Shown here: piece after piece, positions 1 to 64,000 of the stretch
How the letters are laid out: each line of letters begins with the position of its first letter
Position numbering within the stretch: the first letter of the stretch is position 1
NCBI RefSeq assembly: GCF_048403405.1
Contig: NZ_CP183129.1
DNA from: Escherichia coli
GTDB taxonomy: Bacteria; Pseudomonadota; Gammaproteobacteria; Enterobacterales; Enterobacteriaceae
Reading direction: 5' to 3' (one strand)
Length of the DNA: 64,000 nucleotides
The notes under the pieces: generated by a model
The model's input: only the letters and a program-made list of their open reading frames with translations
The model's database searches: none
What the model was told of the DNA's origin: nothing
Made by a program: the position numbers and the translations under genes

Positions 1-756
1 CAACCCGGTATACATCGCCACTTTTTCGGCAAACATCCGGTGCGCCGCATCAATCCGCTGCTGCATGTCCTGGCGAACCTCTGCCGGCAACGCTTCAAAC
101 TGATTGCCATCCACCTTGTGCGCCCCGGCATAAATCAGCGTGATATCCACACCGGCCTGCGCCAGATGACCGGCATAGCTGACATGGCTCATCATCACGC
201 CAATGGAGCCGATACGGGATGTCTGGGTAACCAGCCGTCGGGAGCAGGCCGACGCCAGCAGCATGGCTGCAGAACAGGCAGTGTCATTGCACAGTGCCCA
301 GACCGGCTTCTGCTGACGGAGGCGGTAAATCATGTCAGCGCAGTCAAACGCGCCGGCGGCCTGCCCGCCCGGACTGTCAATGTCCAGCAGTACGCCCCGC
401 ACCTGGCTATCCGCCATTGCCTGCTGAAGACAGGCGACAATGCCGTCATAGCCTGTCATTCCGGAAAATGGCCGCATACCGCCCAGCCGGTGCACCAGCG
501 TGCCGGTCACCGGCAGTACAGCAATACCGTTCACCACCCGGTAAACACGGGCCGGTCGTTTACCTCCGGCCATGTACTCGTCCGTTTCAGCCAGCATTCC
601 GGGAGCATCAAGCTGTACCTGTTGTTGTGGTACCGAAAGACTTGCTGCCCCTATCTCGCGCCCGAGCGCGCAAAAGAAAACCCGCGCATAGGCGGGCTCC
701 AGAAGCAGCGGTTCATTGAATGCTGCGGCAATAATGTGTGAAAGATTACGTCTCAC
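1..756 (-). CDS. Head maturation protease/scaffold, lambda gpC-like (S49/ClpP-type), N-terminal part; C-terminus beyond window start
   Basis: Not in the ORF track because it is open to the window edge. My minus-strand translation gives (GTG)RRNLSHIIAAAFNEPLLLEPAYARVFFCAL...GIAVLPVTGTLV...DSPGG...SIGVMM..., which parallels lambda gpC. The GTG at 756 overlaps the portal 3' end. Confidence 0.8.
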   Translation of the reverse strand, partial: MRRNLSHIIAAAFNEPLLLEPAYARVFFCALGREIGAASLSVPQQQVQLDAPGMLAETDEYMAGGKRPARVYRVVNGIAVLPVTGTLVHRLGGMRPFSGMTGYDGIVACLQQAMADSQVRGVLLDIDSPGGQAAGAFDCADMIYRLRQQKPVWALCNDTACSAAMLLASACSRRLVTQTSRIGSIGVMMSHVSYAGHLAQAGVDITLIYAGAHKVDGNQFEALPAEVRQDMQQRIDAAHRMFAEKVAMYTGL

Positions 757-2338
757 GTGGTGTTGTCTCCTCTTCCGGCCTGCGACTCTCCGCTATCTGC
801 TGCTGATACGCCTGCGCTATCCACACCGGACGTGAGAGTCCGGCTTTTTCCCGCTCTGCAGATTCCCTGACCTGCTGGCGGAAAATGTCCTGATAATCCT
901 CGCCCATCAGCGCCAGCTCTTTCTCATACGTGCTCAGTCCGGCCTCAATGCGCATCACTGATTCCTGAACCTCCTTGAGCCCGTCAATGGCCATTCTTCC
1001 GGCTCCAATCCACTCAGCCCGTGACCAGGCTGATCGCGCCTGATAAAAATCAAAACGTGCCCGTGGCGGACGAATAATCCCCCGAAGAAGTGCCTCTTCC
1101 AGCCAGCAGGAAAACATCTGCGTGGCCAGCCGGGACGCAATAAATTTTCGCCGCCCCATAAAATAGCGCCACGACTCATTGGCGGATGCGCGGGCACTTG
1201 AATAACTGACCTTCGAGTAATCACGGGACAACTGTTCGTAGGAAACGCCAAGACCGGCGGCGATATACCGCAGCAGCGCCTGTTCAAGCGCCGAAAATCC
1301 ATTGTCTGAATCCTGCGCGGTCTGAAGTTTCAGATCATCACCGGGGAAAAGGTGCGGAATTTTGACACCGCCCAGCGTCACGCTATTCGTGTCATACCAG
1401 GTGGAGAACTTATCCAGAATATTAATAAGCGGATTATCCTTCTGCCCCTGCGGCGCACCGGCGATATATTCAAAGGCCTTTTCGGTATCAAGGTCACTTT
1501 CAATCGTCGCTGCATACATCGCCTTCACTATGGCCGACTGAAGCTGTGTTGCCTGCAGGGAATCGAGCATCTTCAGCCGTTCCATAACGCTGTAAAACTG
1601 ATTGGCTCCACGGGTCTGCCCGTCCTCCACCGGCTCGAAAATATGCAGCATGGCCGGACGCCCGGTGGGAAGTTCACGCGGGATCCGTTCCCATCGTCCA
1701 CTCCCGGAGAACGGAAAATCATCCTCACAGATATGGTACGCGACGGCACGGCCATATCGATCGACCTCCACCCCGGCCCGCAGAAAACGGTTCCCGATAC
1801 CATGTCCTGGCGTGTCCACCCGTTTCGGACTCACGGCTTTAAAACGCGTACGAAACAGTTGCGTGCTCTCCGGATCCCAGACCGGCTGCACAAAGATTTC
1901 GCCGTTAAACGCATGAACGCCCACACCTTCACGAATAAATTCTGTAAACGTGCGTTTCCCTTCCACGTCGATCTCGCCAAACACCCCTTCTGCGTATTCT
2001 GACCAGGCCGCCTCCACCTCATCGACAAAACTTTTTGTCGCGGTCTCCCGCATCCCCAACCAGCGCCAGTTCGGGCGGTAGCTGATAAGAAACATATGCC
2101 CGACAATGTGATCCTTATGCAGGGCCACCGCATTGGCCGCTATCCCGTTATTGCGCACCAGATCATCTGCCCGGGCATTCCCCAGACGCAACGCGGGCAG
2201 CAGGGCCGCATCGGCACTCTGCGCCGGTGGCAACCACTCCGCCATTTGCCCGCCAAATCCTGCGCCGCCCCCGTTGTAGCTGAGGCTCTCCCGAAGCGGA
2301 ACGCCGTTCACATCAATCAGGACAGGCGTTCGTTTCAT
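746..2338 (-). CDS. Portal protein (lambda gpB-like)
   Basis: 530-aa ORF in the position and size of lambda B (533 aa), between W and the gpC-like gene. Confidence 0.9.
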   Translation of the reverse strand: MKRTPVLIDVNGVPLRESLSYNGGGAGFGGQMAEWLPPAQSADAALLPALRLGNARADDLVRNNGIAANAVALHKDHIVGHMFLISYRPNWRWLGMRETATKSFVDEVEAAWSEYAEGVFGEIDVEGKRTFTEFIREGVGVHAFNGEIFVQPVWDPESTQLFRTRFKAVSPKRVDTPGHGIGNRFLRAGVEVDRYGRAVAYHICEDDFPFSGSGRWERIPRELPTGRPAMLHIFEPVEDGQTRGANQFYSVMERLKMLDSLQATQLQSAIVKAMYAATIESDLDTEKAFEYIAGAPQGQKDNPLINILDKFSTWYDTNSVTLGGVKIPHLFPGDDLKLQTAQDSDNGFSALEQALLRYIAAGLGVSYEQLSRDYSKVSYSSARASANESWRYFMGRRKFIASRLATQMFSCWLEEALLRGIIRPPRARFDFYQARSAWSRAEWIGAGRMAIDGLKEVQESVMRIEAGLSTYEKELALMGEDYQDIFRQQVRESAEREKAGLSRPVWIAQAYQQQIAESRRPEEETTPRET

Positions 2339-2541
2339 AACCTCACTCCCAGCGGACGACGGCGACGGCGGGTTGTCCCCAGTACCAACTCAGCATCATT
2401 GATCGCACGGTTAAGCTCATCCAGAGAGGCCGCCGTATATTCAATTCTTCGTCCATCTTTCTGGACAGACACCACCCGTTTACCGGTTAATAAATCAAGG
2501 CGCGCCTGACGCAGCGCCTGCAGTTCAGCGACTGTAACCAT
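2335..2541 (-). CDS. Head-tail joining / head completion protein W
   Basis: 68 aa. The motif LTGKRVVSVQKDGRRIEYTAASL matches lambda gpW [22 protein letters not shown]. Confidence 0.85.
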   Translation of the reverse strand: MVTVAELQALRQARLDLLTGKRVVSVQKDGRRIEYTAASLDELNRAINDAELVLGTTRRRRRPLGVRL

Positions 2542-4453
2542 TCACTCCTCCGGACAGCTTCGCTGCCAGTTCTTTAAGGGTTGGCCGGGTCGTCTCTTCT
2601 TCCCGGGATTTTGCCAGTACAGCCAGATCAAGCTGCCAGCGTTGCACGGACACACGTAATGCCGCGTAGGCATACACCAGGCAGTCCAGCGCTTCGTTAC
2701 GCCGCTTTTTGTTATCCCACAGCAGACGCATCTTTCCTTTTTCCCACTTCTCCACAAGCTCTTCCGCGACCAGTTGCTGCGCCTCTGTCTGCGAAAAAAT
2801 CTCCGGATCATCAGGAAAACGGATGGCATACGACGTGGCTTCATCCGCAGGCGTGGGCTCGGCTTTCATACGGGCATAGAGAATTTCTTTTGCGGTGTCC
2901 GTCCCCACTTCACACAGATAAACGCCCCGCTGATTGCGGGTTTTCGGCATGGTGATCACCGGCTTGCCATAGACAGACGCGCCTTTTACCGGCAGCACAC
3001 GGAAAACACCGTGTTTTTTTGACCTCTGGTAGACGATTTCACCATCGATCCCCCCGGTGTCCCAGCAGACACGGGAAATGGTCATTTCGGTGCCATCCGC
3101 ATGGCGGTATTTTTTGTTGATCGCCGCATCCACACGTAACAGCGTCTCTTCCTCATCAGGACGCCCCATAATGATGATTTTATCCACCAGAAAAGCTTCC
3201 TCTCCCGGTGCCCATCCCCAGACATACATCTCAAAACGGTTTCGCTGCGAGTCAATGCCCGCCGTCAGATAAACCACCCGGGCAGGCACCGCCGCCGTGT
3301 AACGCACAACCTTATCCATCAGCACCTGGTGATCGAGTTTTTCGCCCACGGCCTCTTCCCAGGTCTCGCCCAGCGTGGTGTTCACAAAGGTTTTCAGGCC
3401 GTTGGGATCTTTCAGTGCATCCAGCCAGTCATAGACTATCTGTACCCAGGTGGTGAACGGACTGTACGCTGTCCAGATATGGAACGTGATGGAGCGCGGC
3501 GGCGGAATTTCATTATCCGCGGCGCTGAAAAACGTCAGACCGTCACGGGTCCACATCCCCGTGTTTTCACAGATCCACCGCCCGTTGCTCTGGTCAAGCT
3601 CAGACTGATGGATCACGCAGCCATGATGTTCACAGAGGTAGAAAACGCTTTCGGGGCTGTCCTTCTCCCATTTAAGGCCAAAAGGCGTGGATTCATCGCC
3701 AAATTTCAGATACTGCTCCTCCCCACAGTGTGGGCAGGGCACATAAAAACGCATGAAATGCGCCGACTCGTTGGCCGCTTTTTCGATCTGGCAGGTGCCT
3801 TTGATTTTAGGCGTCGAGCCGCGAATGGATTTGGGCCATACAGAGCCCTCAATACGTTTATCCCCAAGCAGGGTTGGCGAACCCTCTTTTTCGACATCCG
3901 GTTCGAACGAGGAAAGTTCGTCATAGCAGACCACGTCCACGGATTTTTCACGGTAGTTTTTGGCGGCAGCGCCGCCCAGGCACCAGAAACCCACACCCGA
4001 TGAAAAGCGTTTCAGCGTGAGGGTATTGTCACGATGTTTACGCCCCAGCCATGGAAAAAGGTCTTTCAGACATGGCACATCCCGAATCGTCGCCTCCACG
4101 TGAGACTTCATAAAATCTTCAGCGGCAGAATCCGTGGGCTGAAAAAGCAGACTGTTTCGGGATTTATGCTCAATAAAATACCCGACCACCCCCAGCAACA
4201 TCTTTGTATAGCCAACACGGGCAGATTTAATCAGATTAACAGTCCGGATCTGATCATTCCCCATGCTGTTCATGATGGCGATCTGGAACGGCAGCGTTTT
4301 CCATTCTCCCTCACCATATGAAGATTCTTTAGGCAGATAATAATTTTGATCAGCCCATTCAACTGGCGTCACCGGCAATGCCCTTATCAGGGGCTGTAAT
4401 GCTGTTGTGACAGCACTCATCATATTATTCAGTTGTTGCTCTGATATATTCAT
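2525..4453 (-). CDS. Terminase large subunit (lambda gpA-like)
   Basis: Alignable along its length to lambda gpA from MNISEQQ... (VEWADQNYYLPKESSY, KSARVGYTKMLLG, CPHCGEEQYLKFGD). I start at the internal Met at 4453, not the track start at 4510. Confidence 0.9.
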   Translation of the reverse strand: MNISEQQLNNMMSAVTTALQPLIRALPVTPVEWADQNYYLPKESSYGEGEWKTLPFQIAIMNSMGNDQIRTVNLIKSARVGYTKMLLGVVGYFIEHKSRNSLLFQPTDSAAEDFMKSHVEATIRDVPCLKDLFPWLGRKHRDNTLTLKRFSSGVGFWCLGGAAAKNYREKSVDVVCYDELSSFEPDVEKEGSPTLLGDKRIEGSVWPKSIRGSTPKIKGTCQIEKAANESAHFMRFYVPCPHCGEEQYLKFGDESTPFGLKWEKDSPESVFYLCEHHGCVIHQSELDQSNGRWICENTGMWTRDGLTFFSAADNEIPPPRSITFHIWTAYSPFTTWVQIVYDWLDALKDPNGLKTFVNTTLGETWEEAVGEKLDHQVLMDKVVRYTAAVPARVVYLTAGIDSQRNRFEMYVWGWAPGEEAFLVDKIIIMGRPDEEETLLRVDAAINKKYRHADGTEMTISRVCWDTGGIDGEIVYQRSKKHGVFRVLPVKGASVYGKPVITMPKTRNQRGVYLCEVGTDTAKEILYARMKAEPTPADEATSYAIRFPDDPEIFSQTEAQQLVAEELVEKWEKGKMRLLWDNKKRRNEALDCLVYAYAALRVSVQRWQLDLAVLAKSREEETTRPTLKELAAKLSGGVNGYSR

Positions 4454-4934
4454 CGAGTAAATCCGGTAATTTATCCCCCGCCCGCGCACACTGATTTGCC
4501 CCCTTCGCAATAAGGGTTTTCAGATGGTCAAGATGGCGCGGTGTTAAATCAGGAAACTGTCGCTGCATGGATAAAGGGATGGAATCAAGCGTACTGGATA
4601 ACGCCATTGCCAGCTTGCTGAGGGCAAAAATACAGAACCCGGTATCAATAAGTTTTCCTTTTGACACCTCATTTTTTAACTGCTGTGTAACAGCCTGTTC
4701 TGCTGTCAGTTCCCATCTGGCAATAAGCAATTTCTCCTCATAGTCGTCTTCGCTATCGCCATCAGGCACATCGTTTTTACTTCTTCTCAGATACGATATG
4801 TAAAAATCGCGCCAGGCATCCAGATCCAGTTGCCCTCGCTTATTCGATATCGGGGCACCCGGCAATTTCTGCAATCTGCGAAGCTGGCGATCGGTCAGAC
4901 TTAAATGCCTGGCAACTTCAGTCTGCGTAGCCAC
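4425..4934 (-). CDS. Terminase small subunit, Nu1 family, with a divergent N-terminal HTH
   Basis: The C-terminal half (FCIFALSKLA..LDSIPLSMQRQFPDLTPRHLDHLK..LPDLLDEYI) parallels lambda Nu1. The N-terminal HTH (MATQTEVARHLSLTDRQLRRLQK) does not. Sits directly downstream of cos. Confidence 0.75.
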   Translation of the reverse strand: MATQTEVARHLSLTDRQLRRLQKLPGAPISNKRGQLDLDAWRDFYISYLRRSKNDVPDGDSEDDYEEKLLIARWELTAEQAVTQQLKNEVSKGKLIDTGFCIFALSKLAMALSSTLDSIPLSMQRQFPDLTPRHLDHLKTLIAKGANQCARAGDKLPDLLDEYIRATTE

Positions 4935-4981
4935 TCCTCACCTCGCAAAAACTCTCACTTCACAATCACAACAAAACCGGT

Positions 4982-5080
4982 CATGTCCGGCTTACATGTC
5001 TATTTTTTGTGCATGTCCGGTTCACAGAAGACCTCTTTTTTTATTTTTCATATAGTTAACTTGAAGAGAAACCGGACATG
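4982..5080 (-). promoter_or_regulatory. Candidate cosB: three CATGTCCGG repeats (4982-4990, 5012-5020, inverted copy 5072-5080) flanking an A/T-rich tract
   Basis: A 9-bp motif occurs three times between cosN and the Nu1 start. One copy is inverted relative to the other two, as in the lambda R3-I1-R2-R1 layout. The sequences differ from the lambda R sites. Confidence 0.55.
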
Positions 5081-5117
5081 GTTCCCGGAAAATTTTCATA
5101 AATAGCGAAAACCCGCG

Positions 5118-5129
5118 AGGTCGCCGCCC
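5118..5129 (-). other. cosN 12-nt cohesive-end sequence (minus strand GGGCGGCGACCT)
   Basis: The minus strand of 5088-5139 reads ACAGGTTACG|GGGCGGCGACCT|CGCGGGTTTTCGCTATTTATGAAAATTTTCCGG, identical to the joined lambda right and left ends as I recall them. Confidence 0.85.
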
Positions 5130-5277
5130 CGTAACCTGTTGGATCGACGGAAAGGACCCGAAAACGAGAATAATTATCACTTACAGCAAGAATCGAATCT
5201 GATCTATTATGGTGCTTGCTATTATGTGCCGGCACAAGTGCGTCGTTTACCGTCATTTCACACAGAGGCATCATCAA

Positions 5278-5529
5278 ATGAAAATCAGAAATATTCTCGC
5301 TATCTCCCTTGCAACATCATCCTTCAGTTGCCTGGCATTTAAATCCTCGCCCAATGTGCTACCAGGACCAACGAATCAACTAACTGCGGTAGAAAGTAAA
5401 ATTATCGGACATTTTTATGCCCCACACAGTGCATTACCCGGAACAACCATCACAGGGACATGTGACGCCTCCCCCGTCCCGGGATGCACCTGTCCGTTTT
5501 GTACTATGCTGCGTAGCCAAAACCGATAA
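5278..5529 (+). CDS. Hypothetical secreted Cys-rich small protein (83 aa)
   Basis: Internal Met of track ORF 5209..5529. Has a Sec-type signal (MKIRNILAISLATSSFSCLA) and a mature part with 4 Cys (CDASPVPGCTCPFC). Reads opposite to the late operon. Confidence 0.5.
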   Translation: MKIRNILAISLATSSFSCLAFKSSPNVLPGPTNQLTAVESKIIGHFYAPHSALPGTTITGTCDASPVPGCTCPFCTMLRSQNR

Positions 5530-5590
5530 CATCCGCATTTACCTGGTATTACATGATGAGTTCACGCAGCGACTGATAGAGGAAGGAAAG

Positions 5591-5770
5591 ATGGTTAGTA
5601 AAAGCAAGGCGCATTGCCGCCGCATGCTGCAGGCATTGCAACAGACGAGAGCAGGTATTTTTGACCAGTTGGAAAACTGCCAGCATACTTTGCCCGAGTA
5701 TATCGCCATCTCATCGGAAACCAGTGCAACTCTTATTCATCGGGTTCCACCAGAGAAAAAGAAGAAATGA
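5591..5770 (+). CDS. Hypothetical 59-aa protein
   Basis: Internal Met of track ORF 5417..5770, preceded by GAGGAAGGAAAG. Followed by a hairpin at 5777-5801. Confidence 0.4.
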   Translation: MVSKSKAHCRRMLQALQQTRAGIFDQLENCQHTLPEYIAISSETSATLIHRVPPEKKKK

Positions 5771-5776
5771 ACAGTG

Positions 5777-5801
5777 AGGCGTTGTGTGGCATACAACGCC
5801 T
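5777..5801 (+). terminator. Stem-loop between convergent genes (AGGCGTTGT-7nt-ACAACGCCT)
   Basis: Perfect 9-bp stem. The U-tract is weak (TCTTCC). Confidence 0.45.
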
Positions 5802-5892
5802 TCTTCCATCATTCCTCGTCAGCCATGACAAAAATATAACCGCTGGCTCTTTCATTTTTCTCCTGCGTCCAGCCCCTCTCTACCTGGAAGCA

Positions 5893-6219
5893 TCAAGGAC
5901 GTGACGGCGTAAAGATAAATTGTCTCTTCACTCCCTGACAGGGGCGATTCTTTTCAAATCGCCATTTCGCCATGGCCTTCACCACTTCATCACGAAACAA
6001 ATTATGAGGCTCTGAGCGGAGAAAAACGATCCGTGTCACAGTCCCATCAGCACCAATATCGAACTTAACCTCAACCAGCCCCTTGATATAATTTGCTGCA
6101 GCATATTCCGGATATCGTGGATACACCGTCACTAATTGCCGGGGCTCATCAGCTTTTTGCTGCGAGCATCCCACTGCCAGGACAGATAACAGAAAAAGTA
6201 GTAAAAGGCGTCTTTTCAT
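5893..6219 (-). CDS. Lipoprotein consisting of a TonB C-terminal domain (108 aa)
   Basis: Signal plus lipobox MKRRLLLLFLLSVLAVGC. YPRYPEYAAANYIKGLVEVKFDIGADGTVTRIVFLRSEPHNLFRDEVVKAMAKWRFE aligns with E. coli TonB [56 protein letters not shown] AGGA. Confidence 0.75.
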   Translation of the reverse strand: MKRRLLLLFLLSVLAVGCSQQKADEPRQLVTVYPRYPEYAAANYIKGLVEVKFDIGADGTVTRIVFLRSEPHNLFRDEVVKAMAKWRFEKNRPCQGVKRQFIFTPSRP

Positions 6220-6529
6220 TTTTATTCCTACGGGTCTTATTCTGACAATATATCCTGTGTTCCAGACTGCCACATCACCACATCCTGTGCCATTATCTGA
6301 CTCACATTACATACATCGCATCGGGATACAGTAGTAGCACTTTCTGTAATACAGCTTCCTGTTTCTTCCACCATCGCACCGGGATAAACCCGCGAATCAT
6401 TAACGCGGTAAAAACCCGGTGTGCATCGTTTTTAATTATCCCCGCACACTCGCGCAGAGGAGTCTCCCTGTCGGGCTGCGGTCTCTGTTAATGAGGGAAT
6501 ATAGCGACGATACGGCGCATCAACAAAAC

Positions 6530-7003
6530 TTATTTCAGGCACTGAGTGCGGATATAGTCCTGTGCCCCTTCCAGTTGCTTGTGCATCGTCATCAGCCGCT
6601 CTCTGAGGGTGAAATAATCCCGTGTAACGGTGTCTGCCAGTTGGGGGCCGGTTGCATTATCCACGCCGGAGGTGGTGGGGGCTTCACGCACGGAGCCTGG
6701 ACAGGTGGCGTTGATCCGCAGGCGCTTACGACCAGCGGCAACGTCAGCGCGAAGAGTTTCATTTTCAGCTCTCGCATCGGCTAATTCCCTCGAGTATTTT
6801 GCATCGAGCGCAGCAACATCGCGCTGGCGCACCTGCATATCAGTAATGGTTGCGTTCGCCAGCTTCAGTTCACTGGCTTTGTTATCGCGCTGCGCTTTGT
6901 AGGTAATCGCGTTATCACGGTAATGGTCTGTTGCCATCCACAGCGCACCACAGGCCACCAGCAGAATAACGATAAACGCGGAAAGCATTCGGTTTATGTT
7001 CAC
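6530..7003 (-). CDS. Rz: i-spanin Rz
   Basis: [14 protein letters not shown]...[20 protein letters not shown]...[19 protein letters not shown] closely parallels lambda Rz. The GTG start overlaps the upstream stop (GTGA); an alternative ATG lies at 6988. Confidence 0.9.
6592..6777 (-). CDS. Rz1: o-spanin Rz1 (embedded in Rz, +1 frame)
   Basis: Lipobox LVVSAC and [30 protein letters not shown] match lambda Rz1. Confidence 0.85.
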
Positions 7004-7131
7004 CCCAGCAACCCCGACGAAGACAACATCATCCAGGCCATGGAAAGAAAAAGAGCAACCAGCATTAGTGAAAATGAAATGCCGACAATTACACAGAGGA
7101 TCTTCGCCAGCGTTATGAGTTTGTCTGACAT
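7000..7131 (-). CDS. 43-aa single-pass membrane peptide in the lysis cassette
   Basis: ATG at 7131 preceded by GGGAGG. Sequence [43 protein letters not shown]. Its stop overlaps the Rz GTG start. Confidence 0.45.
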
Positions 7132-7145
7132 GCTTAATCCTCCCT

Positions 7146-7328
7146 TCACGATTTCAACGCAATGACCAGTTTTGCCAGCCCATACAGCATCGGGGACACA
7201 GCAACACCGACCGCCACCCACTTAATGGCAAAAGCCAGTGCTCTGCTGATGTCATCAGTTACAGGCGCTTTCAGTTCAAGGCCATTTTTCATAGTCAACC
7301 TCAACAGAATTCGTTTACACTTCGCCAT
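7146..7328 (-). CDS. 60-aa hypothetical protein with a hydrophobic/amphipathic C-terminus in the lysis cassette
   Basis: ATG at 7328 preceded by AAGGGAG. Sequence [60 protein letters not shown]. Confidence 0.45.
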
Positions 7329-7484
7329 GTTCTCCCTTGCCTTACTCAAGGTCAGAAACACAAAACCTCGCTTGGTGCCAACAAACGGGGTTTTTACTTT
7401 TATTCACTTACGTTTCGCCAGTTCGCAGGATTTCGTGTTATCCGCCCGCGTGGCCATTCCTCATTTTTCAGCAAAATATTCTGC

Positions 7485-8018
7485 TTATCTGTCGATACCC
7501 CAGCACGCCAGCGCGCTCTCCTGGTCACGACGGGATACCTGACCGTAACAGTTGTTTGAACGAATACGGCAGTCTCTGCCACCGTCCTTAATCCACCAGC
7601 GAATCGCTTCGCAGGCACCTTTTCGATCACCAGCATTAATTCGTCTGTAAAACGTCGACGGGAAACACTTACCGGGATCAATGTTGTACGGACAGAATGA
7701 CGCGATCCCCGCTTTCTGGGGTTCGGTCAGCGGCACTCTGATGTTTTTCTCCACCCACGCCAGCGCTTTATCACGCTCAATGGCGTTAACCTGGTCGCAT
7801 TTTTCCTTCGACAACTTCATGCCCGGAACGACAGGTTTGCCATCCACCATGATGGCACCACGGCAGATGGTCCAGATACCTGCACCATCACGGTATGCCG
7901 TGGTGTGGTTGCCTTCCTTTTCATCCAGAAACTGGTCGAGAATGTCAGGCGCAGGCGCACCAGCGGCAATCAGCGCCAGAACGGCAGCCGACAGGCCGTA
8001 TTTGATTTTGGTGTTCAT
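7485..8018 (-). CDS. SAR endolysin (GH24 T4-lysozyme-type)
   Basis: Gly/Ala-rich N-terminal signal-anchor-release segment (YGLSAAVLALIAAGAPAP), then catalytic spacing E-x8-D-x5-T (EGNHTTAYRDGAGIWT). Resembles the phage 21 / Stx-phage R protein. Confidence 0.9.
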   Translation of the reverse strand: MNTKIKYGLSAAVLALIAAGAPAPDILDQFLDEKEGNHTTAYRDGAGIWTICRGAIMVDGKPVVPGMKLSKEKCDQVNAIERDKALAWVEKNIRVPLTEPQKAGIASFCPYNIDPGKCFPSTFYRRINAGDRKGACEAIRWWIKDGGRDCRIRSNNCYGQVSRRDQESALACWGIDR

Positions 8019-8054
8019 GGATATATTAAATATTCAGCCGCTGTCCCTGGCCCA

Positions 8055-8945
8055 CTAAATACGCACTTTAAGATAAGTCAGCCCCGGATGAAGCCAGTAA
8101 GCCGGCACTTTTTTAAAGGGTGGAGTATTAAAATCACGAAGAAGAGCCTCCCGCACAATTGCATCCTTATCAGCACCACTGGCCAGCGCTTCAATCTCAG
8201 CGGCTACCTGAAGATATCCCATGCAACGGCCAACGCGCTTCATCAGCCCCTGCTTTTTATTGTTCTTCAGGTAATCAATGGCAAATTCAATGAGCTCCTC
8301 ACTGTGCTGGTGCGATGGAGGTGTTACTTTCCCATTTTCTGAGATGGTTATTTTCCCAGCATCACCGGATACAACAAAGGATGGCCGGTTACACTCCCAT
8401 TCCGGGTCACTGAAATTATCATTATGAATACTGAAACACTCTGCGAGATTTCTGCTCATCACTTTCCGACAATAATCGTCAAACGCAGCAAACTGCTTTT
8501 CATCGCCAGAAGGCACCAATATCGACCATTTCTTATTCAGCTCAACGACGTAGCTCTCCAGTTTTTCAATACGTGATTCAACATCATCTTTTTCTGACCG
8601 CAGTGTTGACGGCGGCATCTTCAGAGAACAAGTAATTCTTCCCGGTAGCTTTCCTTTGTAGGTTATCAACATATCCTGCGCCTCTAAAATTACGGGGCGC
8701 TTTTCCGGCAACGGTTCGTTCCATTCACATAACCCGGCAGCAACATCCATGAAAAACTGCTTCGCCTGCTTTTTCGCCTCAGCTTCGTAAAACTCCAGCG
8801 TGGCACCTTCAGTACGGTCAAGACTAATCGCCACATCTGGCAACAACAGCGACGCTTGCCCGTCACCTTCCGACTTCACAGTAACAGTAACCTTATCCCC
8901 GTAATTATTTATCCCCTTAACAACCAGTTCATATTTTTTATTCAT
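8055..8945 (-). CDS. Hypothetical 296-aa protein between holin and endolysin
   Basis: Long ORF. Its ATG at 8945 lies 4 nt after the holin TAA, with GGAGAG inside the holin 3' end. No TM segment or motif that I recognise; a coiled-coil-like stretch DDVESRIEKLESYVVELNKKW. Confidence 0.7.
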   Translation of the reverse strand: MNKKYELVVKGINNYGDKVTVTVKSEGDGQASLLLPDVAISLDRTEGATLEFYEAEAKKQAKQFFMDVAAGLCEWNEPLPEKRPVILEAQDMLITYKGKLPGRITCSLKMPPSTLRSEKDDVESRIEKLESYVVELNKKWSILVPSGDEKQFAAFDDYCRKVMSRNLAECFSIHNDNFSDPEWECNRPSFVVSGDAGKITISENGKVTPPSHQHSEELIEFAIDYLKNNKKQGLMKRVGRCMGYLQVAAEIEALASGADKDAIVREALLRDFNTPPFKKVPAYWLHPGLTYLKVRI

Positions 8946-8949
8946 CACT

Positions 8950-9165
8950 TTACTCTCCCCGCGCCGCCTTACGCCGGTCCTCTTTGATTTTGAAATACAG
9001 GTTAGTCAGATATGTCAGCAGCCCAAACAGCAGACTCCCCAGCACGCCTATTGCCGCCCACTGAGACGGGGAAACCCTGTCCAGCAACTGCAGGAACCAG
9101 TAGCCCGTTCCCACCGCTGACGTGGTGTATGACACACCTGTTGTGATTTTTTCCATCTGGTACAT
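8950..9165 (-). CDS. Class II pinholin (phage 21 S21 / Stx-phage S type), 71 aa
   Basis: [71 protein letters not shown] closely parallels S21. Possible dual start (Met1/Met4). SD GGGAG. Confidence 0.85.
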
Positions 9166-9314
9166 ACCCCGTCTCCCGTTATCCGGAAGCTGACAACAAT
9201 AAAAAAGCCACCAGTTAAGTACTGATGGCTCTGATAACTCATGCAGGCGTCTCAGACGCCCCACTGACACTACCGGTGAGTTTAACGATACCTTCCATTT
9301 GACTGGCTCACTTT

Positions 9315-9476
9315 TTATGATGATGCCGGTGCATTTATCTCCAGCACCAGACTTTCTATCTCAACGCCATACGTTGCATTTTTGGTAATATCCGTCAGCG
9401 TCAGTGCATTTAGTCCCACTGCCAGACCGTCTTTTATGGCCTGGAATGCCGGGCCAGTACGATGACGTAGTATCAC
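9315..9476 (-). CDS. Possible 53-aa ORF coupled to the DUF1737 gene (GTGA overlap)
   Basis: The GTG at 9476 overlaps the upstream TGA. Below the length cutoff of the ORF track. No recognisable similarity. Confidence 0.3.
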
Positions 9477-9661
9477 TCCGGCTCAGTTGCACCACTGACC
9501 ACCACATCACCTTCTGCTGCAATCGCCTGCATCAGGGTATAAGGGGTTATGGCCACCGGACTACCAAACGGCTGCCAGCCCTCTTTCAGTTTATGTGTCA
9601 GCTTTTCCGCAAGATCTGACGGCGACGCCGCCCTGACAACATCATAGTGTTTAAATGCCAT
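9473..9661 (-). CDS. DUF1737-like small protein
   Basis: MAFKHYDVVRAASPSDLAEKLTHKLKEGWQPFGSPV... matches my recollection of the DUF1737 proteins found upstream of holins in Stx-type lambdoid phages. Confidence 0.65.
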   Translation of the reverse strand: MAFKHYDVVRAASPSDLAEKLTHKLKEGWQPFGSPVAITPYTLMQAIAAEGDVVVSGATEPE

Positions 9662-9854
9662 GGTTCTTTCCACCATCTGAAAAATGATTCTTTAAAATAC
9701 CTGACATGTAATACAGAAAAAACACAAAACCATACCTTAAATAAAAACCTCATCATCAAGCAGATATGCATGGATAAACTACAAGACGAGATATAAACCA
9801 CCCTGCATTTAAATAAACAATAAACAACATCAGAAAAATAATTCTGCTCTATGG

Positions 9855-9883
9855 TTTACAATCAAAAATATCATTTATACTTT
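9855..9883 (+). promoter_or_regulatory. Candidate sigma70 promoter for the AT-rich plus-strand ORF (TTTACA-17-TACTTT)
   Basis: Hexamers with 17-bp spacing lie ~40 nt upstream of the ATG at 9922. Confidence 0.35.
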
Positions 9884-9921
9884 TCAGAACATCACCAGCA
9901 AGGCATAAACAAGGAAACTAA

Positions 9922-10257
9922 ATGAAGTGGATTGTGATTGATACAGTTATCCAGCCATCATGCGGAATATCTTTTTCAGTCATATGGAGTAAAATAAAAT
10001 TAATAATCTGGTATCAATCGGATGCTTTCTTACCTCCTGAAAGTATATTTACACTGACTCACACAGGTATCATGCTCAATAACAAAGTGCTACCTGTAAC
10101 CATTTACAACGTAGTACCATTCAATAAAACATTCTGGAATTTAATCAAAAACAGCCAGGAATGCCCTACAAATACAGATAACGTATTGAATGAATGCTTT
10201 AATAACCGTTGCACTCTGCAAATATGTCCTTATGGGCTAAAACAACAAAGTCCATAA
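9922..10257 (+). CDS. Hypothetical 111-aa protein, AT-rich moron antisense to the late operon
   Basis: ORF with SD AAGGAA in a visibly AT-rich block (9680-10260). No recognisable domain. Confidence 0.5.
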
Positions 10258-10277
10258 GGAGTTTACTCACATCTGAC

Positions 10278-10313
10278 AAAATCAATATAAACAGCCCCTC
10301 CGGAGAGGGGCTG
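10278..10313 (-). terminator. Intrinsic terminator (CAGCCCCTC-4nt-GAGGGGCTG plus U-rich tail on the minus strand)
   Basis: Perfect 9-bp GC-rich stem followed on the minus strand by TTTATATTGATTTT. Confidence 0.6.
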
Positions 10314-10615
10314 GAGAGTGGCGCTATGTGCCATTGCATGGTGCCGGGTGCCTCCCGGTGAATTCAGTACCAGCACCTGAATCCGCGATTATCCCATATA
10401 CCTACTCGCTGATTGCCCCTCCGCACAGGGGGATTCACCATGCCAGTTTCTTTTAACAAACTCCCCGCAAACCAGACAACAGTCAACCGCCTGAATTGTG
10501 AAGTATTTAAAAATTTCTCCCGCTAACTGATACCCGGCTAACAGTCTGGCGTTTTCTTTTTCAGCAACGGGAAAGCAACAACCACCACACCCACCAGCCG
10601 CCCATTTACCACAAA

Positions 10616-10640
10616 TAAAAAAGCCTTCAGGACTGAAGGT
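10616..10640 (-). terminator. Intrinsic terminator (CCTTCA-GGAC-TGAAGG + CTTTTTT on the minus strand)
   Basis: Hairpin overlapping the stop of the 10627.. ORF, followed by a T-run. Confidence 0.5.
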
Positions 10641-10824
10641 GTCTGTAACAACCAAACTGATAGTCTGCCAGACCCGCCATAACAAGCTGGGTCAGTATTA
10701 ACTGGCAGCGTTCGCGTGAAAGGTAAGTATTCTGTGCAATCTCCCTGACTGTCGCCGGGTCGGTAACGCTTAATTCATTAAACACCACTCTGGCGGCTTC
10801 TGTCATATCCTGCTGTTTTAGCAT
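10627..10824 (-). CDS. Hypothetical 65-aa protein, possible winged-helix (alternative start 10947)
   Basis: The track ORF 10627..10959 begins inside a terminator T-run with no SD. The internal Met at 10824 (MLKQQDMTEAARVV...VREIAQNTYLSRERCQLILTQLVMAGLADY) is more plausible. Confidence 0.4.
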   Translation of the reverse strand: MLKQQDMTEAARVVFNELSVTDPATVREIAQNTYLSRERCQLILTQLVMAGLADYQFGCYRHLQS

Positions 10825-10947
10825 GTCTTTTTCCCTTTTCCGGTTAACGTGACATACCAATAACTCTTGTCGAAAAAGCCGGCAAGCTGAAAGACCCGTA
10901 TTCGCAACCACCAGCGCGTTTACTGTACTGACGCGATTTTCGGACAT

Positions 10948-10976
10948 AAAAAAAACCACCTGGCGGTGGTTTTTTC
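10948..10976 (-). terminator. Intrinsic terminator ~60 nt downstream of the Q stop (A8-ACCACC-TGGC-GGTGGT-T6; symmetric)
   Basis: 6-bp stem flanked by an A8 tract and a T-run. On the minus strand it reads ACCACCgccaGGTGGTTTTTTTT. Confidence 0.7.
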
Positions 10977-11015
10977 TTACTTTGCCATCACGTACAAAAT
11001 CGGCAAAATATCAGA

Positions 11016-11044
11016 TTTATACGAAACATACGCGATTTAATTGA
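11016..11044 (-). promoter_or_regulatory. Candidate late promoter (pR'-like): TCAATT-17-TATAAA on the minus strand
   Basis: Position immediately after Q, upstream of a short terminated transcript. The hexamers are weak and there is no experimental support. Confidence 0.3.
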
Positions 11045-11726
11045 CTTTTGCAATATCTCGTCGTGAAAAGGTCGCTTTTTGTTGCGCTCTTATTTTCACG
11101 GAGCAAATCAAGGATTCTCTATCGAGGCGCTTAAAAATATCGCACATCTCACGCCAGTAGTTCGCATAATTATGGCTCCAGTTATCAGGCTTAACTCCAC
11201 ACAGTCTGGCAAGCTCCTGTCTCTGGTAGACCTCACACCCGGTAACCCATCCTCTGACATCCTGTGCCGCCAGCCAGATCAACTTCTTCACACGCTCCAG
11301 CGTTTTCACTGCAATTTTTCTGGAGCCGGACTGAGTTTTAAATTCACTCCACCCCCACTGCGTTATCGCGATCTGATGCTCCCAGCAAATGTTTCCGCCA
11401 TAACACCACAACAACCACGCCTTCTGATGTTCTTCCAGTTCCAGAACAGCACGCCGCCACGATGATGTTGCAAACTCAACAGGACTGACCAGCGCAATTG
11501 ATGAGCCTTTCGCCAGTGATTGTTTACCCTGGATCGGGGGATTATCCCGCGTGATCATTTTTCCGGTTACCTCATCGCGGTAACGAATTTTTTTGCGTCT
11601 GTAACGCCCTGTATCGAACAGGGCATTTTCCTGCCAGGCTTCCAGCTGGCATTTTGTCGACCCACTGAGATCTGCAGTGGCAATCATGAGTTGCTCACGA
11701 ACAAACTGTAAATACTGGTTATTCAT
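11037..11726 (-). CDS. Late-gene antiterminator Q-like protein (229 aa)
   Basis: Positional call: directly after RusA (ATGAATAA overlap) and directly before a promoter/terminator arrangement. I do not securely recognise the sequence family. Confidence 0.55.
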   Translation of the reverse strand: MNNQYLQFVREQLMIATADLSGSTKCQLEAWQENALFDTGRYRRKKIRYRDEVTGKMITRDNPPIQGKQSLAKGSSIALVSPVEFATSSWRRAVLELEEHQKAWLLWCYGGNICWEHQIAITQWGWSEFKTQSGSRKIAVKTLERVKKLIWLAAQDVRGWVTGCEVYQRQELARLCGVKPDNWSHNYANYWREMCDIFKRLDRESLICSVKIRAQQKATFSRRDIAKVN

Positions 11727-12087
11727 GCACACCCACCTCTGTAATTCTTATCTCCAGCCGTCCACCAGATACTGGCTGGCCACGTACAATATTGATTTCA
11801 TCAAACTGCTCATCGTCCATTAACAACCCCGCGTGCGTCAGCGCATCCAGTGGTGCTTTCAGAATATTGTCCAGGTCACGACGACGCTTATCCGGTGGCT
11901 CTGCAATAATTTTTATTGCCAGCCGTCCGGACAGGCTTAATTTCAGTCGCTGCTGGCGAACAATAAGCGCCACTGCCCGGCGATAACGCTCCCCGGCTTT
12001 TGATACAAAATATGTGCTGCCACGGCGTCGCCAGTAAGTGTTCACCGTCGGCGAGTAAGGCAAAACAAATTCTATGCGTTCGGTCAT
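11719..12087 (-). CDS. rusA: RusA-family Holliday junction resolvase
   Basis: PPDKRRRDLDNILKAPLDALTHAGLLMDDEQ...GGRLEIRITE parallels K-12 RusA [31 protein letters not shown]...GGRLELTITE. Confidence 0.9.
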   Translation of the reverse strand: MTERIEFVLPYSPTVNTYWRRRGSTYFVSKAGERYRRAVALIVRQQRLKLSLSGRLAIKIIAEPPDKRRRDLDNILKAPLDALTHAGLLMDDEQFDEINIVRGQPVSGGRLEIRITEVGVHE

Positions 12088-13146
12088 TTATGCTTTCCAC
12101 TTCAGAACACCCGAATTTCTCGCGTGCATTAAAAAACGAATCAGCAACAACAACTGACTACCGTGTTTTTCTTCAAAATCTTTTACCCCGGCGTGTAGTT
12201 CGTTATGGCATTTACGACACAGCGGAATAACAAACAAATCGTCAGCCTTTGTTCCCATCCCTCCCAGTCCATGACCAATGATGTGATGCGGATCATCTGC
12301 CTGATTGCCACACGTCATGCATTTCTGCGTTTTTACCCAGCGCGTGTATACAGGCATCTCTTCCCGTTGTGGTTTCTGGCGCTGGAGATACTGAGCCGGA
12401 GATTCCGGATCAACGGCAATGCTGACCACCGTCTTTTCCTGTGGTGGGTTCTGTTGCTGGTGGGCGTGAGGCAGCGGCGCAAGATTTTTTGTGCGCTGTT
12501 TCAGTATGCTGGTGGCGGTCTGCTCTCCCGGTACGATGTCGCTTTCACGGTACATTGAGCGGATTTTTTCCGCACGCAACCCCAGCGAACGACGTAATAC
12601 CGCTTCCGGTAGCGCGTCCGCCACCTGATTGCGGACCGCCCACCAGGATAATTCAGCCAGCGATAATTCCCGTTCCTGCGAGCCATTCATTGCATGGCGT
12701 ATGACGTCAATCATCCATGCAGACAGGTTTTGGTGAGCAAGTTGCCCGAGTGATTCGGAGGTCTGGTCGCGCAGCTGGTTGTCGCAGTGCCAGCACAACA
12801 CCATTGCGCCGGTACCATAACGGTGAATGACGGTTTCACTGTGGTGATAATCGCCGTGTGGCCACTGGCAGGATTTAACATGGCGCAGTAACCAGTCAGA
12901 CAATGCGCCAGCGCCACCAGCAGCACGAATCACTCGTTCGTCGCTGAAAAATGGCAGTAATGATTTATCCTCCGCCAGCGGCTGGCGAACGGCAGGAACG
13001 ACCCCGGACGACAGATTACGCATGCTTTTCGGTTCCGGCTCCACCAGTACCCGGGTATTGTGGAATACCGGCATGGATTCACGGCCCGGTTTTAGCACCA
13101 CCAGCCCAAGTTCCGGTACCAGAACAGGTCGAAGTAATACCCGCAC
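12088..13146 (-). CDS. DUF968 (YdfU-like) protein
   Basis: 352 aa with a C-terminal Cys/His cluster (CMTCGNQADDPHHIIGHG...CRKCHNELH). Same position relative to Q as Qin ydfU. Confidence 0.75.
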   Translation of the reverse strand: MRVLLRPVLVPELGLVVLKPGRESMPVFHNTRVLVEPEPKSMRNLSSGVVPAVRQPLAEDKSLLPFFSDERVIRAAGGAGALSDWLLRHVKSCQWPHGDYHHSETVIHRYGTGAMVLCWHCDNQLRDQTSESLGQLAHQNLSAWMIDVIRHAMNGSQERELSLAELSWWAVRNQVADALPEAVLRRSLGLRAEKIRSMYRESDIVPGEQTATSILKQRTKNLAPLPHAHQQQNPPQEKTVVSIAVDPESPAQYLQRQKPQREEMPVYTRWVKTQKCMTCGNQADDPHHIIGHGLGGMGTKADDLFVIPLCRKCHNELHAGVKDFEEKHGSQLLLLIRFLMHARNSGVLKWKA

Positions 13147-13147
13147 G

Positions 13148-13426
13148 TTACCTCCAGATGCGTTGCTGGAATGTGCGGGACGGACGCGGTGGCCGTTCGG
13201 AGTAAGGGAGCCTGACGGAGATTATCCAGTGACGATAATCGAGGCTGAGGGCTTTCTTAATCTCGTATCCGTGTCTGCGGTAGCACTGAATTAGCCACTC
13301 GGCCTGTTCTTCAGTGCATGGGGGATGCTGGTACCAGTCTGACTTAAATGCATGAGAATACCGCTCGTGCGTGTGGGCAAGAACGGTCGAATTATCATGA
13401 TTGTAATATTTTGCGTTGCGTGCCAT
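13148..13426 (-). CDS. Hypothetical 92-aa protein (occupies the position of Qin rem)
   Basis: ORF in an operon context. The similarity to rem is positional only. Confidence 0.55.
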   Translation of the reverse strand: MARNAKYYNHDNSTVLAHTHERYSHAFKSDWYQHPPCTEEQAEWLIQCYRRHGYEIKKALSLDYRHWIISVRLPYSERPPRPSRTFQQRIWR

Positions 13427-13492
13427 CGGTTTTCTCCGGTGGCACGGTGTTACTCAGCGGGAGTTCAGCCCCGCGCAAGATTGTAGATGAGT

Positions 13493-13744
13493 TTATTCTT
13501 CTGAAAAAGCAGAAAAGCCAGCTTTTATTCCGATCTCTTTCAATGCCTGTAATGAAGTGACAAACTCACCGTCGTGCAAGATAAATCCGTCCGTCACTCG
13601 GGCATCCACAAAATTAATTAACGCAGCCCCATTTTTTTGCAAACACACAATGCGGTAATGGCTAACAATATTTCCATTTTCAACGCACACAGCATAGAGG
13701 CCATCTTCACAAAAAATTTTACGCAGTTCTTCGATGTTCATCAT
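13493..13744 (-). CDS. Hypothetical 83-aa protein
   Basis: ORF in an operon context; no domain recognised. Confidence 0.55.
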   Translation of the reverse strand: MMNIEELRKIFCEDGLYAVCVENGNIVSHYRIVCLQKNGAALINFVDARVTDGFILHDGEFVTSLQALKEIGIKAGFSAFSEE

Positions 13745-13860
13745 CAGAATCCTTCCGGATAATTAGCTCTCCCCTTTAAGGGACCATCCCTCTTATCCCT
13801 GCGCGCTACTTAAGTATTTTTGATTCTATTCCGGCACCGTCCAGAACTTCAAATGCGTTG

Positions 13861-13892
13861 AAAATAAAAACAAAAACCCGCCGAAGCGGGTT
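13861..13892 (-). terminator. hok mRNA 3' terminator (AACCCGC-TTCG-GCGGGTT + T-run on the minus strand)
   Basis: 7-bp stem followed by TTTTGTTTTTATTTT on the minus strand. Confidence 0.7.
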
Positions 13893-13960
13893 AAGTGCGG
13901 GTGCGTTGAGGATGCCTGCCACATCAGAGGTGGCGAGGGATTTCTCCCTCGCCTGGTCTC

Positions 13961-14116
13961 TTACTCCTCAGGTTCGTAAGCTGTGAAGACAGCGACCTCC
14001 GTCTGGCCGGTTCGGATTCGTACCTCGCAGAGGTCTTTCCTCGTTACCAGTGCCGTCACTATGACGGTTAAACAGATGACGATCAGGGCGATTAACATCG
14101 CCTTTTGCTGCTTCAT
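13961..14116 (-). CDS. hok: Hok-family type I toxin (51 aa)
   Basis: Below the track cutoff; my translation is MKQQKAMLIALIVICLTVIVTALVTRKDLCEVRIRTGQTEVAVFTAYEPEE, close to HokC/Gef. The leader matches the R1 hok layout (GCTTGAGGCT..., GATTAGCCTCTTAC...AAGGAGAAG). Confidence 0.9.
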   Translation of the reverse strand: MKQQKAMLIALIVICLTVIVTALVTRKDLCEVRIRTGQTEVAVFTAYEPEE

Positions 14117-14165
14117 AGCCTGCTTCTCCTTGACCTTTCGGTCCGTAAGAGGCTAATCTCTATGT

Positions 14166-14240
14166 GTCGCATAGATATGGCCTCAGATTAATGTTAAGCG
14201 TCTTGCAGGACGCGTAATGTTAACTGGGGCTTTTCTCTAT
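14166..14240 (+). ncRNA. sok: Sok-like antisense RNA (approximate ends)
   Basis: Plus-strand promoter TTGACC(14130-14135)-18-TAATCT(14154-14159), antisense to the hok leader. A GCGTC/GACGC hairpin and a U-rich tract follow. Confidence 0.5.
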
Positions 14241-14374
14241 CTGCCTTTTGGTGTTCATGCCTGAGACAGATAGCCTCAAGCACCCGCAGTTATTCTACTT
14301 AACTAAGATTTCCCCGCAAACCGTTTTTGTCCGGCACAGTAAATATCCAACTAAACCAATGGCGTTCGCTGTAT

Positions 14375-14554
14375 TTACCGCCAGTATTCAATGCACATGA
14401 CCGCCATGAACACCCCTAAAAAAAGGGCATTTATATGTCCAAACATTAATATCAAAACATCAATTTTTTCCATATACCTTGCTGTGAAGATGATGGGCAT
14501 ACATGATGCGAACAACCAGAACGCAACAAACAAAAACTGCAATGCGTTTTTCAT
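14375..14554 (-). CDS. Hypothetical 59-aa two-TM membrane peptide
   Basis: Internal Met at 14554 preceded by GGGGG. Sequence MKNALQFLFVAFWLFASCMPIIF...LFLGVFMAVMCIEYWR. AT-rich. Confidence 0.5.
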   Translation of the reverse strand: MKNALQFLFVAFWLFASCMPIIFTARYMEKIDVLILMFGHINALFLGVFMAVMCIEYWR

Positions 14555-14674
14555 TATTCCCCCTACAATCAATGTGCAATAACATTTAAACACACCTCAA
14601 TTTGGCCGGACATATAAATATCTAAACCAGAAAAAATCACTTACATAGCGTTACAAACTCTTTAGTCTAAATAT

Positions 14675-15661
14675 TCATCGTAAAACATCCTCCACGCTTA
14701 TCAGTCCATTTCGTTTCAGGTAATCCATCGCCTTCTCCGGTAATTTGCAGTCCGGCTGAGCTTTTTTCAGTTGACTGACCAGTCGTTTAACCCACATTGT
14801 TAATTCGCTAACCTGGTTACCTAGCGCTGGCGACGCTACTGTCTGTTCCAGAACGTCATCAGGTACTACCGGCTCTACTGCCAACTGACTGGCATATTTG
14901 TTAATGGTAACGATAAGCTCTTGCTCGGCCTCATCCAGACAATCACCGATACCTCGCCTGTCACCGTCAAAATCATCGAAATCGGCGCGAATCCTGGCAA
15001 CCTCCCGGATTGCGGACAACACCTCACCAGGAATTACCGGAGAGTTGCCCGATAGTGCATTCTGCTCCAGTGATGCCTTTACAAACCACGCGGCCTGAAC
15101 TATTACGCCATGAATCCAGCGCAAATCAGCATCGCGATCTTTCTTTTTCATCTTTTCGCCACTTAAAGCCTGGCTTATGTGGCTACGTACAAGGTCTTCA
15201 TGTAACACCTTCGCATCCTCAATGGTGAAACCACCAGGCAGGCGAGCCGGGGTTACATGAGGGTTGCCTTCCCCCTGACTCTGAAGCATGGCGGCGCGGT
15301 AGGCATTCCAGCCTCTCACCTCTGCAATAGCGGCAACATCATCGACCGCGTACATTTTAAGAGGGTTAGGCATTGGTTTTTCTTCAGATACTACTGGCAC
15401 TGGAGGGGCGGCATAAACAGGAATAACGTCCGCTTGCTCTTTATTGCTTTCATCCGTTAAAGCCCAGAATAATTTCCCGGCCGGATGTTTGAAAATATAA
15501 GCAACTGGTTCTGCGCTATCAGCTTCGCGCCGCTTCTGTAGCTCTGCTGCCATTGCGCTCACGACTTCAACTGGTGCCCTTGCAGCAAACTCTATGTTGG
15601 TGATAAGCTCATTAAGATATTGCTCGCTGGGATACTGTTTCTTATTGGTAATAGTGGTCAT
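14675..15661 (-). CDS. Hypothetical 328-aa early protein, possibly ead/Ea22-like
   Basis: Shares the AAPPVPVVSE module with the 16025..16432 product. Acidic and helical. Confidence 0.5.
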   Translation of the reverse strand: MTTITNKKQYPSEQYLNELITNIEFAARAPVEVVSAMAAELQKRREADSAEPVAYIFKHPAGKLFWALTDESNKEQADVIPVYAAPPVPVVSEEKPMPNPLKMYAVDDVAAIAEVRGWNAYRAAMLQSQGEGNPHVTPARLPGGFTIEDAKVLHEDLVRSHISQALSGEKMKKKDRDADLRWIHGVIVQAAWFVKASLEQNALSGNSPVIPGEVLSAIREVARIRADFDDFDGDRRGIGDCLDEAEQELIVTINKYASQLAVEPVVPDDVLEQTVASPALGNQVSELTMWVKRLVSQLKKAQPDCKLPEKAMDYLKRNGLISVEDVLR

Positions 15662-16023
15662 GCTGTAGCCCCTTCTTGATATTTTTCAAACCAGAACACA
15701 ACCGGGTCAGATTTCATTTCAACCAATCCCATACGAACCAGCGCTTTGCCTTTCCCGGACGCAAGGAATTCACGACGACCATCACTGATAATTCGCCGAT
15801 AGTCTTCCAGGCTACTGCAATGCTTGTGCAGATTGCATGGGTGGCATGCCGGAACCATGTTGGATATATCGTCACGTTCCTGGTGAAGCATATTTCCATT
15901 AAAACGAATGACCGGTTTTACATGGTCTGCATGCCACTTTTCGCCAAGTTCACAGCCGCAATAAGCACAGCGACCGCCAAACTTCATGCGCAATTCTGCA
16001 CGTTGTTTTTTCGTCAGTGCCAT
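15658..16023 (-). CDS. HNH endonuclease
   Basis: CAYCGCEL...HADHVKP...N...ACHPCNLHK is an HNH / zinc-finger signature. Confidence 0.8.
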   Translation of the reverse strand: MALTKKQRAELRMKFGGRCAYCGCELGEKWHADHVKPVIRFNGNMLHQERDDISNMVPACHPCNLHKHCSSLEDYRRIISDGRREFLASGKGKALVRMGLVEMKSDPVVFWFEKYQEGATA

Positions 16024-16024
16024 A

Positions 16025-16432
16025 TCAGTCTCCTTTGATGCCAGTGTTTACAACCTGGCAGGCCTCTTTGAGCACCCAGTCAACAGCGTCTTTCCATGCT
16101 CCGGTTTCGACTGGCGGATTTTCACGCTTAACCTTTTCATAGAAGCGCACGGCTTTAACCAGTCCTTCAGACACAACCGGCACAGGTGGAGCTGCGAATA
16201 GTGGTTTAGGTGATATCTCCGCACGTTTTGCGTATGCTTCAACTGTGTCAGGATTAAACAGGATTATGTTTTCGCCGCATTTCCACGCTATCGGTTCCGC
16301 TTCTAGCGATGCCAGTGCAATTTTGAATAACTCACCCTCTACCCGTGCCATCCCTGAATTCGTGTGGCATTTCGCAATCGCTATTTTTAATTTGGCTTCT
16401 TCGATTAATTGCTCTTTTGTTAATTCAGTCAT
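16025..16432 (-). CDS. Hypothetical 135-aa protein, possibly ead/Ea22-like
   Basis: ASLEAEPIAW and AAPPVPVVSE modules. A C-terminal GIKGD tail resembles the end of the 16862..17323 product. Confidence 0.5.
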   Translation of the reverse strand: MTELTKEQLIEEAKLKIAIAKCHTNSGMARVEGELFKIALASLEAEPIAWKCGENIILFNPDTVEAYAKRAEISPKPLFAAPPVPVVSEGLVKAVRFYEKVKRENPPVETGAWKDAVDWVLKEACQVVNTGIKGD

Positions 16433-16527
16433 TTTTCATTACCGCCCTTTCGGGCGGCCTCCTGATGTTCTGAGGGTGCAGAAATCCCTCCGGTTAAGGA
16501 TAAAATTTTTAACAGTGCTAAATTTAA

Positions 16528-16884
16528 TTATTCAGTTCTGGATTTTGTCGCCCTGCATATCCGCGCTTTCGCGTTACGCTCAATCTGAATTAACTTTTCT
16601 ATATTTTTCCGCCTTTCCTGTTCCTCCTGGCGCAATAGCCTTACATCATCTGCCAGTCTGGTTTCTCTTTTCGCCACAGAGAGCATCCAGTCAAACGGCT
16701 CCACAACTGCACCGCAGATTTTACAGCGGACCTGACGCTCTTTTTCGTCAACCCGAACAGAGGCGTGATGACAATATGGTCTTTCCGATGACTCATAAAG
16801 AAAATTAACCTGATTACGAGGGTCATCCTCTTTTACCGGAAATAAAACGATATTGCTTAACTCATCCTCTGGTTTTATTTCCAT
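16528..16884 (-). CDS. Hypothetical zinc-ribbon protein (118 aa)
   Basis: C..HH...CKICG pattern and a basic coiled C-terminus. Confidence 0.5.
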   Translation of the reverse strand: MEIKPEDELSNIVLFPVKEDDPRNQVNFLYESSERPYCHHASVRVDEKERQVRCKICGAVVEPFDWMLSVAKRETRLADDVRLLRQEEQERRKNIEKLIQIERNAKARICRATKSRTE

Positions 16885-17323
16885 GCTCCTCTCCTTTGAT
16901 GCGAATGCCAGCGACGCGTAATGCGTGTTCTAGGTCAATCAGGTAAAGCCAACTGCCATTTTCTTTAGGTATCATGACATGTCGCTCATCTGCATTTATC
17001 GGGTGTCCATATCGAAGGTCGTAGCGAGTCGGTAATTGAACTTCCCGCGCTTCCAGTTCAGCAATACGCTTACTCCCATCAGAGATAACGCCTTCGTAAT
17101 ACTCACGCTGCTCGTTGAGTTGTGATTTTGCTTCTTCCAGTCCATCCAGCAAATCAGCGATAATATCCGCTTCCCGATGACGGATGTGACGCTTAAACGC
17201 AGCAAGAGCCGCATCACAATCCCGTTCAGCATTTGGGCTGTCCGGGATAGCCTGATACCACGCCAGCGTCGACTGATAGTTTTGTGCTGCCTCACGAAGC
17301 GCCTCATAGTTAACCTCTCTCAT
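16862..17323 (-). CDS. Hypothetical coiled-coil protein, possibly ead/Ea22-like (153 aa)
   Basis: ORF in an operon; the RIAELEA coiled-coil segment is typical of this family as I recall it. Confidence 0.45.
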   Translation of the reverse strand: MREVNYEALREAAQNYQSTLAWYQAIPDSPNAERDCDAALAAFKRHIRHREADIIADLLDGLEEAKSQLNEQREYYEGVISDGSKRIAELEAREVQLPTRYDLRYGHPINADERHVMIPKENGSWLYLIDLEHALRVAGIRIKGEEHGNKTRG

Positions 17324-17616
17324 TGAGCCACCTCCTGATAAATCACCGCATGCCCCAGTTTCTCCGCCAGTGCCAGCTCTGCCTTAGCGCCCGCTGACCG
17401 CTGCCAGCCATTCAGCATGTAAATCGCATCCACACAACGAATCATTGCCATGCAAATATCCATGTAGTGCGGCTGTGTCAGCCCGTCCGGAAGTACTGCC
17501 GGGTTTAAGACGGTATGCCCTTCCCGTTTCAGTTCCTCTTCCGCCTTGTGAAACGCCTCACGGTTGAAATTTTCATATCCCGTCATTGGACCGGCAATAT
17601 AAACTCTCACCCTCAC
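17320..17616 (-). CDS. DUF4406 / nucleoside 2-deoxyribosyltransferase-like protein (98 aa)
   Basis: VYIAGPMTGYENFNREAFHKAEEELKREGHTVLNP motif. The GTG start overlaps the upstream TGA, with SD GGAGG. Confidence 0.65.
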   Translation of the reverse strand: MRVRVYIAGPMTGYENFNREAFHKAEEELKREGHTVLNPAVLPDGLTQPHYMDICMAMIRCVDAIYMLNGWQRSAGAKAELALAEKLGHAVIYQEVAQ

Positions 17617-18005
17617 TCCATCACCTCCTGAAAGTTTCCCCGATAGAACGCCAGCACACGCTGCATGACTTCGCTCTGGCGGCACTCACGACAAATTATG
17701 TTCTGCCGTCTGTTGTAACGACGTATTTCTCCGTCAGGTAACTTTCGAATCAGTGTCGGGTCAGCAGCCTTCTCCGGTGTCTTACGCCATACGCGATACG
17801 CCTGCTCTGATGGAAATACCCCGCAACCAGAGAGCCAGACATCACCACTGGCCGCAAGCGCACCAGATAAACGACGAATAGCGGTCTTACTGACACCCGT
17901 TTTATCTGCCAGTTGTCGAAAAGTTTCTCGTCCGCTCAGGCGCACGAATTCCACAATGCGCGCCTTCACTTCTTCCCGCTCTTCTGGTGTAAATACTTTT
18001 GCCAT
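17613..18005 (-). CDS. Hypothetical HTH protein (130 aa)
   Basis: RQLADKTGVSKTAIRRL is HTH-like. I start at MAKVF. Confidence 0.5.
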   Translation of the reverse strand: MAKVFTPEEREEVKARIVEFVRLSGRETFRQLADKTGVSKTAIRRLSGALAASGDVWLSGCGVFPSEQAYRVWRKTPEKAADPTLIRKLPDGEIRRYNRRQNIICRECRQSEVMQRVLAFYRGNFQEVME

Positions 18006-18020
18006 AAGCGCCTCCGGCAA

Positions 18021-18809
18021 TCACTTTTCCGATACAACACGGCGGGAAGAATCACTAATCTGTCGAACAATATCCCGGTGCTTGTTCAGCTCCCGCAGCG
18101 CGGCGCAGACTCGCTCCCACTTCTGAACATCACTTTTCGCCCTGCGCAGCGCCAGGTTTGCCCTGCGAAGGGACGGAAAAATCAGCTCATCTGCTTGCGT
18201 TTCGGTAAACGATGGCAACGGCTGCACAATGTCCGCCACAGTTTCTGTTTTAATTTCTTCCTGTGTTGCGGCTTCCCGGACTGGTAACGCAGCACCTGCT
18301 GGCTGAGGAAAGGCCTTACCATCACTTTCCGTTACCAGCGCGGCTTTCGGCTCTGCTGGTAAATTATCGCCCGGCATGCAGTAACGAAATTTACCGTTCT
18401 GATTAACGCGTGCCAGCCGCCCCGTTGCGGTTACCACCGCCAGCGTGGAGGCAACCTTGCGAGTACTGACGCCGAACTTACCCGCCAGTTCCTCACACGT
18501 TTTAGCACCATCCTGACCGATAAACTCAATCATCATGTCTGCGGTAACTTTTTGTTCGACCTCCCCGGTCAGCATATCCTGTGCTTCAGATTTTACTGGC
18601 CGCTCTTCGGTTACCCGGGATTCACCTTCGCCAGCCAGAAACCAGGTGTGACCAGTTTTATCAACGACGCCATTTCTTTTGAGTTCCCACAGCTCGTTGA
18701 GAACCTCTTCACGACTGATATCAAGTCGCGCGGCCAGTTCTACCGATGTGGCTTTTCCCATTGCTTTCAGTGCGTCAAATACGGTTTCCATTAAAATTTC
18801 CTCCGACAA
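18021..18809 (-). CDS. DUF1627-like protein with two winged-helix-like repeats
   Basis: Two repeats ([29 protein letters not shown] and [28 protein letters not shown]). The family assignment is from memory. Confidence 0.55.
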
Positions 18810-18824
18810 AATCGTTTCTCAGAT

Positions 18825-19490
18825 TCAAATAAAACCAGCTGCCTTCCGGCGTTCGTATTCCTGTTTCAGCCGTTCAATTGGCGTTGGCCCTTGCGGGTGT
18901 TTCGCCCCTTCCAGTTGTCGTCGCACTGGCGGAACACTCATCCCGTTACCAACATGCTTTGCCCATTTCGTCAGTTGCCGTTCTGCAAGTCGTTTTAACT
19001 CACCCTGCGTCATCTGGCGCTCAATCCCTCTGGTACGCATTTCGAGGCAGATGTGGTACAGCACAGGCTGAGGCCACGGATATTTGTCGCTTCCGTCATA
19101 TCGCCAGGACTCATCACGCCAGCGGCGGTACTCCTCCATCACAGCATCCACCGTCAGGCCAAATGGATTGGCCCCGCTTTCTGAAATCAGCGCCACAAAC
19201 TCAGCCAGGTCCGGAGGCCATGTTTCACCCGCCCGGCAGCGGTCCATGCACTGGCGGCAGACCTGTCGGATTTGCTGCTCAGTCATCGCGCCAATCTGTG
19301 CAATCCAGAGCTTCGAAGGTGCGGCCCCGTTCTTCTGGGTCCAGCGGTTCGAATAAACCTCCCCCATGAGTTCCCACAGCTTCCAGACCGTTTCCGTCGC
19401 TGATAAATCCGTTTTCACGTTCCCACTGCTCACGTGCTGCCCGAATTTCCTGAACTGCCCGTGATGCGGTGCCACCTGGTGCTGCTGCAT
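18825..19490 (-). CDS. Replication protein P-like (helicase loader)
   Basis: WPPDLAEFVALI...YPWPQPVLYHICLEM...ELKRLAERQL parallels lambda P (LPSPGQFVAWC...YPWKSNAHYWLVTNL...ELRRKAADEL). Start uncertain: ATG 19490 overlaps the O-like gene by 212 nt. Confidence 0.7.
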   Translation of the reverse strand: MQQHQVAPHHGQFRKFGQHVSSGNVKTDLSATETVWKLWELMGEVYSNRWTQKNGAAPSKLWIAQIGAMTEQQIRQVCRQCMDRCRAGETWPPDLAEFVALISESGANPFGLTVDAVMEEYRRWRDESWRYDGSDKYPWPQPVLYHICLEMRTRGIERQMTQGELKRLAERQLTKWAKHVGNGMSVPPVRRQLEGAKHPQGPTPIERLKQEYERRKAAGFI

Positions 19491-20319
19491 GGTTTACCCC
19501 CTTGCTGACTGGTTTAACCTGCGCCCTGACGTGATTTACGTGACGGGCGAATTTCTGCTCCCACTGAATCTGCGTAAACACTTTCCCCTCCGCTGCCCAG
19601 TAGTCCCGGAAGGCGGCAAGTTCAGCAGGTGTAAATTCTGTCTCCGGCAAAGCCATCCCCCACAACGCAGCCCGTCGTCGAAAATCCCGTGACGGATACC
19701 AGCTATCGGTCATCGGAAATTTTCCGATGGGTTCGCTCAGGCCATCCAGGAATACAAGGGGTGCTGCCTGTAACGACAAAACTTCCTGCTCACTGGTCGG
19801 AGCACTCTCGCGTGCGTTATGTGTGGGGTTTAGATCTTTGGGTTCCTTTGGGTTCCGTGATCCGTTTTTGGGTGTCTTTGATGGAAAATTTGGGTGTCTT
19901 TGGTTATTTTCCATGCAGCTAAGAGTTCCGTTTTTGGGTCTGTTTTGTGCTGAAACATAACCATTTTCGGTACTGTTTTTATTAACAGCACCAATTTTAC
20001 CCACCTTTAAAGACTCCCGTTTTTGGGTGTATTCAGGCTCGGCAACACTTTCTTCTACACCGATAAGTCGGTACACCACAATTTGCTTTGTTCTGCCTTT
20101 TCTCTCACCGGTATCAACAATTAACCCAATCTCCATCAGGTGTCGTAAGCTGTCCTGCACAGTCTTTTTGTTCAGTTCCGTTACTTCTGCCAGTGCAGAT
20201 ACAGACGGGTATGCACACAAATCGGCACCGCACATATCAGCAAGCCAGGTCAATACAGACTTACTGGATGAACTGCCGGTTTTCACCTTTTTAGCCCATC
20301 GTAGTGCATCGATACTCAT
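19279..20319 (-). CDS. Replication initiator (lambda O analogue; N-terminal wHTH; iterons inside the gene)
   Basis: MSIDALRWAKKV...SVSALAEVTELNKKTVQDSLRHLMEIGLI is a wHTH. The central PKNG-rich segment is encoded by the iterons. The gene precedes the P-like gene. Confidence 0.7.
   Translation of the reverse strand: MSIDALRWAKKVKTGSSSSKSVLTWLADMCGADLCAYPSVSALAEVTELNKKTVQDSLRHLMEIGLIVDTGERKGRTKQIVVYRLIGVEESVAEPEYTQKRESLKVGKIGAVNKNSTENGYVSAQNRPKNGTLSCMENNQRHPNFPSKTPKNGSRNPKEPKDLNPTHNARESAPTSEQEVLSLQAAPLVFLDGLSEPIGKFPMTDSWYPSRDFRRRAALWGMALPETEFTPAELAAFRDYWAAEGKVFTQIQWEQKFARHVNHVRAQVKPVSKGVNHAAAPGGTASRAVQEIRAAREQWERENGFISDGNGLEAVGTHGGGLFEPLDPEERGRTFEALDCTDWRDD
19835..20030. repeat. Candidate origin of replication: iterons with core TTTGGGT (x6), three as YCCGTTTTTGGGT, plus an adjacent A/T-rich tract
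   Basis: TTTGGGT occurs at 19837, 19847, 19867, 19889, 19933 and 20022. Extended copies lie at 19861-19873, 19927-19939 and 20016-20028. The A/T-rich tract is 19973-19998. Confidence 0.6.
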
Positions 20320-20842
20320 ACAAACCCCTGGCAGACATTTGTTTATCTGCAAAGTAATATTGATATTGCTGACGATACGCATGCTTGAAAGCAATAGCTT
20401 TTTCTATAAGCTCGTCAGTCTCACGTTCCACAACAGCTGGATCCGCAAAAAGCAGCCCGGACTCCACCACATCGCCATATTCTTTGTTTAATCCGGCGAT
20501 CATGTACGTAATGCTTTTTCCATCACTGATCTCACGATACAACCTGAAATCACTAATTCGGATAGCCTCCATAATTGCCGGAATCAGCGCCGTGAATTTT
20601 TTCCGCTTATCCCTGGTGTCGATAGCTTTCCAGCGTTCGAATATCTTCACCCGGTTAACGCCCAGCGCCCGTTGATCAACCTCGCCATCATTAAACGTGA
20701 CGCGTTGAACATCGATGTTCGGGCGTTCTTTCAGAGCCCAGAATGCTTCCGTGATTAATATCGTCGCTTGCTCCTGTGTCATTCCTGGTCGACATACCCA
20801 GGCATCCAGAGCCTCACAAACCTGTTCAGGGGTGATTTTCAT
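20291..20842 (-). CDS. YdaT/CII-like regulatory protein (183 aa)
   Basis: Sits immediately after the Cro-like gene. ERWKAIDTRDKRKKFTALIPAIMEAI resembles Rac YdaT. The call is tentative. Confidence 0.45.
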   Translation of the reverse strand: MKITPEQVCEALDAWVCRPGMTQEQATILITEAFWALKERPNIDVQRVTFNDGEVDQRALGVNRVKIFERWKAIDTRDKRKKFTALIPAIMEAIRISDFRLYREISDGKSITYMIAGLNKEYGDVVESGLLFADPAVVERETDELIEKAIAFKHAYRQQYQYYFADKQMSARGLYEYRCTTMG

Positions 20843-21053
20843 TGTTCAACCGCCCCGCCCGCTTTGCCTTACGATATTCGTCATAAACTTTGGGGTCGTA
20901 CTGAAGTTCCCCGCCGGATGCCTCCTGTAGACGCATCGCGCGACCTTCAGGAACCAGTTTCCCCCATGCAGCAACGCTTGCCAGCCTAACTCCTGCGGCA
21001 TTGGCAAGCTTTGTTTTGCTGCCAAAAAACGCTATAGCATCAATTTTCAACAT
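20826..21053 (-). CDS. dicC: DicC-type Cro-like repressor
   Basis: FFGSKTKLANAAGVRLASV...PEGRAMRLQEASGGELQYDPKVYDEYRKAKRAGRLNNENH closely parallels K-12 DicC. Confidence 0.85.
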   Translation of the reverse strand: MLKIDAIAFFGSKTKLANAAGVRLASVAAWGKLVPEGRAMRLQEASGGELQYDPKVYDEYRKAKRAGRLNNENHP

Positions 21054-21063
21054 ATCGAACTCC

Positions 21064-21128
21064 TTAGATTTTCCTAAGGAAACTAGATCGTAGAGAAACC
21101 TAAGTCAAGAAAAATTAGAATTACCTAA
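21064..21128. promoter_or_regulatory. Divergent operator/promoter region: three 14-bp TTAG-N6-CTAA operators and a minus-strand promoter TTGACT-17-TAGTTT
   Basis: TTAGATTTTCCTAA at 21064-21077. GTAGAGAAACCTAA at 21090-21103. TTAGAATTACCTAA at 21115-21128. The -35 is at 21103-21108 (minus strand). Confidence 0.6.
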
Positions 21129-21129
21129 T

Positions 21130-21537
21130 ATGAAAAACGAAACCTTCGGTGCTCGCCTCTTATACAGGCGTAAAAAATTAAAACTGTCTCAGGCCGCATT
21201 AGGTAAGCTGGTCAAAGTGGCTCACGTAACAATTTCTCAATGGGAAAGAGATGAAACACAGCCAGCGGGGAAGAGATTATTCGCACTGAGCCAGGCGCTT
21301 CAGTGCTCGCCGACTTGGCTTCTTTTTGGAGATGAAGATAAGCAACCAGGCGAACCGATCCCAGATAATCAGCCAGTTAATCTGACAGAAGATCAAAAAG
21401 AGTTGCTTCAACTGTTCGACGCACTGCCTGAGTCAGAGCAAAAGGCTCTGTTGTCAGAGATGCGTGCTCGAGTTGAGAATTTCAACAAACTTTTTGAAGA
21501 ACTACTCAAAGCTCGCAAAAGAAGCGCAAATAAATAA
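21130..21537 (+). CDS. dicA: DicA-type CI-like repressor (HTH_XRE)
   Basis: RRKKLKLSQAALGKLVKVAHVTISQWERDETQPAGKRLFALSQALQCSPTWLLFGDEDKQP...MRARVENFNKLFEELLKARKR parallels K-12 DicA. Confidence 0.9.
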   Translation: MKNETFGARLLYRRKKLKLSQAALGKLVKVAHVTISQWERDETQPAGKRLFALSQALQCSPTWLLFGDEDKQPGEPIPDNQPVNLTEDQKELLQLFDALPESEQKALLSEMRARVENFNKLFEELLKARKRSANK

Positions 21538-21614
21538 CCCTCCCTTTTTTTTCGCCACTCTCTGTAATAAAAAGCACAAACTTTCAAATGCTTGTGTTTT
21601 TTACATCAAAAAAC

Positions 21615-21667
21615 TTAGGTTTTTCTACACAAAAAGCTTGACCATAATTCTTAGGTTATTCTAAATT
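21615..21667 (+). promoter_or_regulatory. pL-like promoter with two more TTAG-N6-CTAM operators
   Basis: TTAGGTTTTTCTAC at 21615-21628. TTGACC at 21638-21643. TTAGGTTATTCTAA at 21651-21664, overlapping the spacer and the -10 (TAAATT, 21662-21667). Confidence 0.5.
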
Positions 21668-21743
21668 CTACTCATCAAGACACCGCACGGTGTTCTCAGC
21701 AAACAGTTCCGCTACCCTGGCGTTAAGGGGAAATGAGGTCAGC

Positions 21744-21896
21744 ATGGATACTATCGATCTTGGCAACAACGAATCTCTGGTATGCGGCGTGTTTCCCAAC
21801 CAGGACGGCACGTTTACCGCGATGACGTATACCAGAAGCAAAACGTTTCAAACTGAAGCTGGCGCGCGTCGCTGGTTAACCAGAAACACTGACTGA
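21744..21896 (+). CDS. ydfA: YdfA-like protein (DUF1391), 50 aa
   Basis: MDTIDLGNNESLVCGVFPNQDGTFTAMTYTRSKTFQTEAGARRWL matches my recollection of Qin YdfA. SD GAGG. Confidence 0.75.
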   Translation: MDTIDLGNNESLVCGVFPNQDGTFTAMTYTRSKTFQTEAGARRWLTRNTD

Positions 21897-21907
21897 TGAG
21901 GTTGACG

Positions 21908-22282
21908 ATGGAATTTAAAGATTTACCAGTACCATTCCAGGAAATGGCATCGAATGTGGTTCGCTCTCAACTGGCGACTCTTGACCTGAGTACCGTAGAA
22001 AAAGAAACCATCGATACTATATCCGGTAACGTGCGTCGTGCCTTTATCGGTCTGTACGAAGAGAAGCAGCTCTCTGATAACCAGGATTTACATGAAAAAT
22101 ACTTCCTGGAATTAATGGACATCATTAATAAAGGATTTGGCTTGTTAATGAAAAAGAAAGGGATTCGAATAGCTCCCCTTGAAAATCATTTTACAGCGAG
22201 CAGTATTAATTCCTGTGATTTAAAGCATCACACATCCGATGGGAAAGTTGAATCAAACAACAAAATATCAATTAATCATTAA
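21908..22282 (+). CDS. Hypothetical 124-aa protein with an AT-rich 3' half
   Basis: ORF with SD GAGG before the ATG at 21908 (the track start 21896 is an alternative). Occupies the place of Qin ydfB/ydfC. Confidence 0.45.
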   Translation: MEFKDLPVPFQEMASNVVRSQLATLDLSTVEKETIDTISGNVRRAFIGLYEEKQLSDNQDLHEKYFLELMDIINKGFGLLMKKKGIRIAPLENHFTASSINSCDLKHHTSDGKVESNNKISINH

Positions 22283-22575
22283 TTTATTCACAGGTGAGGT
22301 AGAGTGCGTGCGCCGGACACGGATAAGAATCCGGCACTGACAGTTTACTAAAAAGGATATATCCCTGAAAAGTCAGGGCATAACACGAAAGCGCCCGGCG
22401 AAGTTAGTCTCTCTGTATAGGTCGTCGTTAAATTTAATTCGATCGTGCGCTTCCGGTTGTGGCAATCCGCGAAATGGCGCGGCGGTAAGTATGGCTGGGG
22501 TTTCCTCCATTGCTCCAGAAAATGCACCGGGTTGTCAGGTTGACCATACGCTTAAGTGACAGCCCCGCCACAATA

Positions 22576-22634
22576 CCCATGTGTAGTCTTTGGTGGCATC
22601 AGTTCTACTCCGTGACTGCTCTGCCACCCTTTTT
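22576..22634 (+). ncRNA. dicF: DicF sRNA homologue (ftsZ-targeting in K-12)
   Basis: TTTGGTGGCATCAGTTCTACTCCGTGACTGCTCTGCCACCCTTTTT versus K-12 TTTGGCGGTATCAGTTTTACTCCGTGACTGCTCTGCCGCCCTTTTT (from memory). The terminator stem keeps its pairing through compensatory changes. The 5' end is approximate. Confidence 0.85.
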
Positions 22635-22828
22635 AAAGTGAATTTTGTGATGCGGTGAATGCGGCTAAGCGCACGCGGAACAGTTAAAACCAAAAACAGT
22701 GTTATGGGTGGATTCTCTGTATCCGGCGTTAATTGTTAACTGGTTAACGTCACCTGGAGGCACCAGGCACCGCATCAACAAAGTTCACTTCGGTGATGAA
22801 AGGTAAGAGAAAATGTTGAATGTAGCTA

Positions 22829-22857
22829 TTGAAAACCAGAACGGGTGGAATTATAGT
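22829..22857 (+). promoter_or_regulatory. Candidate sigma70 promoter TTGAAA-17-TATAGT for the antisense-RNA/Rha module
   Basis: Good hexamers with an exact 17-bp spacer. Confidence 0.45.
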
Positions 22858-22917
22858 GCACCTGCACCTCATAAAACGGGTGCCGGGCGTGGAAACCCGG
22901 AATTCAATCAAGCGCAT

Positions 22918-22940
22918 AACCGCGCTCAGGCGGTTTTTTT
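22918..22940 (+). terminator. Intrinsic terminator/attenuator (AACCGC-6nt-GCGGTT + T7)
   Basis: 6-bp stem followed by 7 T residues, ~75 nt downstream of the candidate promoter and inside the annotated track ORF 22813..23667. Confidence 0.6.
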
Positions 22941-22970
22941 ATGCGTCAAGCACAGCCACATTCAGATTAT

Positions 22971-23050
22971 GGTGGGGCGTGCAGGGCAGCTGCAAGGCTG
23001 GCCGGATTCTTGGTTGACCGGTATTTCCACCCCTGTACGCCTCACCACCC
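22971..23050 (+). ncRNA. c4-like antisense RNA (P1/P7 immI type), candidate
   Basis: A 15-bp closing helix (22971-22985 with 23032-23046) encloses two hairpins. The loop sequence TCTTGGTTGA is perfectly complementary to the Rha SD region at 23090-23099. Confidence 0.6.
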
Positions 23051-23109
23051 TTATGGTCGTGGAAAACCTTGGTGGTGAGTTATTAATACTCAACCAAGAG
23101 GCTGCCATT

Positions 23110-23667
23110 ATGGCTACTATCCCTACCCTTTCTCACCCTGACGTAACCATCGAAAATGGTCGCGCTGTCACTACGTCTGTTGCGGTTGCAGAGTTCTTCC
23201 GCAAAATGCACAAGGACGTTCTGCGCAAAATTGAAACGCTAGAATGCTCTGAAGATTTTAACGAGCGCAATTTTACGCCCGTTACCTACACCGACGCCAA
23301 AGGCGAAAAACGCCCCATGTACCAAATCACCAAAAACGGCTTCGTTTTCCTGGTGATGGGGTTCACAGGTAAAAAAGCCGCAACTTTCAAAGAAGCCTAC
23401 ATCGCTGAGTTCGATCGCATGGAGGAAGAACTGCGCCAGAATAACGCCCCGTCTCCCGACAAAATGATTCACGGGGACGGACGCACCCTGGTTATCCGTC
23501 TCGACGAACACGGCAATATCAAATTCACTGAAACCGTTCCTGACGGCGCAATGGTCTGCACCCTGGATACCTTCCGGTTTTATCTGGAGAAACAAGGATG
23601 GACTCTTGTAAACCGGAGCGCAATTAAAAATATGACTGTGGAGCAATTGCTAAAAATTCATTGTTGA
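23110..23667 (+). CDS. Rha-family phage regulatory protein / antirepressor-like (185 aa)
   Basis: VTTSVAVAEFFRKMHKDVLRKIETLECS...YTDAKGEKRPMYQITKNGFVFLVMGFTGKKAATFKEAYIAEF is a Phage_pRha-type N-terminal domain. Start at Met-100 of the track ORF, SD AAGAGG. Confidence 0.85.
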   Translation: MATIPTLSHPDVTIENGRAVTTSVAVAEFFRKMHKDVLRKIETLECSEDFNERNFTPVTYTDAKGEKRPMYQITKNGFVFLVMGFTGKKAATFKEAYIAEFDRMEEELRQNNAPSPDKMIHGDGRTLVIRLDEHGNIKFTETVPDGAMVCTLDTFRFYLEKQGWTLVNRSAIKNMTVEQLLKIHC

Positions 23668-23677
23668 GGACGCGATA

Positions 23678-23866
23678 ATGGAAACGTCACTACCAAACGT
23701 TAATACGTCTGACGGGTGCTTTAATATTGGTGTTCTGCTCAGTAACAGGGATTTCACCGAGGATGCAATCAATATGAGAAAATATGAACCCTACCTGCTG
23801 AATGACAATTCCATACTCTCCAGAATTGCCCTTCTTAAACTCGGTATTTTCGGAGAGTGGCGATGA
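23678..23866 (+). CDS. dicB: DicB cell-division inhibitor homologue
   Basis: LPNVNTSDGCFNIGVLLSNRDFTEDAIN parallels K-12 DicB LPNVNTSEGCFEIGVTISNPVFTEDAIN. Confidence 0.85.
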   Translation: METSLPNVNTSDGCFNIGVLLSNRDFTEDAINMRKYEPYLLNDNSILSRIALLKLGIFGEWR

Positions 23867-24066
23867 ACACATTATTCGTACTCATTCTGACTGTACATCT
23901 CAATACTGGTGAGTCGCTTGATGCAATCACCGGCATGTACAACTCAATGAAAGAATGCATGGCTGCCGCAGCGGAACAGAAAATTCCCGGCAACTGTTAT
24001 CCGGTCGATAAAGTTATTCACATGGACAATAACGAAATCCCGGCGGGGCTTAAAACAGCACCGTAA
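23863..24066 (+). CDS. ydfD: YdfD-like small membrane (lysis-associated) protein
   Basis: ECMAAAAEQKIPGNCYPVDKVIHMDNNEIPAGL parallels K-12 YdfD. ATGA overlap with the dicB stop. Confidence 0.75.
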   Translation: MNTLFVLILTVHLNTGESLDAITGMYNSMKECMAAAAEQKIPGNCYPVDKVIHMDNNEIPAGLKTAP

Positions 24067-24143
24067 TTAATATCCGGTTTCATTTTTATATGCCAGCAAT
24101 GGCAGGGATTTGTTCACCCTTAAATCTGTAATGAGGTTTATCA

Positions 24144-26600
24144 ATGAGCACTGATAAAGAAGAAATTGCACTATATTACGAAGCCAAAAATGACAAAATC
24201 AGAAAACGTCTTGGAATTAAAGGCGGTTTTTACTGGCGCACAGCAAAAAAATTATCGGTTGCAATATCACGCGGTGTTGTCGCAATGGACGATGCCGGAT
24301 TTGACAAAGAGGATTTTAAAAAACCTGTTCGCGTCCATTTACCCGTTGTGAATGACCTTCCTCCGGAAGGCGTGTTTGATACCGAATTCTGCAACCGATA
24401 CGAAAAGGGCGGTGAAGATGGTATCACAATGGTACTTATCGCGCCCTCGCCCTCTGTTCAGGATAAACCAGCCAGCACTGACAATACCAACGTCAACGGC
24501 GAAGACATGGCTGAGATTGAGGAGAACATGCTCCTGCCGGTTTCAGGTCAGATTCTGCCTGTTCGATGGCTGGCACAGCACGGCAGCGAAAAACCGATCA
24601 CACACGTTTCGCGGGACGAACTGCGCACATTACATAACGCACAGGATGAAAAACTTCCCGCCGTTACCGCGCTGGCCATCTCAAATAAAGCAGCGCAACT
24701 CGAACCGCTGGAAATTCGCGATCTCCACAAACTGGTTCGTGACACGGACAAAGTTTTCCCTAATCCTGGTAATTCAGACCTGGGACTGATGACTGCTTTT
24801 TTCGAAGCATACCTGGGCGCTGACTACACCGATCGCGGTCTGCTGACAAAAGAGTGGATGAAAGGAAATCGTGTTTCACGCATCACCCGCACGGCTTCCG
24901 GTGCTAATGCCGGTGGAGGGAACAAAACCGATCGCAATCCGAATTTAGTACACACCTTCGATACGCTGGATGTGGAGATTGCAGCGGCCACACTTCCGAT
25001 GGATTTTAATATTTATGAAATTCCGGGCAGCGTTTATCGTCGCGCAAAAGAAGTCGTCCGGAAGAAAGAAAGTCCGTTCAAAGAATGGTCCGCAGCACTT
25101 CGCGCAATCCCGGGTATCCTGGATTATTCCCGCGCCGCTATTTTTGCACTTATCCGAAGCGCACACCCTGAATTTTATCACTACCCGGGACGCCTTCAGG
25201 GGTATATCAACGCCTATTTGACGGAAACTGATCACGAGAACCCTACCGAGGAAACTCTCGCTGCTGCACGACATACACCGGAAAAAGATATCCTGGAAGA
25301 AGTTAACCGCGAACTGGCTGCTGAACGCGAAACAGAAGAAGAAAAAAATAATGAGGAAAAATCACAACCGTCTGACGCAATGGCAGATGAACAGGCAACG
25401 ACTGAAGCAATGGAGCCGAATACAACTGAACATCGCCAGGACACGCAATCGCTGGATACTCAGGCACAGATAGATCCGGTTAATCAGGTAAAAGTTACCG
25501 CTGACGAAGTAAACAAAATTATGCAGGCAGCCAATATCAGCCAGCCTGACGCCGATAAGTTGCTTGCGGCCTCTCGCGGAGAATTTGTTGCAGGGATTAG
25601 CGACCCGAATGATCCGAAATGGGTCAAGGGGATGGAAACCCGCGATTCTGTGAACCAGAACCAGCAAGAAACGGAACAGAACGGCCAGAAAGCGGAACAA
25701 AACAGCCCAAATGCGTTACAAAACGAGCCAGAAACGAAACAACCTGAACCAGTAGTGCAACAGGAACCGGAAAAGATCTGCACCGCCTGCGGTCAGACCG
25801 GCGGCGGCAACTGCCCTGATTGTGGCGCGGTGATGGGCGACGCAACATACCAGGAAACATTCAATGAAGAGAATCAGGTTGAAGTTCAGGAAAATGATCC
25901 GGAGGAAATGGAAGGCACTGAACATCCACACAAGGAGAACCCTGGCGGCAATCAGCATCACGATAGCGATAGTGAAACTGGCGAGGCGACAGATCACTCA
26001 GTTAAGGTGAACGGTCATCATAAAGGCACATCCACCAGCGGGACGTGTGACCATCTAATGATCGACCTTGAAACCATGGGAAAAAATCCAGATGCCCCGA
26101 TTATCTCAATAGGTGCAATATTTTTCGATCCGCAAACCGGAGATATGGGACCGGAATTTAGTAAGACTATCGATCTGGAAACTGCTGGCGGAGTCATTGA
26201 TCGGGACACCATTAAATGGTGGCTTAAGCAATCACGCGAAGCGCAATCTGCCATTATGACCGATGAAATCCCGTTAGATGATGCACTGTTACAATTGCGG
26301 GAATTTATCGACGAAAACTCCGGCGAATTTTTTGTTCAGGTCTGGGGAAATGGAGCCAACTTCGACAACACGATTTTGCGCCGTTCATACGAACGGCAGG
26401 GGATCCCCTGCCCGTGGCGTTACTACAACGATCGCGATGTACGCACAATCGTTGAGCTGGGGAAAGCCATAGACTTCGATGCCAGAACGGCTATTCCATT
26501 CGAAGGTGAGCGCCATAATGCACTTGATGACGCCCGTTACCAGGCAAAATACGTTTCAGTTATCTGGCAAAAACTGATCCCGAGTCAGGCTGATTTTTAA
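24144..26600 (+). CDS. RecE N-terminal-region homologue fused to a DEDDh (DnaQ-like) 3'-5' exonuclease domain (818 aa)
   Basis: Residues ~110-590 parallel Rac RecE (NTNVNGEDM.EIEENMLLP.SGQ..P.RWLAQHGSEKP.THVSRD, DKLLAASRGEFV.GISDPNDPKWVKG, C.ACGQTGG.NCPDCGAVMGDATYQETF). The C-terminus has DLETMG, WGNGANFD and HNALDDARYQA motifs. Confidence 0.8.
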   Translation: MSTDKEEIALYYEAKNDKIRKRLGIKGGFYWRTAKKLSVAISRGVVAMDDAGFDKEDFKKPVRVHLPVVNDLPPEGVFDTEFCNRYEKGGEDGITMVLIAPSPSVQDKPASTDNTNVNGEDMAEIEENMLLPVSGQILPVRWLAQHGSEKPITHVSRDELRTLHNAQDEKLPAVTALAISNKAAQLEPLEIRDLHKLVRDTDKVFPNPGNSDLGLMTAFFEAYLGADYTDRGLLTKEWMKGNRVSRITRTASGANAGGGNKTDRNPNLVHTFDTLDVEIAAATLPMDFNIYEIPGSVYRRAKEVVRKKESPFKEWSAALRAIPGILDYSRAAIFALIRSAHPEFYHYPGRLQGYINAYLTETDHENPTEETLAAARHTPEKDILEEVNRELAAERETEEEKNNEEKSQPSDAMADEQATTEAMEPNTTEHRQDTQSLDTQAQIDPVNQVKVTADEVNKIMQAANISQPDADKLLAASRGEFVAGISDPNDPKWVKGMETRDSVNQNQQETEQNGQKAEQNSPNALQNEPETKQPEPVVQQEPEKICTACGQTGGGNCPDCGAVMGDATYQETFNEENQVEVQENDPEEMEGTEHPHKENPGGNQHHDSDSETGEATDHSVKVNGHHKGTSTSGTCDHLMIDLETMGKNPDAPIISIGAIFFDPQTGDMGPEFSKTIDLETAGGVIDRDTIKWWLKQSREAQSAIMTDEIPLDDALLQLREFIDENSGEFFVQVWGNGANFDNTILRRSYERQGIPCPWRYYNDRDVRTIVELGKAIDFDARTAIPFEGERHNALDDARYQAKYVSVIWQKLIPSQADF

Positions 26601-26661
26601 TGTTCAACCGTCGCCAGTTGTCGTTGATATTCTGCAACTGGCGCGTTCCGGAGTGATAGCC

Positions 26662-26931
26662 ATGAGCGAACAGTACCTGATAACGCTCGACGAGTGGAAA
26701 CCAAAACGGTTCAGTCTCCCAATAACAAACACTACCCTGGTGAAATACGGAAAACTAGGATACATCGTTCCAAGACCACAAAAAATTCGTGGGCGTTGGC
26801 TGATAGATCGCCGAGCAGTATTTGTTGGGCCTGGTGAAACGGGAATTGCGCCGGAAATTCATACTGGCGATGATGATGCACTGAAGGAGATTTTAACTCA
26901 TGTCACCGAGGCCACGAAAAAACAGCACTGA
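26662..26931 (+). CDS. xis: Excisionase (lambda Xis-like)
   Basis: YLITLDEW...TLVKYGKLGYIVPRPQKIRGRWLIDRRAV resembles lambda Xis YLTLQEW...VRRWVRECRIFPPPVKDGREYLFHESAV. Overlaps the int start. Confidence 0.8.
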   Translation: MSEQYLITLDEWKPKRFSLPITNTTLVKYGKLGYIVPRPQKIRGRWLIDRRAVFVGPGETGIAPEIHTGDDDALKEILTHVTEATKKQH

Positions 26932-28018
26932 CGTAGCCGGTCTTTACGAAAAGTTTGATCGCAGAACTGGCAGAGTTTACTACCAGTATAAAAATCCTGT
27001 GACTGGAAAATTTCACGGACTCGGAACAGACAAAGGTAAGGCAGAAAAAATCGCTTCCACAGCCAATCAGCGAATAGCTGCAGCAGAAGCTGAATATTTC
27101 ATGCGCAAAATTGATGAAAGTCCGTCAGCAACAAAACGTCGGGGTATCAGATTAAAGGCATGGGTTGATCGATATCTGAAAATACAGGACACGCGACTGA
27201 AAAATGGAGATATTGCAGCTACAACTCACAAAGAAAAAACTCGAATGGCTGCATACCTGGTTTCCCGTCTGGGAAACCACCCATTGAAAGAACTGGAAGT
27301 AAGAGACTTTGCATTAATACTGGATGAGTGGCTGGATAAAGACATGGTCAGCACAGCGAGAGTAAATCGTGGATTATGGGTTGATATTTATAAAGAAGCA
27401 CAGCATGCAGGGGAAGTTCCTCCTGGATGGAATCCTCCGGAGGCTACCCGTAAACCGATCCCTAAAGTAACCAGAGCCAGGCTCACCATGGAAGACTGGC
27501 AAAAAATTTACAATGCAACGCCTGAAAAACACTTTATCCGTAACGCAATGCTTCTTGCGATTGTTACTGGTCAGCGCCGTGATGACATTTGCCACATGCG
27601 TTTTTCAGATGTGTGGAACGAACACTTGCATATCACCCAGGGAAAAACCGGAATGCGTCTGGCGTTACCGCTTACACTACGCTGTGATGCCATTGGGATA
27701 ACGTTAAAAGAAGTTATTGATGGGTGCCGAGACAGAATATTAAGTCCATATCTAATCCATAGTCGGCACCAGAAACAACCGAAGCCGATGAGTAAAGACA
27801 ACCTGAGCGACTACTTTGCCAAAGCACGGGATCTGGCTGGGATAATTCCACCAGCAGGAAAAACTCCGCCAACATTTCATGAACAACGCTCTCTATCAGA
27901 ACGGCTGTACCGTGCACAGGGTATCGATACAAAAACATTACTAGGACATAAAGTCCAGGCAACCACCGATCGCTATAACGATACTCGAGGTCAGGAATGG
28001 GTTAAGTTGGTTATTTGA
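26900..28018 (+). CDS. int: Tyrosine integrase (lambda Int family)
   Basis: C-terminal HEQRSLSERLY...LLGHKVQATTDRYNDTRGQEW parallels lambda Int HELRSLSARLY...LLGHKSDTMASQYRDDRGREW. Confidence 0.9.
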   Translation: MSPRPRKNSTDVAGLYEKFDRRTGRVYYQYKNPVTGKFHGLGTDKGKAEKIASTANQRIAAAEAEYFMRKIDESPSATKRRGIRLKAWVDRYLKIQDTRLKNGDIAATTHKEKTRMAAYLVSRLGNHPLKELEVRDFALILDEWLDKDMVSTARVNRGLWVDIYKEAQHAGEVPPGWNPPEATRKPIPKVTRARLTMEDWQKIYNATPEKHFIRNAMLLAIVTGQRRDDICHMRFSDVWNEHLHITQGKTGMRLALPLTLRCDAIGITLKEVIDGCRDRILSPYLIHSRHQKQPKPMSKDNLSDYFAKARDLAGIIPPAGKTPPTFHEQRSLSERLYRAQGIDTKTLLGHKVQATTDRYNDTRGQEWVKLVI

Positions 28019-28184
28019 CAAACACCATATGGAATATCCGTCACCATCTCAGGAAAAAAGTGTTGTAAAATGCGTGGCCTAGTTTTGGGGAAACGTTTTG
28101 GAGAGATTTTGGAGAAAGGAAAAAATTGAATAAATTCAAAATCCTGAAAGTGCTCCACCTTATGAATAAGAAGGTGGAACTCGA
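28019..28184. other. Prophage/chromosome junction (att region) containing the last potB codons (..NKKVELE stop)
   Basis: AATAAGAAGGTGGAACTCGAATGA overlaps the potC ATG as at the K-12 potB/potC junction. No upstream potB body is present. The exact core cannot be defined without the other junction. Confidence 0.45.
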
Positions 28185-28979
28185 ATGATCGGTCGACTGC
28201 TTCGCGGCGGTTTTATGACCGCTATCTACGCGTACCTGTATATTCCAATCATTATTTTGATTGTGAACTCGTTCAACAGCTCGCGCTTTGGCATCAACTG
28301 GCAGGGTTTTACCACTAAATGGTATAGCCTGCTGATGAACAACGACAGTCTGTTGCAGGCAGCTCAGCATTCATTGACGATGGCGGTGTTTTCAGCGACG
28401 TTTGCTACGCTTATCGGTTCACTGACTGCAGTTGCGCTGTACCGTTATCGCTTTCGCGGTAAACCGTTCGTTAGCGGAATGCTGTTCGTGGTGATGATGT
28501 CGCCAGATATTGTGATGGCGATTTCGCTGCTGGTGCTGTTTATGCTGCTGGGTATTCAGCTTGGCTTCTGGTCGCTGCTGTTCTCGCATATCACCTTCTG
28601 CCTGCCATTTGTGGTGGTGACAGTGTATTCGCGCCTGAAAGGTTTTGACGTGCGAATGCTGGAAGCGGCGAAAGATCTCGGTGCCAGCGAATTTACCATT
28701 CTGCGAAAAATCATTCTGCCACTGGCAATGCCAGCGGTAGCGGCGGGCTGGGTGTTAAGCTTTACCCTGTCGATGGACGATGTAGTAGTTTCTTCGTTCG
28801 TCACCGGACCAAGCTATGAAATTCTGCCGTTAAAAATTTATTCGATGGTCAAAGTCGGCGTATCGCCGGAAGTTAACGCGCTGGCAACCATATTACTGGT
28901 GCTGTCGCTGGTGATGGTAATTGCCAGCCAGCTTATTGCTCGTGATAAAACGAAAGGTAACACAGGGGACGTTAAATGA
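28185..28979 (+). CDS. potC: Spermidine/putrescine ABC transporter permease PotC
   Basis: 264 aa; the sequence and synteny match K-12 PotC. Confidence 0.95.
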   Translation: MIGRLLRGGFMTAIYAYLYIPIIILIVNSFNSSRFGINWQGFTTKWYSLLMNNDSLLQAAQHSLTMAVFSATFATLIGSLTAVALYRYRFRGKPFVSGMLFVVMMSPDIVMAISLLVLFMLLGIQLGFWSLLFSHITFCLPFVVVTVYSRLKGFDVRMLEAAKDLGASEFTILRKIILPLAMPAVAAGWVLSFTLSMDDVVVSSFVTGPSYEILPLKIYSMVKVGVSPEVNALATILLVLSLVMVIASQLIARDKTKGNTGDVK

Positions 28980-30022
28980 AAAAATGGTCACGCCACCTGC
29001 TCGCGGCGGGTGCTCTGGCACTGGGCATGAGCGCCGCTCACGCCGATGACAACAACACGCTGTATTTCTACAACTGGACCGAGTACGTGCCGCCAGGACT
29101 GCTTGAGCAGTTCACCAAAGAAACCGGTATTAAGGTTATCTATTCGACTTACGAGTCGAACGAAACCATGTACGCGAAGCTGAAAACGTACAAAGACGGT
29201 GCCTATGACCTGGTGGTTCCTTCAACCTATTACGTCGATAAAATGCGTAAAGAAGGGATGATCCAGAAGATCGACAAGTCGAAGTTAAGCAACTTCAGCA
29301 ACCTCGATCCAGACATGCTCAACAAGCCGTTTGACCCGAATAACGACTACTCCATTCCGTATATCTGGGGGGCGACGGCGATTGGCGTTAACGGTGATGC
29401 GGTAGATCCGAAATCCGTTACCAGCTGGGCCGATCTGTGGAAGCCTGAGTACAAAGGCAGCCTGCTGCTGACCGACGATGCCCGTGAAGTGTTCCAGATG
29501 GCGCTGCGCAAACTGGGCTACTCCGGTAACACTACCGATCCGAAAGAGATTGAAGCTGCATATAACGAGTTGAAAAAACTGATGCCAAACGTCGCGGCGT
29601 TTAACTCCGATAACCCCGCTAACCCGTATATGGAAGGCGAAGTTAACCTCGGCATGATCTGGAACGGTTCTGCTTTCGTTGCACGCCAGGCGGGTACGCC
29701 AATTGATGTGGTGTGGCCGAAAGAAGGCGGCATTTTCTGGATGGACAGCCTGGCGATCCCGGCAAATGCCAAAAACAAAGAAGGCGCGCTGAAATTGATC
29801 AACTTCCTGCTGCGCCCGGATGTGGCAAAACAGGTTGCAGAAACTATCGGTTATCCAACGCCAAACCTTGCGGCGCGTAAGCTGTTAAGTCCGGAAGTGG
29901 CGAACGATAAAACGCTCTACCCGGATGCTGAAACCATTAAAAATGGTGAATGGCAGAATGACGTTGGCGCAGCCAGCAGCATTTATGAAGAGTATTATCA
30001 GAAGCTGAAAGCAGGACGTTAA
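28976..30022 (+). CDS. potD: Spermidine/putrescine-binding periplasmic protein PotD
   Basis: 348 aa with a signal peptide; matches K-12 PotD. Confidence 0.95.
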   Translation: MKKWSRHLLAAGALALGMSAAHADDNNTLYFYNWTEYVPPGLLEQFTKETGIKVIYSTYESNETMYAKLKTYKDGAYDLVVPSTYYVDKMRKEGMIQKIDKSKLSNFSNLDPDMLNKPFDPNNDYSIPYIWGATAIGVNGDAVDPKSVTSWADLWKPEYKGSLLLTDDAREVFQMALRKLGYSGNTTDPKEIEAAYNELKKLMPNVAAFNSDNPANPYMEGEVNLGMIWNGSAFVARQAGTPIDVVWPKEGGIFWMDSLAIPANAKNKEGALKLINFLLRPDVAKQVAETIGYPTPNLAARKLLSPEVANDKTLYPDAETIKNGEWQNDVGAASSIYEEYYQKLKAGR

Positions 30023-30030
30023 TTCAGCAA

Positions 30031-30059
30031 GCGGGCGGTGGTATTACCGCCCGTTTTTT
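30031..30059 (+). terminator. potABCD operon terminator
   Basis: GCGGGCGGT-loop-ACCGCCCG followed by TTTTTT. Confidence 0.75.
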
Positions 30060-30079
30060 ATTTAGCAAGGATGTGGCTA

Positions 30080-30541
30080 ATGAGTCAGGACAGTAGAGTT
30101 TTCTTTCGTATATTCCTCGGTATCGGTCTGGTACTGATCCTCATTTCTGTTGTTGTCTTTTATAACCAGTTCACCTATAGCAAAGACGCGATTCATACTG
30201 AAGGCGTCATTGTTGATACCGTCTGGCACTCCAGTCATTCTCATCGCACGGGTAAAAATGGTTCGTGGTATCCCGTCGTTGCCTTTCGTCCAACGCCAGA
30301 TTACACGCTAATTTTCAATTCGAGTATTGGCAGCGATTTTTATGAAGACAGCGAAGGCGATAAAGTTAATGTTTATTATTCTCCAGGACATCCTGAAAAG
30401 GCTGAGATAAATAACCCGTGGGTTAATTTTTTTAAATGGGGATTTATCGGCATTATGGGCGTTATTTTTATCTCCGTCGGTTTATTAATCAGTATGCCCT
30501 ACTCTAAAAAGACACGCAGGAAACGGAAGTCCCGCCCATGA
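30080..30541 (+). CDS. ymfA: Inner membrane protein YmfA
   Basis: 153 aa from MSQDSRVFF; synteny with K-12. Confidence 0.8.
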
Positions 30542-31323
30542 AAAAAATCATATTATTGCTCAGTTTACTGATACTCCTGCCTCTGACGGCAACCAGTAAT
30601 CCATTGATTCCAATAATGAAGACTCTTTTTACAGATGTTACAGGTACTGTACCAGATGCTGAAGAGATCGCGCATAAAGCCGAGCTTTTTCGCCAACAAA
30701 CCGGGATTGCGCCGTTTATCGTGGTTGTACCTGGCGTTAATGAAGCAAGCTTCAGGCAAAATGGCAAAGCGATGCTGGCGCATGCGTCATCTTCATTGAG
30801 TGATGTAAAAGGCAGCGTCCTGTTACTTTTTACCACCCGCGAGCCACGGTTAATTATGATAACCAACGGCCAGGTTGAAAGCGGTCTGGACGATAAACAT
30901 CTCGGCCTTCTGGTAGAAAATCACACTCAGGCTTATTTACATGCGGACCTCTGGTATCAGGGAATCAATAATGCATTGGCTGTTTTACAAGCACAGATAT
31001 TAAAACAACCGACGCCGCCACTGACATATTATCCGCATCCCGGACAACAGCAGGAGAATGATCCTCCCGGCAGTACCACGATATTAGGTCTTTTTGCCTG
31101 GGCAGTTGCATTCATCGTCTTTACTGCATTTTTTTACTACACGACGCGCCTTAATTATGCATTAAAGTTTGCAGTGGCGATGACTATTGCCAATATGGGT
31201 TATCAGGCTTTATGCCTGTATATCGATAATAGCTTTGCGATTACCAGAATATCGCCACTCTGGGCAGGACTGATTGGTGTCTGTACGTTTATTGCCGCGT
31301 TGTTATTGACGAGTAAACGGTAA
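30538..31323 (+). CDS. ycfZ: Inner membrane protein YcfZ
   Basis: 261 aa; synteny with K-12. Confidence 0.85.
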
Positions 31324-31349
31324 AAGAGGCAGTAAAGTGTGCGTCTATT

Positions 31350-31448
31350 ATGCCGGAGGCGGCGTAAACGCCTTATCCGGCCCACAAACCCGCAAATTCA
31401 ATTAATTGCGTCCCCTTGTAGGCCTGATAAGCGTAGCACATCAGGCAA
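31350..31448. repeat. REP/BIME element
   Basis: GCCGGAGGCGGCGTAAACGCCTTATCCGGCC and GTAGGCCTGATAAGCGTAGCACATCAGGC are REP-type palindromes. Confidence 0.85.
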
Positions 31449-31459
31449 TTCTTCCCGCT

Positions 31460-32281
31460 TTATAAGCCCTTCAGCAACTTTTCAACAAACTCTGGCACCA
31501 CCTGGCTTGCCGGGCCGTAATATTTCTCGGCAAATTCATTACCGACCTGGCTTGGTTCAAGATTCAGTTCCACGGTGTGCGCGCCATGCAGTTTCGCTTC
31601 GTGAACAAACCCAGCTGCCGGATAAACATGCCCGGAAGTACCAATGGCAATGAAAATATCGGCCATCGACAACGCCATATAAATTTCATCCATGCCGAGT
31701 GGCATTTCGCCAAACCAAACGACGTGCGGGCGCAAGGGCGCCGGGAACTGGCAACAATGGCATTTATCTTCTGGCGTAACGTCTCCGGTCCAGTCGAGAA
31801 CCTGACCACTTTGCGAACAGCGAACTTTCAGCAGTTCCCCATGCATATGAATGACATTGGTATTACCTGCGCGTTCATGCAGGTTGTCGATATTCTGCGT
31901 CACCAGCAAAAAGCGATCGCCGAGGGCGTCTTGCAGTTTAGCCAGCGCAAGATGCGCGGCGTTAGGCTGAATTTCTGGCTGCTGTAGCTGTCGACGACGG
32001 GCGTTATAAAACGCTTGCACCAGTTCAGGATCGCGATCGAAACCTTCCGGCGTTGCCACATCTTCAACCCGATGTTCTTCCCACAGGCCATCTGCGGCGC
32101 GAAAGGTACGAATACCTGATTCCGCAGAAATCCCTGCCCCTGTCAGTACGAGTACTCTTGGTTTTTCCATTGCTTCCGGCACCACTTTATCTCTGAAAAA
32201 AATACGCTGACGCAAACGCTCGCGCAGACGGCGTTTATTTTTACGAAAACGACTTAACCGATGACCCCGACGCGACAGCAT
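31460..32281 (-). CDS. cobB: NAD-dependent protein deacylase CobB (long isoform start)
   Basis: Matches K-12 CobB from [19 protein letters not shown]. Ends at ..EKLLKGL, apparently 6 aa short of the K-12 C-terminus. Confidence 0.9.
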
Positions 32282-32296
32282 AGCAACCTCTGTTGT

Positions 32297-33208
32297 TTAA
32301 TCGGTTAGATGTAGGAAAGCCGCACCACGCATTCCTCCCGCATCACCGTGGCGCGCGCGTTCAATGCGCGGAACACGAGCTACAGGTAAGAGATGACGAG
32401 GCAGCCTGTCCGCCAGTTGCGTTGTGATTGCCGGGAAATTCGATAAGCCACCACCAATGACGACCAGGTCAGGGTCAACAATGGTCAGGATATTTCCCAG
32501 ACAAACCGCTAATAAATCCAGATAACGCTCAACGTGCGCCCTTGCCTGCTCATCGCCTTGATCATAAAGCGCAATAATTTCGGGAGCCTGCAACGGTTGA
32601 TGATAATAGTGTTGATACAGCCATGCAAAACCGCGACCAGACAGATAATTTTCAATGCAGCCATGCTGACCACAGCCGCAGCGGCGTAACGGGAAATCCA
32701 GCCCCATCATGGTTAACGCATCAACCGGCAGACGCATATGGCCAAACTCGCCGGTAATATAGCTTTTACCGGTAATTGGTTTACCGTTGAAAATCAGCCC
32801 GCCGCCAACGCCGGTGCCGAGAATCAACCCCATCACCAGTGGATATTGAGTAAATTCATCATCCCAGGCTTCTGAAAGGGCAAAACAGTTGGCATCGTTA
32901 TCAAGGCGTACATCGCGATCAAGACGTGCACTCAGGTCGGCACGGAGCGGTTTACCGCTAGCAGCGGGGACATTGGCAGCATACAGCGTACCATCTTCTG
33001 TTTCCGGCATTCCCGGAATACCGATGCCGACAGAACCTTTACAGCCAAAACGCTTATCGGCTTCAGCCACCAGCTCGCACACTGCATCTAAAAATGCGTC
33101 ATAGCTGTCACGCGGTGTCGGCACCCGCTTTTCCCACTGCAACTGCCGACCGCTATCAAACACGCCAAGCGCAATTTTCGTTCCACCAATATCAAACCCG
33201 TAATACAT
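32297..33208 (-). CDS. nagK: N-acetyl-D-glucosamine kinase NagK
   Basis: 303 aa from [11 protein letters not shown]. The track ORF start at 33268 is an upstream extension. Confidence 0.9.
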
Positions 33209-33236
33209 TGCCGCTCCTTGTTTTAATGTACTGCCT

Positions 33237-36485
<3,249 letters not shown>

Positions 36486-36635
36486 TCAATCGGCTAAAGT
36501 GCCTCATTTTATCATCGGCCATGTGGCCTGATCTTTATCTGAAAAATAACCAAATACAGACAGATACGCATTACACCTCGGGTCATAACCTGCAGGATCA
36601 ACCGCATGTAAATTAAAAAAGAGCGTGTTGTCCTG

Positions 36636-37709
36636 ATGAAACAAAAAGAGCTATGGATTAACCAGATCAAAGGGTTATGTATTTGTCTGGTGGTGATTTA
36701 TCACTCGGTCATTACCTTTTATCCGCATCTGAGCACTTTCCAGCATCCGTTATCGGAAGTCCTGAGCAAATGCTGGATCTATTTCAATCTTTACCTTGCA
36801 CCCTTTCGTATGCCGGTTTTTTTCTTTATATCCGGCTATTTGATTCGCCGCTATATCGACAGCGTACCGTGGGGAAATTGTCTCGATAAACGGATCTGGA
36901 ACATCTTCTGGGTGCTGGCGCTTTGGGGCGTGGTGCAGTGGCTGGCGTTAAGTGCGCTGAACCAGTGGCTAGCACCTGAGCGCGATTTAAGCAATGCCTC
37001 CAATGCCGCGTATGCCGATTCCACCGGTGAGTTCCTGCACGGGATGATCACCGCCAGCACCAGTTTGTGGTATCTGTATGCGTTAATTGTTTATTTCGTG
37101 GTATGTAAAATTTTTAGCCGTCTGGCGCTGCCACTATTCGCCTTGTTTGTACTGATGAGTGTGGCGGTTAATTTCGTTCCCACGCCGTGGTGGGGAATGA
37201 ACAGTGTGATCCGCAATTTGCCTTATTACAGCCTTGGCGCATGGTTTGGCGCAACATTAATGACCTACGTTAAAGAGGTGCCGTTGCGCCGCCATCTGCT
37301 GATGGCTTCTTTGCTAACCGTTCTGGCGGTCGGTGCCTGGTTGTTTACTATCTCGCTGCTGTTGTCGCTGGTATCGATTGTGGTGATCATGAAGCTGTTT
37401 TATCAATACGAGCAACGTTTCGGTATGCGCTCCACCAGCCTGCTGAATGTGATTGGCTCCAACACCATTGCTATCTACACCACCCATCGCATTCTGGTTG
37501 AAATATTCAGCTTAACTCTGCTTGCGCAAATGAACGCAGCACGCTGGTCGCCGCAAGTGGAATTGGCGCTCCTGTTGGTTTATCCCTTTGTCAGTTTGTT
37601 GATTTGTACTGTTGCGGGCTTGCTGGTAAGAAAACTTTCGCAGCGCGCATTCAGCGATCTGTTGTTCTCCCCGCCTTCTCTGCCCGCTGCCGTCAGTTAC
37701 TCCCGCTAA
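36636..37709 (+). CDS. ycfT: Acyltransferase-family inner membrane protein YcfT
   Basis: 357 aa; synteny with K-12. Confidence 0.85.
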   Translation: MKQKELWINQIKGLCICLVVIYHSVITFYPHLSTFQHPLSEVLSKCWIYFNLYLAPFRMPVFFFISGYLIRRYIDSVPWGNCLDKRIWNIFWVLALWGVVQWLALSALNQWLAPERDLSNASNAAYADSTGEFLHGMITASTSLWYLYALIVYFVVCKIFSRLALPLFALFVLMSVAVNFVPTPWWGMNSVIRNLPYYSLGAWFGATLMTYVKEVPLRRHLLMASLLTVLAVGAWLFTISLLLSLVSIVVIMKLFYQYEQRFGMRSTSLLNVIGSNTIAIYTTHRILVEIFSLTLLAQMNAARWSPQVELALLLVYPFVSLLICTVAGLLVRKLSQRAFSDLLFSPPSLPAAVSYSR

Positions 37710-37836
37710 GCCATCGCCCCAGCAGGGGCGATTCAATTTGCTAAACCATGTCGATTACGGATAATGAACAGCATTGCTTATCAGAGATATGCCCCCATAT
37801 GTTGAGGCATATCCTAACGAGAATCTGACAACCGTT

Positions 37837-40800
37837 ATGCCTGAACAATATCGTTATACGCTGCCCGTCAAAGCGGGTGAGCAGCGTCTGCTGGGCGAGT
37901 TAACCGGCGCTGCCTGCGCGACGCTGGTAGCGGAAATTGCCGAACGTCACGCCGGTCCGGTGGTACTTATTGCACCAGATATGCAAAATGCCCTGCGTTT
38001 GCATGATGAAATCAGCCAGTTCACCGATCAGATGGTGATGAATCTGGCGGACTGGGAAACCCTCCCTTACGACAGTTTTTCGCCTCATCAGGACATTATC
38101 TCCTCGCGTCTTTCCACCCTTTACCAGTTACCATCGATGCAGCGTGGCGTACTGATTGTTCCGGTGAATACGCTTATGCAGCGCGTTTGCCCGCACAGTT
38201 TTCTCCACGGCCATGCGCTGGTGATGAAAAAAGGTCAGCGCCTGTCACGAGATGCATTACGAACCCAACTGGACAGCGCAGGTTATCGCCATGTTGACCA
38301 GGTGATGGAGCACGGCGAATACGCCACGCGCGGCGCGTTGCTGGATCTCTTCCCGATGGGGAGTGAGCTGCCTTATCGTCTTGATTTCTTTGATGATGAA
38401 ATCGACAGCCTGCGGGTGTTTGACGTCGATAGCCAGCGCACGCTGGAGGAAGTAGAAGAGATCAATCTGCTGCCCGCGCACGAATTTCCGACCGATAAAG
38501 CGGCAATTGAACTGTTCCGCAGCCAGTGGCGTGATACCTTCGAAGTGAAGCGCGACCCGGAACATATTTATCAGCAAGTGAGTAAAGGCACATTACCTGC
38601 CGGGATCGAGTACTGGCAGCCGCTATTCTTCAGCGAACCGCTGCCGCCACTGTTCAGTTATTTCCCTGCCAATACGCTGTTGGTGAATACTGGCGATCTG
38701 GAAAACAGTGCCGAACGTTTCCAGGCTGACACGCTGGCGCGTTTTGAAAATCGCGGCGTCGATCCGATGCGTCCACTGTTGCCACCACAATCGCTCTGGC
38801 TGCGGGTAGACGAGCTCTTTTCAGAGCTGAAAAACTGGCCGCGTGTGCAGCTAAAAACTGAACATTTACCGACAAAAGCCGCGAATGCCAATTTAGGTTT
38901 CCAGAAACTGCCAGACCTGGCCGTTCAGGCACAACAAAAAGCGCCGCTGGATGCGCTGCGTAAGTTCCTCGAGTCTTTCGACGGTCCGGTGGTGTTCTCG
39001 GTAGAAAGTGAAGGTCGCCGTGAAGCGCTGGGTGAACTGCTCGCGCGAATTAAAATTGCTCCGCAACGCATTATGCGTCTTGATGAAGCCAGCGACCGTG
39101 GGCGTTATCTGATGATTGGCGCTGCCGAACATGGTTTTGTCGATACGGTACGTAATCTGGCGCTGATCTGCGAAAGCGATCTGCTCGGTGAACGTGTTGC
39201 CCGTCGTCGTCAGGACTCTCGCCGCACCATCAACCCCGATACACTGATCCGTAACCTCGCGGAGCTGCACATTGGTCAGCCGGTGGTCCATCTGGAGCAC
39301 GGCGTCGGGCGCTATGCCGGAATGACCACGCTCGAAGCTGGAGGCATTACTGGCGAGTATTTGATGCTCACCTATGCCAACGACGCCAAACTGTATGTTC
39401 CGGTGTCGTCACTGCATCTGATTAGCCGTTACGCAGGTGGCGCGGAAGAAAACGCCCCGCTGCATAAACTTGGCGGCGATGCGTGGTCACGCGCGCGGCA
39501 GAAAGCGGCGGAAAAAGTGCGTGATGTGGCGGCAGAATTACTGGATATTTACGCGCAACGCGCCGCCAAAGAGGGCTTCGCGTTTAAACACGATCGCGAG
39601 CAGTATCAGTTGTTCTGCGACAGCTTCCCGTTTGAAACCACGCCGGATCAGGCACAGGCCATTAATGCGGTACTTAGCGACATGTGTCAGCCGCTGGCAA
39701 TGGATCGTCTGGTGTGCGGCGATGTTGGCTTTGGTAAAACAGAAGTGGCGATGCGCGCCGCTTTCCTGGCAGTAGATAACCACAAGCAGGTGGCGGTGCT
39801 GGTGCCTACCACCCTTCTCGCGCAGCAGCATTACGACAACTTCCGCGACCGTTTCGCCAACTGGCCGGTACGTATCGAAATGATCTCCCGTTTCCGCAGC
39901 GCCAAAGAGCAGACGCAAATCCTTGCGGAAGTGGCGGAAGGGAAAATCGATATTCTGATCGGTACGCACAAACTGCTGCAAAGTGACGTCAAGTTTAAAG
40001 ATTTAGGCCTGCTGATTGTCGATGAAGAACACCGCTTCGGGGTGCGTCATAAAGAGCGCATTAAAGCGATGCGCGCGAACGTGGATATTCTGACGCTTAC
40101 CGCTACGCCGATCCCACGTACGCTGAATATGGCGATGAGCGGAATGCGCGATCTGTCGATTATTGCCACGCCGCCCGCCCGTCGTCTGGCGGTCAAAACG
40201 TTTGTCCGCGAGTATGACAGTCTGGTGGTCAGGGAGGCGATCCTGCGTGAAATTTTGCGCGGGGGGCAGGTTTATTATCTTTACAATGATGTGGAAAACA
40301 TCCAGAAAGCCGCCGAACGGCTGGCGGAACTGGTGCCAGAAGCGCGTATTGCTATCGGTCACGGGCAGATGCGTGAGCGCGAGCTGGAACGGGTGATGAA
40401 TGATTTCCATCATCAACGTTTCAACGTGCTGGTTTGTACCACCATTATCGAAACCGGGATCGACATCCCGACTGCCAACACCATAATCATTGAACGCGCG
40501 GATCACTTCGGTCTGGCGCAACTGCACCAGTTACGCGGTCGCGTCGGACGTTCGCATCATCAGGCATATGCATGGCTGCTGACGCCGCATCCAAAAGCGA
40601 TGACTACCGATGCGCAAAAACGTCTTGAAGCGATTGCCTCGCTGGAAGATCTCGGGGCAGGTTTTGCGCTGGCAACGCACGATCTGGAGATTCGCGGCGC
40701 GGGTGAACTGCTTGGCGAAGAACAAAGCGGCTCAATGGAAACCATCGGTTTCTCGCTGTATATGGAGTTGCTGGAAAACGCCGTCGATGCGCTGAAAGCC

Positions 40801-41283
40801 GGACGCGAGCCGTCGCTGGAAGATCTCACCAGTCAGCAAACAGAAGTCGAGCTGCGGATGCCGTCGCTGTTGCCGGATGATTTCATTCCTGACGTGAATA
40901 CGCGTTTGTCGTTCTATAAACGTATTGCCAGCGCCAAAACGGAAAACGAACTGGAAGAGATCAAAGTTGAGCTTATCGATCGCTTCGGCCTGCTGCCGGA
41001 TCCGGCGCGTACCCTGCTGGATATTGCCCGTCTGCGCCAGCAAGCGCAGAAACTGGGGATCAGGAAGCTGGAAGGTAATGAGAAAGGCGGCGTGATCGAA
41101 TTTGCCGAGAAGAATCACGTTAATCCGGCCTGGTTGATTGGTTTGCTGCAAAAACAGCCGCAGCATTACCGCCTTGATGGTCCGACGCGCCTGAAGTTTA
41201 TTCAGGATTTGAGTGAGCGGAAAACGCGTATCGAATGGGTACGCCAGTTTATGCGTGAACTGGAAGAGAACGCCATCGCTTAA
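37837..41283 (+). CDS. mfd: Transcription-repair coupling factor Mfd
   Basis: 1148 aa from MPEQYRYTLPVKAGEQ. Helicase motifs GDVGFGKTEVA and DEEHRFG. Confidence 0.95.
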   Translation: MPEQYRYTLPVKAGEQRLLGELTGAACATLVAEIAERHAGPVVLIAPDMQNALRLHDEISQFTDQMVMNLADWETLPYDSFSPHQDIISSRLSTLYQLPSMQRGVLIVPVNTLMQRVCPHSFLHGHALVMKKGQRLSRDALRTQLDSAGYRHVDQVMEHGEYATRGALLDLFPMGSELPYRLDFFDDEIDSLRVFDVDSQRTLEEVEEINLLPAHEFPTDKAAIELFRSQWRDTFEVKRDPEHIYQQVSKGTLPAGIEYWQPLFFSEPLPPLFSYFPANTLLVNTGDLENSAERFQADTLARFENRGVDPMRPLLPPQSLWLRVDELFSELKNWPRVQLKTEHLPTKAANANLGFQKLPDLAVQAQQKAPLDALRKFLESFDGPVVFSVESEGRREALGELLARIKIAPQRIMRLDEASDRGRYLMIGAAEHGFVDTVRNLALICESDLLGERVARRRQDSRRTINPDTLIRNLAELHIGQPVVHLEHGVGRYAGMTTLEAGGITGEYLMLTYANDAKLYVPVSSLHLISRYAGGAEENAPLHKLGGDAWSRARQKAAEKVRDVAAELLDIYAQRAAKEGFAFKHDREQYQLFCDSFPFETTPDQAQAINAVLSDMCQPLAMDRLVCGDVGFGKTEVAMRAAFLAVDNHKQVAVLVPTTLLAQQHYDNFRDRFANWPVRIEMISRFRSAKEQTQILAEVAEGKIDILIGTHKLLQSDVKFKDLGLLIVDEEHRFGVRHKERIKAMRANVDILTLTATPIPRTLNMAMSGMRDLSIIATPPARRLAVKTFVREYDSLVVREAILREILRGGQVYYLYNDVENIQKAAERLAELVPEARIAIGHGQMRERELERVMNDFHHQRFNVLVCTTIIETGIDIPTANTIIIERADHFGLAQLHQLRGRVGRSHHQAYAWLLTPHPKAMTTDAQKRLEAIASLEDLGAGFALATHDLEIRGAGELLGEEQSGSMETIGFSLYMELLENAVDALKAGREPSLEDLTSQQTEVELRMPSLLPDDFIPDVNTRLSFYKRIASAKTENELEEIKVELIDRFGLLPDPARTLLDIARLRQQAQKLGIRKLEGNEKGGVIEFAEKNHVNPAWLIGLLQKQPQHYRLDGPTRLKFIQDLSERKTRIEWVRQFMRELEENAIA

Positions 41284-41426
41284 TGGTAAATCGGGGGCGT
41301 TTCTGCGCCCCCATCTGCAACATTTACAAATTCTTTGCACTTCCCTGCACTATCCGACACTGTCACCATCCATAATTCAGGCTTATCTGTTTATTACAAT
41401 AACCTTATATTTATTATGGATTTTTG

Positions 41427-42389
41427 GTGATGATCAAAACGCGTTTTTCTCGCTGGCTAACGTTTTTTACGTTCGCCGCTGCCGTGGCGCTGGCGCTACC
41501 GGCAAAAGCCAACACCTGGCCGCTGCCGCCAGCGGGCAGTCGTCTGGTTGGCGAAAACAAATTTCATGTGGTGGAAAATGACGGTGGTTCTCTGGAAGCC
41601 ATCGCCAAAAAATATAACGTCGGCTTTCTCGCTCTGTTACAGGCTAACCCCGGCGTTGATCCTTACGTACCGCGCGCGGGCAGCGTGTTAACGATCCCGT
41701 TGCAAACCCTACTTCCAGATGCGCCGCGCGAAGGCATTGTGATCAATATTGCGGAGCTGCGTCTCTATTACTACCCGCCGGGTAAAAATTCGGTAACCGT
41801 GTATCCAATAGGTATTGGTCAGTTGGGTGGTGACACGCTGACACCGACAATGGTGACCACCGTTTCAGACAAACGAGCAAACCCAACCTGGACGCCAACG
41901 GCAAACATCCGCGCCCGTTATAAAGCACAGGGAATTGAGTTGCCTGCGGTAGTGCCGGCTGGACCGGATAATCCAATGGGCCATCATGCGATTCGTCTGG
42001 CGGCCTATGGCGGCGTTTATTTGCTTCATGGTACGAACGCCGATTTCGGCATTGGCATGCGGGTAAGTTCTGGCTGTATTCGTCTGCGTGATGACGATAT
42101 CAAAACACTCTTTAGCCAGGTCACCCCAGGCACCAAAGTGAATATCATCAACACTCCGATAAAAGTCTCTGCCGAACCAAACGGTGCGCGTCTGGTTGAA
42201 GTACATCAGCCGCTGTCAGAGAAGATTGATGACGATCCGCAGCTGCTGCCAATTACGCTGAATAGCGCAATGCAATCATTTAAAGATGCAGCACAAACTG
42301 ACGCTGAAGTGATGCAACATGTGATGGATGTCCGTTCCGGGATGCCGGTGGATGTCCGCCGTCATCAAGTGAGCCCACAAACTCTGTAA
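41427..42389 (+). CDS. ldtC: L,D-transpeptidase LdtC (YcfS)
   Basis: 320 aa from (GTG)MIKTRF. LysM and YkuD domains; active site SSGCIRL. Confidence 0.9.
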   Translation: MMIKTRFSRWLTFFTFAAAVALALPAKANTWPLPPAGSRLVGENKFHVVENDGGSLEAIAKKYNVGFLALLQANPGVDPYVPRAGSVLTIPLQTLLPDAPREGIVINIAELRLYYYPPGKNSVTVYPIGIGQLGGDTLTPTMVTTVSDKRANPTWTPTANIRARYKAQGIELPAVVPAGPDNPMGHHAIRLAAYGGVYLLHGTNADFGIGMRVSSGCIRLRDDDIKTLFSQVTPGTKVNIINTPIKVSAEPNGARLVEVHQPLSEKIDDDPQLLPITLNSAMQSFKDAAQTDAEVMQHVMDVRSGMPVDVRRHQVSPQTL

Positions 42390-42397
42390 ATCCTGGA

Positions 42398-42432
42398 TAA
42401 AAAAAATCCCCGCGACACGGCATGTCGCGGGG
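42398..42432 (-). terminator. bhsA terminator
   Basis: TCCCCGCGACA-loop-TGTCGCGGGGA followed by T8 on the minus strand. Confidence 0.75.
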
Positions 42433-42471
42433 AAAAAATCAGCAGTAGCAGGCATTAATGAGGGTTAATGC

Positions 42472-42729
42472 TTATTTATAAATTACTGCTGTTCCATGGA
42501 GGGTATTTGGACCGGTTACAGAAGTAATACGGAATGATTTTGCGCCCATCTCATCCGCTTTTTGCGCCAGCTGCTCTTCCAGCGATCCCAGATTTGTCCC
42601 CGCGTTAGCACTGATAGTACCGACTTTTTGTTGGCCTTCTGGCGTTGACTGAACTTCGACAGCCGCAAAGCTGGCAAATGACATTGAGCTTAAAATCGCC
42701 GCAGCGATGAGGGTTTTTACGTTTTTCAT
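42472..42729 (-). CDS. bhsA: Multiple stress resistance protein BhsA (YcfR)
   Basis: 85 aa; YdgH/BhsA/McbA family; synteny with K-12. Confidence 0.9.
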   Translation of the reverse strand: MKNVKTLIAAAILSSMSFASFAAVEVQSTPEGQQKVGTISANAGTNLGSLEEQLAQKADEMGAKSFRITSVTGPNTLHGTAVIYK

Positions 42730-42989
42730 AATAGTGGCCTTATGCAGATGAATGACGTCGCAAGCAATTACTTAACGATCGATAACTAAATGATAGATGT
42801 GATCTGGATCACATACAAGATATTTTTTATAACAATCATTAATTAATTTAAAAATCTTTAAATTTCAGTTAAATAGAAAGCAATTATTTTTATGGGATCT
42901 GGACTGGTGAACGGAGGTGATTATTTTTATAATAACCTTTCATTCACAGTCACCAGGTACAACGGCATCATGGCAACTGACTCAACACA

Positions 42990-43601
42990 ATGTGTAAAAA
43001 AAGCCGTGGCCGCCCAAAAGTGTTCGACAGGGATGCCGCGCTTGATAAGGCCATGAAATTGTTCTGGCAACACGGTTATGAAGCGACTTCTCTTGCGGAC
43101 CTCGTCGAAGCGACCGGAGCCAAAGCGCCCACGCTATACGCGGAATTTACCAACAAAGAGGGGTTATTTCGCGCCGTACTCGACCGCTATATCGATCATT
43201 TTGCCGCTAAGCATGAAGCACAGCTGTTTTGTGAAGAGAAAAGCGTGGAGACTGCGCTGGCTGACTATTTTGCTGCCGTCGCCAACTGCTTTACCAGCAA
43301 AGACACCCCGGCTGGCTGCTTTATGATCAACAACTGCACCACCCTCTCCCCGGATTCCGGAGATATCGGCAATACGCTGAAATCACGCCATGCGATGCAA
43401 GAGCGCACTTTGCAGCAGTTTTTATGTCAACGACAAGCGCGCGGGGAAATCCCGACCCACTGTGACGTGACGCATCTGGCAGAATTCCTTAATTGTATTA
43501 TTCAGGGGATGTCGATCAGCGCACGCGAAGGTGCATCGCTGGAAAAACTGATGCAGATTGCCCGAACGACTTTGCGTTTATGGCCCGAACTGGTGAAATA
43601 A
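42990..43601 (+). CDS. comR: TetR-family repressor ComR (YcfQ); N-terminus altered by an apparent 1-nt shift in an A-tract
   Basis: 203-aa ORF from MCKKSRGRPKVFDRD. The ATG at 42970 encodes MATDSTQCVKK, the K-12 N-terminus as I recall it, but is out of frame after the A7 run at 42996-43002. Confidence 0.75.
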   Translation: MCKKSRGRPKVFDRDAALDKAMKLFWQHGYEATSLADLVEATGAKAPTLYAEFTNKEGLFRAVLDRYIDHFAAKHEAQLFCEEKSVETALADYFAAVANCFTSKDTPAGCFMINNCTTLSPDSGDIGNTLKSRHAMQERTLQQFLCQRQARGEIPTHCDVTHLAEFLNCIIQGMSISAREGASLEKLMQIARTTLRLWPELVK

Positions 43602-43606
43602 GGCGC

Positions 43607-43641
43607 AAAAAAAGCCCCTCAGCCTGAGCGAATGAGGGGCT
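43607..43641 (-). terminator. ycfJ terminator
   Basis: AGCCCCTCA-loop-TGAGGGGCT followed by T7 on the minus strand. Confidence 0.7.
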
Positions 43642-43662
43642 AAATTGCAGAGTACAGCCTTG

Positions 43663-44202
43663 TTATACTTTGTTATTCAAAATCAGTTGCCCGTTGCTAT
43701 CTAGCGGGATCTGCGTACCCGGATCGCGGTCCATGCGGATTTTGCCCTGCTGATCGCCAATCTTATAGGTCACATCATAACCGAGCATTTTTTCTGACTT
43801 GTCATACACCGTTTTACAACGCTGTTGCGTAGTCGTGTAAGTATCGCTTTCCTGGAGAGAGCCCTGGATCTGGTTACCGGCATAGCCACCTCCCAGCGCC
43901 CCCACAACAGTGGCGACATCTTTACCGCGACCACCGCCAAACTGATGCCCTATCACGCCGCCAGCAACAGCGCCGAGCACCGACCCGGTAATGCGATTTT
44001 CATCCTGCACCGGTCGACGATGGGTCACTGTGACGTTGCGACACTCCTGACGCGGTGTTTTAACCGTTTCCTTGATTGGGGTTGCAGAAACAACCTGAGC
44101 GTATTGCGGGCCCCGTTCAAACACGTTCAGACTGGCCACTGCCGCTACGCCCAGCGCAGCTGCGACACCAATCCCGATACCCGCCAACATTGATTTATTC
44201 AC
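43663..44202 (-). CDS. ycfJ: Membrane protein YcfJ (Rick_17kDa_Anti / glycine-zipper)
   Basis: 179 aa from (GTG)NKSMLAGIGIG. Confidence 0.85.
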   Translation of the reverse strand: MNKSMLAGIGIGVAAALGVAAVASLNVFERGPQYAQVVSATPIKETVKTPRQECRNVTVTHRRPVQDENRITGSVLGAVAGGVIGHQFGGGRGKDVATVVGALGGGYAGNQIQGSLQESDTYTTTQQRCKTVYDKSEKMLGYDVTYKIGDQQGKIRMDRDPGTQIPLDSNGQLILNNKV

Positions 44203-44329
44203 GGGAACACCTCCTTCTTTGCTGTTATGCCAATCATGCAAGCGAAGGAGAAAAGCAGCTATCAGACAGAAGATGAAAAGCGCGGGAATGGCTGGAAATA
44301 CTTAGGGATTCGGAGGAGTCTGAAGGAAT

Positions 44330-44418
<89 letters not shown>

Positions 44419-44428
44419 TACAAGCCGA

Positions 44429-45733
44429 TTAATGCAACTTCAAACGTGGACGGATAACGCGGTTAATACTCCCCACCAGCATCATTAATCCGGTTTTAAA
44501 GTAACCATGCAGCGCAATCTGATGCATTCTGTACAGCGAGATGTATACAAAGCGCGCAATTCGTCCTTCAATCATCATTGAGCCGCGCGTCAGGTTACCC
44601 ATCAGGCTACCGACGGTGGAGAAGTTCGACAGCGATACCAGAGAACCGTGATCTTTATACTGATAATTTTTCAGCGGCTTACCATTCATCTGCGCCAGAA
44701 TGTTGTTCATTGCGCAGGTTGCCATCTGGTGTGCGGCCTGCGCACGCGGCGGAACAAAGCCCCCTTCCGGACGCGGGCATGACGCGCAATCGCCAATAGC
44801 GTAAATGTCTGGATCGCGAGTGGTTTGCAGCGTCGGTTCCACCACCAGCTGGTTGATACGGTTGGTTTCAAGACCACCGATATCTTTCAGGAAGTCTGGC
44901 GCTTTGATCCCGGCTGCCCACACCATCAGATCAGCCTCAATATATTCGCCATCTTTAGTATGCAGGCCGCCTTCATCAGCACTGGTGACCATGGTTTGCG
45001 TCAGCACGCGAACGCCAAGTTTCGTTAACTCATTATGGGCCGCAGCAGAGATACGTGGCGGTAATGCAGGCAAAATACGTTCGCCCGCTTCTACCAGCGT
45101 TACGTTCAGGGCTTCGTTGGTCAGACCTTTATAGCCGTAGCTGTGCAGTTGCTTGACCGCGTTGTGCAATTCAGCGGAGAGTTCTACACCCGTCGCGCCG
45201 CCACCGACAATCGCAATGTTCACTTTGCCATTCGCGCCCAGGTTGGCGGAGTATTTCAGGAACAGATTCAGCATCTCCTGGTGGAAGCGACGCGCCTGGT
45301 GCGGGTTATCGAGGAAAATGCAGTTCTCTTTGACACCTGGTGTATTGAAATCGTTAGAGGTGCTACCCAGCGCCATTACCAGAGTGTCATAGGCGATTTT
45401 ACGTTCCGGAACCAGCAGTTCACCTTTCTCGTCGCGCAGTTCTGCAATAGTGATTGTTTTCGCTTCACGATCAATATCAATGACGGAACCCAGCTGGAAC
45501 TGGAAACCATGATTGCGCGCATGGGCCAGATAGCTCAACGCATCGACGCCTTCATCAAGCGAGCCAGTCGCTACTTCGTGCAGCAGCGGTTTCCACAGGT
45601 GGCTGTGGTTACGATCGACCAGCGTAATTTTGGCTTTTTTCTTGCGTCCCAGCTTATGCCCCAGCTGTGTTGCCATTTCCAGCCCACCAGCACCGCCGCC
45701 GACAATCACAATTTTTTTCAATGGCGTAGTCAA
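44429..45733 (-). CDS. ndh: NADH:quinone oxidoreductase II (NDH-2)
   Basis: 434 aa from (TTG)[18 protein letters not shown]. The track start at 45760 is an upstream extension. Confidence 0.9.
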
Positions 45734-46005
45734 CGTGACCCCCTTAAATTTATTAACCAATTGTTAATTAATGGTTATTAGCATAGCTCTTAATTAACAA
45801 CAGGTTACAGCAATGAAAATGTTCTTCGCTAATGAGAATAACATGAATGGTGCATTGGTCATACCAAAATTGATGTTAATCAAGTTTTGTTGCTGAAAAG
45901 ATAGGCGACTTTACCGGGTGAGATCAAAAAACAGAGTTTGTTGTTTATTATTTGAGCGAATTTGTGAGAGTGATATAGAGTGAGGTGTGTATGGAGGGCG
46001 TTCGG

Positions 46006-46125
<120 letters not shown>

Positions 46126-46132
46126 AGGGCAT

Positions 46133-46675
46133 TTACCCGAGGGTTTTGAACGCTTTAATGCGCTGCAAATGCGGGGAGATATTCTTGAATTTGTGCGTCT
46201 GCTCTTCGTCCCAGACAATCTCGTAATAATGATGCAGCTCTTCAGATGTCCGCTGGCTGTTAAGCGCTTCATCATTACGCGACAAAATCACCAGGCAACG
46301 ATCGCGATTCTTCTCACGGAAGTTGGTCACACACTTAGTGGCAATATCGGCATACTCTTCCGGGCGATCAATCTTGCCTTCCATGTTCTCATAAGGGAAC
46401 AAATTAGGGTTGAAGATCACCTGGCGGATATCGCAAAGAAAACCAATCCGTTCCGCCCAGTATCCGCCCAGACCAACGCCGCAAATCAGCGGACGCTCGT
46501 CGACGTTCAGTTGCAACATTTTGTCCACTTCTTTGAGCAGATGCTGCATATCATGTTTCGGATGCCGCGTACTGTAGCTTATCAAGCGTACATCCGGGTC
46601 AATAAACTGCAATTGTAAGACTTTCTCGTGGTTACCCGGACTGTTAGAGTCAAAACCGTGTAAATAGATAATCAT
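46133..46675 (-). CDS. ycfP: UPF0227 esterase-like protein YcfP
   Basis: 180 aa from [19 protein letters not shown]. Confidence 0.85.
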
Positions 46676-46697
46676 CGCTTCCTCACATAAGCCAGGG

Positions 46698-48538
<1,841 letters not shown>

Positions 48539-48558
<20 letters not shown>

Positions 48559-49180
48559 CTTTACCTGACCAGATAATTTCGCCCGTCTGCACCAGCATCA
48601 GCTGCATTTGTAGGGTCGGAGCGTTAACGTTGCCAGAGGCGCTGGAGTACAGCACGTAATGAGCGCCGACATTGCGGGCAATGCCTATGGCTTTACTACG
48701 GGTGCCTAAACTGTCCTGCGGCGACAAACCTAACTGTTGCTTTGCCATCGACAGCTGCTGGGCGGAAACCAGGGTAAATTTACCGTTATTAGCCAGCGCA
48801 TTTCGCAGCGTTTCGGTCGCTTCTGCGGCATTCAGCGAACCGTTAGTACGGTTGTTAACGCTATCAACCAGCAGGACGCTACCCGCAGTCACGCCGTCAG
48901 CCCCAAGCATCTTACTGACCATCGGCTGCATTGCGCCATTCCAGTCATAATGGCGAATATGCGGCGCAGGCGGCGCCGTTTGATCTTCGTGCTCAATTGG
49001 GCCTGGCTGCTGCGGTATCGTCGGCACCGATGGCACTGTGGGGACAGGCTGTTGCGGCTCGGCTGGTTGTTCCGGCGCTGGTTTCACTTCTTCTACCGGT
49101 GCAGGTTCACGTTGCCCCACACACCCGGCGAGAAACATCGCCAGCGCGGTAATCAAGGCGTAGCGACTCATTTTTGTCAT
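48539..49180 (-). CDS. lpoB: PBP1B activator lipoprotein LpoB
   Basis: 213 aa; lipobox FLAGC and a Pro-rich linker. Confidence 0.9.
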
Positions 49181-49193
49181 CAAGATTCACCCC

Positions 49194-49571
49194 TTACAAA
49201 TATAGATAAAGTCTGACTTTGTGCGCCCCCAGAAAATTGGCGCTGCCGTACAGCGTTACCGCCGAATGTGCGGGAATGGTAACGCTGCGTGGCCTTTCCA
49301 GAGGATGCATCTCCAGCCCTCTGGCGTCATACCAGTAAAAACGATAATGAACGGTAACGGGTTCTTGCCTTTCGTTATAAAGCGTTGAGGATGCTGAAGG
49401 TTGAATATCAGACGTCGAAAGGACGGGCTTTTCTGCACTGATGCCCGCAGCCAATAAAGATGACTCCATCACCAGCGATTGCTCATCATTCACCGGAATT
49501 TCCGGATGTGAACGACAGCCCACCAGCACTAACAACGCCAGAGACACCAGCCCAAAGCATCCTTTTCTCAT
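49194..49571 (-). CDS. ycfL: Lipoprotein YcfL
   Basis: 125 aa; lipobox LVGC. Confidence 0.85.
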   Translation of the reverse strand: MRKGCFGLVSLALLVLVGCRSHPEIPVNDEQSLVMESSLLAAGISAEKPVLSTSDIQPSASSTLYNERQEPVTVHYRFYWYDARGLEMHPLERPRSVTIPAHSAVTLYGSANFLGAHKVRLYLYL

Positions 49572-49573
49572 CG

Positions 49574-49933
49574 TTACAGACCTTTATGCGCCAGCATTGG
49601 TCCCAGCGGACGGCCACCCAACAAGTGCATATGGATGTGGTAAACCTCTTGTCCGCCGTGGCGGTTGGTGTTCATGATCAGACGATAGCCATCTTCGGCA
49701 ATACCTTCTTGCTCAGCAATTTTTGCCGCTACGGTGATCATGCGTCCCAGCGCCTGCTCATGCTCAGCAGACACGTCGTTCACAGTCGGAATGAGGATAT
49801 TTGGAATGATCAGAATATGCGTTGGCGCTTGCGGCGAAATATCGCGAAACGCCGTTACCAGATCATCCTGGTAGACGATATCGGAGGGGATCTCACGACG
49901 AATAATTTTGCTAAATATAGTTTCTTCTGCCAC
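49574..49933 (-). CDS. hinT: Purine nucleoside phosphoramidase HinT
   Basis: 119 aa from (GTG)[18 protein letters not shown] motif HIHMHLL. Confidence 0.9.
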
Positions 49934-50266
49934 GACATTTTCCTTTTTCAAATAGCCATGCGTTGCGCCATGCTACGCCGCGCCACACTGCGAGTATAGA
50001 GTATGGTCGAGTTAAACCTGCTCTTTCAACCTTAACTCACGATTTCTTAAGCAAAAAATCGTTTTGCTGCCGTATATATCGCCATTATTCCCATTTCTGC
50101 CTGCGAATGCGCTGAAAAGACATTCTTTGTTTGGTTTACACGTCAAATATGAATGCGTATATTTCTCATTTGCATTTACATGCAAAATTATTCGCACACT
50201 AAATATAACCGCTCATCACCCTGCTCCGGCATGAGCCTGACGACAACATAAACCAAGAGATTTCAG

Positions 50267-52456
50267 ATGCTTTCAACACAATTTAACAGGGATAATCAAT
50301 ATCAAACCACCTCCAAGCCGTCACTGCTTGCCGCCTGCATAGCACTGGCACTCTTACCTTCCGCCGCTTTTGCTGCACCAGCCACTGAAGAAACGGTGAT
50401 TGTTGAGGGTTCAGCCACTACTCCAGTTGATGACGAAAATGATTACAGCGTAACGTCTACCTCTGCGGGTACCAAAATGCAGATGACTCAACGTGATATT
50501 CCTCAGTCGGTCACTATTGTTAGCCAGCAGCGGATGGAAGATCAGCAGTTACAAACGCTGGGCGAAGTGATGGAAAACACGCTGGGGATCAGCAAAAGTC
50601 AGGCGGATTCCGATCGTGCTCTTTATTATTCCCGCGGATTCCAGATCGATAACTATATGGTTGATGGTATCCCCACCTATTTTGAATCGCGCTGGAATCT
50701 GGGCGACGCACTTTCTGATATGGCACTGTTTGAACGCGTAGAAGTTGTGCGTGGCGCGACAGGCCTCATGACCGGGACGGGTAATCCATCTGCGGCAATT
50801 AATATGGTTCGAAAACACGCGACCAGTCGTGAATTTAAAGGCGATGTCTCGGCGGAATACGGTAGCTGGAACAAAGAACGGTATGTGGCGGATATACAAA
50901 GCCCACTCACCGAAGATGGTAAAATCCGCGCACGAATTGTCGGCGGCTACCAGAATAACGACTCATGGCTGGACCGCTACAACAGTGAAAAGACCTTCTT
51001 CTCCGGCATTGTCGATGCTGATTTAGGCGATCTTACGATGCTTTCAGCCGGTTACGAATATCAGCGTATTGATGTTAATAGCCCAACCTGGGGCGGTTTA
51101 CCGCGCTGGAATACTGATGGCAGCAGCAACAGTTACGATCGCGCACGCAGTACCGCACCTGACTGGGCGTACAACGATAAAGAGATCAACAAGGTCTTTA
51201 TGACCCTGAAGCAGCGGTTTGCTGATACCTGGCAAGCGACACTGAATGCCACCCACTCCGAAGTCGAATTTGACAGCAAAATGATGTATGTCGATGCCTA
51301 TGTAAACAAAGCGGATGGTATGCTGGTTGGGCCATACAGTAATTATGGACCTGGCTTTGATTATGTCGGCGGCACCGGTTGGAACAGCGGCAAACGTAAA
51401 GTTGATGCGCTGGATTTGTTCGCTGACGGTAGTTATGAATTGTTTGGTCGTCAGCACAATCTAATGTTTGGTGGCAGTTACAGCAAACAAAACAATCGTT
51501 ACTTCAGTTCATGGGCCAACATCTTCCCGGATGAAATTGGCAGTTTCTACAACTTTAATGGCAATTTCCCACAAACCGACTGGTCACCACAGAGTCTGGC
51601 GCAGGACGATACCACACATATGAAATCGTTATATGCTGCCACTCGTGTCACCCTTGCCGATCCGCTGCATCTGATCCTCGGCGCACGTTATACCAACTGG
51701 CGGGTTGATACGCTGACTTACAGCATGGAGAAAAACCACACCACGCCTTATGCTGGTTTGGTATTTGACATCAATGACAACTGGTCGACCTACGCCAGCT
51801 ATACCTCTATTTTCCAGCCGCAAAATGATCGTGACAGTTCAGGCAAATATCTGGCTCCAATCACCGGTAACAACTACGAGCTGGGTCTGAAATCGGACTG
51901 GATGAATAGCCGTCTGACCACCACGTTAGCCATCTTCCGTATTGAGCAGGATAATGTCGCTCAGTCCACCGGTACACCTATCCCCGGCAGCAACGGCGAA
52001 ACCGCCTATAAAGCGGTGGATGGGACAGTCAGTAAAGGTGTGGAATTTGAACTCAACGGCGCAATTACCGACAACTGGCAGCTGACGTTTGGCGCAACGC
52101 GCTATATTGCAGAGGATAACGAAGGAAACGCCGTTAATCCTAATCTGCCACGCACCACGGTTAAAATGTTCACCAGCTACCGGTTGCCTGTCATGCCAGA
52201 GTTGACGGTCGGCGGTGGTGTTAACTGGCAAAATCGCGTGTATACCGACACCGTGACACCGTATGACACCTTCCGCGCCGAGCAAGGTAGCTACGCGCTG
52301 GTGGATCTCTTCACCCGCTACCAGGTGACGAAAAACTTCTCGTTACAGGGGAACGTCAATAACCTGTTCGACAAAACCTACGATACCAACGTGGAAGGTT
52401 CTATCGTCTACGGCGCACCGCGTAATTTCAGCATTACCGGCACGTATCAATTCTGA
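50267..52456 (+). CDS. fhuE: TonB-dependent ferric coprogen/rhodotorulate receptor FhuE
   Basis: 729 aa; signal peptide, TonB box and a C-terminal F. Confidence 0.95.
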   Translation: MLSTQFNRDNQYQTTSKPSLLAACIALALLPSAAFAAPATEETVIVEGSATTPVDDENDYSVTSTSAGTKMQMTQRDIPQSVTIVSQQRMEDQQLQTLGEVMENTLGISKSQADSDRALYYSRGFQIDNYMVDGIPTYFESRWNLGDALSDMALFERVEVVRGATGLMTGTGNPSAAINMVRKHATSREFKGDVSAEYGSWNKERYVADIQSPLTEDGKIRARIVGGYQNNDSWLDRYNSEKTFFSGIVDADLGDLTMLSAGYEYQRIDVNSPTWGGLPRWNTDGSSNSYDRARSTAPDWAYNDKEINKVFMTLKQRFADTWQATLNATHSEVEFDSKMMYVDAYVNKADGMLVGPYSNYGPGFDYVGGTGWNSGKRKVDALDLFADGSYELFGRQHNLMFGGSYSKQNNRYFSSWANIFPDEIGSFYNFNGNFPQTDWSPQSLAQDDTTHMKSLYAATRVTLADPLHLILGARYTNWRVDTLTYSMEKNHTTPYAGLVFDINDNWSTYASYTSIFQPQNDRDSSGKYLAPITGNNYELGLKSDWMNSRLTTTLAIFRIEQDNVAQSTGTPIPGSNGETAYKAVDGTVSKGVEFELNGAITDNWQLTFGATRYIAEDNEGNAVNPNLPRTTVKMFTSYRLPVMPELTVGGGVNWQNRVYTDTVTPYDTFRAEQGSYALVDLFTRYQVTKNFSLQGNVNNLFDKTYDTNVEGSIVYGAPRNFSITGTYQF

Positions 52457-52467
52457 ATAACACCTGT

Positions 52468-52493
52468 AAAAAAGGCAGCCATCCGGCTGCCTT
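52468..52493 (-). terminator. ptsG terminator
   Basis: AAGGCAGCC-4nt-GGCTGCCTT followed by T6 on the minus strand. Confidence 0.75.
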
Positions 52494-52515
52494 AGTCTCC
52501 CCAACGTCTTACGGA

Positions 52516-53949
52516 TTAGTGGTTACGGATGTACTCATCCATCTCGGTTTTCAGGTTATCGGATTTAGTACCGAAAATCGCCTGAACACCAGAACCAGCA
52601 ACCACTACGCCCGCTGCGCCCAGTTTCTTCAGGCCAGCCTGATCCACTTTAGACACATCAGCAACGCTGACGCGCAGACGGGTAATACATGCGTCGAGGT
52701 TAGTAATGTTTTCTTTACCACCAAATGCAGCAACCAGAGCCGGTGCCATTTCGCTGGTACCTGTCGCTTTTGCATCTTCAGTCGCATCTTCACGACCCGG
52801 CGTTTTCAGATCCAGTGCTTTAATCAGCACGCGGAAGATGGTGTAGTAAACAATCGCATAACCGATACCGACGATCGGGAACAGCCACAGTTTGCTGCTG
52901 TTACCAGACAGAACGATGAAGTCGATCAGACCGTGCGAGAACGACGTACCGTCACGCATCCCCAGAAGAATACAGATTGGGAATGCCAGGCCTGCCAGAA
53001 TCGCGTGGATGATGTACAGGATCGGCGCAACGAACATGAAGGAGAACTCGATCGGCTCGGTGATACCGGTCAGGAACGAGGTCAGCGCCGCGGAGATCAT
53101 AATACCGCCCACTTTCGCGCGGTTTTCTGGTTTAGCAGAGTGCCAGATAGCAATTGCGGCAGCTGGCAGACCGTACATTTTGAACAGGAAGCCACCAGAC
53201 AGTTTACCCGCAGTCGGGTCACCCGCCATATAACGCGGAATGTCGCCGTGGAAAACCTGACCTGCTGCGTTGGTGTATTCACCAATTTGCATCTGGAAAG
53301 GTACGTTCCAGATGTGGTGCAGACCAAACGGTACCAGGCAACGTTCGATGAAACCGTAAATGCCAAACGCAACTACCGGGTTCTGGTAAGCAGCCCACTG
53401 AGAGAAGGTCTGGATTGCAGAACCAATCGGCGGCCAAATGAAGGACAGCACAACGCCAGTAAAGATGGCAGCCAGGCCAGAAATGATCGGCACAAAGCGT
53501 TTACCGGCAAAGAAGCCAAGATACTCAGGCAGCTTAATACGGTAGAAACGGTTAAACATGTACGCTGCGATCGCACCGGAGATAATCCCTCCGAGTACGC
53601 CAGTATCCGCCAGGTGTTTAGAGGCGATTTCTTCAGCAGGTAAATGCAGTACCAGTGGCGCAACCACGGCCATGGTTTTAACCATGATGCCATAGGCAAC
53701 AACTGCGGCCAGCGCGGATACGCCATCGTTATTGGTAAAGCCGAGGGCGACACCGATCGCAAAAATCAGTGGCATGTTTGCAAAGACGGAACCGCCTGCT
53801 TCTGCCATAACATGCGATACAACGGCGGGCAGCCAGCTGAAATTCGCGGAACCGACGCCCAGCAGAATACCTGCGATAGGCAGTACGGATACCGGCAGCA
53901 TCAGCGATTTACCGACCTTTTGCAGGTTAGCAAATGCATTCTTAAACAT
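52516..53949 (-). CDS. ptsG: Glucose-specific PTS EIICB component PtsG
   Basis: 477 aa; matches K-12. Confidence 0.95.
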
Positions 53950-54241
53950 AATTGAGAGTGCTCCTGAGTATGGGTGCTTTTTTACGTTCTCACGCGTGGC
54001 AAGGGGGAGAGCCTCGCCGTGTACAGGGCATCTAAGCGCCCTTTATTTATTACACAGAGTAAAATAATTCAGTGCCGATTTGTTTGACGGCTATCACGTT
54101 TCAACTTCAGATCATTGGAGAAGTTGCACATTTTGACAAAACATATGTCACAATATTTCAAACGTGGTTATTCACCGCCCAATTTTCGGCGGTGAACTTT
54201 ACTCGTTTTAGCCATTAATTACGAGCTTTAAAAAAACTCAT

Positions 54242-55039
54242 TCAACGGATGGATTGAAGGCGGGAAGCGTCGATGTGAAACAGACGGGCGAAGTTATCGG
54301 TGGTTACCTGCGCCAGTTCTTCAACGGCAACACCTTTCAACACAGCCATGTATTCTGCAACGTCACGAACCATCGCAGGTTGATTCTCTTTTCCTCGATG
54401 CGGCACCGGTGCAAGGTAAGGTGAGTCAGTTTCTACCAGTAACCGATCCAGGGGGACATAACGCGCAGCATCGCGCAGTTGCTCCGCATTACGGAAGGTC
54501 ACAATGCCGGAAAAGGAGATGTAAAATCCGAGATCCAGTAATTTACCCGCCGTTTCTCTGTCCTCTGTAAAACAGTGTAGTACGCCACCGCAATCCGTCA
54601 CTTTTTCTTCGCGCAGAATTGCCAGCGTATCGGCGCGGGCGTCACGGGTATGGACGATAACCGGCTTGTTCAGTTCACGACCAATCTGGATATGATGGAT
54701 GAAGGACTCTTGCTGCCGTACTTTAGTTTCCGGCGTGTAATAATAATCCAACCCGGTTTCACCCAGCGCAACAACGCCCTCTTCTGCCGCCAGACGGCGT
54801 AAATCTTCTACATCGTAGGGATCATTCTGGTTGAGTGGATGCACGCCACAAGAAAATACGACGTTGTCACGTTCGCCTACCAGATCCCGCATGTGTAAAT
54901 AACCCGGTAATGTTGTGGCGACTGCCAGACAAAATTTCACATCGCGTGCGGCGGCTTTCGCCAGAACGTCATCCACGTCCTTATGCAAAGATTCATAATC
55001 CAGACCATCGAGATGGCAGTGTGAGTCGACTAAAAACAT
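54242..55039 (-). CDS. ycfH: TatD-family metal-dependent hydrolase YcfH
   Basis: 265 aa from [11 protein letters not shown]. Confidence 0.9.
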
Positions 55040-55049
55040 GATGTCTCTC

Positions 55050-56054
55050 TTAAAGATGAGGAACCGGTAGCACAACGCCCGGTTGCAGGTAATGCTCAAT
55101 ACGCAGTAAAAGATCGGTGATGAGAAGCTCGCGGTTGATGCCTGTGACAGACATTAACTGTTCACGAATGTGGCAAACATCCCCCAGTATAGCCTGCAGG
55201 CGCGAGGGAGAAAGATGGTTTGCCAGTTCGACGACCAGTCCCGGCACATCAACATTGGTCACCTGCGCAGCGCCATGATGGCGTTTTAGCGCATCCATCA
55301 GCAACGTTGCCAGCCAGTGTAAACGCGCCGGAGCTTGTTCATGATTAAGGGCCGCTAGCAGCGAATACCAGTCGCCCGATGGCACGCTATATGCCAACGC
55401 CTGACACAATGTTTCACGAGCCTGCCAGTTATCTCCCTGAAACAACGCCAGTGCCGCGCCAGGCGAACCGGCGCTTAAGCGCAATGCGGCAAGTAATGCA
55501 TCCTGTGACATTGTCACTTCGCGTGAAAGCCAGGTCACGGCGTACTGTTCCGGCGGCGGCGCAAGGTAATGTAACCGACAACGACTACGTAATGTTGCCA
55601 GTAAACGTTCAGGCTCGCGGGTAGCCAGGAAAAACCAGGTTTCTGCTGGTGGCTCTTCAAGCGTTTTCAGCAATGCGTTAGCCGCGGCGTCGGTCAGTAA
55701 GGCAGCATCGGTTACCCAGACAACTTTCGCACCACCTAAGCGGGCGTGCTCATTCAGTTTTTCAGTGACCTCACGTACCGCATCAATGCCCAGCGTATTT
55801 TTCCCTTTTTCGGGAGCCAGGGTGTAATAATCGGGATGCGTGCCAGCCTGCATCAACTGACATCCACGACAGTGACCGCAACTTTTGTGGCCCTGCGGTT
55901 GTTGGCAGAGTAAATAACGGCTCAGGGCGTAGATTAAAGCATCATCGCCCATGCCCGGTAACGCCTGAATGAGCAGCGCATGGTGACCTCTTCCGGCCTG
56001 ATAGCTGGCTACCAGTTTTTCGAAATCAGGTCGTAACCATGGATACCATCTCAT
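55050..56054 (-). CDS. holB: DNA polymerase III delta-prime subunit HolB
   Basis: 334 aa from [15 protein letters not shown]. Confidence 0.95.
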
Positions 56055-56692
56055 GCGTCCAACTCCTTCACCCAATTGGTCACGGTAGTGCGGATTGCAT
56101 CCATCACGGACTCCAGCGGCTGGGTGGCATCAATGGTATGAATGCTTTTATCTTGTGCTGCCAGTTCCAGATAGCGGGCGCGGGTGCGATTAAAGAAATC
56201 GAAAGACTCTTGCTCAATACGATCCAGCTCGCCGCGCGCACGCGCGCGTTTTAAGCCAACTTCCGGGGTAACATCGAGATAGAGCGTTAAGTCGGGGCGA
56301 AAATCCCCGAGAACAGCATCACGCAATGTTGCCAGCATATGTTGGTCAATACCACGTCCGCCGCCCTGATACGCCTGAGTGGAGAGATCGTGGCGATCGC
56401 CAATCACCCAGGTGCCGTTAGCCAGCGCAGGTTTGATGACCGTTTCTACCAGTTGAACGCGCGCGGCATAAAACATCAGAACTTCGGCTTTATCGGTAAT
56501 GACTTCATCGCCTACCGATTTGATATCCAGTACCAGGCTTCTTAACTTTTCGGCAAGTTGCGTACCGCCAGGTTCCCGAGTGAAAACCATGTCGCGGATA
56601 CCCAGTTGCTCGAGCGTCTCAACCACCACGTTACGCGCGGTAGTTTTGCCTGCGCCTTCCAGCCCCTCAATGACGATATACTTACTGCGCAT
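56051..56692 (-). CDS. tmk: Thymidylate kinase
   Basis: 213 aa; P-loop GLEGAGKTT. Confidence 0.95.
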
Positions 56693-57704
56693 TTTTTTCC
56701 TTAAGCACTTTCAGATAATCCTGCACAGACTTGTTATGACTGGCAAGATTGGTATTAAACGTGTGACCACCTTTACCATCGGCCACAAAATAGAGATACG
56801 GCGTTTTTGCCGGATGCGCAGCAGCCTTCAGCGAATCCGCCCCCGGCGTAGCTATTGCACCTGGCGGCAAACCGGTAATGGTATAGGTGTTATACGCTGT
56901 CGGCGTTTCCAGGTCTGCACGAGAAAGTTTGCCATTATAACGCTCTCCCATCCCGTAAATCACGGTCGGGTCGGTCTGCAGGCGCATACCAATGCGTAAC
57001 CGGTTGATAAATACCGAGGCAACCTGATCGCGTTCACTGGCAACGGCGGTTTCTTTTTCGATAATTGATGCCATCGTCACCAGCTGGTTTTTATCTTTAT
57101 AGGGCAGACCGTCCGCACGCCCTTCCCAGGCGCTATCGACCGCTTTCACCATTTTCTTGTGCGCTCGCTTGAGTAACGCGACATCGGTGGTATTGGCGGT
57201 ATACATCCAGGTGTCTGGCCAGAACCAACCTTCAATCCACTCTGGGTTTTCCAGTTCAAGTGCCTGCGCTACGGTGGCGTACTTATCGTCGCTCAGCGTA
57301 TGCTTGATATACGGGGCCTCACGCAATTGCTTGAGGTAATCGCTTAAACGCATCCCTTCTACCAGTCGCAGAGGGAACTGTGCTTCTTTACCGCTTTCCA
57401 GCAATTTCAGCATCTCACGTACGGTCATCTGCGGTGTAAAGCGGTAAGTCCCGGCTTTAAAGTGAGAAAGATCCGGTTCGATACGCAGCAGCCATTGGAA
57501 AACCCGTGGGCGATTGATGATCTTATCGGCATAAAGCTGTTCACCGAGCGCCAGACGTCCGGTCCCTGGCTTTAGGGTAAATATCGTCTCTTCTTTGATA
57601 AGCAATTTGCTGTCGGCAAGATGGCGAACCTTCCAGACGCCCACACCAGCGGCGATACCCAGTACCACCAGCAATAACAAGATAATCAATAACACTTTTT
57701 TCAT
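56682..57704 (-). CDS. mltG: Endolytic murein transglycosylase MltG (YceG)
   Basis: 340 aa; synteny with K-12. Confidence 0.95.
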
Positions 57705-57706
57705 GA

Positions 57707-58516
57707 CTAATTCGGGCGCTCACAAAGTGGGGCTAAATATTCATATAACGTTGCTGACGAAAAGGAGACATCGCCACAGGCACGTACGGGCATCACTGGC
57801 ATTAACGCATTACAAATAACCATCTCATCTGCCTGCAACGCCTCCTCCAGCGAGGCTTGCACTTCGACAAGCTGATAAGAGGATTGTGCCAGTAAACGGA
57901 TACAGAATTGTCGCATAATGCCGTTAACACCTGCCTGATCCAGTCGCGGCGTATAAACTACGTTGCCCTTCCGCCAGAACAAATTAGCCGCACAGCATTC
58001 CGTAACCCACCCTTCGCTGTCAAGGACCAGCGCCTCATCAGCGTTTGTCTGCTCAAGATGAGAGCGGATCAATACTTGCTCAAGCCGATTAAGATGTTTA
58101 ATACCTGCAAGATGAGGATTGCGCCCCAGCCGCACCGGGCTTAGCGCCAACGTCATCCCCTCGTTACGCAAACGGTCGTAATGTGCGGGATAAACCGTAA
58201 CGGAGAGAATCCGCGTTGCCGGTCCGCTGTTCAATGTGCTGTATCCTCGCCCGCCACTACCGCGACTGATCACCACTTTCAGCACACCATTTTGCTGTTC
58301 TGCTGCCAGCGTTTTCATCTCTAGTTCAAGCTGAGGCCAGAAGTCACAGGAAATCATCAACCGCTGACAAGCATCCTGTAGTCGCTGGATATGCGCCGAT
58401 AACAAACTGACTTTACCGTCGATAACTCTGGCGGTGGTAAAACAACCATCACCAAACTGCGTTGCCCGATCGCTTACTGCCAGCGATTCCTGCTTATGAC
58501 CGTTAATTAAGAACAT
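57707..58516 (-). CDS. pabC: Aminodeoxychorismate lyase PabC
   Basis: 269 aa; synteny with K-12. Confidence 0.95.
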
Positions 58517-58588
58517 ACCGGCTCCTTATCAGAGAATTGTTAGTGTGGCAGCATGTTCACTACGGAACAAGTCAGAATAAAAGCTAAG

Positions 58589-58612
58589 AAAAAAGGCCCG
58601 CAAGCGGACCTT
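58589..58612 (-). terminator. fabF terminator
   Basis: AAGGTCCGC-TTGC-GGGCCTT followed by a T-run on the minus strand. Confidence 0.75.
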
Positions 58613-58635
58613 TTATAAGGGTGGGAAATGACAAC

Positions 58636-59907
<1,272 letters not shown>

Positions 59908-59931
59908 CTAGTGGGACAAAAAGATAAAACT

Positions 59932-59953
59932 CAGGCGGTCGAACGACCGCCTG
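59932..59953 (-). terminator. acpP terminator/attenuator hairpin
   Basis: CAGGCGGTC-loop-GACCGCCTG followed by AGTTTTATCTTTTT on the minus strand. Confidence 0.65.
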
Positions 59954-59964
59954 GAGATGTTCAC

Positions 59965-60201
59965 TTACGCCTGGTGGCCGTTGATGTAATCAATGGCAGC
60001 CTGAACGGTGGTGATTTTCTCAGCTTCTTCGTCCGGAATCTCAGTATCAAACTCTTCTTCCAGAGCCATTACCAGCTCAACGGTGTCAAGAGAATCCGCG
60101 CCCAGGTCTTCAACGAAAGAAGCATTGTTGGTAACTTCTTCCTGCTTAACGCCCAGCTGTTCGCCGATAATTTTCTTAACGCGTTCTTCGATAGTGCTCA
60201 T
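59965..60201 (-). CDS. acpP: Acyl carrier protein
   Basis: 78 aa; [18 protein letters not shown]...DSLDTVELV. Confidence 0.98.
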
Positions 60202-60411
60202 ACTCTTAAATTTCCTATCAAAACTCGCTTTCGCGATGGTTTTCGTAGTGTATAAAATGTTGAAAAATTTGCAACTAAATCCCGGCAGGTCTTACCACGA
60301 TTTTACGTTATTTTGAGGCCTTACCCCCCAATAACGCAAATCATTTTGCACTAATTATTACTCATAACCACGCAGACTGCGCGCAACATGAGCATTTTGT
60401 GCAAATCGCGG

Positions 60412-61146
60412 TCAGACCATGTACATCCCGCCGTTCACATGCAAAGTTTCACCCGTGATGTAAGCTGCTTCGTCGGATGCCAGGAATGCAACCGCGTTGG
60501 CGATTTCCTGTGCGCCGCCGAGGCGACCCGCAGGAACCTGCGCCAGGATACCCGCACGCTGGTCATCGCTCAGCGCACGTGTCATGTCCGTTTCAATAAA
60601 GCCCGGAGCAACAACGTTTACAGTAATACCGCGTGACGCAACTTCGCGCGCCAGTGATTTACTGAAGCCGATCAAGCCCGCTTTCGCCGCAGCGTAGTTG
60701 GCCTGACCGCCATTTCCCATGGTACCAACCACAGAACCGATAGTGATAATACGACCATGACGCTTTTTCATCATAGCGCGCATTACCGCTTTTGACAGAC
60801 GGAAAACAGATGAAAGGTTGGTTTCGATAATATCGTTCCACTCTTCATCTTTCATTCGCATTAACAGGTTATCACGAGTGATACCGGCATTATTGACCAG
60901 GATATCCACTTCACCAAATTCTGCGCGAATTTTTTCCAGAACAGATTCGATAGATGCCGGGTCGGTCACATTCAACATCAGACCTTTGCCGTTGGCACCT
61001 AAATAATCACTGATCGCCTGAGCGCCATTTTCACTGGTCGCAGTGCCAATAACTTTCGCGCCACGGGCTGCGAGCGTTTCAGCAATTGCGCGACCAATTC
61101 CGCGGCTTGCACCGGTTACCAGTGCGATTTTTCCTTCAAAATTCAT
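60412..61146 (-). CDS. fabG: 3-oxoacyl-ACP reductase FabG
   Basis: 244 aa; SDR motif TGASRGIG. Confidence 0.95.
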   Translation of the reverse strand: MNFEGKIALVTGASRGIGRAIAETLAARGAKVIGTATSENGAQAISDYLGANGKGLMLNVTDPASIESVLEKIRAEFGEVDILVNNAGITRDNLLMRMKDEEWNDIIETNLSSVFRLSKAVMRAMMKKRHGRIITIGSVVGTMGNGGQANYAAAKAGLIGFSKSLAREVASRGITVNVVAPGFIETDMTRALSDDQRAGILAQVPAGRLGGAQEIANAVAFLASDEAAYITGETLHVNGGMYMV

Positions 61147-61158
61147 GATTTTCCTCTT

Positions 61159-62088
61159 TTAAAGCTCGAGCGCCGCTGCCATCGCTGAAGGTTCGTTCAG
61201 CGCCGAGGCGGTCAGGGTGTCGACAATGCGTTTCGTCAGGCCAGTAAGCACTTTGCCCGGGCCGACTTCATAGAGATGTTCTACGCCTTGCGCTGCCATG
61301 TATTCAACAGACTTCGTCCACTGAACCGGGTTATACAACTGACGTACCAGTGCGTCACGGATGGCATCACCATTGGTTTCGCATTTCACATCAACGTTAT
61401 TCACAACAGGTACTGTTGGTGCGTTAAAGGTGATTTTCGCTAATTCTACTGCCAGTTTGTCGGCTGCTGGTTTCATCAGCGCACAGTGAGACGGTACGCT
61501 CACTGGTAACGGCAGAGCGCGTTTTGCGCCCGCAGCTTTACAGGCAGCGCCAGCACGCTCAACTGCTTCTTTATGACCGGCAATAACCACCTGTCCCGGA
61601 GAGTTAAAGTTTACCGGAGAAACGACCTGACCTTCTGCAGCTTCTTCACACGCTTTCGCAATAGACGCATCATCCAGACCGATGATTGCCGCCATAGCGC
61701 CCGTGCCTTCCGGTACGGCTTCTTGCATAAACTTACCGCGCATCTCAACCAGACGCACCGCATCAGCGAAATCAATCACACCAGCGCAAACCAGCGCGGA
61801 GTATTCCCCCAGGCTGTGACCGGCCATCAATGCCGGTGCTTTACCGCCCTGCTGCTGCCATGCGCGGTACAGCGCAACAGATGCAGTCAACAGCGCTGGC
61901 TGGGTTTGCCAGGTTTTATTCAGTTCTTCAGCTGGCCCCTGCTGGGTCAGCGCCCACAGGTCGTAGCCCAGCGCCGCAGAAGCTTCAGCAAACGTTTCTT
62001 CGACAATTGGATAGCTCGCCGCCATATCAGCCAGCATTCCAACGGTTTGAGAACCCTGTCCAGGGAACACAAATGCAAATTGCGTCAT
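61159..62088 (-). CDS. fabD: Malonyl-CoA-ACP transacylase FabD
   Basis: 309 aa; GHSLGE active site. Confidence 0.95.
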   Translation of the reverse strand: MTQFAFVFPGQGSQTVGMLADMAASYPIVEETFAEASAALGYDLWALTQQGPAEELNKTWQTQPALLTASVALYRAWQQQGGKAPALMAGHSLGEYSALVCAGVIDFADAVRLVEMRGKFMQEAVPEGTGAMAAIIGLDDASIAKACEEAAEGQVVSPVNFNSPGQVVIAGHKEAVERAGAACKAAGAKRALPLPVSVPSHCALMKPAADKLAVELAKITFNAPTVPVVNNVDVKCETNGDAIRDALVRQLYNPVQWTKSVEYMAAQGVEHLYEVGPGKVLTGLTKRIVDTLTASALNEPSAMAAALEL

Positions 62089-62103
62089 GTTTTAATCCTT
62101 ATC

Positions 62104-63057
62104 CTAGAAACGAACCAGCGCGGAGCCCCAGGTGAATCCACCGCCAAAGGCTTCAAGCAGAACCAACTGCCCCGGCTTAATGCGCCCGTCGCGTACAGCT
62201 TCATCCAGCGCGCACGGGACAGAGGCCGCAGAGGTATTACCGTGGCGATCCAGCGTCACCACGACATTGTCCATCGACATACCGAGTTTTTTCGCCGTTG
62301 CACTGATAATACGCAGGTTAGCCTGATGCGGAACCAGCCAGTCCAGTTGAGAACGGTCAAGATTATTCGCCGCCAGCGTCTCATCAACGATGTGCGCCAG
62401 TTCCGTTACCGCAACCTTGAAGACTTCGTTGCCCGCCATCGTCAGATGAATTGAATTCTCTGGATTCACGCGGTCAGCATTAGGCAGCGTCAGCAATTCA
62501 CCATAGCTACCGTCGGCATGTAGATGGGTGGAGATGATTCCCGGCTCTTCAGAGGCAGCCAGCACCGCAGCGCCCGCGCCATCGCCAAAAATAATAATAG
62601 TCCCACGGTCTGTTGGATCGCAGGTGCGCGCCAGTACATCGGAACCGACGACCAGAGCATACTTCACCGCCCCAGATTTCACGTATTGATCGGCTACGCT
62701 TAATGCATAGGTGAAACCTGCGCAGGCTGCTGCAACGTCAAATGCCGGGCAACCTTTAATGCCCAGCATGCTTTGAATCTGACAAGCTGCGCTCGGGAAA
62801 GCGTGCGTAGCAGAAGTCGTTGCCACAACGATCAGGCCAATCTGGTCTTTCTCAATGCCCGCCATCTCAATTGCGCGTGTCGCCGCTTCAAAGCCCATGG
62901 TTGAAACGGTTTCGTTTGGCGCGGCAATGTGGCGTTCGCGGATACCGGTACGAGTGACAATCCACTCGTCAGAGGTGTCCACCATTTTTTCCAAATCGGC
63001 GTTTGTCCGCACTTGTTCGGGCAGATAGCTGCCAGTACCAATAATCTTCGTATACAT
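62104..63057 (-). CDS. fabH: 3-oxoacyl-ACP synthase III FabH
   Basis: 317 aa; matches K-12. Confidence 0.95.
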
Positions 63058-63124
63058 GTACGCTCAGTCACTTTTCGGTTATATACCGTCACTTGCAAAC
63101 TGCGAGTTCGCTGGCAGCGTCCTG

Positions 63125-64000
63125 CTACCGCAGAGTTCCGCTTTTGCCACCGTCCAGCAGCTCAAAACCAGCTGGGTATACAGATTCCAGGCGAGCGGCA
63201 ATTCGCTGAGGAACTTGTCGCTGCACCGCCTGCACTGCCTGTTCAATCGCGACCGCAAAAGCTCGCTGATTGGCTGCACCATGACTTTTTATCACCGTGC
63301 CGCGCAATCCTAACAGACAGGCGCCGTTATACTGGTCGGGGTTGAGGTGACTGAATCGCCTCGTCAGGCTCTTTTGTAGCCAACGCTTTAATAACAGTAG
63401 CCACCACGACCGTTTTTTCCCTTCACCCTGAGATTTCAGCAGAGAAAGGAACATCCTGACAACACCTTCCATCGTCTTTAATGTGACATTTCCTGTAAAG
63501 CCGTCACAAACCAGCACATCTGTCTTGCCAGTTAACAACTCATTGGCTTCAAGATAGCCGATATAATTGATAGAAGGGATTGTTTTAAGCACCGCTGAGG
63601 CATCCCGAATACTGTCGAGACCCTTTACTTCTTCTTCACCAATATTGAGCAACGCCACGCGAGGATTGGGAATTTCCACCACCTCTTCAGCCAGAACTGA
63701 GCCCATAATGGCAAATTGCACCAACATTGTGCTGTCACAATCGACGTTGGCCCCTAAATCGAGGACCACCGTTTTGCCCTTTTGCTGATGCGGTAATACC
63801 GTCACCAGCGCCGGACGCTCAATCCCCTCCAGGGGCTTGAGTAATAATTTTGCCAGCCCCATCAGCGCCCCGGTATTACCGGCACTGACACAGGCTTGCG
63901 CTCGACCTTCTTTCACCAGCTCCAGGGCCACGCGCATTGAACTCCCACGACTGGCGCGGATAGCTTGCGAAGGCCGGGCATCACTGGCGATAACTGACTG
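63125..64000 (-). CDS. plsX: Phosphate acyltransferase PlsX, C-terminal part (N-terminus beyond window end)
   Basis: The reading frame stays open to the window edge. The track Met at 63937 is internal. Confidence 0.9.

Follow-up and report, generated by a model that had tools for sequence, protein, structure and literature searches.

The C-terminal domain of Escherichia coli TonB is represented by the structures 1u07 and 1xx3 and by those of its complexes with BtuB (2gsk) and FhuA (2grx). Exported TonB fragments (residues 33-239, 103-239 and 122-239) inhibit the activity of the TonB system, in agreement with the dominant-negative effect cited in a preliminary description of the present locus, and it is debated whether they do so through transporter-TonB or ExbD-TonB contacts (bioRxiv 10.1101/2020.01.05.895219). 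Llp of phage T5 and Cor of phages phi80, N15 and HK022 are small phage lipoproteins of the outer-membrane inner leaflet with demonstrated function, which target a TonB-dependent transporter from its periplasmic side; both are FhuA-specific and allosteric, and the activity of Llp requires acylation. Bor/Iss of lambda is another small outer-membrane lipoprotein, encoded between the lysis genes and cos. The TonB homologue FusB of Pectobacterium carries a TonB_C domain with diverged binding, and is a full-length, inner-membrane-anchored, energised TonB paralogue.

The prophage gene described here lies in a window of 64,000 nucleotides of E. coli DNA (the whole stretch that was analysed) and encodes a 108-aa protein that resembles each of these systems in part. 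With the TonB C-terminal domain it has in common the fold (rmsd 0.9-1.2 Å, TM 0.87-0.91), 40% identity over 80 residues, the YP motif, the core aromatics and the β3 strand, but unlike TonB it has a predicted lipid tether to the opposite (outer) membrane. Like the engineered TonB fragments, it would place an un-energised C-terminal domain in the periplasm, and these fragments are the precedent for the mechanism proposed below; they are soluble, overexpressed, longer and artificial, whereas the phage protein is natural, shorter (~151-235 of TonB) and predicted to be lipid-anchored. As a predicted small phage lipoprotein of the outer-membrane inner leaflet, the protein also falls into the class of Llp and Cor, although a mimic of TonB should affect many transporters at once and not FhuA alone. 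It is encoded in the same region as Bor, which is unrelated in sequence and fold and has its own promoter, and it matches FusB in structure (7zc8, 9hi3). The gene is already annotated, as a ‘TonB C-terminal domain protein’ in phage 21 and, in an older EDL933-derived annotation, as a ‘partial tonB-like membrane protein encoded within prophage CP-933N’; the family membership, the shared prophage slot, the predicted Fur boxes of the chromosomal members and the loss of the box from the phage copies are new here. No functional study of the TonB_C lipoprotein was found in the literature searched, where two O157 papers that name CP-933N are silent on the gene, in line with the initial statement that no characterised phage protein of this kind was known.

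A TonB C-terminal domain behind a lipoprotein signal

The preliminary description had read the product as a lipoprotein signal followed only by a domain that aligns residue by residue with the TonB C-terminal domain, with neither the N-terminal anchor nor the Pro-rich spacer of TonB, and the profile and structure comparisons bear this out. Pfam TonB_C (PF03544; cutoff 24.6) matched residues 33-99 with 49.2 bits and E=7e-13, TIGR01352 (tonB_Cterm) gave 47.4 bits against a cutoff of 27.1, and the best of the full-length TonB equivalog models of NCBIfam (NF008084) reached 69.2 bits against a cutoff of 315. In a phmmer search of the PDB, which matched 1u07, 2gsk_B and 2grx_C, residues 151-230 of E. 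coli TonB aligned without a gap to residues 24-103 of the phage protein (32 of 80 identical, E ~1e-14), so that the alignment begins at TonB 151. The AF2 model of the protein has a pLDDT of at least 95 over residues 30-100, where the domain is built from a short strand, α1, β1, β2, α2 and β3. Foldseek matched the model to 2gsk_B (TM 0.91, rmsd 1.1 Å), to 2grx_C (TM 0.91) and to 1u07_A (rmsd 0.9 Å), and the model superposes on receptor-bound TonB (2gsk_B, 2grx_C) at 1.1-1.2 Å. Among the best 50 PDB matches listed there was no Llp entry, and all those at E<=0.001 were TonB-type C-terminal domains; the viral structures of BFVD gave no match at E<=0.001. Membership in a Bor-like or Cor/Llp-like group was rejected, there being no similarity in sequence or fold.

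The ungapped alignment includes β3, the strand through which TonB is paired with the Ton box when it is bound to BtuB or FhuA. The core aromatics of TonB are retained (Y163, F180, F202, W213, Y215F and F230). Meanwhile, five TonB positions that are presumably receptor or Ton-box contacts carry other residues in the phage protein (R158T, Q160Y, R166Y, R171Y and R204D), and the tyrosine at the position of R166, Tyr39, is nearly invariant among family members. Because these contact residues are replaced and Tyr39 is nearly invariant, the binding specificity has probably diverged from that of TonB.

The protein begins with a cleavable lipoprotein signal that runs up to Cys18, with a basic n-region, a Leu-rich h-region and Ser at +2 (MKRR, then LLLLFLLSVLAVG, then C-S), and there is no inner-membrane anchor. 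Only ~8 residues (SQQKADEP) separate Cys18 from the domain, and there is no Pro-rich spacer. The residue at -3 is Ala, which is less common at this position of a lipobox; elsewhere in the family the lipobox reads L/V/I-x-G/A-C. Cys18 is invariant in 27 family members of 31-100% identity and equally so in 8 chromosomal orthologues, and the +2 residue in all of these is S, A, T or V, never D. By the Lol sorting rule, a lipobox Cys with a non-Asp residue at +2 marks an outer-membrane lipoprotein. The product is accordingly classed as a predicted lipoprotein of the outer-membrane inner leaflet, with lipidation and sorting judged from the sequence.

The prophage slot and candidate expression signals

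Table 1. Features of the TonB_C lipoprotein gene and its surroundings in the window.
Feature	Coordinates	Strand	Basis or remark
CDS, 108-aa TonB_C lipoprotein	5893..6219	(-)	WP_000830178.1; identical to phage 21 CPT_21_73
Ribosome-binding site AGGA	6226..6229	(-)	read from sequence; 6 nt 5' of ATG
Predicted signal peptide and lipobox	6166..6219	(-)	MKRRLLLLFLLSVLAVG followed by C18, Ser at +2; read from sequence
TonB C-terminal domain, residues 26-104	5908..6144	(-)	AF2 model, Foldseek, ungapped alignment to TonB
Candidate extended -10 element TGT-CAGAAT	6239..6247	(-)	alignment of two E. coli alleles
Conserved non-coding block directly 3' of Rz	6340..6520	(-)	matches in 432 phage records
Rz (i-spanin)	6530..7003	(-)	ORF list; 67% identity to phage 21 Rz; PGAP ‘lysis protein’
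Rz1 (o-spanin) embedded in Rz, lipobox VVSAC	6592-6777	(-)	ORF list
cos region	5118..5160	(-)	cosQ ~5153-5159; phage 21 genome end ~5130
Terminase small subunit (Nu1-like)	4425..4934	(-)	ORF list and PGAP; next late gene downstream

The reading frame extends on the minus strand from an ATG at 6219 to a stop codon at 5893-5895 (ORF list and sequence; Table 1). The same start was chosen by PGAP (WP_000830178.1) and by the phage 21 annotation, and the phage 21 record has a ribosome-binding site annotated at the place equivalent to AGGA 6226-6229. Positions 5130-6519 of the window correspond, with 98.7% identity, to positions 41542-42931 of the phage 21 record, at its right end, where cosQ is annotated at L001 7061-7067; on account of this match the gene can be placed between Rz/Rz1 and cos, as first proposed. 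The accompanying designation as the ‘bor position’ has to be dropped, since the gene is not a bor replacement: phage 21 carries both, with bor located upstream on the other strand and coexisting with an identical TonB_C gene. The TonB_C gene points in the same direction as the late operon and bor in the opposite one, and bor is absent from the window. The slot between the lysis cassette and the terminase genes is the site of the TonB_C gene in four divergent prophage lineages. No conserved partner gene was found in the phage context, where the small convergent genes downstream differ between the two alleles known from E. coli.

Two further elements upstream of the gene were considered and set aside. 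First, a structured RNA or riboswitch in the conserved block after Rz was rejected, as the block has no Rfam match and is generic lambdoid backbone; its first ~110 nt are not specific to the TonB_C gene, and the block is also present, among the 432 phage records, in lambda and in Stx phages that do not carry the gene. Second, a 45-aa ORF (6237-6374) that is annotated in phage 21 is cut short in the second E. coli allele (the 72% allele) and has no family matches, and is probably not a gene.

No two-hexamer sigma-70 promoter was found upstream on the strand of the gene in the window allele, and no terminator was found 3' of the gene. The only conserved island just 5' of the gene that is common to both alleles is a weak extended -10 (TGnCAGAAT), which occupies the place of the -10 and Fur box in the chromosomal orthologues described below. 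In the 72% allele the promoter scan gave ATGACC-16-TAGAAT with TG, and one allele-1 variant carries TAGAAT at the -10 element. Promoter-like counts upstream were not above those of shuffled controls, and TGT-CAGAAT (6239-6247) is put forward as a candidate promoter element. We infer expression of the gene in the lysogen; given the co-orientation with the late operon and the lack of both a two-hexamer promoter and a terminator, expression may be mainly late-lytic.

Distribution of the family and predicted Fur boxes

The gene was found in 1224 of 5426 complete E. coli genomes, and the 72% allele in 415 more. Of the 1224 genomes, 1220 have a match over at least 80% of the gene, and 1202 have a best match of 99% identity or more. 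Carriers include Nissle 1917, the E. coli type strain and Stx1a phages, and tblastn gave 100% matches in phage 21, ev017, Perceval and PhiR47_2. E. coli seems to hold the TonB_C lipoprotein family only on prophages, in up to ~30% of complete genomes. The wider family consists of Enterobacterales lipoproteins of 104-159 aa with an invariant lipobox Cys, and length and architecture are kept in orthologues down to 31% identity. Between the window allele and the 72% allele dN/dS is 0.12 at a saturated dS of ~1.4, and the gene is under purifying selection.

In species-representative genomes most family members are chromosomal orphans far from lysis genes. Chromosomal copies were found in Klebsiella, Raoultella, Serratia, Pantoea and Erwinia with varying neighbours; the synteny is stable across Klebsiella and Raoultella, in which the TonB_C gene follows a gene for a glycine-zipper (Rick_17kDa_Anti) lipoprotein. 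No conserved partner gene was found near the orphan copies at the chromosomal loci, from which it follows that the protein would have to act on something universal in these bacteria.

The chromosomal loci (n=13; Klebsiella, Raoultella, Serratia, Pantoea and Erwinia) carry sites that score 13-15/15 for the Fur 7-1-7 motif, with the consensus used for scoring taken from PMC11353095. The sites lie ~-30 nt from the ATG, or at -65 in Serratia, and each is the best or joint best in its own 10-16 kb locus; the predicted site named for the Klebsiella/Pantoea orthologue context is TGATAATTATTATCA. As a control for chance, 0.3% of random 123-nt windows reached at least 14/15 of the motif. Across these loci, 13 of 531 ORFs of at least 100 aa have an upstream Fur site of at least 13/15, a count that equals the number of TonB_C loci reaching this score. 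The chromosomal members are therefore predicted to be Fur-repressed, iron-starvation genes, and the predicted boxes connect the family with the iron/TonB regulon. The window allele itself has no Fur box, with scores of 8/15 (7-1-7), which is background, and 10/19 (19-bp consensus), and the Stx1a-type allele has a residual palindrome of 10/15 and 13/19; the predicted box is lost from the phage copies. Independently of the phage copy, the predicted boxes define an uncharacterised iron-starvation regulon member in Klebsiella, Raoultella, Serratia, Pantoea and Erwinia.

Possible modes of action

The preliminary description had proposed that the protein is a TonB decoy. This reading is plausible, and the part of it that links the protein to the TonB/iron system is strengthened by the predicted Fur boxes of the chromosomal orthologues. 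In the form that we favour, though tentatively, the product is an un-energised TonB mimic that would dampen the TonB-dependent entry of phages, colicins and siderophores. It would be a small lipoprotein anchored in the outer-membrane inner leaflet that folds only as a TonB C-terminal domain, and it would represent, on a phage, an uncharacterised Enterobacterales family that is predicted to be Fur-repressed where it is chromosomal. Having neither a membrane anchor nor a Pro-rich rod, it cannot be coupled to ExbB/ExbD, and would therefore most likely act as an un-energised mimic on the periplasmic side of the outer membrane. There, the domain might pair by its β-strand with TonB boxes, whether these belong to TonB-dependent transporters or to group B colicins on their way in; alternatively, it might pair with the C-terminal domain of TonB itself. 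By either route TonB-dependent entry would be reduced. Phages of the T1/phi80 type, group B colicins and microcins would be less effective against a carrier of the prophage, which would pay with some of its siderophore and B12 uptake. We infer both the binding to TonB boxes or TonB and the inhibitory direction of the effect. In favour of this reading are the ungapped match and the fold, with β3 and the core aromatics kept, the invariant lipobox Cys with its short tether to the domain, the purifying selection, the orphan state of the chromosomal copies, the precedents set by the exported TonB fragments and by Llp and Cor, the apparent restriction of the family to prophages in E. coli, and a plasmid copy beside defence genes.

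Several observations bear on the inhibitory part of this mimicry. The smallest TonB fragment reported to inhibit (122-239) is longer than the phage domain (~151-235), which counts against a decoy, as do the replaced contact residues, the lack of a PADLOC model and an expression that may be mainly late-lytic. TonB-dependent transporters are far more numerous than TonB, and since they outnumber it so greatly, capping of Ton boxes would need high expression. The predicted Fur boxes argue for a link to iron and TonB, not for an inhibitory direction; a self-made inhibitor of iron uptake under iron starvation is counter-intuitive, and weighs against the decoy reading. Self-exclusion of the prophage through a TonB-dependent receptor was rejected as a purpose of the gene, as the C-terminus of J belongs to the lambda-J type, with 53% identity to lambda, carriers of the gene differ in their J variant, and no link between the two was found.

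A broader version, which we think unlikely, regards the family as a previously unrecognised, Fur-controlled ‘Ton-box guard’ of Enterobacterales that was captured by lambdoid phages, stripped of its iron control and spread to ~30% of E. coli. The guard, again an un-energised TonB mimic tethered to the outer membrane, would be made when TonB-dependent transporters are derepressed and would intercept the TonB boxes on which colicins, microcins and TonB-dependent phages rely, and the phage copy would be a broad-spectrum exclusion or bacteriocin-tolerance gene; if this is true, an effect on the uptake of siderophore-drug conjugates (cefiderocol, albomycin) is possible. If the protein does block TonB-dependent entry, it would be nature's equivalent of the dominant-negative TonB fragments made in the laboratory, and would represent a new mechanistic class of prophage exclusion in which an energy transducer is mimicked and not one receptor blocked. 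As roughly between a quarter and a third of the E. coli sequenced carry the gene, it could affect the host range of T1/phi80-like therapeutic phages; in the gut it could alter sensitivity to group B colicins and microcins, and it could also influence iron acquisition and possibly susceptibility to siderophore-conjugated antibiotics.

The same Fur boxes, which resemble those of siderophore-uptake genes, can be read in the opposite direction, with the protein as an accessory factor that helps or tunes TonB-dependent transport in iron starvation. Its task could be to arrange transporters, to keep hold of the Ton box or plug, or to bind a cargo protein as FusB binds ferredoxin, and the phage copy would be a lysogenic-conversion fitness gene, free of Fur control, in E. 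coli, which has no chromosomal copy. The stable Klebsiella/Raoultella synteny and the diverged TonB contact residues fit such a role, as do the FusB C-terminal domains (7zc8, 9hi3) among the top structural matches, which show that a substrate protein is a possible ligand of a TonB_C domain. Still, a domain tethered to the outer membrane has no access to the proton-motive force and could not energise transport, no conserved partner gene lies nearby, and a late-operon slot combined with lost iron regulation is a poor fit for an uptake helper. We know of no precedent for an outer-membrane-tethered TonB_C helper of iron uptake, and we consider this role unlikely.

Somewhat more doubtful is a generic periplasmic binding module whose target is unrelated to TonB-dependent transport (peptidoglycan, another outer-membrane protein or an envelope-stress function), as in an envelope or virulence moron of the Bor/Lom kind. 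The gene does sit in the lysis-to-cos region where lambda and phage 21 carry bor, its receptor-contact residues differ from those of TonB, a glycine-zipper lipoprotein gene precedes it in Klebsiella and Raoultella, and its neighbours in other genomes are highly variable. However, the predicted Fur boxes tie the family specifically to iron, its nearest relatives in both sequence and structure are enterobacterial TonB C-terminal domains that align without gaps, and there is no similarity to Bor.

A lysis accessory, that is, a late-expressed outer-membrane lipoprotein that joins or times the disruption of the envelope, is suggested by a match to phrog_1267 (E=5e-43), labelled ‘Rz-like spanin’, and by the co-oriented position directly 3' of the spanin genes in the four divergent prophage lineages; we regard it as very improbable. 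A complete Rz with an embedded Rz1 is already supplied, the product is a globular TonB_C domain that has neither the short Pro-rich form of an o-spanin nor a transmembrane segment at its C-terminus, and most relatives found in species-representative genomes lie on chromosomes at a distance from any lysis gene. Identity as a spanin is ruled out by the canonical Rz/Rz1, the globular fold and the chromosomal relatives, and the PHROG label most likely derives from position and lipobox. Finally, the words ‘partial’ and ‘truncated tonB-like’ in older annotations would suit a drifting, non-functional tonB fragment picked up by a phage, but this reading is effectively refuted by the conservation of the sequence, namely the low dN/dS at saturated dS, the added lipoprotein signal with its invariant Cys, the coverage and identity of the matches in almost all carrier genomes and the architecture kept by distant orthologues.

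As to known defence systems, no PADLOC family was matched by the gene. In one case, a plasmid-borne copy of the family adjoins the defence genes QatA/QatB.

The TonB_C gene, its product and its prophage

The first 24 kb of the window are 100% identical to E. coli strain MS 69-1, and the TonB_C gene lies within a lambdoid prophage adjoining potB, with the minus-strand order Q, holin, lysozyme, Rz/Rz1, TonB_C gene, cos, Nu1, A, W and portal. The stretch 5130-6519 matches the right end of phage 21 at 98.7% identity, and there the identical protein is annotated as 'TonB C-terminal domain protein'; another label reads 'partial tonB-like ... CP-933N', and the existence of the gene is thus already known in annotation. 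The preliminary description had placed the gene at the position of bor. It does occupy the slot between Rz/Rz1 and cos, but it does not replace bor, which phage 21 carries as well, upstream of the TonB_C gene on the opposite strand, and which is missing from the window. Given its co-orientation with the late operon, the gene would certainly, judging from lambda biology, be transcribed on the Q-antiterminated late transcript. The ATG start is used by PGAP (WP_000830178.1, 'TonB family protein') and by the curated phage 21 record (CPT_21_73); an alternative GTG at 6273, from the mechanical ORF only, gives a 126-aa reading.

Features of the window around the TonB_C gene
Feature	Position	Strand	Remark
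cos	~5130
83-aa ORF	5278-5529	plus	unannotated
59-aa ORF	5591-5770	plus	PGAP WP_000253883.1
TonB_C gene	5893-6219	minus	108-codon ORF, ATG at 6219
Terminator-like hairpin	5932-5944	plus	inside TonB_C coding region, 3' end
Cys93 codon	5941-5943	minus	motif RPCQG
Ribosome-binding site	6 nt 5' of TonB_C ATG	minus	AGGA, read from sequence
Extended -10-like element	6239-6247	minus	TGT-CAGAAT, in conserved island
Conserved non-coding block	6340-6520	minus	immediately 3' of Rz
Rz	6530-7003	minus
Rz1	6592-6777	minus	embedded in Rz
IraM anti-adapter homologue	9922-10257	plus	opposite strand to late genes

The product begins with MKRRLLLLFLLSVLAVG followed by CSQQ, comprising a basic n-region and a Leu-rich core before Cys18 and Ser, and the remainder after this signal is a TonB C-terminal domain. 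Pfam PF03544 matched at 49.2 bits (cutoff 24.6, E=7e-13) and TIGR01352 at 47.4 bits (cutoff 27.1). In a phmmer search of all PDB chains, TonB-type C-terminal domains were the sole matches, and residues 24-103 align with E. coli TonB 151-230 with zero gaps and 32 of 80 residues identical. The AlphaFold2 model, computed from a 27-sequence family alignment, has a pLDDT of at least 95 over residues 30-100 and resembles both BtuB-bound TonB (2gsk_B; TM 0.91, rmsd 1.1 Å) and FhuA-bound TonB (2grx_C; TM 0.91, rmsd 1.2 Å). Neither the membrane anchor nor the Pro-rich rod of TonB is present, and the product scores far under the cutoff of the full-length TonB equivalog models; an identity as TonB itself was rejected on these grounds. 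The initial proposal of a lipoprotein signal joined to a TonB C-terminal domain alone, lacking anchor and spacer, was right in every structural point.

The 59-aa ORF is convergent with the TonB_C gene and is matched along its entire length by phrog_4843 (unknown function; E=4e-47); with the hairpin inside the TonB_C 3' end, this makes an antisense overlap of the two transcripts possible. The 83-aa ORF, between cos and the TonB_C gene, starts with the signal-peptide-like MKIRNILAISLATSSFSCLA, has a Cys-rich C-terminal part and zero Pfam or PHROG matches, and is a possible gene. The IraM homologue, and hokD, rem and dicB further along the prophage (as PGAP annotates them in the identical region of MS 69-1), are candidates for other lysogenic-conversion or toxin genes.

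Relatives and predicted Fur control

Of 5426 complete E. coli genomes, 1224 carry the window/phage 21 allele (allele 1, defined by a nucleotide identity of 95% or more), among them Nissle 1917 and the type strain. A second allele, whose protein is 72% identical, is found in 415 genomes and in Stx1a-converting phages. Between the two, dS is ~1.4 (saturated) and dN/dS is 0.12, indicating strong purifying selection; that the gene is a dead remnant is scarcely credible. A second cysteine in the mature domain, Cys93, is found in most copies of both alleles and could form a periplasmic disulfide; an essential role is unlikely since it is Arg in some variants (RPRKG) and missing from remoter relatives. 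A 418-bp contig of a Modestobacter excelsi assembly (NZ_SJEX01000172.1) encodes residues 1-67 at 100% identity, almost certainly as contamination of this actinobacterial assembly.

The relatives gathered by exhaustive phmmer and profile searches are single-domain Enterobacterales proteins of 104-159 aa with 31-49% identity to the TonB_C product. The lipobox Cys is invariant in 27 of 27 aligned members and in 8 more chromosomal orthologues, and the +2 residue is S, A, T or V, never Asp. Under the Lol sorting rule a non-Asp +2 residue directs a lipoprotein to the outer membrane, and this sorting is thus predicted for the family, in which the lipid-to-domain tether is short. Mobile copies, the first context class, occur in four phage lineages (phage 21/window, the Stx1a/Lys8385Vzw type, Klebsiella phage ST13-OXA48phi12.4 and a Rahnella prophage) and, in one further case, on a plasmid (L109, below); in all four lineages the gene is co-oriented between the lysis cassette and the terminase genes, and the holins, endolysins and terminases differ. 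In E. coli, the family appears to be on prophages only. The second context class consists of chromosomal orphan genes. A tblastn panel of lysis and packaging proteins found no phage genes near these, control loci being matched as expected, and no conserved neighbour theme was found among them: the neighbours are lacZ-lacI and a glycine-zipper lipoprotein gene in Klebsiella and Raoultella, dsbB and nhaB in Serratia, and transporters and regulators in Pantoea and Erwinia.

Several single loci deserve description. In an Erwinia-like genome (L091 6538-8034) the member sits as an insertion within the cellulose synthase (bcs) cluster, and the gene after it on its strand encodes a 498-aa protein that weakly matches a T6SS Tle1-like lipase. 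In a Pantoea-like genome (L089 3208-5739) it adjoins a small integrase-associated islet whose cargo comprises a 360-aa protein bearing a pore-forming colicin domain (PF01024) and, next to it, a 137-aa protein; at this site the cargo of the sister genome L090 is different. On a plasmid-like contig (L109 3515-9646) a 129-aa member (P0071) lies just after the ParM/StbA and StbB partition genes, and downstream of it are a DUF6694 gene and the QatA (KAP NTPase) and QatB anti-phage defence genes.

We scanned 120 nt 5' of each start codon with the 19-bp Fur consensus GATAATGATAATCATTATC and the 7-1-7 core TGATAATnATTATCA, taken from PMC11353095.

Fur-box matches upstream of TonB_C family genes
Copy	7-1-7	19-bp	Site or call
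L094 Klebsiella sp. R390	15/15		L094 7972-7986, TGATAATTATTATCA at -29
L095 Raoultella lignicola	15/15
L096 Klebsiella sp. I138	14/15
L097 R. ornithinolytica	14/15
L098 R. planticola	14/15
L099 R. planticola, second copy	13/15
L101 Serratia grimesii	14/15	17/19	-65..-51
L087/L088 Pantoea	14/15
L089/L090 Pantoea-like	14/15	17/19
L107 Erwinia	14/15
L108	13/15
L100 Erwinia sp.	11/15		absent
L084 Salmonella Choleraesuis	9/15		absent
L091, in bcs operon	9/15		absent
Window and phage 21	8/15		absent (background)
L085 Rahnella prophage	10/15		absent
L002 Klebsiella phage	11/15		absent
L109 plasmid copy	11/15		absent
L003 Stx1a-type allele	10/15	13/19	absent

Every site scoring 13-15/15 is the best or joint best within its 10-16 kb locus, and these sites lie ~30 nt 5' of the ATG, overlapping a -10-like hexamer, except in Serratia (-65). 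Two null tests support these sites. Random 123-nt windows from the same loci reached at least 14/15 in 0.3% and at least 13/15 in 0.44% of cases; among mechanical ORFs of at least 100 aa in these loci, 13 of 531 had an upstream site of at least 13/15, a number equal to that of the TonB_C loci at this score. The Klebsiella phage copy lacks the box, whereas its near-identical chromosomal twin, L099, scores 13/15. With Fur boxes at chromosomal orthologues and none at mobile copies, the family would by prediction fall within the iron-starvation regulon, and we conclude that the phage copies have been freed from this predicted control. From this, an outer-membrane lipoprotein that is under Fur regulation and as yet uncharacterised is to be expected in Klebsiella, Raoultella, Serratia, Pantoea and Erwinia.

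Promoter-like signals of the phage copies

A consensus scan of the window found no two-hexamer sigma-70 promoter upstream on the strand of the TonB_C gene, and no terminator was found downstream of it. Upstream of the gene, little of the sequence can be aligned between the two E. coli alleles, save the lambdoid backbone after Rz and a short island, ATTGTnAGAATAAGAC, common to both and located 20-35 nt before the ribosome-binding site. The -10-like element of this island reads TGT-TAGAAT in the second allele, where the promoter scan calls ATGACC-16-TAGAAT with TG; TAGAAT also occurs in one allele-1 variant. Since the island occupies the position of the -10 and Fur box in the chromosomal genes, the gene may have been captured together with its own promoter, which makes expression in the lysogen plausible. 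In phage Lys8385Vzw, a perfect 8-1-8 palindrome, AGAATAAG-A-CTTATTCT (L003 3963-3979), sits at the place matching the chromosomal box, where it overlaps the candidate -10 (TGnTAGAAT) of the 72% allele; the window allele has lost half of it by deletion. This palindrome might be a residual operator, a point of interest since stx1 itself is iron-regulated.

The non-coding block 3' of Rz holds two inverted repeats, one nested in the other (CACCGGG...CCCGGTG around CCGCG...CGCGG), and Rfam gave no match for it. Its first ~110 nt are shared by 432 phage records, among them lambda and Stx2 phages without the TonB_C gene.

Possible action on TonB-dependent entry

Energy transduction by the TonB_C product is impossible because it has no anchor and rod. 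A ~8-residue tether is predicted to suspend the domain from the outer membrane's inner leaflet, so that it would lie right next to the periplasmic openings of TonB-dependent transporters. The whole TonB C-terminal domain is kept, including the beta3 edge strand, which reportedly pairs with the Ton box in the 2gsk and 2grx structures, and so is the aromatic core (Y163, F180, F202, W213, Y215F and F230 in the TonB alignment). Exported TonB fragments are dominant-negative for TonB-dependent transport (bioRxiv 10.1101/2020.01.05.895219), and phages encode outer-membrane lipoproteins, Llp of T5 and Cor, that bind FhuA at its periplasmic face, acylation being needed for Llp. These are the conceptually closest systems, the laboratory fragments on one side and, on the other, phage lipoproteins that target TonB-dependent transporters on their periplasmic side. 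Both precedents support an inhibitory role, and an un-energised TonB mimic that would disturb TonB-dependent entry is the best-supported explanation, if a tentative one. Such a mimic might cap the Ton boxes of transporters, capture those of incoming group B colicins or pair with the C-terminal domain of TonB itself; since TonB is much less abundant than its transporters, the last would come at the lowest stoichiometric cost. The J tip of the carrying phage is of lambda-J type and varies across carriers, so any exclusion would be aimed at other phages and not at its own kind.

Several points weigh against the mimic. First, R158, Q160, R166, R171 and R204 of TonB are replaced by T, Y, Y, Y and D, the first three being what we take to be receptor or Ton-box contacts, and Tyr39 is nearly invariant in the family. 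Second, even the shortest TonB fragment reported to inhibit is longer than this domain. Third, inducing an inhibitor of iron uptake under iron starvation would be odd for the cell. The Fur link thus supports an action on the TonB/iron system more than its inhibition, and the decoy interpretation first offered is partly supported. A non-inhibitory accessory of iron uptake is unlikely as the explanation, and re-use of the fold for an unrelated envelope target is somewhat less likely again. A lysis accessory, which the gene's position would suit, is improbable, since Rz and the embedded Rz1 are already complete, the product is globular and not a short Pro-rich o-spanin, and most relatives in species-representative genomes are far from lysis genes.

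The full-text literature searched held no functional study of the protein, in line with the earlier remark that no characterised phage protein of this kind was known; any function, its status as a conserved lipoprotein family and the Fur-box link were likewise not in that literature. The product is absent from the PADLOC models, and Foldseek retrieved no viral structure of this fold from BFVD at E<=0.001. A bench test of the TonB mimic is worthwhile because the assays are simple, roughly between a quarter and a third of E. coli genomes contain the gene, and success would be doubly informative, defining a new exclusion mechanism and a new iron-regulon member.

Other identities were also rejected: Bor by comparison with Pfam and PHROGs, Cor/Llp by fold (Foldseek against the PDB, with no Llp entry among the 50 best matches listed), and a spanin in view of the complete Rz/Rz1 and the globular domain. 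PHROGs assigns the product to phrog_1267, labelled 'Rz-like spanin' (lysis category); because the protein is a TonB_C-domain lipoprotein, this label looks like a positional misnomer, which will propagate via Pharokka-type pipelines.

Follow-up and report, generated by a model that had tools for sequence, protein, structure and literature searches.

Two short reading frames on the minus strand of the window (the whole 64,000-nucleotide stretch of Escherichia coli DNA that was analysed) are very probably real genes, which encode accessory membrane peptides of the late operon. They lie in the phage-21-type lysis cassette of a lambdoid E. coli prophage, between the endolysin gene R and the spanin genes Rz/Rz1. 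ORF-A (7146..7328) starts with the ATG at 7328, stops with the TGA at 7146 and encodes a small membrane protein of 60 amino acids. ORF-B (7000..7131) extends from the ATG at 7131 to the TGA at 7000 and encodes a predicted single-pass inner-membrane peptide of 43 amino acids. ORF-A is preceded by the Shine-Dalgarno sequence AAGGGAG (7332..7338), which is conserved in the E. coli and Salmonella copies; the Shine-Dalgarno sequence of ORF-B, AGGGAGG (7139..7145), is located 7 nt before the ATG, within the 14-nt spacer that separates the two ORFs. The first-pass annotation had proposed two short ORFs with strong Shine-Dalgarno sequences, and both the translations and the motifs were confirmed exactly on the minus strand.

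Neither ORF is new as a sequence. Both are annotated as "hypothetical protein" in RefSeq (ORF-A as WP_001446668.1 and ORF-B as WP_001280932.1, on an E. coli chromosome whose locus is 100% identical), and both belong to PHROG families with full-length profile matches: ORF-A to phrog_1115 (residues 1-60, E = 3.7e-42) and ORF-B to phrog_4906 (residues 1-43, E = 2.1e-23).

The two ORFs and their products

We gathered about 300 related loci, among them 192 distinct ORF-B contexts. ORF-B was intact in all 192: there was no internal stop, the stop codon was the same and the length was fixed at 43 codons. Each copy was preceded by a purine-rich Shine-Dalgarno sequence (GGGAGG, AAGGGG or GGGGTGG), the GGGGTGG variant preceding the ATG-ATA start of the ant-linked forms. 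Selection was assessed by the Nei-Gojobori method, comparing dN/dS in frame and in out-of-phase control frames. The ratio for ORF-B was 0.41 in frame versus 0.86-1.39 out of phase. For ORF-A it was 0.24, with a value of 0.13 in the core (codons 23-60, pS 0.44), versus 0.98-2.3 in the out-of-phase controls. Among these out-of-phase comparisons purifying selection on ORF-A and ORF-B was detected in frame only; the sole control that mimicked the signal was the wobble-sharing antisense frame (dN/dS 0.43). No stop interrupts this antisense frame across ORF-B in any of the 34 distinct sequences, but it is highly improbable that the sense ORFs are spurious or that the true gene is the 80-aa antisense ORF (6923..7165, plus strand), which was rejected because its boundaries shift between relatives (9 to 202 codons), whereas the start, stop and Shine-Dalgarno sequence of sense ORF-B are all fixed, its product is a canonical transmembrane helix, the sense ORFs are called by PGAP and PHROGs, and the Ribo-seq signal of the homologue XECs191 is assigned to the sense ORF.

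XECs191, the Sakai homologue of ORF-B, was listed as a novel translated gene by Hücker et al. 2017 (PMC5597208). In LB it had an RNA RPKM of 30.0, a Ribo-seq RPKM of 12.6, an RCV of 0.43 and a coverage of 0.55, values that exceed the thresholds of that study, and the ORF was retained on manual inspection; in BHI it was under threshold (PMC5597208). PredictProtein placed the XECs191 product in the inner membrane. The first-pass annotation had regarded loss or frameshifting of the ORFs in relatives, or a lack of ribosome occupancy, as grounds for abandoning its proposal; the ORFs are conserved and never frameshifted, and ribosome occupancy has been reported for XECs191.

A single Logan contig contained an ORF-B::ORF-A "fusion" (P0214), which we treated as a frameshift or gene-calling artefact. 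The long out-of-frame calls P0199 and P0217, which like P0214 came from loci with the order B-A', were discounted.

The 43-aa product had been described as essentially one hydrophobic helix of 26 residues, and this stretch was found, as quoted, at residues 11-36. The best 19-mer (residues 11-29) has a summed deltaG(app) of -3.8 kcal/mol; the membrane anchor of Rz is less hydrophobic (-2.35 kcal/mol). The N-side flank carries two Lys and one Asp (+2/-1) and the C-side flank no charge. Because charges occur only in the N-side flank, the predicted topology is N-in/C-out, with a periplasmic tail of 7-14 residues. The 14-residue C-terminal flank has no charged residue and thus lacks the charged tail of holins. 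Eleven residues of ORF-B are invariant (K4, I6, K10, C13, V14, V16, G17, F20, V25, W33 and L36). No conserved helical face was detected, the conservation moment (0.042) being lower than the mean of the shuffled sequences (0.077).

The start of ORF-A is ambiguous. Alternative starts, used by many gene callers, are the ATG at 7292 (M13, 48 aa) and the GTG at 7361 (71 aa). The sequence comparison favours the 60-aa form, because its basic N-terminus is kept in distant relatives. The basic N-terminal part of 29 residues contains 7 K/R, and the motif MK[ND]GLE.DAP[VI]T (MKNGLE.DAPVT in the window) is retained even in the most distant relatives. The following segment is Ala/Gly/Val-rich and weakly hydrophobic, with a summed deltaG(app) of +4.0 kcal/mol, comparable to that of the SAR domain of R (+5.6 kcal/mol). 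In the AlphaFold2 model ORF-A has a short helix (residues 2-14) and one long helix (residues 21-59) and forms no hairpin; pLDDT is 86-89 over residues 31-60. The protein ends in ...KLVIALKS, which is not the highly charged hydrophilic tail of holins. The basic N-terminus of the first-pass description was therefore correct, but its hydrophobic/amphipathic C-terminus was not: the segment is only weakly hydrophobic, and with a muH of 0.37 it is not amphipathic.

The lysis cassette and the ORF-B/Rz junction

On the minus strand the gene order, read 5' to 3', is holin, DUF1327, R, a 156-nt gap, ORF-A, the 14-nt spacer, ORF-B and Rz/Rz1, and a gene for a TonB_C lipoprotein comes next. The holin (8950..9165, PF04971) is of the phage-21-type class II (pinholin) and has a dual start, MYQM, whose extension contains no Lys. 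Between the holin and R lies the gene of a 296-aa DUF1327 protein (8945..8055). R (7485..8018, PF00959) is a SAR-type lysozyme and forms the upstream flank of the slot occupied by the two ORFs. Downstream are the i-spanin Rz (6530..7003, PF03245) and, embedded in it, the o-spanin lipoprotein Rz1 (6592..6777, PF06085). Phage 21 has the same core genes, namely a PF04971 holin, a SAR-type PF00959 lysozyme and PF03245/PF06085 spanins, but its holin starts with MKSM. The Lys of the MKSM start makes S71 of phage 21 an antiholin.

The gap between R and ORF-A contains a terminator-like hairpin with a U-tract (7354..7394; stem 7394-7362, then the U-tract), which lies 3' of R and forms the limit of the variable slot on its 5' side. 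The hairpin and about 90 nt after R are kept in every architecture, Salmonella included, and the hairpin has two sequence types, which occupy the same position and show compensatory changes. It is located upstream and not downstream of ORF-A and ORF-B. Both ORFs are on the strand of the late genes. A simple consensus scan of the minus strand between 6400 and 9400, whose reach does not extend to weak or non-sigma-70 promoters, found no sigma-70-like promoter. As there is a hairpin upstream and no promoter was found, expression in the lysogen is not evident. The search of the slot for structured RNA in Rfam gave a match at chance level only (E = 0.87).

The first-pass annotation noted that the stop of the 43-aa ORF overlaps the GTG start of Rz in GGGGTGA, and this overlap, with the GTG at 7003, was found as described. 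PGAP places the start of Rz at the ATG at 6988. The GTG at the overlap is kept in all window-type cassettes and the downstream ATG is changed to ATT in 6 distinct contexts, which makes the GTG the better call in window-type cassettes, with a predicted N-terminus of M-[NS]-I-N-R. In 933W-type cassettes the ATG of Rz is located 7 nt past the stop of ORF-B and has its own Shine-Dalgarno sequence, AAGAGAG. ORF-B is thus translationally coupled to Rz, through the GTGA overlap in the window and across a 7-nt gap in 933W-type cassettes.

Rz was found in 184 of the 192 ORF-B contexts and was not found in 8. In 183 of the 184 the distance from the ORF-B stop to the codon equivalent to M6 of Rz was 12, 17 or 228 nt (104, 76 and 3 contexts, respectively), irrespective of what precedes ORF-B. 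In the 228-nt cases further small peptides, A' and C, lie in between. An unbroken chain of coupled translation had also been proposed; it holds for the junction of ORF-B and Rz but does not extend from R, where the 156-nt gap with its hairpin precedes ORF-A.

Occurrence, slot contents and dispensability

Of 5,426 complete E. coli genomes, 1,749 carried ORF-B DNA; the copies numbered 4,656 in all, with a maximum of 11 in one genome. It was also found in 276 phage records, chiefly of Stx-converting phages, with 65-100% amino-acid identity and usually without annotation; in the reference 933W the 153-nt gap between ant and Rz, which holds ORF-B, is left blank. When 5.8 billion proteins were searched with ORF-B, every named match was from Escherichia coli. 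ORF-A was much rarer in phage records (14), and its range extends to Salmonella. When 1.84 billion cluster representatives were searched exhaustively with a profile, only 22 relatives of ORF-A were recovered, and the scan of species-representative genomes found none.

The closest relatives of ORF-B by identity are XECs191 of O157:H7 Sakai, EDL933_1392 and ORF50 of BP-4795 (67% amino-acid identity for ORF50), all located immediately 5' of Rz. In these Stx phages ORF-B follows ant and has been called as 48-49 aa, from an ATG one codon before the ATA.

The slot between R and Rz varied widely in content. The most frequent arrangements were A-B (approximately 77 distinct contexts) and ant-B (about 75), followed by a Rha-like gene with peptide D and then B (about 20) and by D-B (approximately 5). 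A-B-A'-C, A-C and B-C-DNA methyltransferase were each seen in few distinct contexts, D-B-A'-C in 1, and ORF-A alone in few, from Salmonella; in phage 21 and some MYQM-type cassettes the slot is empty and R leads directly to Rz. In Salmonella the lone ORF-A lies between the lysozyme and Rz genes and the holin of the cassette is HP1-type. At least five PHROG families of tiny transmembrane peptides gather in the slot: in addition to the families of ORF-A and ORF-B, peptide C matched phrog_4493/3246 of ORF-A, peptide D matched phrog_6632, and others belonged to phrog_12997 and phrog_14810. The GC content of the slot is 0.45-0.49, versus 0.52-0.61 in R and Rz, and the slot combines this atypical composition with moron-like patchiness among syntenic phages.

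ORF-A alternates with ant, with Rha-like genes and with other tiny membrane peptides. The A-B arrangement is carried, for instance, by the phages PhiR12 and PhiR5, which plate on K-12.

ORF-B was found outside the R-Rz slot in none of the 192 contexts. Divergent members of the ORF-A family follow tail-fibre or DUF4376 genes, in two cases as tandem paralogues, and other relatives in metagenomic contigs lie after tail fibres, beside a tape-measure gene and near a portal-like gene. ORF-B is the constant element of the slot and ORF-A is exchangeable cargo. Because its members also adjoin tail, tape-measure and portal-like genes, the ORF-A family represents a mobile late-operon membrane peptide that is not lysis-specific. 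The pairing of the two ORFs is not obligatory, a point absent from the first reading of the sequence.

In the curated phage 21 record (OL657228.1) S, R and Rz are joined by stop/start overlaps, and the slot, ORF-A and ORF-B are all missing; the earlier statement that in phage 21 Rz follows directly on R was borne out. Among loci seeded on the holin alone there were 55 MKSM-type and 5 MYQM-type cassettes without ORF-B, and the 5 distinct MYQM-type cassettes run directly from R to Rz. Since phage 21 and these 5 cassettes have no slot, neither peptide is needed for the lysis pathway; neither is core lysis machinery and both are dispensable for the cassette type. Where ORF-B was present in the tabulated cassettes, its partners were S21-type holins and SAR endolysins.

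We also considered ORF-B as a stand-in antiholin for holins whose dual start contains no Lys. The pooled counts (3/56 versus 145/6, Fisher 4e-40) were discounted as evidence because either ORF-B or S21 had served as the seed for collecting the loci and the features are 1-2 kb apart. In the holin-seeded subset ORF-B was absent throughout. The apparent anticorrelation of ORF-B with an antiholin start that contains Lys stems from lineage and sampling.

Known protein families and possible functions

Neither ORF had a Pfam match above noise or an NCBIfam match, and PADLOC defence profiles gave no match at E <= 1. No similarity was found to the holin families of Pfam and PHROGs, and in hhalign comparison with an alignment of S21-type holins the probability was 2.8% for ORF-A and 0.1% for ORF-B. 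Nor did they resemble antiholins, being separate genes unrelated to S, with no lysis annotation in Pfam, NCBIfam or PHROGs. DUF2730, the Pfam family of releasin, was matched by neither ORF, and neither has the periplasmic domain or the lipobox of spanins. The suggestions that the peptides are antiholin-like, SAR-release modulators or exclusion factors consequently found no support in these searches: they showed no similarity to holins or antiholins, no releasin match and no match in Pfam, NCBIfam or PADLOC.

Two local resemblances were pursued and rejected. The core of ORF-A aligned with TMD2 of the pinholin (BLASTP E = 0.003 over 16 residues, [KQ]W[VA]A[VI]GV..S), but the likeness is short and not significant and hhalign gave only the 2.8% mentioned above. 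ORF-B shares the string LCV with the membrane anchor of Rz, but BLASTP produced no alignment that would indicate a duplication.

P2 LysA is a non-essential membrane protein that affects lysis timing and is encoded inside the lysis cluster of P2; it is larger than the slot peptides and multi-spanning. The analogy with LysA drawn in the first-pass annotation is valid for position, but nothing beyond position supports it: ORF-A and ORF-B are single-helix peptides and have no LysA-type Pfam match. Antiholins (lambda S107, S21-71, T4 RI and P1 LydB) are small membrane proteins that are made along with the holin and delay its triggering, and the dual-start antiholins are isoforms of the holin. With these the two ORFs, both unrelated to S, share at most a functional analogy. 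Classic morons, each equipped with a promoter and a terminator of its own, are expressed in the lysogen. The slot peptides share mosaic spread, small size, membrane location and low GC with the morons and small exclusion proteins of lambdoid prophages, but no promoter was detected for them, and their genes lie among the late lysis genes, to which they are coupled. A further small membrane-anchored protein that is not a holin, the Mu releasin gp25 (DUF2730), shares its cassette with a SAR endolysin (PMC9239132). It has 99 aa, an N-out/C-in topology and an acidic cytoplasmic domain of 73 aa that is required for function (PMC9239132). ORF-B essentially has no soluble domain, and the N-terminus of ORF-A is basic and 29 aa long. 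A search of the literature by accession number or peptide string found no mention in main texts, the hits being in supplementary tables only, and the parts of a Stx-phage comparison that describe the cassette (PMC8136144) name S, R and Rz/Rz1 and do not mention the ORFs.

A lysis role of ORF-A and ORF-B is plausible. As the best, still tentative explanation we propose that they are late-expressed, non-essential modulators of lysis in the inner membrane, and that ORF-B has Rz as its partner. The peptides would be expressed alongside the lysis proteins and solely from the late transcript, with Q antitermination allowing the hairpin to be read through. ORF-B would be translated from its own strong Shine-Dalgarno sequence and inserted N-in/C-out; because its stop overlaps the start of Rz, the two would be made together and at the same membrane sites. 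ORF-B, and possibly the other slot peptides, could then tune lysis at its membrane steps by forming helix-helix contacts with one of the membrane-anchored lysis proteins. For ORF-B our best guess is Rz, since coupling implies stoichiometric and co-localised synthesis; other conceivable partners are TMD2 of the pinholin and the SAR domain of R. It may be that ORF-A works independently of lysis.

That both are moron-like accessory peptides unrelated to lysis, serving superinfection exclusion or modulation of the host membrane, with the R-Rz junction as a tolerated hot spot of recombination and insertion, is almost as likely as the modulator role. The position of a gene in the slot says little about its function, because the slot also takes in genes that plainly have no part in lysis, namely ant, a Rha-like gene and one for a DNA methyltransferase. 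This unrelated cargo, the high mosaicism and low GC of the slot, which fit acquired DNA, the dispensability of both peptides and the tandem and dispersed copies of the ORF-A family near virion genes are all consistent with such a role, but ORF-B is confined to the slot and coupled to Rz, PADLOC found no match, and the hairpin lies directly upstream of the ORFs with no sigma-70-like promoter in sight. The XECs191 signal came from uninduced cultures, which favours the accessory role, but it was low and could have come from spontaneously induced cells. For ORF-A a function outside lysis is the more likely of the two readings, because the ORF-A family has other locations.

Stronger than the tentative modulator role, and rather unlikely, is the proposal that ORF-B constitutes a fifth, hitherto unrecognised component of 933W-type lysis cassettes and sets the timing or sharpness of lysis via the Rz anchor or TMD2 of the pinholin. 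If this were true, ORF-B would also determine when Stx phages release Shiga toxin and virions and in what amounts, and the micro-peptides of families A, C and D would be interchangeable modules that tune lysis in like manner.

It is less likely still, and in our judgement improbable, that ORF-B serves chiefly as a leader for translational coupling, a short ORF that feeds ribosomes to the weak GTG of Rz where cargo has broken the overlap of R and Rz, its peptide being of minor importance. Rz is coupled directly to R in phage 21 and to ORF-B through the GTG overlap in window-type cassettes, and in 933W-type cassettes ORF-B is present wherever cargo splits R from Rz. Such a role is weakened because selection acts on the amino-acid sequence of ORF-B, as seen from the in-frame dN/dS and the 11 invariant positions. 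The constant length of 43 codons also argues against it, as does Rz in 933W-type cassettes, which has an ATG and a Shine-Dalgarno sequence of its own, and the same position is filled by ORF-A in Salmonella and by peptide C in other cassettes.

Roughly one complete E. coli genome in three contains ORF-B, as do most Stx phages, and the gene belongs to the operon that releases toxin and virions; yet it is unannotated in the 933W reference and in most Stx-phage records. If ORF-B tunes lysis, it would be a new regulator in the pinholin/SAR-endolysin/spanin paradigm, which was built on phage 21, a phage without ORF-B, and it would also matter for the kinetics of Stx release. Otherwise, the R-Rz junction would still be a clear hot spot where phages shuffle single-helix micro-proteins. 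The junction is a tractable site for the study of such proteins.

Annotation and distribution of the ORF-A and ORF-B families

Public gene calls for the two predicted membrane peptides (P0214, P0199, P0217, P0052) disagree with one another. ORF-A, of 60 aa in the window, has been called at 48, 60 and 71 aa in protein database entries, and ORF-B, the 43-aa peptide gene upstream of Rz, appears also as an N-extended form of 73 aa. Loci in which ORF-B precedes the small peptide A′ are the source of out-of-frame or fused B::A products in the database.

Using tblastn, a homologue of ORF-B was found in most Stx-phage records; many of those in the LC series have no annotated feature beneath the match. 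The gap between the cargo gene ant and Rz carries no annotation in the reference Stx2 phage 933W (NC_000924.1, 27424-27576, corresponding to 1425-1577 of L174), and is unannotated in Min27 as well.

The ORF-A family also occurs away from lysis genes. In two Salmonella loci tandem paralogues of 47 and 55 aa (L172, 3356-3668) and of 64 and 55 aa (L173, 165-528) lie 3′ of tail-fibre-region genes, adjoining a DUF1353 protein and far from any lysis gene.

The interval between R and Rz

Directly 3′ of the SAR endolysin gene R, a terminator-like hairpin followed by a U-tract is located at 7354-7394 on the minus strand. Comparison with L002, L165, L163 and L166 revealed two unrelated stem sequences, with compensatory changes; the position of the hairpin is kept in every architecture of the variable R-Rz slot and in Salmonella. 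Phage 21 has no equivalent of this element, because its R gene overlaps Rz.

Two distant cassettes have a hydrophobic ORF of 34-35 aa at the lysozyme gene's 3′ end: L166 of Salmonella (3208-3312), in which it overlaps the lysozyme stop codon, and L306 (3698-3805). Its consensus is MxMICFxxAxxLA..G...W.WFLxVGxxxM. The ORF matches phrog_14810 weakly, and may be another conserved micro-peptide of the R-Rz junction. The slot of L356 (2196-2745) contains four different tiny TM ORFs, the maximum among the relatives. L325 (2370-2564) encodes a peptide resembling the slot's tiny TM peptides D and C, with C-terminal IRWW, and in L280 (2753-3520) a DNA-methyltransferase-like gene (255 aa, DPPY motif) lies between peptide C and Rz.

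Other genes of the lysis cassette

The dual start of the pinholin gene (9154-9165, minus strand) reads MYQM in the window and IHQM or MNQM in relatives, whereas that of phage 21 reads MKSM. The extra basic residue of the longer S21 product makes S21-71 an antiholin; with MYQM in place of MKSM, the longer product of the window therefore lacks this residue.

Downstream of the spanin genes Rz/Rz1 lies a gene (5893-6219, minus strand) whose product is a lipoprotein carrying the TonB C-terminal domain (PF03544). Phage 21 likewise has a TonB C-terminal domain protein in this region. Among PHROGs the lipoprotein matches phrog_1267 best; the label of that family, 'Rz-like spanin', appears to be an error.

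Between holin and endolysin there is a DUF1327/YdfR-family gene of 296 aa (8055-8948, minus strand), whose product gives a full-length match to phrog_1085 (E = 1.2e-189). At the identical locus of E. coli 7/2 the PGAP annotation gives only a truncated YdfR pseudogene. The versions in relatives range from 104 to 263 aa, and the GC content of the 296-aa gene (0.44-0.49) is below that of S, R and Rz. This position is a second cargo slot within the same lysis cassette as the R-Rz slot.

Follow-up and report, generated by a model that had tools for sequence, protein, structure and literature searches.

A long YdfR-family gene in a polymorphic slot between the pinholin and SAR endolysin genes of an Escherichia coli lambdoid prophage

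The 296-codon open reading frame (ORF) that separates the pinholin gene S from the SAR endolysin gene R in the 64,000-nucleotide stretch of E. coli DNA analyzed here (the window) is almost certainly a long member of the YdfR/DUF1327 family, and it is an optional accessory gene in a polymorphic S-R cargo slot of E. coli lambdoid prophages, including Stx prophages. The explanation that we favor as a whole, with a probability of about 0.45, is that of a long YdfR form carried as optional cargo, linked to RNase E or RNA, whose presence leaves R without a Shine-Dalgarno sequence (SD). The genes and signals of the region are as follows.

11037..11732, minus strand: Q antiterminator (PF06323, E = 2e-82), which defines the late operon holding the ORF
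8950..9165, minus strand: S21-type pinholin S, 71 aa (Pfam Phage_holin_2_1 (P21 S), PF04971, E = 7e-33; PHROG 'holin')
8953..8958, minus strand: SD GGAGAG, within the 3' end of the holin gene, 7 nt 5' of the ATG of the ORF
8055..8945, minus strand: long YdfR-family gene, 296 aa, 33.3 kDa, pI about 6, predicted soluble
8019..8054, minus strand: AU-rich R leader, 36 nt, with no SD-like 4-mer and a predicted duplex of -1.7 kcal/mol
7485..8018, minus strand: SAR endolysin R, 177 aa (PF00959, E = 1e-22; E35-x8-D44-x5-T50)
6530..7003, minus strand: Rz i-spanin (PF03245, E = 2e-47; PHROG 13), where the lysis cassette ends
6592..6777, minus strand: Rz1, embedded in Rz (from the ORF listing)

The ORF runs from an ATG at 8945 to a TAG at 8055-8057, 36 nt short of the endolysin ATG at 8018; in the ORF listing an in-frame GTG at 8948 extends it upstream. 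The holin gene ends in GGGGAGAG-TAA, and its stop codon (8952..8950) is followed by AGTG and then by the ATG of the ORF, a gap of 4 nt, with a predicted SD/anti-SD duplex of -8.5 kcal/mol. Neither a transmembrane (TM) segment nor a signal peptide was seen in a hydropathy check of the product, whose Kyte-Doolittle maximum is 0.75 (19-residue window) compared with 1.7 for both the holin and R. The pinholin has the dual start MYQM (M1/M4), and the endolysin begins with a hydrophobic, Gly/Ala-rich, SAR-like segment. What the first-pass annotation had read at this level, namely an intact 296-codon ORF placed for translation behind the holin gene by a 4-nt gap and a GGAGAG inside that gene, 36 nt from the endolysin, with a product lacking a TM segment and flanked by an S21-type pinholin and a SAR endolysin, was borne out throughout. 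The ORF is transcribed within the Q-dependent late operon; no promoter-like site was found on the minus strand from Q to R in the window. Since dN/dS against homologues is 0.2-0.6 and Salmonella has relatives of 27-35% identity, the 296-codon ORF is a real gene and not a chance reading frame. Other morons lie near it in the window: IraM, a TonB_C protein and a nanS-p remnant.

Assignment to the family rests on several independent matches. Pfam DUF1327 (PF07041) is hit at 137.9 bits, against a gathering cut-off of 25 (E = 1.3e-40), with residues 1-100 aligned to positions 1-88 of the 93 in the profile, and BLASTP aligns residues 1-74 with the same residues of K-12 YdfR at 47% identity (E = 6e-21). 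The full length of the protein matches the full length of PHROG 1085 (residues 1-296 on profile positions 1-296 of 296, E = 1.2e-189), a family of unknown function, and 'unknown function' is the category of all nine PHROG matches to the ORF. Thus the earlier view of the ORF as an uncatalogued unknown does not stand, nor does that of ydfR as a mere positional precedent, since the ORF is itself a ydfR homologue. Because it has 296 aa instead of the roughly 100-115 aa of single-domain forms, and residues 119-296 lie outside the DUF1327 model, we regard it as a long-architecture YdfR variant. The other half of the earlier description, that no function is recognisable in the product, survived family, profile and fold searches alike: no lysis-category PHROG, Pfam lysis family or known antiholin matches it, an NCBIfam search returned no match, and the PADLOC-DB defence models gave none either, the best being PbeC (E = 0.018, 11 bits) in the coiled-coil stretch.

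The gene is widespread in E. coli. PGAP names it 'YdfR family protein' in hundreds of complete genomes, a single-residue variant of the 296-aa protein carries that name on at least 1000 public contigs, and intact genes 99.9% identical to the window ORF occur in more than 300 complete genomes. Of 5426 complete E. coli genomes searched, 2701 (about half) have at least part of a YdfR-family gene. The taxonomic range is narrow: in a set of 1.84 billion proteins, members form 112 clusters at 50% identity. In strain 7/2, the PGAP annotation covers no more than the first 112 codons, as a YdfR-family pseudogene missing its C-terminus; we rejected a pseudogene reading and take the flag as an annotation artefact, because that copy is an intact 296-codon ORF one nucleotide away from the window. 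A literature search on YdfR and DUF1327 gave one informative paper (PMC13232886), most others treating a melanoma cell line or the YdfR of Bacillus, and a published overview of the lysis cassettes of Stx phages (PMC8136144) leaves the gene unmentioned.

Four segments make up the protein.

8721..8945, minus strand: residues 1-75, N-terminal YdfR (DUF1327) domain, 47% identical to YdfR, AF2 pLDDT 64-87
8592..8720, minus strand: residues 76-118, Pro/Lys-rich extension, pLDDT below 40, predicted disordered
8406..8591, minus strand: residues 119-180, helical hairpin or coiled-coil-like module, AF2 helices at 119-146 and 149-171, pLDDT about 50
8058..8405, minus strand: residues 181-296 (about 116), C-terminal 'D' module, pLDDT 70-89 over residues 185-275

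In the AF2 models (mean pLDDT 51.6 and 61.1 in two runs) the N-domain is beta-rich, the center is made of long helices and the C-domain is mixed beta/helical. More closely, the model gives the N-domain three beta strands and then a long helix, and the D module three short strands with four to five helices. The Pro/Lys-rich extension also occurs in the short, 112-114-aa forms of YdfR, including ORF47 of BP-4795, and residues 119-180 are the variable part of the family, with indels, insertions and swaps among relatives (alignment A1). The D module carries the conserved motifs H214, GRCMG-LQ-AAE-E, (D/N)xPPFK and W-x2-PG-x2-YLK-R. Judged by its dN/dS of 0.20-0.43, it is under purifying selection; constraint on the N-domain is weaker (0.5-0.7).

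The architectures found in the family are short forms of 112-114 aa, forms of 183 aa, B-C-D-only forms of 185 and 213 aa that are encoded immediately downstream of the holin gene, and fused forms of 268-333 aa. The N-terminal and C-terminal ends are separable, each being found alone in the S-R slot of other phages. The 185/213-aa proteins without DUF1327 might be taken for gene fragments, a reading that we rejected for the 213-aa form: in Stx2_12E129 it is a complete gene whose start lies 3 nt past the holin stop. Some members contain tandem DUF1327 duplications, others end in unrelated sequence, and swapped N-domain alleles are seen among relatives on an otherwise near-identical gene. A modular family with a separable, conserved C-terminal domain, uncatalogued and shared with Salmonella prophages, is new here.

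Fold and profile searches gave the protein no further relatives. With the whole of the better AF2 model (mean pLDDT 61.1) as query, Foldseek returned nothing from BFVD (best E = 0.019) or from the PDB (best E = 0.35); because overall model confidence is low (mean pLDDT 61) and Foldseek covered BFVD and the PDB, a known fold may have been missed, as may a match to a single domain, the query having been the entire model. A PDB profile search with alignment A1 yielded coiled-coil noise only, with leucine-zipper-type matches at E above 0.3. With alignment A4 the same type of search listed 4xhp, a 'ParM hybrid fusion protein', at E = 4.6e-5. We rejected this candidate: the chain holds two copies of ParM, each matching across the disordered linker at 13-14 bits (i-E 0.3-0.5, accuracy 0.7), and single-copy ParM against alignment A4 gives E = 0.083. 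A Pfam scan of 74 family members produced only scattered matches outside DUF1327 (E above 0.005), the D module has no relative in Pfam, the PDB or BFVD, and no enzymatic or DNA-binding motif is recognisable in the product by Pfam, NCBIfam or the 74-member scan.

The distribution of the gene among related phages is what defines the S-R junction as a polymorphic slot, a point added by this analysis. In 933W the slot is empty, with the ATG of R 4 nt past the stop of S. Among sampled phage records whose S and R are about 90-94% identical to those of the window, the slot is empty in about two thirds; of 50 scorable rows, it is empty in about 36, filled by a short ydfR in about 10 and by a long insert in 4. 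Across related phage records a YdfR-family gene sits at the junction in about 29% (106 of roughly 364). The first-pass annotation had described S and R as adjacent in Stx-type phages, which holds for 933W and about two thirds of the sampled records and fails for the 29% or so with a YdfR-family gene. It had also taken disruption or absence of the gene in most close relatives, with no lysis phenotype, as a sign against its proposal, and absence is largely what was found: most phage records with related S and R, that of 933W among them, lack the insert. An empty slot in most phage records with S and R of the window type argues against a core role in lysis, and the solubility of the product points to an accessory late protein in place of core lysis machinery. 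The product is therefore very probably a dispensable accessory and not a core lysis protein, and we infer that it acts outside the machinery of envelope disruption. Many Stx phages have a YdfR-family gene inside the very cassette that controls toxin release by lysis.

Filling of the slot also removes the SD of the endolysin gene, which again is added by this analysis. In 933W, R has a predicted duplex of -8.5 kcal/mol, equal to that of the window ORF and formed with the same GGAGAG element. On comparison of the two arrangements, the ATG of the ORF takes over the SD at the end of S, which in insert-free phages such as 933W serves R. All five insert-bearing cassettes checked (the window, Stx2_95, BP-4795, phage 86 and Stx2_12E129) have an R without an SD, the duplex energies in the four others being -1.7 to +0.3 kcal/mol. 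The R leader of Stx2_95 is identical to that of the window, and those of BP-4795, phage 86 and Stx2_12E129 share ATATCC before the ATG. As a side effect of insertion, synthesis of endolysin from the SD-less R would probably be lowered or made dependent on translation of the upstream ORF.

The closest described counterpart is YdfR of K-12 (b1555, in Qin), encoded in the same place, 4 nt after the class II holin gene essQ and before the lysozyme gene rrrQ. Both proteins are soluble and without known function. K-12 YdfR is a single domain of 103 aa whose gene overlaps rrrQ, whereas the window ORF leaves the 36-nt SD-less leader, and about 60% of the window protein (the 43-residue extension, the helical hairpin and the 116-residue C-terminal module) has no counterpart in YdfR. 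Also close are proteins of Stx phages, namely ORF47 of BP-4795 (114 aa), the 268-aa protein of Stx2 phage 86 and the 329-aa protein of Stx2_95, which share the slot, the coupled start GGGGAGAGTAAAGYGATG and the SD-less R leader, and which are 77-85% identical to the window protein where aligned. They differ in that ORF47 ends after about residue 114, the Stx2 phage 86 form has its helical hairpin replaced, and the Stx2_95 form is longer by an insertion of 33 residues. An antisense ORF of about 104 aa, which the window lacks, precedes R in phage 86 and Stx2_12E129.

More distant are proteins of 225-338 aa from Salmonella enterica prophages (e.g. P0239 and P0264), in which the beta-rich N-domain, the coiled coil and the D module are shared and the D-module motifs are kept at 27-35% identity. 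Their genes lie in a late operon beside a holin gene and a SAR-type lysozyme gene, but upstream of the holin gene, after Q and a HicAB pair, and uncoupled to the holin gene. In precomputed annotation the Salmonella proteins have no PF07041; the one relative from the search of representatives that shows a trace of DUF1327, P0146 (E = 0.004), falls below the Pfam threshold.

The link of the family to RNase E, its sole reported experimental property, comes from K-12 YdfR. A bacterial two-hybrid assay showed its interaction with Rne 1-597, and it co-purifies both Rne 1-598 and DNase-resistant nucleic acid, although for the RNA signal the authors could not rule out a contaminant (PMC13232886). Since residues 1-72 were the fragment recovered by the two-hybrid screen, the study assigns the interaction surface to them (PMC13232886); the homologous region of the 296-aa protein is residues 1-74. 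Overproduction of YdfR hardly changes the transcriptome and is not toxic, and K-12 ydfR has almost no RNA-seq reads under standard growth (PMC13232886). RNase E is a recognized target of phage proteins, among them gp0.7 of T7, Srd of T4 and Dip of phiKZ (PMC4980113). If K-12 YdfR is a guide, the N-domain of the window protein may dock on the catalytic N-terminal half of RNase E, bind RNA, or do both; the C-terminal module could be an independent partner-binding or effector domain; and in that case the protein would modulate RNA turnover late in induction. Applied to the 296-aa protein, this mechanism is a tentative one, with the odds rather against it. The supporting work is one overexpression study of a 103-aa relative of 47% identity. 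The weaker constraint on the N-domain (dN/dS 0.5-0.7) runs counter to it, as does the constant association of the family with a holin gene, which could point to a role related to lysis.

Srd, Dip and gp0.7 can serve as analogues only. They too are soluble phage proteins of small to medium size, and RNase E is what they bind or modify; the catalytic N-terminal half is bound both by Srd (PMC4980113) and by K-12 YdfR (PMC13232886). No sequence or fold similarity between them and the window protein was detected, and they are made in early or middle infection by virulent phages, whereas the window ORF is a late gene of a temperate phage. An RNase E link that held for the long forms would place temperate lambdoid phages beside T4, T7 and phiKZ as manipulators of the degradosome; should it fail, the ORF would be an ordinary optional passenger gene. 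A broader proposal is that the YdfR family are widespread late proteins of temperate phages that bind the catalytic half of RNase E, the D module of the long forms being an effector delivered to RNase E or RNA, so that RNA turnover is tied to the lysis phase. With endolysin made dependent on translation of the insert, this would amount to a new regulatory layer in pinholin/SAR-endolysin cassettes, but the proposal is a long shot.

Lysis regulators encoded in or beside lysis cassettes include the S21-71 antiholin, RI and RIII of T4 and LydB of P1. It can be imagined that the window protein likewise sets the timing or dosage of lysis, by acting from the cytoplasm on the pinholin (e.g. on the basic tail at the C-terminus of S) or on the membrane-tethered SAR endolysin. 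Alternatively, the gene might work in cis, its translated length separating R from the strong coupled SD and thereby fixing the ratio of S to R. In E. coli and Salmonella alike, family members always directly adjoin the gene for a class II holin or a pinholin, in cassettes whose lysozyme is of the SAR type, the ORF is translationally coupled to S, and R lacks an SD in every insert-bearing cassette checked, compared with -8.5 kcal/mol in 933W. Adjacency, however, is weak evidence because the interval between Q and the lysis genes is a general hot spot for morons in lambdoid phages. The ydfR Keio mutant is among the positives of a screen for envelope leakiness (supplement to PMC3879167), but we infer that this phenotype may reflect polarity of the kan cassette on the downstream lysozyme gene rrrQ. 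Unlike the known regulators, the window protein has no TM or periplasmic domain, no signal peptide, and no similarity to a lysis PHROG or an antiholin, and its gene is missing from most phage records in which S and R are of this type (about 90-94% identical to those of the window), 933W included. Slot occupants that range from 103 to 333 aa, or consist of D alone, are also hard to fit to one tuned protein-protein mechanism, and we consider a lysis regulator unlikely.

Two other accounts make no appeal to lysis; like a role in lysis timing, both had been proposed in the first-pass annotation, and none of the three gained direct support. The gene could be late cargo for anti-defence, superinfection exclusion or host benefit, a moron whose modules are selected by conflict between phage and host or between phages. 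The presence/absence polymorphism, the heavy shuffling of modules, the swapped N-domain alleles, the nearby morons in the window, the HicAB pair adjoining the Salmonella homologues and a narrow taxonomic range typical for accessory cargo all fit this account. It is rather improbable all the same: the PADLOC search was negative (best E = 0.018), no enzymatic or DNA-binding motif is recognisable, a gene with no promoter of its own is not expected to be expressed in the lysogen, and dN/dS lies below 1, with no diversifying selection seen in the D module. The gene could also be neutral or selfish mosaic filler, a remnant of lambdoid recombination kept only by linkage to the lysis genes. Many phages dispense with it, truncated and rearranged forms are many (tandem DUF1327 duplications among them), and some intact copies bear PGAP pseudogene flags. 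We hold such filler to be quite improbable, as at least 1000 contigs carry the 296-aa allele intact and almost unchanged, the D module evolves at a dN/dS of 0.2-0.4 with its motifs kept at about 30% identity in Salmonella, and a strong translational start is retained in all forms.

The ORF lying between the holin gene (S) and the endolysin gene (R) had been presented by the first-pass annotation as unknown, a description that its database matches overturn. Residues 1-100 of the product fall in the YdfR family (Pfam DUF1327, PF07041; E 1.3e-40), PHROG 1085 ("unknown function") aligns with it end to end (E 1e-189), and residues 1-74 share 47% identity with residues 1-74 of K-12 YdfR (E 6e-21). 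K-12 ydfR, previously offered as a positional precedent only, is a homologue, and its place in the Qin prophage, with essQ on one side and rrrQ on the other, is exactly that of the ORF. It is well supported that the ORF represents a long architecture within the YdfR family, that its protein is soluble and modular, and that pinholin/SAR-endolysin cassettes carry the gene as an optional passenger in the late operon. The relevant features of the window are as follows.

8950..9165, minus strand: holin gene S, S21-type class II holin (Pfam PF04971, E 7e-33), dual start
8055..8945, minus strand: the ORF, intact, 296 aa from the ATG at 8945, stop codon TAG
8019..8054, minus strand: leader of R, AU-rich, ending ATATCC-ATG, no Shine-Dalgarno (SD) sequence
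ATG at 8018, minus strand: endolysin gene R, lysozyme (PF00959) with a weakly hydrophobic Gly/Ala-rich N-terminus and an E35-x8-D44-x5-T50 motif

The coordinates of the ORF and the anatomy of its junctions were all confirmed on the sequence. The holin gene ends in ...GGGGAGAG-TAA, followed by the four bases AGTG and then the ATG of the ORF, with a GGAGAG inside the holin 3' end that lies 7 nt 5' of this ATG and is predicted to pair with the 16S 3' end at -8.5 kcal/mol; 36 nt separate the TAG from the endolysin ATG. An in-frame GTG at 8948 adds one codon in the ORF listing. The Pfam matches and the catalytic motif likewise bear out an S21-type pinholin and a lysozyme with an E-x8-D-x5-T triad. 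Rz/Rz1 come next after R and the Q antiterminator gene is ~2 kb upstream; since nothing resembling a promoter turned up in a simple scan of the coding strand from Q to R, the ORF belongs to the late operon. Its product (33 kDa, pI ~6) is soluble, with a maximum 19-residue hydropathy of 0.75 as against 1.7 for S and R.

Alignment of an initial set of ~200 homologues (103-333 aa, all from Escherichia or Shigella) divides the product into modules.

Residues 1-75: DUF1327 domain
Residues 76-118: Pro/Lys-rich extension
Residues 119-180: coiled-coil-like helical pair, with insertions or replacements in different phages
Residues 181-296: conserved C-terminal module (D module)

Short forms such as BP-4795 ORF47 end past the Pro/Lys-rich extension and 183-aa forms past the helical pair, while proteins of 185 and 213 aa consist of helices and D module only, without DUF1327; in phage Stx2_12E129 a helices-plus-D gene begins 3 nt past the holin stop, in the S-R slot. 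In some 296-aa alleles the N-domain is of the K-12 kind while the rest of the gene is nearly identical, which indicates recombination within the gene. Two E. coli family members (P0047, 207 aa; P0054, 196 aa) have two tandem DUF1327 domains, so the N-domain is duplicable as well as swappable.

The D module is a real, conserved and uncatalogued domain. No match to the C-terminal 60% of the protein was found in Pfam, NCBIfam or PADLOC, and when 1.84 billion representative proteins were searched exhaustively with a profile, only 112 clusters came back, making the family a narrow one. These hits include relatives at 27-35% identity with a like architecture and with the motifs of the D module (H214, GRCMG-LQ-AAE-E, (D/N)xPPFK and W-x2-PG-x2-YLK-R); a second, word-indexed search identified them as hypothetical proteins of Salmonella enterica, 225-338 aa long. 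In two Salmonella prophage contexts the homologue follows Q and a HicAB pair and stands immediately upstream of the holin gene, with a SAR-type lysozyme downstream; adjacency to the holin is thus conserved, whereas the S-R position seen in E. coli is not. The HicA/HicB toxin-antitoxin genes, which separate Q from the homologue and lie on the opposite strand (3458..4112 in prophage L008, 3830..4467 in L010), are a further case of cargo gathering in the Q-to-lysis interval. Against four phage homologues, dN/dS (Nei-Gojobori) came to 0.20-0.43 in the D module and 0.15-0.43 in the helices, and to 0.5-0.7 in the N-domain. Because the D module exists alone and is conserved, it probably has a partner or activity of its own.

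Structure prediction by AF2 gave a mean pLDDT of 51.6 with an E. coli-only alignment and, with the Salmonella relatives added, 61.1 and two ordered domains. The N-domain is predicted as three strands and a long helix (pLDDT 64-87) and the D module as three short strands and four to five helices (70-89 over residues 185-275), with residues 73-120 an unstructured linker. The N-terminus is beta-rich in the models, the central coiled-coil-like stretch is a helical hairpin of low confidence, and the C-terminus combines strands and helices. Sequence-profile searches of the PDB produced only coiled-coil noise besides a weak match to ParM, which we rejected as weak and double-counted.

To place the insert among related cassettes, a phage collection was searched with S and R joined minus the ORF, the spacing of the matches giving the insert size; slot states were scored on 60 rows sampled across the ranking of 364 records. 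S and R are directly adjacent in ~36 of the 60, including 933W, VT1-Sakai, the PA phages and phi191. A further ~10 hold ~400 nt extra (Stx1a, Stx2c, BP-4795 and YYZ-2008 types, with a YdfR of 112-114 aa), and four hold long inserts. A tblastn search with the 296-aa protein matched 106 phage records, roughly 29% of those with such cassettes. The adjacency of S and R described for Stx-type phages is correct for 933W and its like but not for the records holding a YdfR-family gene; the slot may be empty, short or long. Since 933W and many phages with the same S/R type are without the ORF, its dispensability for lysis is well supported. An additional antisense ORF of ~87-104 aa, which the window does not have, separates the YdfR-family gene from R in phage 86 (L002, 4173..4487, minus), Stx2_12E129 (L004, 3145..3459, minus) and PhiR5_1 (L005, 3084..3344, minus; labelled "DUF1823 containing protein").

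In 933W the ATG of R lies 4 nt past the S stop, behind the same GGGGAGAG, so the inserted gene took over the coupled start of R. Five cassettes with an insert were compared with it: the window, Stx2_95, BP-4795, phage 86 and Stx2_12E129. In each of them the leader of R is AU-rich, ends in ...ATATCC-ATG and lacks an SD sequence, with a duplex energy between -1.7 and +0.3 kcal/mol, whereas R of 933W has the strong SD inside S (-8.5 kcal/mol). The 5' end of R reads MNTKIKYGLSAA in the insert-bearing form and MSRKLRYGLSAA in 933W, and the first codons, compared for the window and BP-4795, give MNTKIK... rather than the MSRKLR... of 933W; a mosaic boundary thus seems to fall within the 5' end of R. 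Judging from these leaders, a filled slot should mean that less endolysin is made, or that R depends on translation of the upstream ORF.

The sole informative paper on the family concerns K-12 YdfR (Göpel et al. 2026, PMC13232886). YdfR emerged from a bacterial two-hybrid screen, through a fragment of residues 1-72, and was classed with contacts of the catalytic N-terminal part of RNase E only; the full-length protein gave a two-hybrid signal with Rne 1-597, Strep-YdfR co-purified Rne 1-598, and YdfR eluates held much DNase-resistant nucleic acid. Its overproduction altered few transcripts and did not stop growth, and ydfR is essentially silent under standard growth (PMC13232886). An envelope-integrity screen cited in that paper has ydfR in its supplementary hit lists (PMC3879167). 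In our view the kan cassette, sitting as it does after essQ and ahead of the lysozyme gene, could act there through polarity. That phages encode proteins which target RNase E is well established; examples are phiKZ Dip, T7 gp0.7 and T4 Srd, the last a binder of the catalytic half (PMC4980113).

The N-domain of the ORF product is homologous to the RNase E/RNA-binding region of YdfR and may act in the same manner. The most economical hypothesis, to which we give a probability of about 0.3, is that the product is a late-phase modulator of RNA metabolism. An effect in cis on the dosage or timing of lysis seems unlikely, yet is kept in play by the filled slot leaving R without an SD. Cargo serving anti-defence or exclusion is less favoured and rather improbable, and a neutral mosaic remnant would surprise us more still.

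The ORF is already catalogued (Pfam, PHROGs, PGAP) and abundant, so there is no novelty in the observation as first put, an unknown ORF that separates S from R. Among 5426 complete E. coli genomes, megablast matched at least part of it in 2701, with at least 80% covered in 495 genomes and at least 99% identity in 327 records. The common allele, intact and 1 nt from the window (V92 instead of M92), is carried by at least 1000 contigs, where it is called "YdfR family protein" or "DUF1327 domain-containing protein". In the sources searched we found no description of the separable C-terminal domain, the relatives that Salmonella carries upstream of the holin, the variety of S-R slot states or the loss of the SD of R in filled cassettes. 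For the near-identical prophage of strain 7/2 (NZ_CP023820.1; L007, 9001..9336), PGAP takes the first 112 codons only and flags a pseudogene "missing C-terminus". We reject this status as an annotation artefact, the 296-codon gene being intact; the PGAP reference model spans the short YdfR form only, so long forms may be systematically mis-flagged.

Other genes accompany the cassette. In the Q-to-S interval, a 111-aa ORF on the opposite strand (9922..10257, plus), without a Pfam match in the window scan, is annotated as anti-adapter protein IraM in strain 7/2 and has the look of a moron lying within the late operon. A 67-aa ORF (9473..9676, minus) with a DUF1737 domain only, partial according to PGAP in strain 7/2, is what remains of the 5' end of the nanS-p/yjhS-type esterase gene found ahead of the lysis cassette in Stx phages. 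Between R and Rz lie ORFs of 60-71 aa (7146..7361, minus; match to phrog_1115, to which no function is assigned) and ~43 aa (7000..7131, minus). Both have hydrophobic C-terminal or central segments, both are "hypothetical protein" in strain 7/2, and they may belong to the lysis cassette as small membrane proteins. Just downstream of Rz/Rz1, a gene of 126 aa from GTG (5893..6273, minus) encodes a TonB C-terminal domain (PF03544, E 1e-12) behind a lipoprotein-like N-terminus, in the position that bor occupies in lambda.

What the first reader, a model, noticed from the sequence alone, without database searches (positions are those of the whole stretch)
22829..23667. P1 immI-like antisense-RNA switch (c4-like RNA with duplicated target boxes) in front of a Rha-family antirepressor-like gene, inserted between dicF and dicB
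Track ORF 22813..23667 looks protein-like only from Met-100 (23110, SD AAGAGG). Its first ~300 nt run through an intrinsic terminator (22918-22940) and a tightly folded element, so I read them as RNA, not protein.

Seen directly:
- GGTGGGGCGTGCAGG (22971-22985) pairs with CCTGTACGCCTCACC (23032-23046), 15 bp including two G.U pairs.
- This helix encloses hairpin CAGC-TGCAAG-GCTG (22987-23000) and hairpin GCCGG-[ATTCTTGGTTGA]-CCGGT (23001-23022).
- If only the inner 12 bp form, the 3' side leaves an ACCA tail. That would make a tRNA-minihelix-like RNase P substrate.
- The loop sequence TCTTGGTTGA (23008-23017) is perfectly complementary to TCAACCAAGA (23090-23099), which covers the Shine-Dalgarno of the Rha gene.
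- The unpaired TTTCCAC (23024-23030) is complementary to GTGGAAA (23059-23065).
- A second copy of both boxes lies upstream, between a good promoter candidate (TTGAAA-17-TATAGT, 22829-22857) and the terminator: GTGGAAA at 22889-22895 in a hairpin loop, and TCAATCAAG at 22905-22913 (one G.U when paired with the loop).

This order (promoter, b1/a1, processed antisense RNA, b2/a2, antirepressor-type gene) is the architecture established for P1/P7 immI. There the c4 RNA is matured by RNase P and blocks icd/ant translation.

In Qin as I recall it, dicF and dicB are separated by less than 200 bp. Here the whole module sits inside the pL-type operon of a DicA/DicC-immunity lambdoid prophage, so it looks like an acquired second immunity layer.
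Basis: partly seen in the sequence, partly recalled or inferred. Interest (0 to 1): 0.75.

Follow-up and report, generated by a model that had tools for sequence, protein, structure and literature searches.

The report
P4-type RNA immunity cassette in prophage
This is a real but already well-known kind of phage switch: a small antisense RNA (C4/CI type), with decoy and target copies of its binding sites, sits in front of a Rha regulator gene, and the same DNA is also kept open as a protein reading frame, as in satellite phage P4.

Summary
Rfam finds a C4 antisense RNA at 22965-23052 (78 bits, cut-off 45) and an isrK/seqA-type leader at 22864-22940 (69 bits, cut-off 50). Across 18 related modules the helices covary, and the loop and single-stranded boxes match their own upstream and downstream targets far better than those of other loci (p<=5e-5). 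The 865-bp module (22788-23652) is absent from K-12 Qin and lies between dicF and dicB.

Two corrections. First, the closest relatives are P4 immunity (PLE-seqA-CI-seqC inside the nested eta/kil genes) and the Gifsy-1 isrK-STnc1160-anrP locus, rather than P1 immI. Second, "RNA, not protein" is wrong as an either/or. In 111 unique relatives the frame of the 284-aa ORF carries 5 in-frame stop triplets where about 120 are expected; the other two frames match expectation. That region is Pfam Phage_ASH, as in P4 Eta.

Most likely, transcripts from the internal promoter make the RNAs and keep the 185-aa Rha silent. Transcripts from upstream are probably translated from ATG 22813 and escape the block.

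This is a new member of a known kind, of modest interest.

The parts
22788..23652 (+). 865-bp module absent from K-12 Qin. It is flanked by AAAGTTCA (left) and AAAATTCA (right) and sits about 25 bp upstream of the dicB start.
   Evidence: blastn of the window against JM109 Qin: 22302-22787 and 23653-24100 align, and the interval between them has no counterpart. In one search, 263 of 5426 E. coli genomes hold at least 80% of 22560-23900.
22813..23667 (+). Long ORF of 284 aa, Phage_ASH (aa 14-109) plus Phage_pRha (aa 120-205). It is the counterpart of P4 eta. It starts upstream of the internal promoter, and its stop codon lies in Qin-type flanking DNA.
   Evidence: Pfam. PHROG 995 covers both halves. 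BLASTP against P4 Eta gives 36% identity, E 2e-16. PGAP annotates it as WP_000935596.1. The frame is kept open by selection.
22829..22857 (+). Internal sigma-70 promoter TTGAAA-17-TATAGT, in the position of P4 PLE and P1 P1c4 (P51b). Its -10 element ends 7 nt before the leader RNA model start, as in P1.
   Evidence: Promoter scan, 10/12 and best in 3.2 kb. The P1 annotation and alignment place P1c4 in the same position.
22864..22940 (+). IsrK / P4 seqA-type leader RNA. It has two hairpins, then an intrinsic terminator (22918-22935 plus T-run). It carries the upstream target copies GTGGAAA (22889-22895, in the second hairpin loop) and TCAATCAAG (22904-22912).
   Evidence: Rfam isrK 69.2 bits against a gathering score of 50. 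All 6 pairs of the first hairpin covary. Terminator. Complementarity.
22965..23052 (+). C4 / P4 CI-type antisense RNA. The predicted mature form is 22971-23049 (79 nt, 3' ACC). The recognition boxes are the 12-nt hairpin loop (pairing part 23007-23017) and the single-stranded TTTCCAC (23024-23030).
   Evidence: Rfam C4 78 bits against a gathering score of 45. Fold z = -5.05. The 17-bp helix and hairpin 1 are 100% paired, with 11 pairs changed on both sides. Ends are inferred from the annotated P1 c4.
23059..23065 (+). Downstream target GTGGAAA for the single-stranded box (P1 a2-type; part of P4 seqC).
   Evidence: Exact 7-nt complement. Own-versus-cross duplex energy is -9.5 against -6.3 kcal/mol, p<=5e-5.
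23071..23079 (+). GGTGGTGAG, complementary to the 3' strand of the C4 closing helix (23041-23049). It is a candidate alternative helix that would place the 23059-23065 box in a hairpin loop.
   Evidence: 9-nt complement. The helix is 92% paired in 18 modules, with 4 pairs changed on both sides. P4 has GCTATCGCC / GGCGATAGC. Function unknown.
23090..23100 (+). Downstream target TCAACCAAGAG for the loop box. It overlaps the SD AAGAGG (23096-23101) of the short Rha start (P1 b2-type; P4 seqC).
   Evidence: 11-nt complement, -15.2 kcal/mol. Own-versus-cross energy is -13.1 against -7.1 kcal/mol, p<=5e-5.
23110..23667 (+). Short form, a 185-aa Rha-family regulator starting MATIPTLSHPD, in the position of P4 kil. 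This is the product whose translation the C4 RNA would block.
   Evidence: Pfam Phage_pRha 2.2e-31. The start and N-terminus are conserved in 73 of 95 unique loci and in P4 (MATTLTPSHPE).
22578..22629 (+). dicF sRNA (context: left neighbour in the DicA-controlled early operon).
   Evidence: Rfam DicF 61.1 bits against a gathering score of 48.
23678..23866 (+). dicB cell-division inhibitor (context: right neighbour, 11 nt after the long ORF's stop).
   Evidence: Pfam DicB 1.3e-32. PGAP annotation.

Best explanation
The region is a P4-type RNA-immunity cassette embedded in a nested pair of genes, acquired by a Qin/DicA-type lambdoid prophage between dicF and dicB.

Shown here:
- An internal promoter (22829-22857) precedes an IsrK/seqA-type leader that ends in an intrinsic terminator (22864-22940).
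- A C4/CI-type RNA follows (22965-23052).
- Its loop and its single-stranded box each have one matching site in the leader and one downstream.
- The downstream loop site covers the SD of a 185-aa Rha protein (ATG 23110).
- The whole RNA region also lies in a reading frame (ATG 22813, upstream of the promoter) that selection keeps open and that is in phase with Rha.

Inferred from P1, P4 and Gifsy-1:
- In the lysogen the internal promoter fires constitutively. Most transcripts stop at the terminator and give a ~77-nt IsrK-like RNA.
- Read-through transcripts are cut by RNase P at G22971 and trimmed to a ~79-nt C4 RNA.
- This RNA pairs with 23059-23065 and 23090-23100 on read-through transcripts. 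That occludes the SD of short Rha.
- As in P4, the untranslated RNA is then probably open to Rho-dependent termination, so Rha and the downstream dicB stay off.
- The leader copy of the boxes acts as a second cis target, as P4 seqA does. As free IsrK-like RNA it acts as a decoy that titrates C4, which would explain why IsrK overexpression turns on AnrP in Gifsy-1.
- When the DicA-controlled early promoter upstream is derepressed, ribosomes start at ATG 22813 and translate through both RNA genes and the target sites. This gives the 284-aa Ash-Rha protein and makes this transcription insensitive to the RNA block, as shown for P4 eta.
For: Family membership:
- Rfam C4 and isrK both score above their gathering scores in the window.
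- The same tandem is found in 16 of 17 related loci scanned (SW-37, the 17th, has C4 but no isrK hit above cut-off), including P4 itself, where C4 is CI and isrK is seqA.
- P1 c4 is hit by the same C4 model.

Structure:
- In 18 modules, 94.7% of cells are paired and 18 pairs are changed on both sides. None of 500 shuffles reaches this, and slid controls give 35-47% pairing.

Specific recognition:
- The set has 17 different loops and 12 different single-stranded boxes in 19 loci. Each matches its own upstream and downstream sites.
- Own-locus duplexes are 3-6 kcal/mol better than cross-locus duplexes, permutation p<=5e-5 for all four box-target classes.
- A scan of viral contigs gives 111 unique relatives with 34 loop boxes, 16 single-stranded boxes and 48 combinations.

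Signals:
- Promoter and terminator are confirmed.
- The SD is covered by the loop target.

Nested ORF:
- In 111 unique regions, stop triplets fall 5 / 231 / 414 by phase. Under a null that preserves column composition, 120 / 237 / 407 are expected.
- The frame is open in 108 of 111 regions against 36 expected.
- The 34 loop variants contain 28 stop triplets, none of them in frame.
- The ATG of the downstream gene is in phase in 73 of 95 loci.
- P4 Eta is a full-length Phage_ASH match and aligns with the window ORF.

Published mechanism:
- PMC10111431 summarises P4 (Forti 1999): the promoter lies inside eta, CI/seqA cause termination, Kil is the truncated product, and Eta translation from the upstream promoter prevents termination.
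- PMC4825925 shows for Gifsy-1 that the readthrough transcript is translationally silent and that IsrK in trans activates anrP 139-fold.
- The same paper reports a stable processed RNA (STnc1160) downstream of IsrK, and compensatory mutations G28/C162 and G31/C159. Their spacing fits the box pairing seen here.
Against: - No expression data exist for this locus. Processing, translational block, termination and decoy action are all carried over from P1, P4 and Gifsy-1.
- The Gifsy-1 authors explain their data differently, by IsrK opening an inhibitory structure so that a small ORF (orf45) is translated and couples to anrP. They also found that constitutive STnc1160 did not relieve IsrK toxicity (PMC4825925).
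- Selection for an open frame shows that translation through the region matters, not that the Ash part has a function as protein.
- No Rho-dependent terminator can be identified computationally downstream.
- 'Antirepressor' for the Rha protein is annotation-level only (PHROG and Pfam names). Its target repressor is unknown.
- The prophage may be cryptic, in which case the switch may be idle.
Confidence: 0.8

Rival explanations
1. This is a P1 immI-like, RNA-only switch. The first ~300 nt of the annotated ORF are never translated, and the long ORF is an annotation artefact caused by a stop-free structured RNA.
For: The RNA elements are real. A strong SD and a conserved start exist at 23110. The Phage_ASH 'protein family' could in principle be a translation of conserved RNA.
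Against: In-frame stops are about 24-fold depleted relative to a composition-preserving null, while the other two phases sit exactly at expectation. The hypervariable loops hold 28 stop triplets, all out of frame. Length variants of the downstream leader differ by multiples of 3 in the fused class, +54 or +57. The ORF start always lies upstream of the internal promoter. In P4 the homologous eta ORF is reported as translated from the upstream promoter (PMC10111431).
Confidence: 0.08
2. Gifsy-1-type activation as published. The readthrough RNA folds into a translationally inert structure in which the leader pairs in cis with the C4 region. Free IsrK-like sRNA opens it, a small upstream ORF (here the 45-aa ORF 22941-23078) is translated, and Rha translation follows by coupling. 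The C4-like RNA is not the repressor.
For: Genetic and structural data for Gifsy-1 (PMC4825925). The window has a 45-aa ORF starting right after the terminator T-run. MFE folding of the whole leader pairs the isrK part with the C4 part.
Against: An ATG directly after the T-run exists in only 15 of 111 unique relatives, and only 6 give a 45-aa ORF. That phase is open in 14 of 111, against 108 of 111 for the Ash frame. The window's orf45-like stop (23076-23078) is 32 nt before ATG 23110, so there is no overlap for coupling. This model does not explain why the downstream boxes covary with the C4 boxes and cover the SD.
Confidence: 0.12
3. Ordinary protein gene. This is a 284-aa Rha-family regulator, as annotated by PGAP, and the RNA-family hits and complementarities have no function here.
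For: PGAP annotation. PHROG 995 and Pfam domains cover the entire ORF.
Against: Two Rfam families score above their gathering scores in the canonical order. Compensatory changes occur in helices, which a protein constraint does not predict. Six boxes co-vary in three-way sets. An intrinsic terminator and a promoter lie inside the ORF.
Confidence: 0.02
4. Intact-looking but idle remnant. The cassette was carried into a defective Qin-like prophage by recombination and no longer controls anything of consequence.
For: The right junction cuts into the 3' end of the Rha gene, so its last codons and stop come from Qin-type flank. Qin-type elements are often cryptic.
Against: All six boxes still match, the loop to SD-box contact over 11 nt with one G.U pair. 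The promoter, terminator, SD and both starts are intact. The arrangement is present in 263 E. coli genomes. The window prophage still has replication, exonuclease, xis and int genes.
Confidence: 0.1

Closest known systems
Satellite phage P4 immunity region (PLE promoter, seqA, CI RNA with seqB, seqC; nested genes eta and kil)
   Same: - The same two Rfam models hit P4 in the same order: isrK on seqA and C4 on CI.
- It has the same 88-nt C4 form with a 12-nt loop.
- Both boxes are duplicated upstream and downstream, with the loop target over the SD.
- It has the same Phage_ASH reading frame through the RNAs, starting upstream of the internal promoter and in phase with the downstream start.
- The first codons after the regulated start are homologous: MATIPTLSHPD here, MATTLTPSHPE in P4.
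   Different: - The regulated product here is a 185-aa Rha-domain protein, not the 65-aa Kil.
- P4 has a 107-nt spacer between seqA and CI, against about 25 nt here.
- The host element is a lambdoid Qin-type prophage, not a P4-like satellite. There is no primase, sid, delta or psu.
- The box sequences differ, so the specificity differs.
- The Rho-dependent site timm could not be assessed.
Salmonella Gifsy-1 isrK-orf45(STnc1160)-anrP-isrJ locus (Hershko-Shalev et al. 2016, PMC4825925)
   Same: - An IsrK-family terminated leader sRNA is followed by a stable processed RNA that Rfam classifies as C4, then an antirepressor-type gene.
- The readthrough mRNA is translationally silent in Gifsy-1.
- The published compensatory pairs G28/C162 and G31/C159 have the spacing expected for leader-box to C4 single-stranded-box pairing. 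This is my inference from the Rfam consensus and the Gifsy-1-like phage SW-37.
   Different: - The Gifsy-1-like form (SW-37) has a shorter C4 (83 nt, 8-nt loop). It has no Ash frame fused to the antirepressor. Instead a small ORF ends on the antirepressor start (ATGA).
- isrJ follows in SW-37, but no isrJ is found in the window.
- The published mechanism is trans-activation by IsrK through orf45 coupling, not repression by the C4-like RNA.
Phage P1/P7 immI (c4 RNA, a1 b1 / a2 b2 sites, icd-ant operon)
   Same: - It has the same C4 family (P1 68.8 bits).
- It has the same order: promoter, two upstream sites, c4, two downstream sites with the second over the SD (P1 annotation).
- The promoter is at the same distance from the leader.
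- Specificity resides in the two short boxes, as in P1/P7 heteroimmunity (established knowledge, Citron and Schuster 1990).
   Different: - The P1 leader is Rfam c4-a1b1 (51 bits) and only sub-threshold for isrK (35 bits). The window's leader is isrK-type.
- P1 has an 11-nt loop and an 86-nt model match.
- P1 has no open frame through the RNAs: 2 stops in phase.
- The P1 regulated genes are icd then ant1/ant2. Here it is a Rha protein with no icd.
- P1 has a C1 operator at the promoter. Nothing equivalent was tested here.
Ash-Rha 'antirepressor' genes of lambdoid phages (ST64B Sb41, Stx-phage Ant, phage 1720a-02 antirepressor; PHROG 995)
   Same: They have the same Phage_ASH + Phage_pRha architecture with the isrK + C4 tandem inside, at 67-85% nucleotide identity over the RNA region.
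   Different: In those phages the module lies in the rightward early operon, between cro/cII-type and replication genes. Here it lies in the leftward, DicA-controlled operon between dicF and dicB. Many of those ORFs extend 150-350 nt further upstream.

Membership tests
Rfam C4 antisense RNA (RF01695) | Covariance-model score at or above the curated gathering score, over the full-length model | tested here: met
   78.0 bits against 45, model positions 1-87 of 87, E 1.4e-13
Rfam C4 antisense RNA (RF01695) | Long closing helix enclosing two hairpins, supported by compensatory changes | tested here: met
   The 17-bp helix and hairpin 1 are 100% paired in 18 modules, with 11 pairs changed on both sides. 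None of 500 shuffles reaches the observed values.
Rfam C4 antisense RNA (RF01695) | The second hairpin loop and the following single strand are complementary to sites in the downstream mRNA, including its ribosome-binding site | tested here: met
   11-nt and 7-nt complements at 23090-23100 and 23059-23065. Matching is locus-specific across 19 loci.
Rfam C4 antisense RNA (RF01695) | Maturation from a longer transcript by RNase P | not testable with these tools
   There is only positional homology to the annotated mature P1 c4, which gives 22971-23049 with a 3' ACC.
Rfam isrK / P4 seqA-type leader (RF01394) | Score at or above the gathering score; two hairpins plus an intrinsic terminator; located directly upstream of C4 | tested here: met
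   69.2 bits against 50. Terminator confirmed. The same tandem occurs in 16 of 17 related loci, including P4.
P4-type immunity cassette (nested eta/kil) | An ORF that starts upstream of the internal promoter, reads through seqA-CI-seqC and is in phase with the regulated downstream start | tested here: met
   ATG 22813 lies 16 nt before the -35 element. There are no stops up to ATG 23110. Phage_ASH is found in both proteins. BLASTP E 2e-16. Selection keeps the frame open.
P4-type immunity cassette (nested eta/kil) | Immunity acts by premature Rho-dependent termination (timm) when the first gene is not translated | not testable with these tools
   There is no reliable predictor of Rho sites. Bicyclomycin or rho-mutant experiments are needed.
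P4-like satellite phage | Satellite gene set (alpha primase, epsilon, sid, delta, psu) | tested here: not met
   The neighbours are dicF, dicB, ydfD-like, exonuclease, xis and int on one side. On the other side are a DicA-like repressor, cro-like and cII-like genes and replication genes. Only the cassette is P4-like.
P1/P7 immI operon | Leader of the c4-a1b1 type (RF03163) | tested here: not met
   There is no RF03163 hit in the window at the gathering score. P1 has one at 51 bits.
P1/P7 immI operon | Regulated genes are icd followed by translationally coupled ant | tested here: not met
   The regulated ORF is Phage_pRha. There is no icd-like ORF between C4 and it.
Gifsy-1 isrK-orf45-anrP-isrJ locus | A small ORF over the C4 region whose translation couples to the antirepressor | tested here: inconclusive
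   A 45-aa ORF exists (22941-23078), but it stops 32 nt before ATG 23110. It is present in only 6-15 of 111 relatives.
Gifsy-1 isrK-orf45-anrP-isrJ locus | isrJ sRNA downstream of the antirepressor | tested here: not met
   There is no isrJ hit in the window. It is present in the Gifsy-1-like phage SW-37.
Pfam Phage_pRha (PF09669) | Domain score above the gathering score | tested here: met
   108.7 bits against 29.9, residues 21-106 of the short form.

The most novel reading that the evidence does not exclude
In the P4-like branch of the C4 family the RNA-immunity cassette is obligatorily dual-coding. Six short boxes diversify into dozens of specificities (at least 34 loop and 16 single-stranded variants, 48 combinations). 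Every variant is nonetheless constrained to keep one reading frame open. This would make 'translate through the antisense RNA gene and its targets' a universal override of RNA immunity, not a P4 peculiarity. In this prophage the override would wire DicA-controlled early transcription to production of an Ash-Rha regulator and DicB, while the internal promoter keeps both silent in the lysogen. A conserved alternative helix (23041-23049 with 23071-23079) may be part of that switch.
Probability: 0.45. Interest if true: 0.45.

Novelty: new member of a known kind. Interest (0 to 1): 0.28.

Why it matters
For annotation: this locus is currently annotated only as one 284-aa 'Rha family' gene. In fact it holds a promoter, a terminator, two small RNAs and a second, regulated start. 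The same applies to hundreds of E. coli and Stx-phage genomes.

For biology: the cassette sits in front of an antirepressor-type gene and the cell-division inhibitor dicB. It is therefore a plausible second, RNA-based layer on prophage induction and DicB toxicity.

The family-wide evidence has broader use. The RNA genes and their variable recognition boxes evolve under a simultaneous 'no stop codon' constraint. This gives a clean natural example of overlapping RNA and protein constraints. It also reconciles three literatures (P1 c4, P4 CI/eta, Gifsy-1 IsrK) that describe the same module in different terms.

Tried and rejected
- RNAcofold of the mature C4 with the downstream leader or with IsrK gave zero interaction gain. 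Loop-loop contacts are pseudoknots that the method cannot form, so this says nothing either way. Box-level duplex energies were used instead.
- Longest contiguous complementarity, own against cross locus, separated poorly because many boxes share partial sequence. It was replaced by duplex energies with a permutation test.
- The MAFFT alignment A1 is in register for the helices but not for the downstream boxes. Column-wise covariation of the intermolecular pairs was therefore not attempted with the pair-counting tool.
- The genome-contig scan with the Rha protein returned only 9 loci, 4 of them irrelevant. The phage BLAST and a structure-anchored pattern scan of viral contigs were far more productive.
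- Forti et al. 1999 (PMC94026) is not held. The P4 eta/kil mechanism is cited through PMC10111431 and my own knowledge.
- Gifsy-1 itself is not in the phage collection. SW-37 was used as a proxy, so mapping the published mutations onto the boxes is an inference.
- The PGAP 'pseudo dicB fragment' at about 22699-22782 suggested a dicB duplication at the insertion site. No similarity to the dicB 5' region was found, and the stretch is simply the Qin sequence upstream of dicB.
- A flat one-third expectation for stop phases was replaced by a null that preserves column composition. The result became clearer, not weaker.
Full report
**1. What is in the sequence**

  - The closing helix is 17 bp (22970-22986 with 23031-23047).
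  - It encloses the hairpins 22987-23000 and 23001-23022.
  - The loop TTCTTGGTTGA (23007-23017) is complementary to 23090-23100, which overlaps the SD AAGAGG (23096-23101) of ATG 23110.
  - TTTCCAC (23024-23030) is complementary to GTGGAAA at 22889-22895 and 23059-23065.
- The element folds at -47.4 kcal/mol, z = -5.05.
- The promoter TTGAAA-17-TATAGT (22829-22857) is the best sigma-70 match in 3.2 kb. The terminator at 22918-22935 plus T-run is confirmed.

**2. Database identity**

- A gathering-threshold Rfam scan of the window gives three relevant hits:
  - C4 antisense RNA at 22965-23052 (78 bits, cut-off 45);
  - isrK at 22864-22940 (69.2 bits, cut-off 50);
  - DicF at 22578-22629.
- The long ORF 22813-23667 has Phage_pRha at residues 120-205. 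Unexpectedly, it also has Phage_ASH at residues 14-109, exactly the part that forms the two RNAs.
- PGAP annotates the full 284-aa ORF in an identical E. coli genome.

**3. Relatives**

- blastn against phage genomes finds the RNA region in 147 records at 67-85% identity. These include Stx phages, ST64B, mEp460, P88, and Klebsiella, Yersinia and Vibrio phages.
- Rfam finds C4 in all 17 fetched loci. In 16 of them an isrK-type leader lies upstream of it, about 25 nt away in most; SW-37 has C4 but no isrK hit above the cut-off.
  - This includes P4 itself, with a longer 107-nt spacer. There the C4 hit is the CI RNA and the isrK hit is the seqA region.
- P1 c4 is hit by the same C4 model. Its leader is the curated family c4-a1b1 and is only sub-threshold for isrK.
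- The P1 record annotates the order promoter, a1, b1, c4, a2, b2 (over the icd SD).
  - The window has the same order.

**4. Covariation**

- On an alignment of 18 modules, 94.7% of cells are paired and 18 pairs are changed on both sides.
  - No shuffle out of 500 reaches the observed values, and slid controls fall to 35-47% pairing.
  - The 17-bp helix and hairpin 1 are 100% paired.
- The recognition boxes are hypervariable, with 17 loops and 12 single-stranded boxes in 19 loci. Each box changes together with both of its targets.
- Own-locus duplexes beat cross-locus duplexes, with permutation p<=5e-5 in each class:

| Box to target | Own locus (kcal/mol) | Cross locus (kcal/mol) |
|---|---|---|
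| loop to downstream | -13.1 | -7.1 |
| single strand to downstream | -9.5 | -6.3 |
| loop to upstream | -12.1 | -7.9 |
| single strand to upstream | -9.5 | -6.4 |

- This is strong comparative evidence that the RNA recognises both site pairs.

**5. RNA or protein? Both**

- In the 11 loci of the P4-like subgroup first collected, the frame of the downstream ATG has no stop from the leader to the ATG. The other frames have 0-7 stops.
- A structure-anchored pattern scan of viral contigs gave 111 unique regions, with 34 loop boxes, 16 single-stranded boxes and 48 combinations.
- Stop triplets were counted by phase relative to the 'Ash' frame, whose codon phase is ATT|ATG|GTG at the C4 5' end. Expectations come from a null that shuffles each alignment column independently:

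| Phase relative to the Ash frame | Observed stops | Expected |
|---|---|---|
| 0 (in frame) | 5 | 120 +/- 8 (minimum 99 in 300 shuffles) |
| +1 | 231 | 237 |
| +2 | 414 | 407 |

- The frame is open in 108 of 111 regions against 36 expected.
- The 34 distinct loops contain 28 stop triplets, none in frame.
- So selection specifically keeps this frame open.
- P4 Eta is a full-length Phage_ASH match at 82 bits. It aligns with the window ORF at 36% identity, E 2e-16, including the junction ...QEAAIMAT....
- PMC10111431, summarising Forti et al. 1999, states the following for P4:
  - CI is encoded within eta.
  - A constitutive promoter lies inside eta.
  - Its transcript is terminated through CI/seqA interactions.
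  - Kil is the truncated product.
  - Full-length Eta is translated only from an upstream promoter, and that translation prevents termination.
- The window has the same layout. ATG 22813 with an SD lies 16 nt upstream of the -35 element.
- The window's 45-aa ORF (22941-23078) resembles Gifsy-1 orf45 in size. It is not conserved, however: 6-15 of 111 relatives have it, and that phase is open in only 14 of 111.

**6. Context**

- Relative to K-12 Qin, window 22788-23652 (865 bp) is extra DNA, flanked by AAAGTTCA / AAAATTCA.
  - It starts 25 nt before ATG 22813.
  - The Rha stop codon lies in Qin-type flank.
  - dicB starts at 23678.
- 263 of 5426 complete E. coli genomes hold at least 80% of 22560-23900.
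- In other lambdoid phages the module lies in the rightward early operon, between cro/cII-type and replication genes. Here it lies in the DicA-side operon that continues into dicB, a ydfD-like gene, exonuclease, xis and int.

**7. Mechanism**

Shown here:
- family membership;
- structure;
- specific box-target matching;
- occlusion geometry at the SD;
- the internal promoter and terminator;
- the nested ORF under selection;
- the insertion.

Inferred from P1, P4 and Gifsy-1:
- Constitutive transcription from 22829-22857 gives a terminated IsrK-like RNA and, by read-through, a precursor.
- RNase P and 3' trimming release a ~79-nt C4 RNA (22971-23049, by homology with annotated P1 c4).
- This RNA pairs with 23059-23065 and 23090-23100 and blocks initiation at ATG 23110. 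Rho-dependent polarity probably follows.
- The leader copy is a second target or decoy.
- Gifsy-1 data fit this reading (PMC4825925):
  - the readthrough mRNA is silent;
  - IsrK in trans activates anrP 139-fold;
  - a stable processed STnc1160 lies downstream of IsrK;
  - the compensatory pairs G28/C162 and G31/C159 fit.
- The authors' own model is activation through orf45 coupling. They also report that constitutive STnc1160 did not counteract IsrK.
- Transcripts from the upstream, DicA-controlled promoter would be translated from ATG 22813 through the whole cassette and so bypass the block, as for P4 eta.

**8. Novelty**

- Both RNAs are curated Rfam families.
- The isrK + C4 tandem upstream of Bro/antirepressor-type genes has been noted for P4-like and PICI elements (PMC10111431) and for APSE phages (bioRxiv 10.1101/2020.03.17.996009).
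- No paper found places it between dicF and dicB.
- The locus is a new member of a known kind.
- The family-wide demonstration that the Ash frame is kept open across dozens of box specificities goes somewhat beyond what I found described. So does the candidate alternative helix 23041-23049 with 23071-23079, which is 92% paired with 4 pairs changed on both sides and has compensatory versions in P4 and P1.

**9. Limits**

- There are no expression data.
- Relatedness of the sequences inflates shuffle-based statistics, although phases +1 and +2 serve as an internal control.
- The function of the Rha protein is known only from annotation.

Noticed in passing
window 23041-23049 and 23071-23079: The 3' strand of the C4 closing helix (CTCACCACC) is complementary to GGTGGTGAG, which lies between the two downstream target boxes. 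Forming this alternative helix would place the GTGGAAA box (23059-23065) in a hairpin loop, just as the leader presents its own copy. P4 has GCTATCGCC / GGCGATAGC, P1 has CCTGCCACC / GGTAGCAGG, and one viral variant has TCCATCACC / GGTGATGGG. The helix is 92% paired in 18 modules, with 4 pairs changed on both sides. Its function is unknown.
   Followed up: partly
L016 (phage P88) about 1613-2064, and 21 other viral loci (e.g. L051, L071, L102, L056, L053): In 22 of 95 unique loci the downstream ATG (N-termini MANRKQ... or MATTPTQ...) is out of phase with the Ash frame. Yet the Ash frame stays open for another 289-1114 nt, overlapping the annotated downstream gene (the 'derepression protein' in P88) in a different frame. 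This could be overlapping genes or mis-annotation.
   Followed up: no
L048 (9739, 10395, 11051), L038, L039, L074, L086, L091: Some viral contigs carry two or three complete C4 modules in tandem, about 656 bp apart (869 bp in L091). Each has a different loop and single-stranded box combination and is followed by a short MATVPTSP... gene. These look like arrays of RNA-immunity cassettes with distinct specificities.
   Followed up: no
window about 22699-22782: RefSeq PGAP annotates a 'DicB, incomplete' pseudogene here in the identical E. coli 7/2 genome. The stretch is simply the Qin sequence that precedes dicB in K-12. It shows no similarity to the dicB 5' end in the window, so it is probably an annotation artefact and not a duplication.
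   Followed up: yes
window 23653-23667: The last four codons (KIHC) and the stop codon of the Rha ORF lie in DNA shared with K-12 Qin. So the right-hand recombination junction falls inside the 3' end of the acquired gene. A 7-of-8 direct repeat (AAAGTTCA / AAAATTCA) marks both junctions.
   Followed up: partly
window 14114-14285 (-) and 10283-10472 (-): Rfam hits to sok antitoxin RNA (106.7 bits), implying a hok/sok-type toxin-antitoxin locus, and to the sRNA STnc100 (132.4 bits). Both lie elsewhere in the window.
   Followed up: no
Pfam PF10554 (Phage_ASH), matched at window 22852-23139: The Pfam 'Ash protein family' corresponds base-for-base to the isrK/seqA + C4/CI + target region. Phage records annotate fragments of it as separate 'ash family protein' genes (e.g. 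ZX5, L019 1599-1712). Annotation pipelines thus name the RNA cassette as protein and miss the RNAs.
   Followed up: partly
L021 (phage GER2) 2130-2213; L020 (phage SW-37) 2306-2380: Other small-RNA families lie just downstream of the regulated gene in relatives: sRNA-Xcc1 in GER2 (75.7 bits) and isrJ in SW-37 (101.7 bits). The window has neither.
   Followed up: no
window 23066-23101: On its own, the downstream leader folds so that CCUUGG (23066-23071) pairs with part of the loop target and SD (CCAAGAGG). This suggests an intrinsic partial SD-sequestering hairpin in addition to the antisense block. Its conservation was not tested.
   Followed up: no
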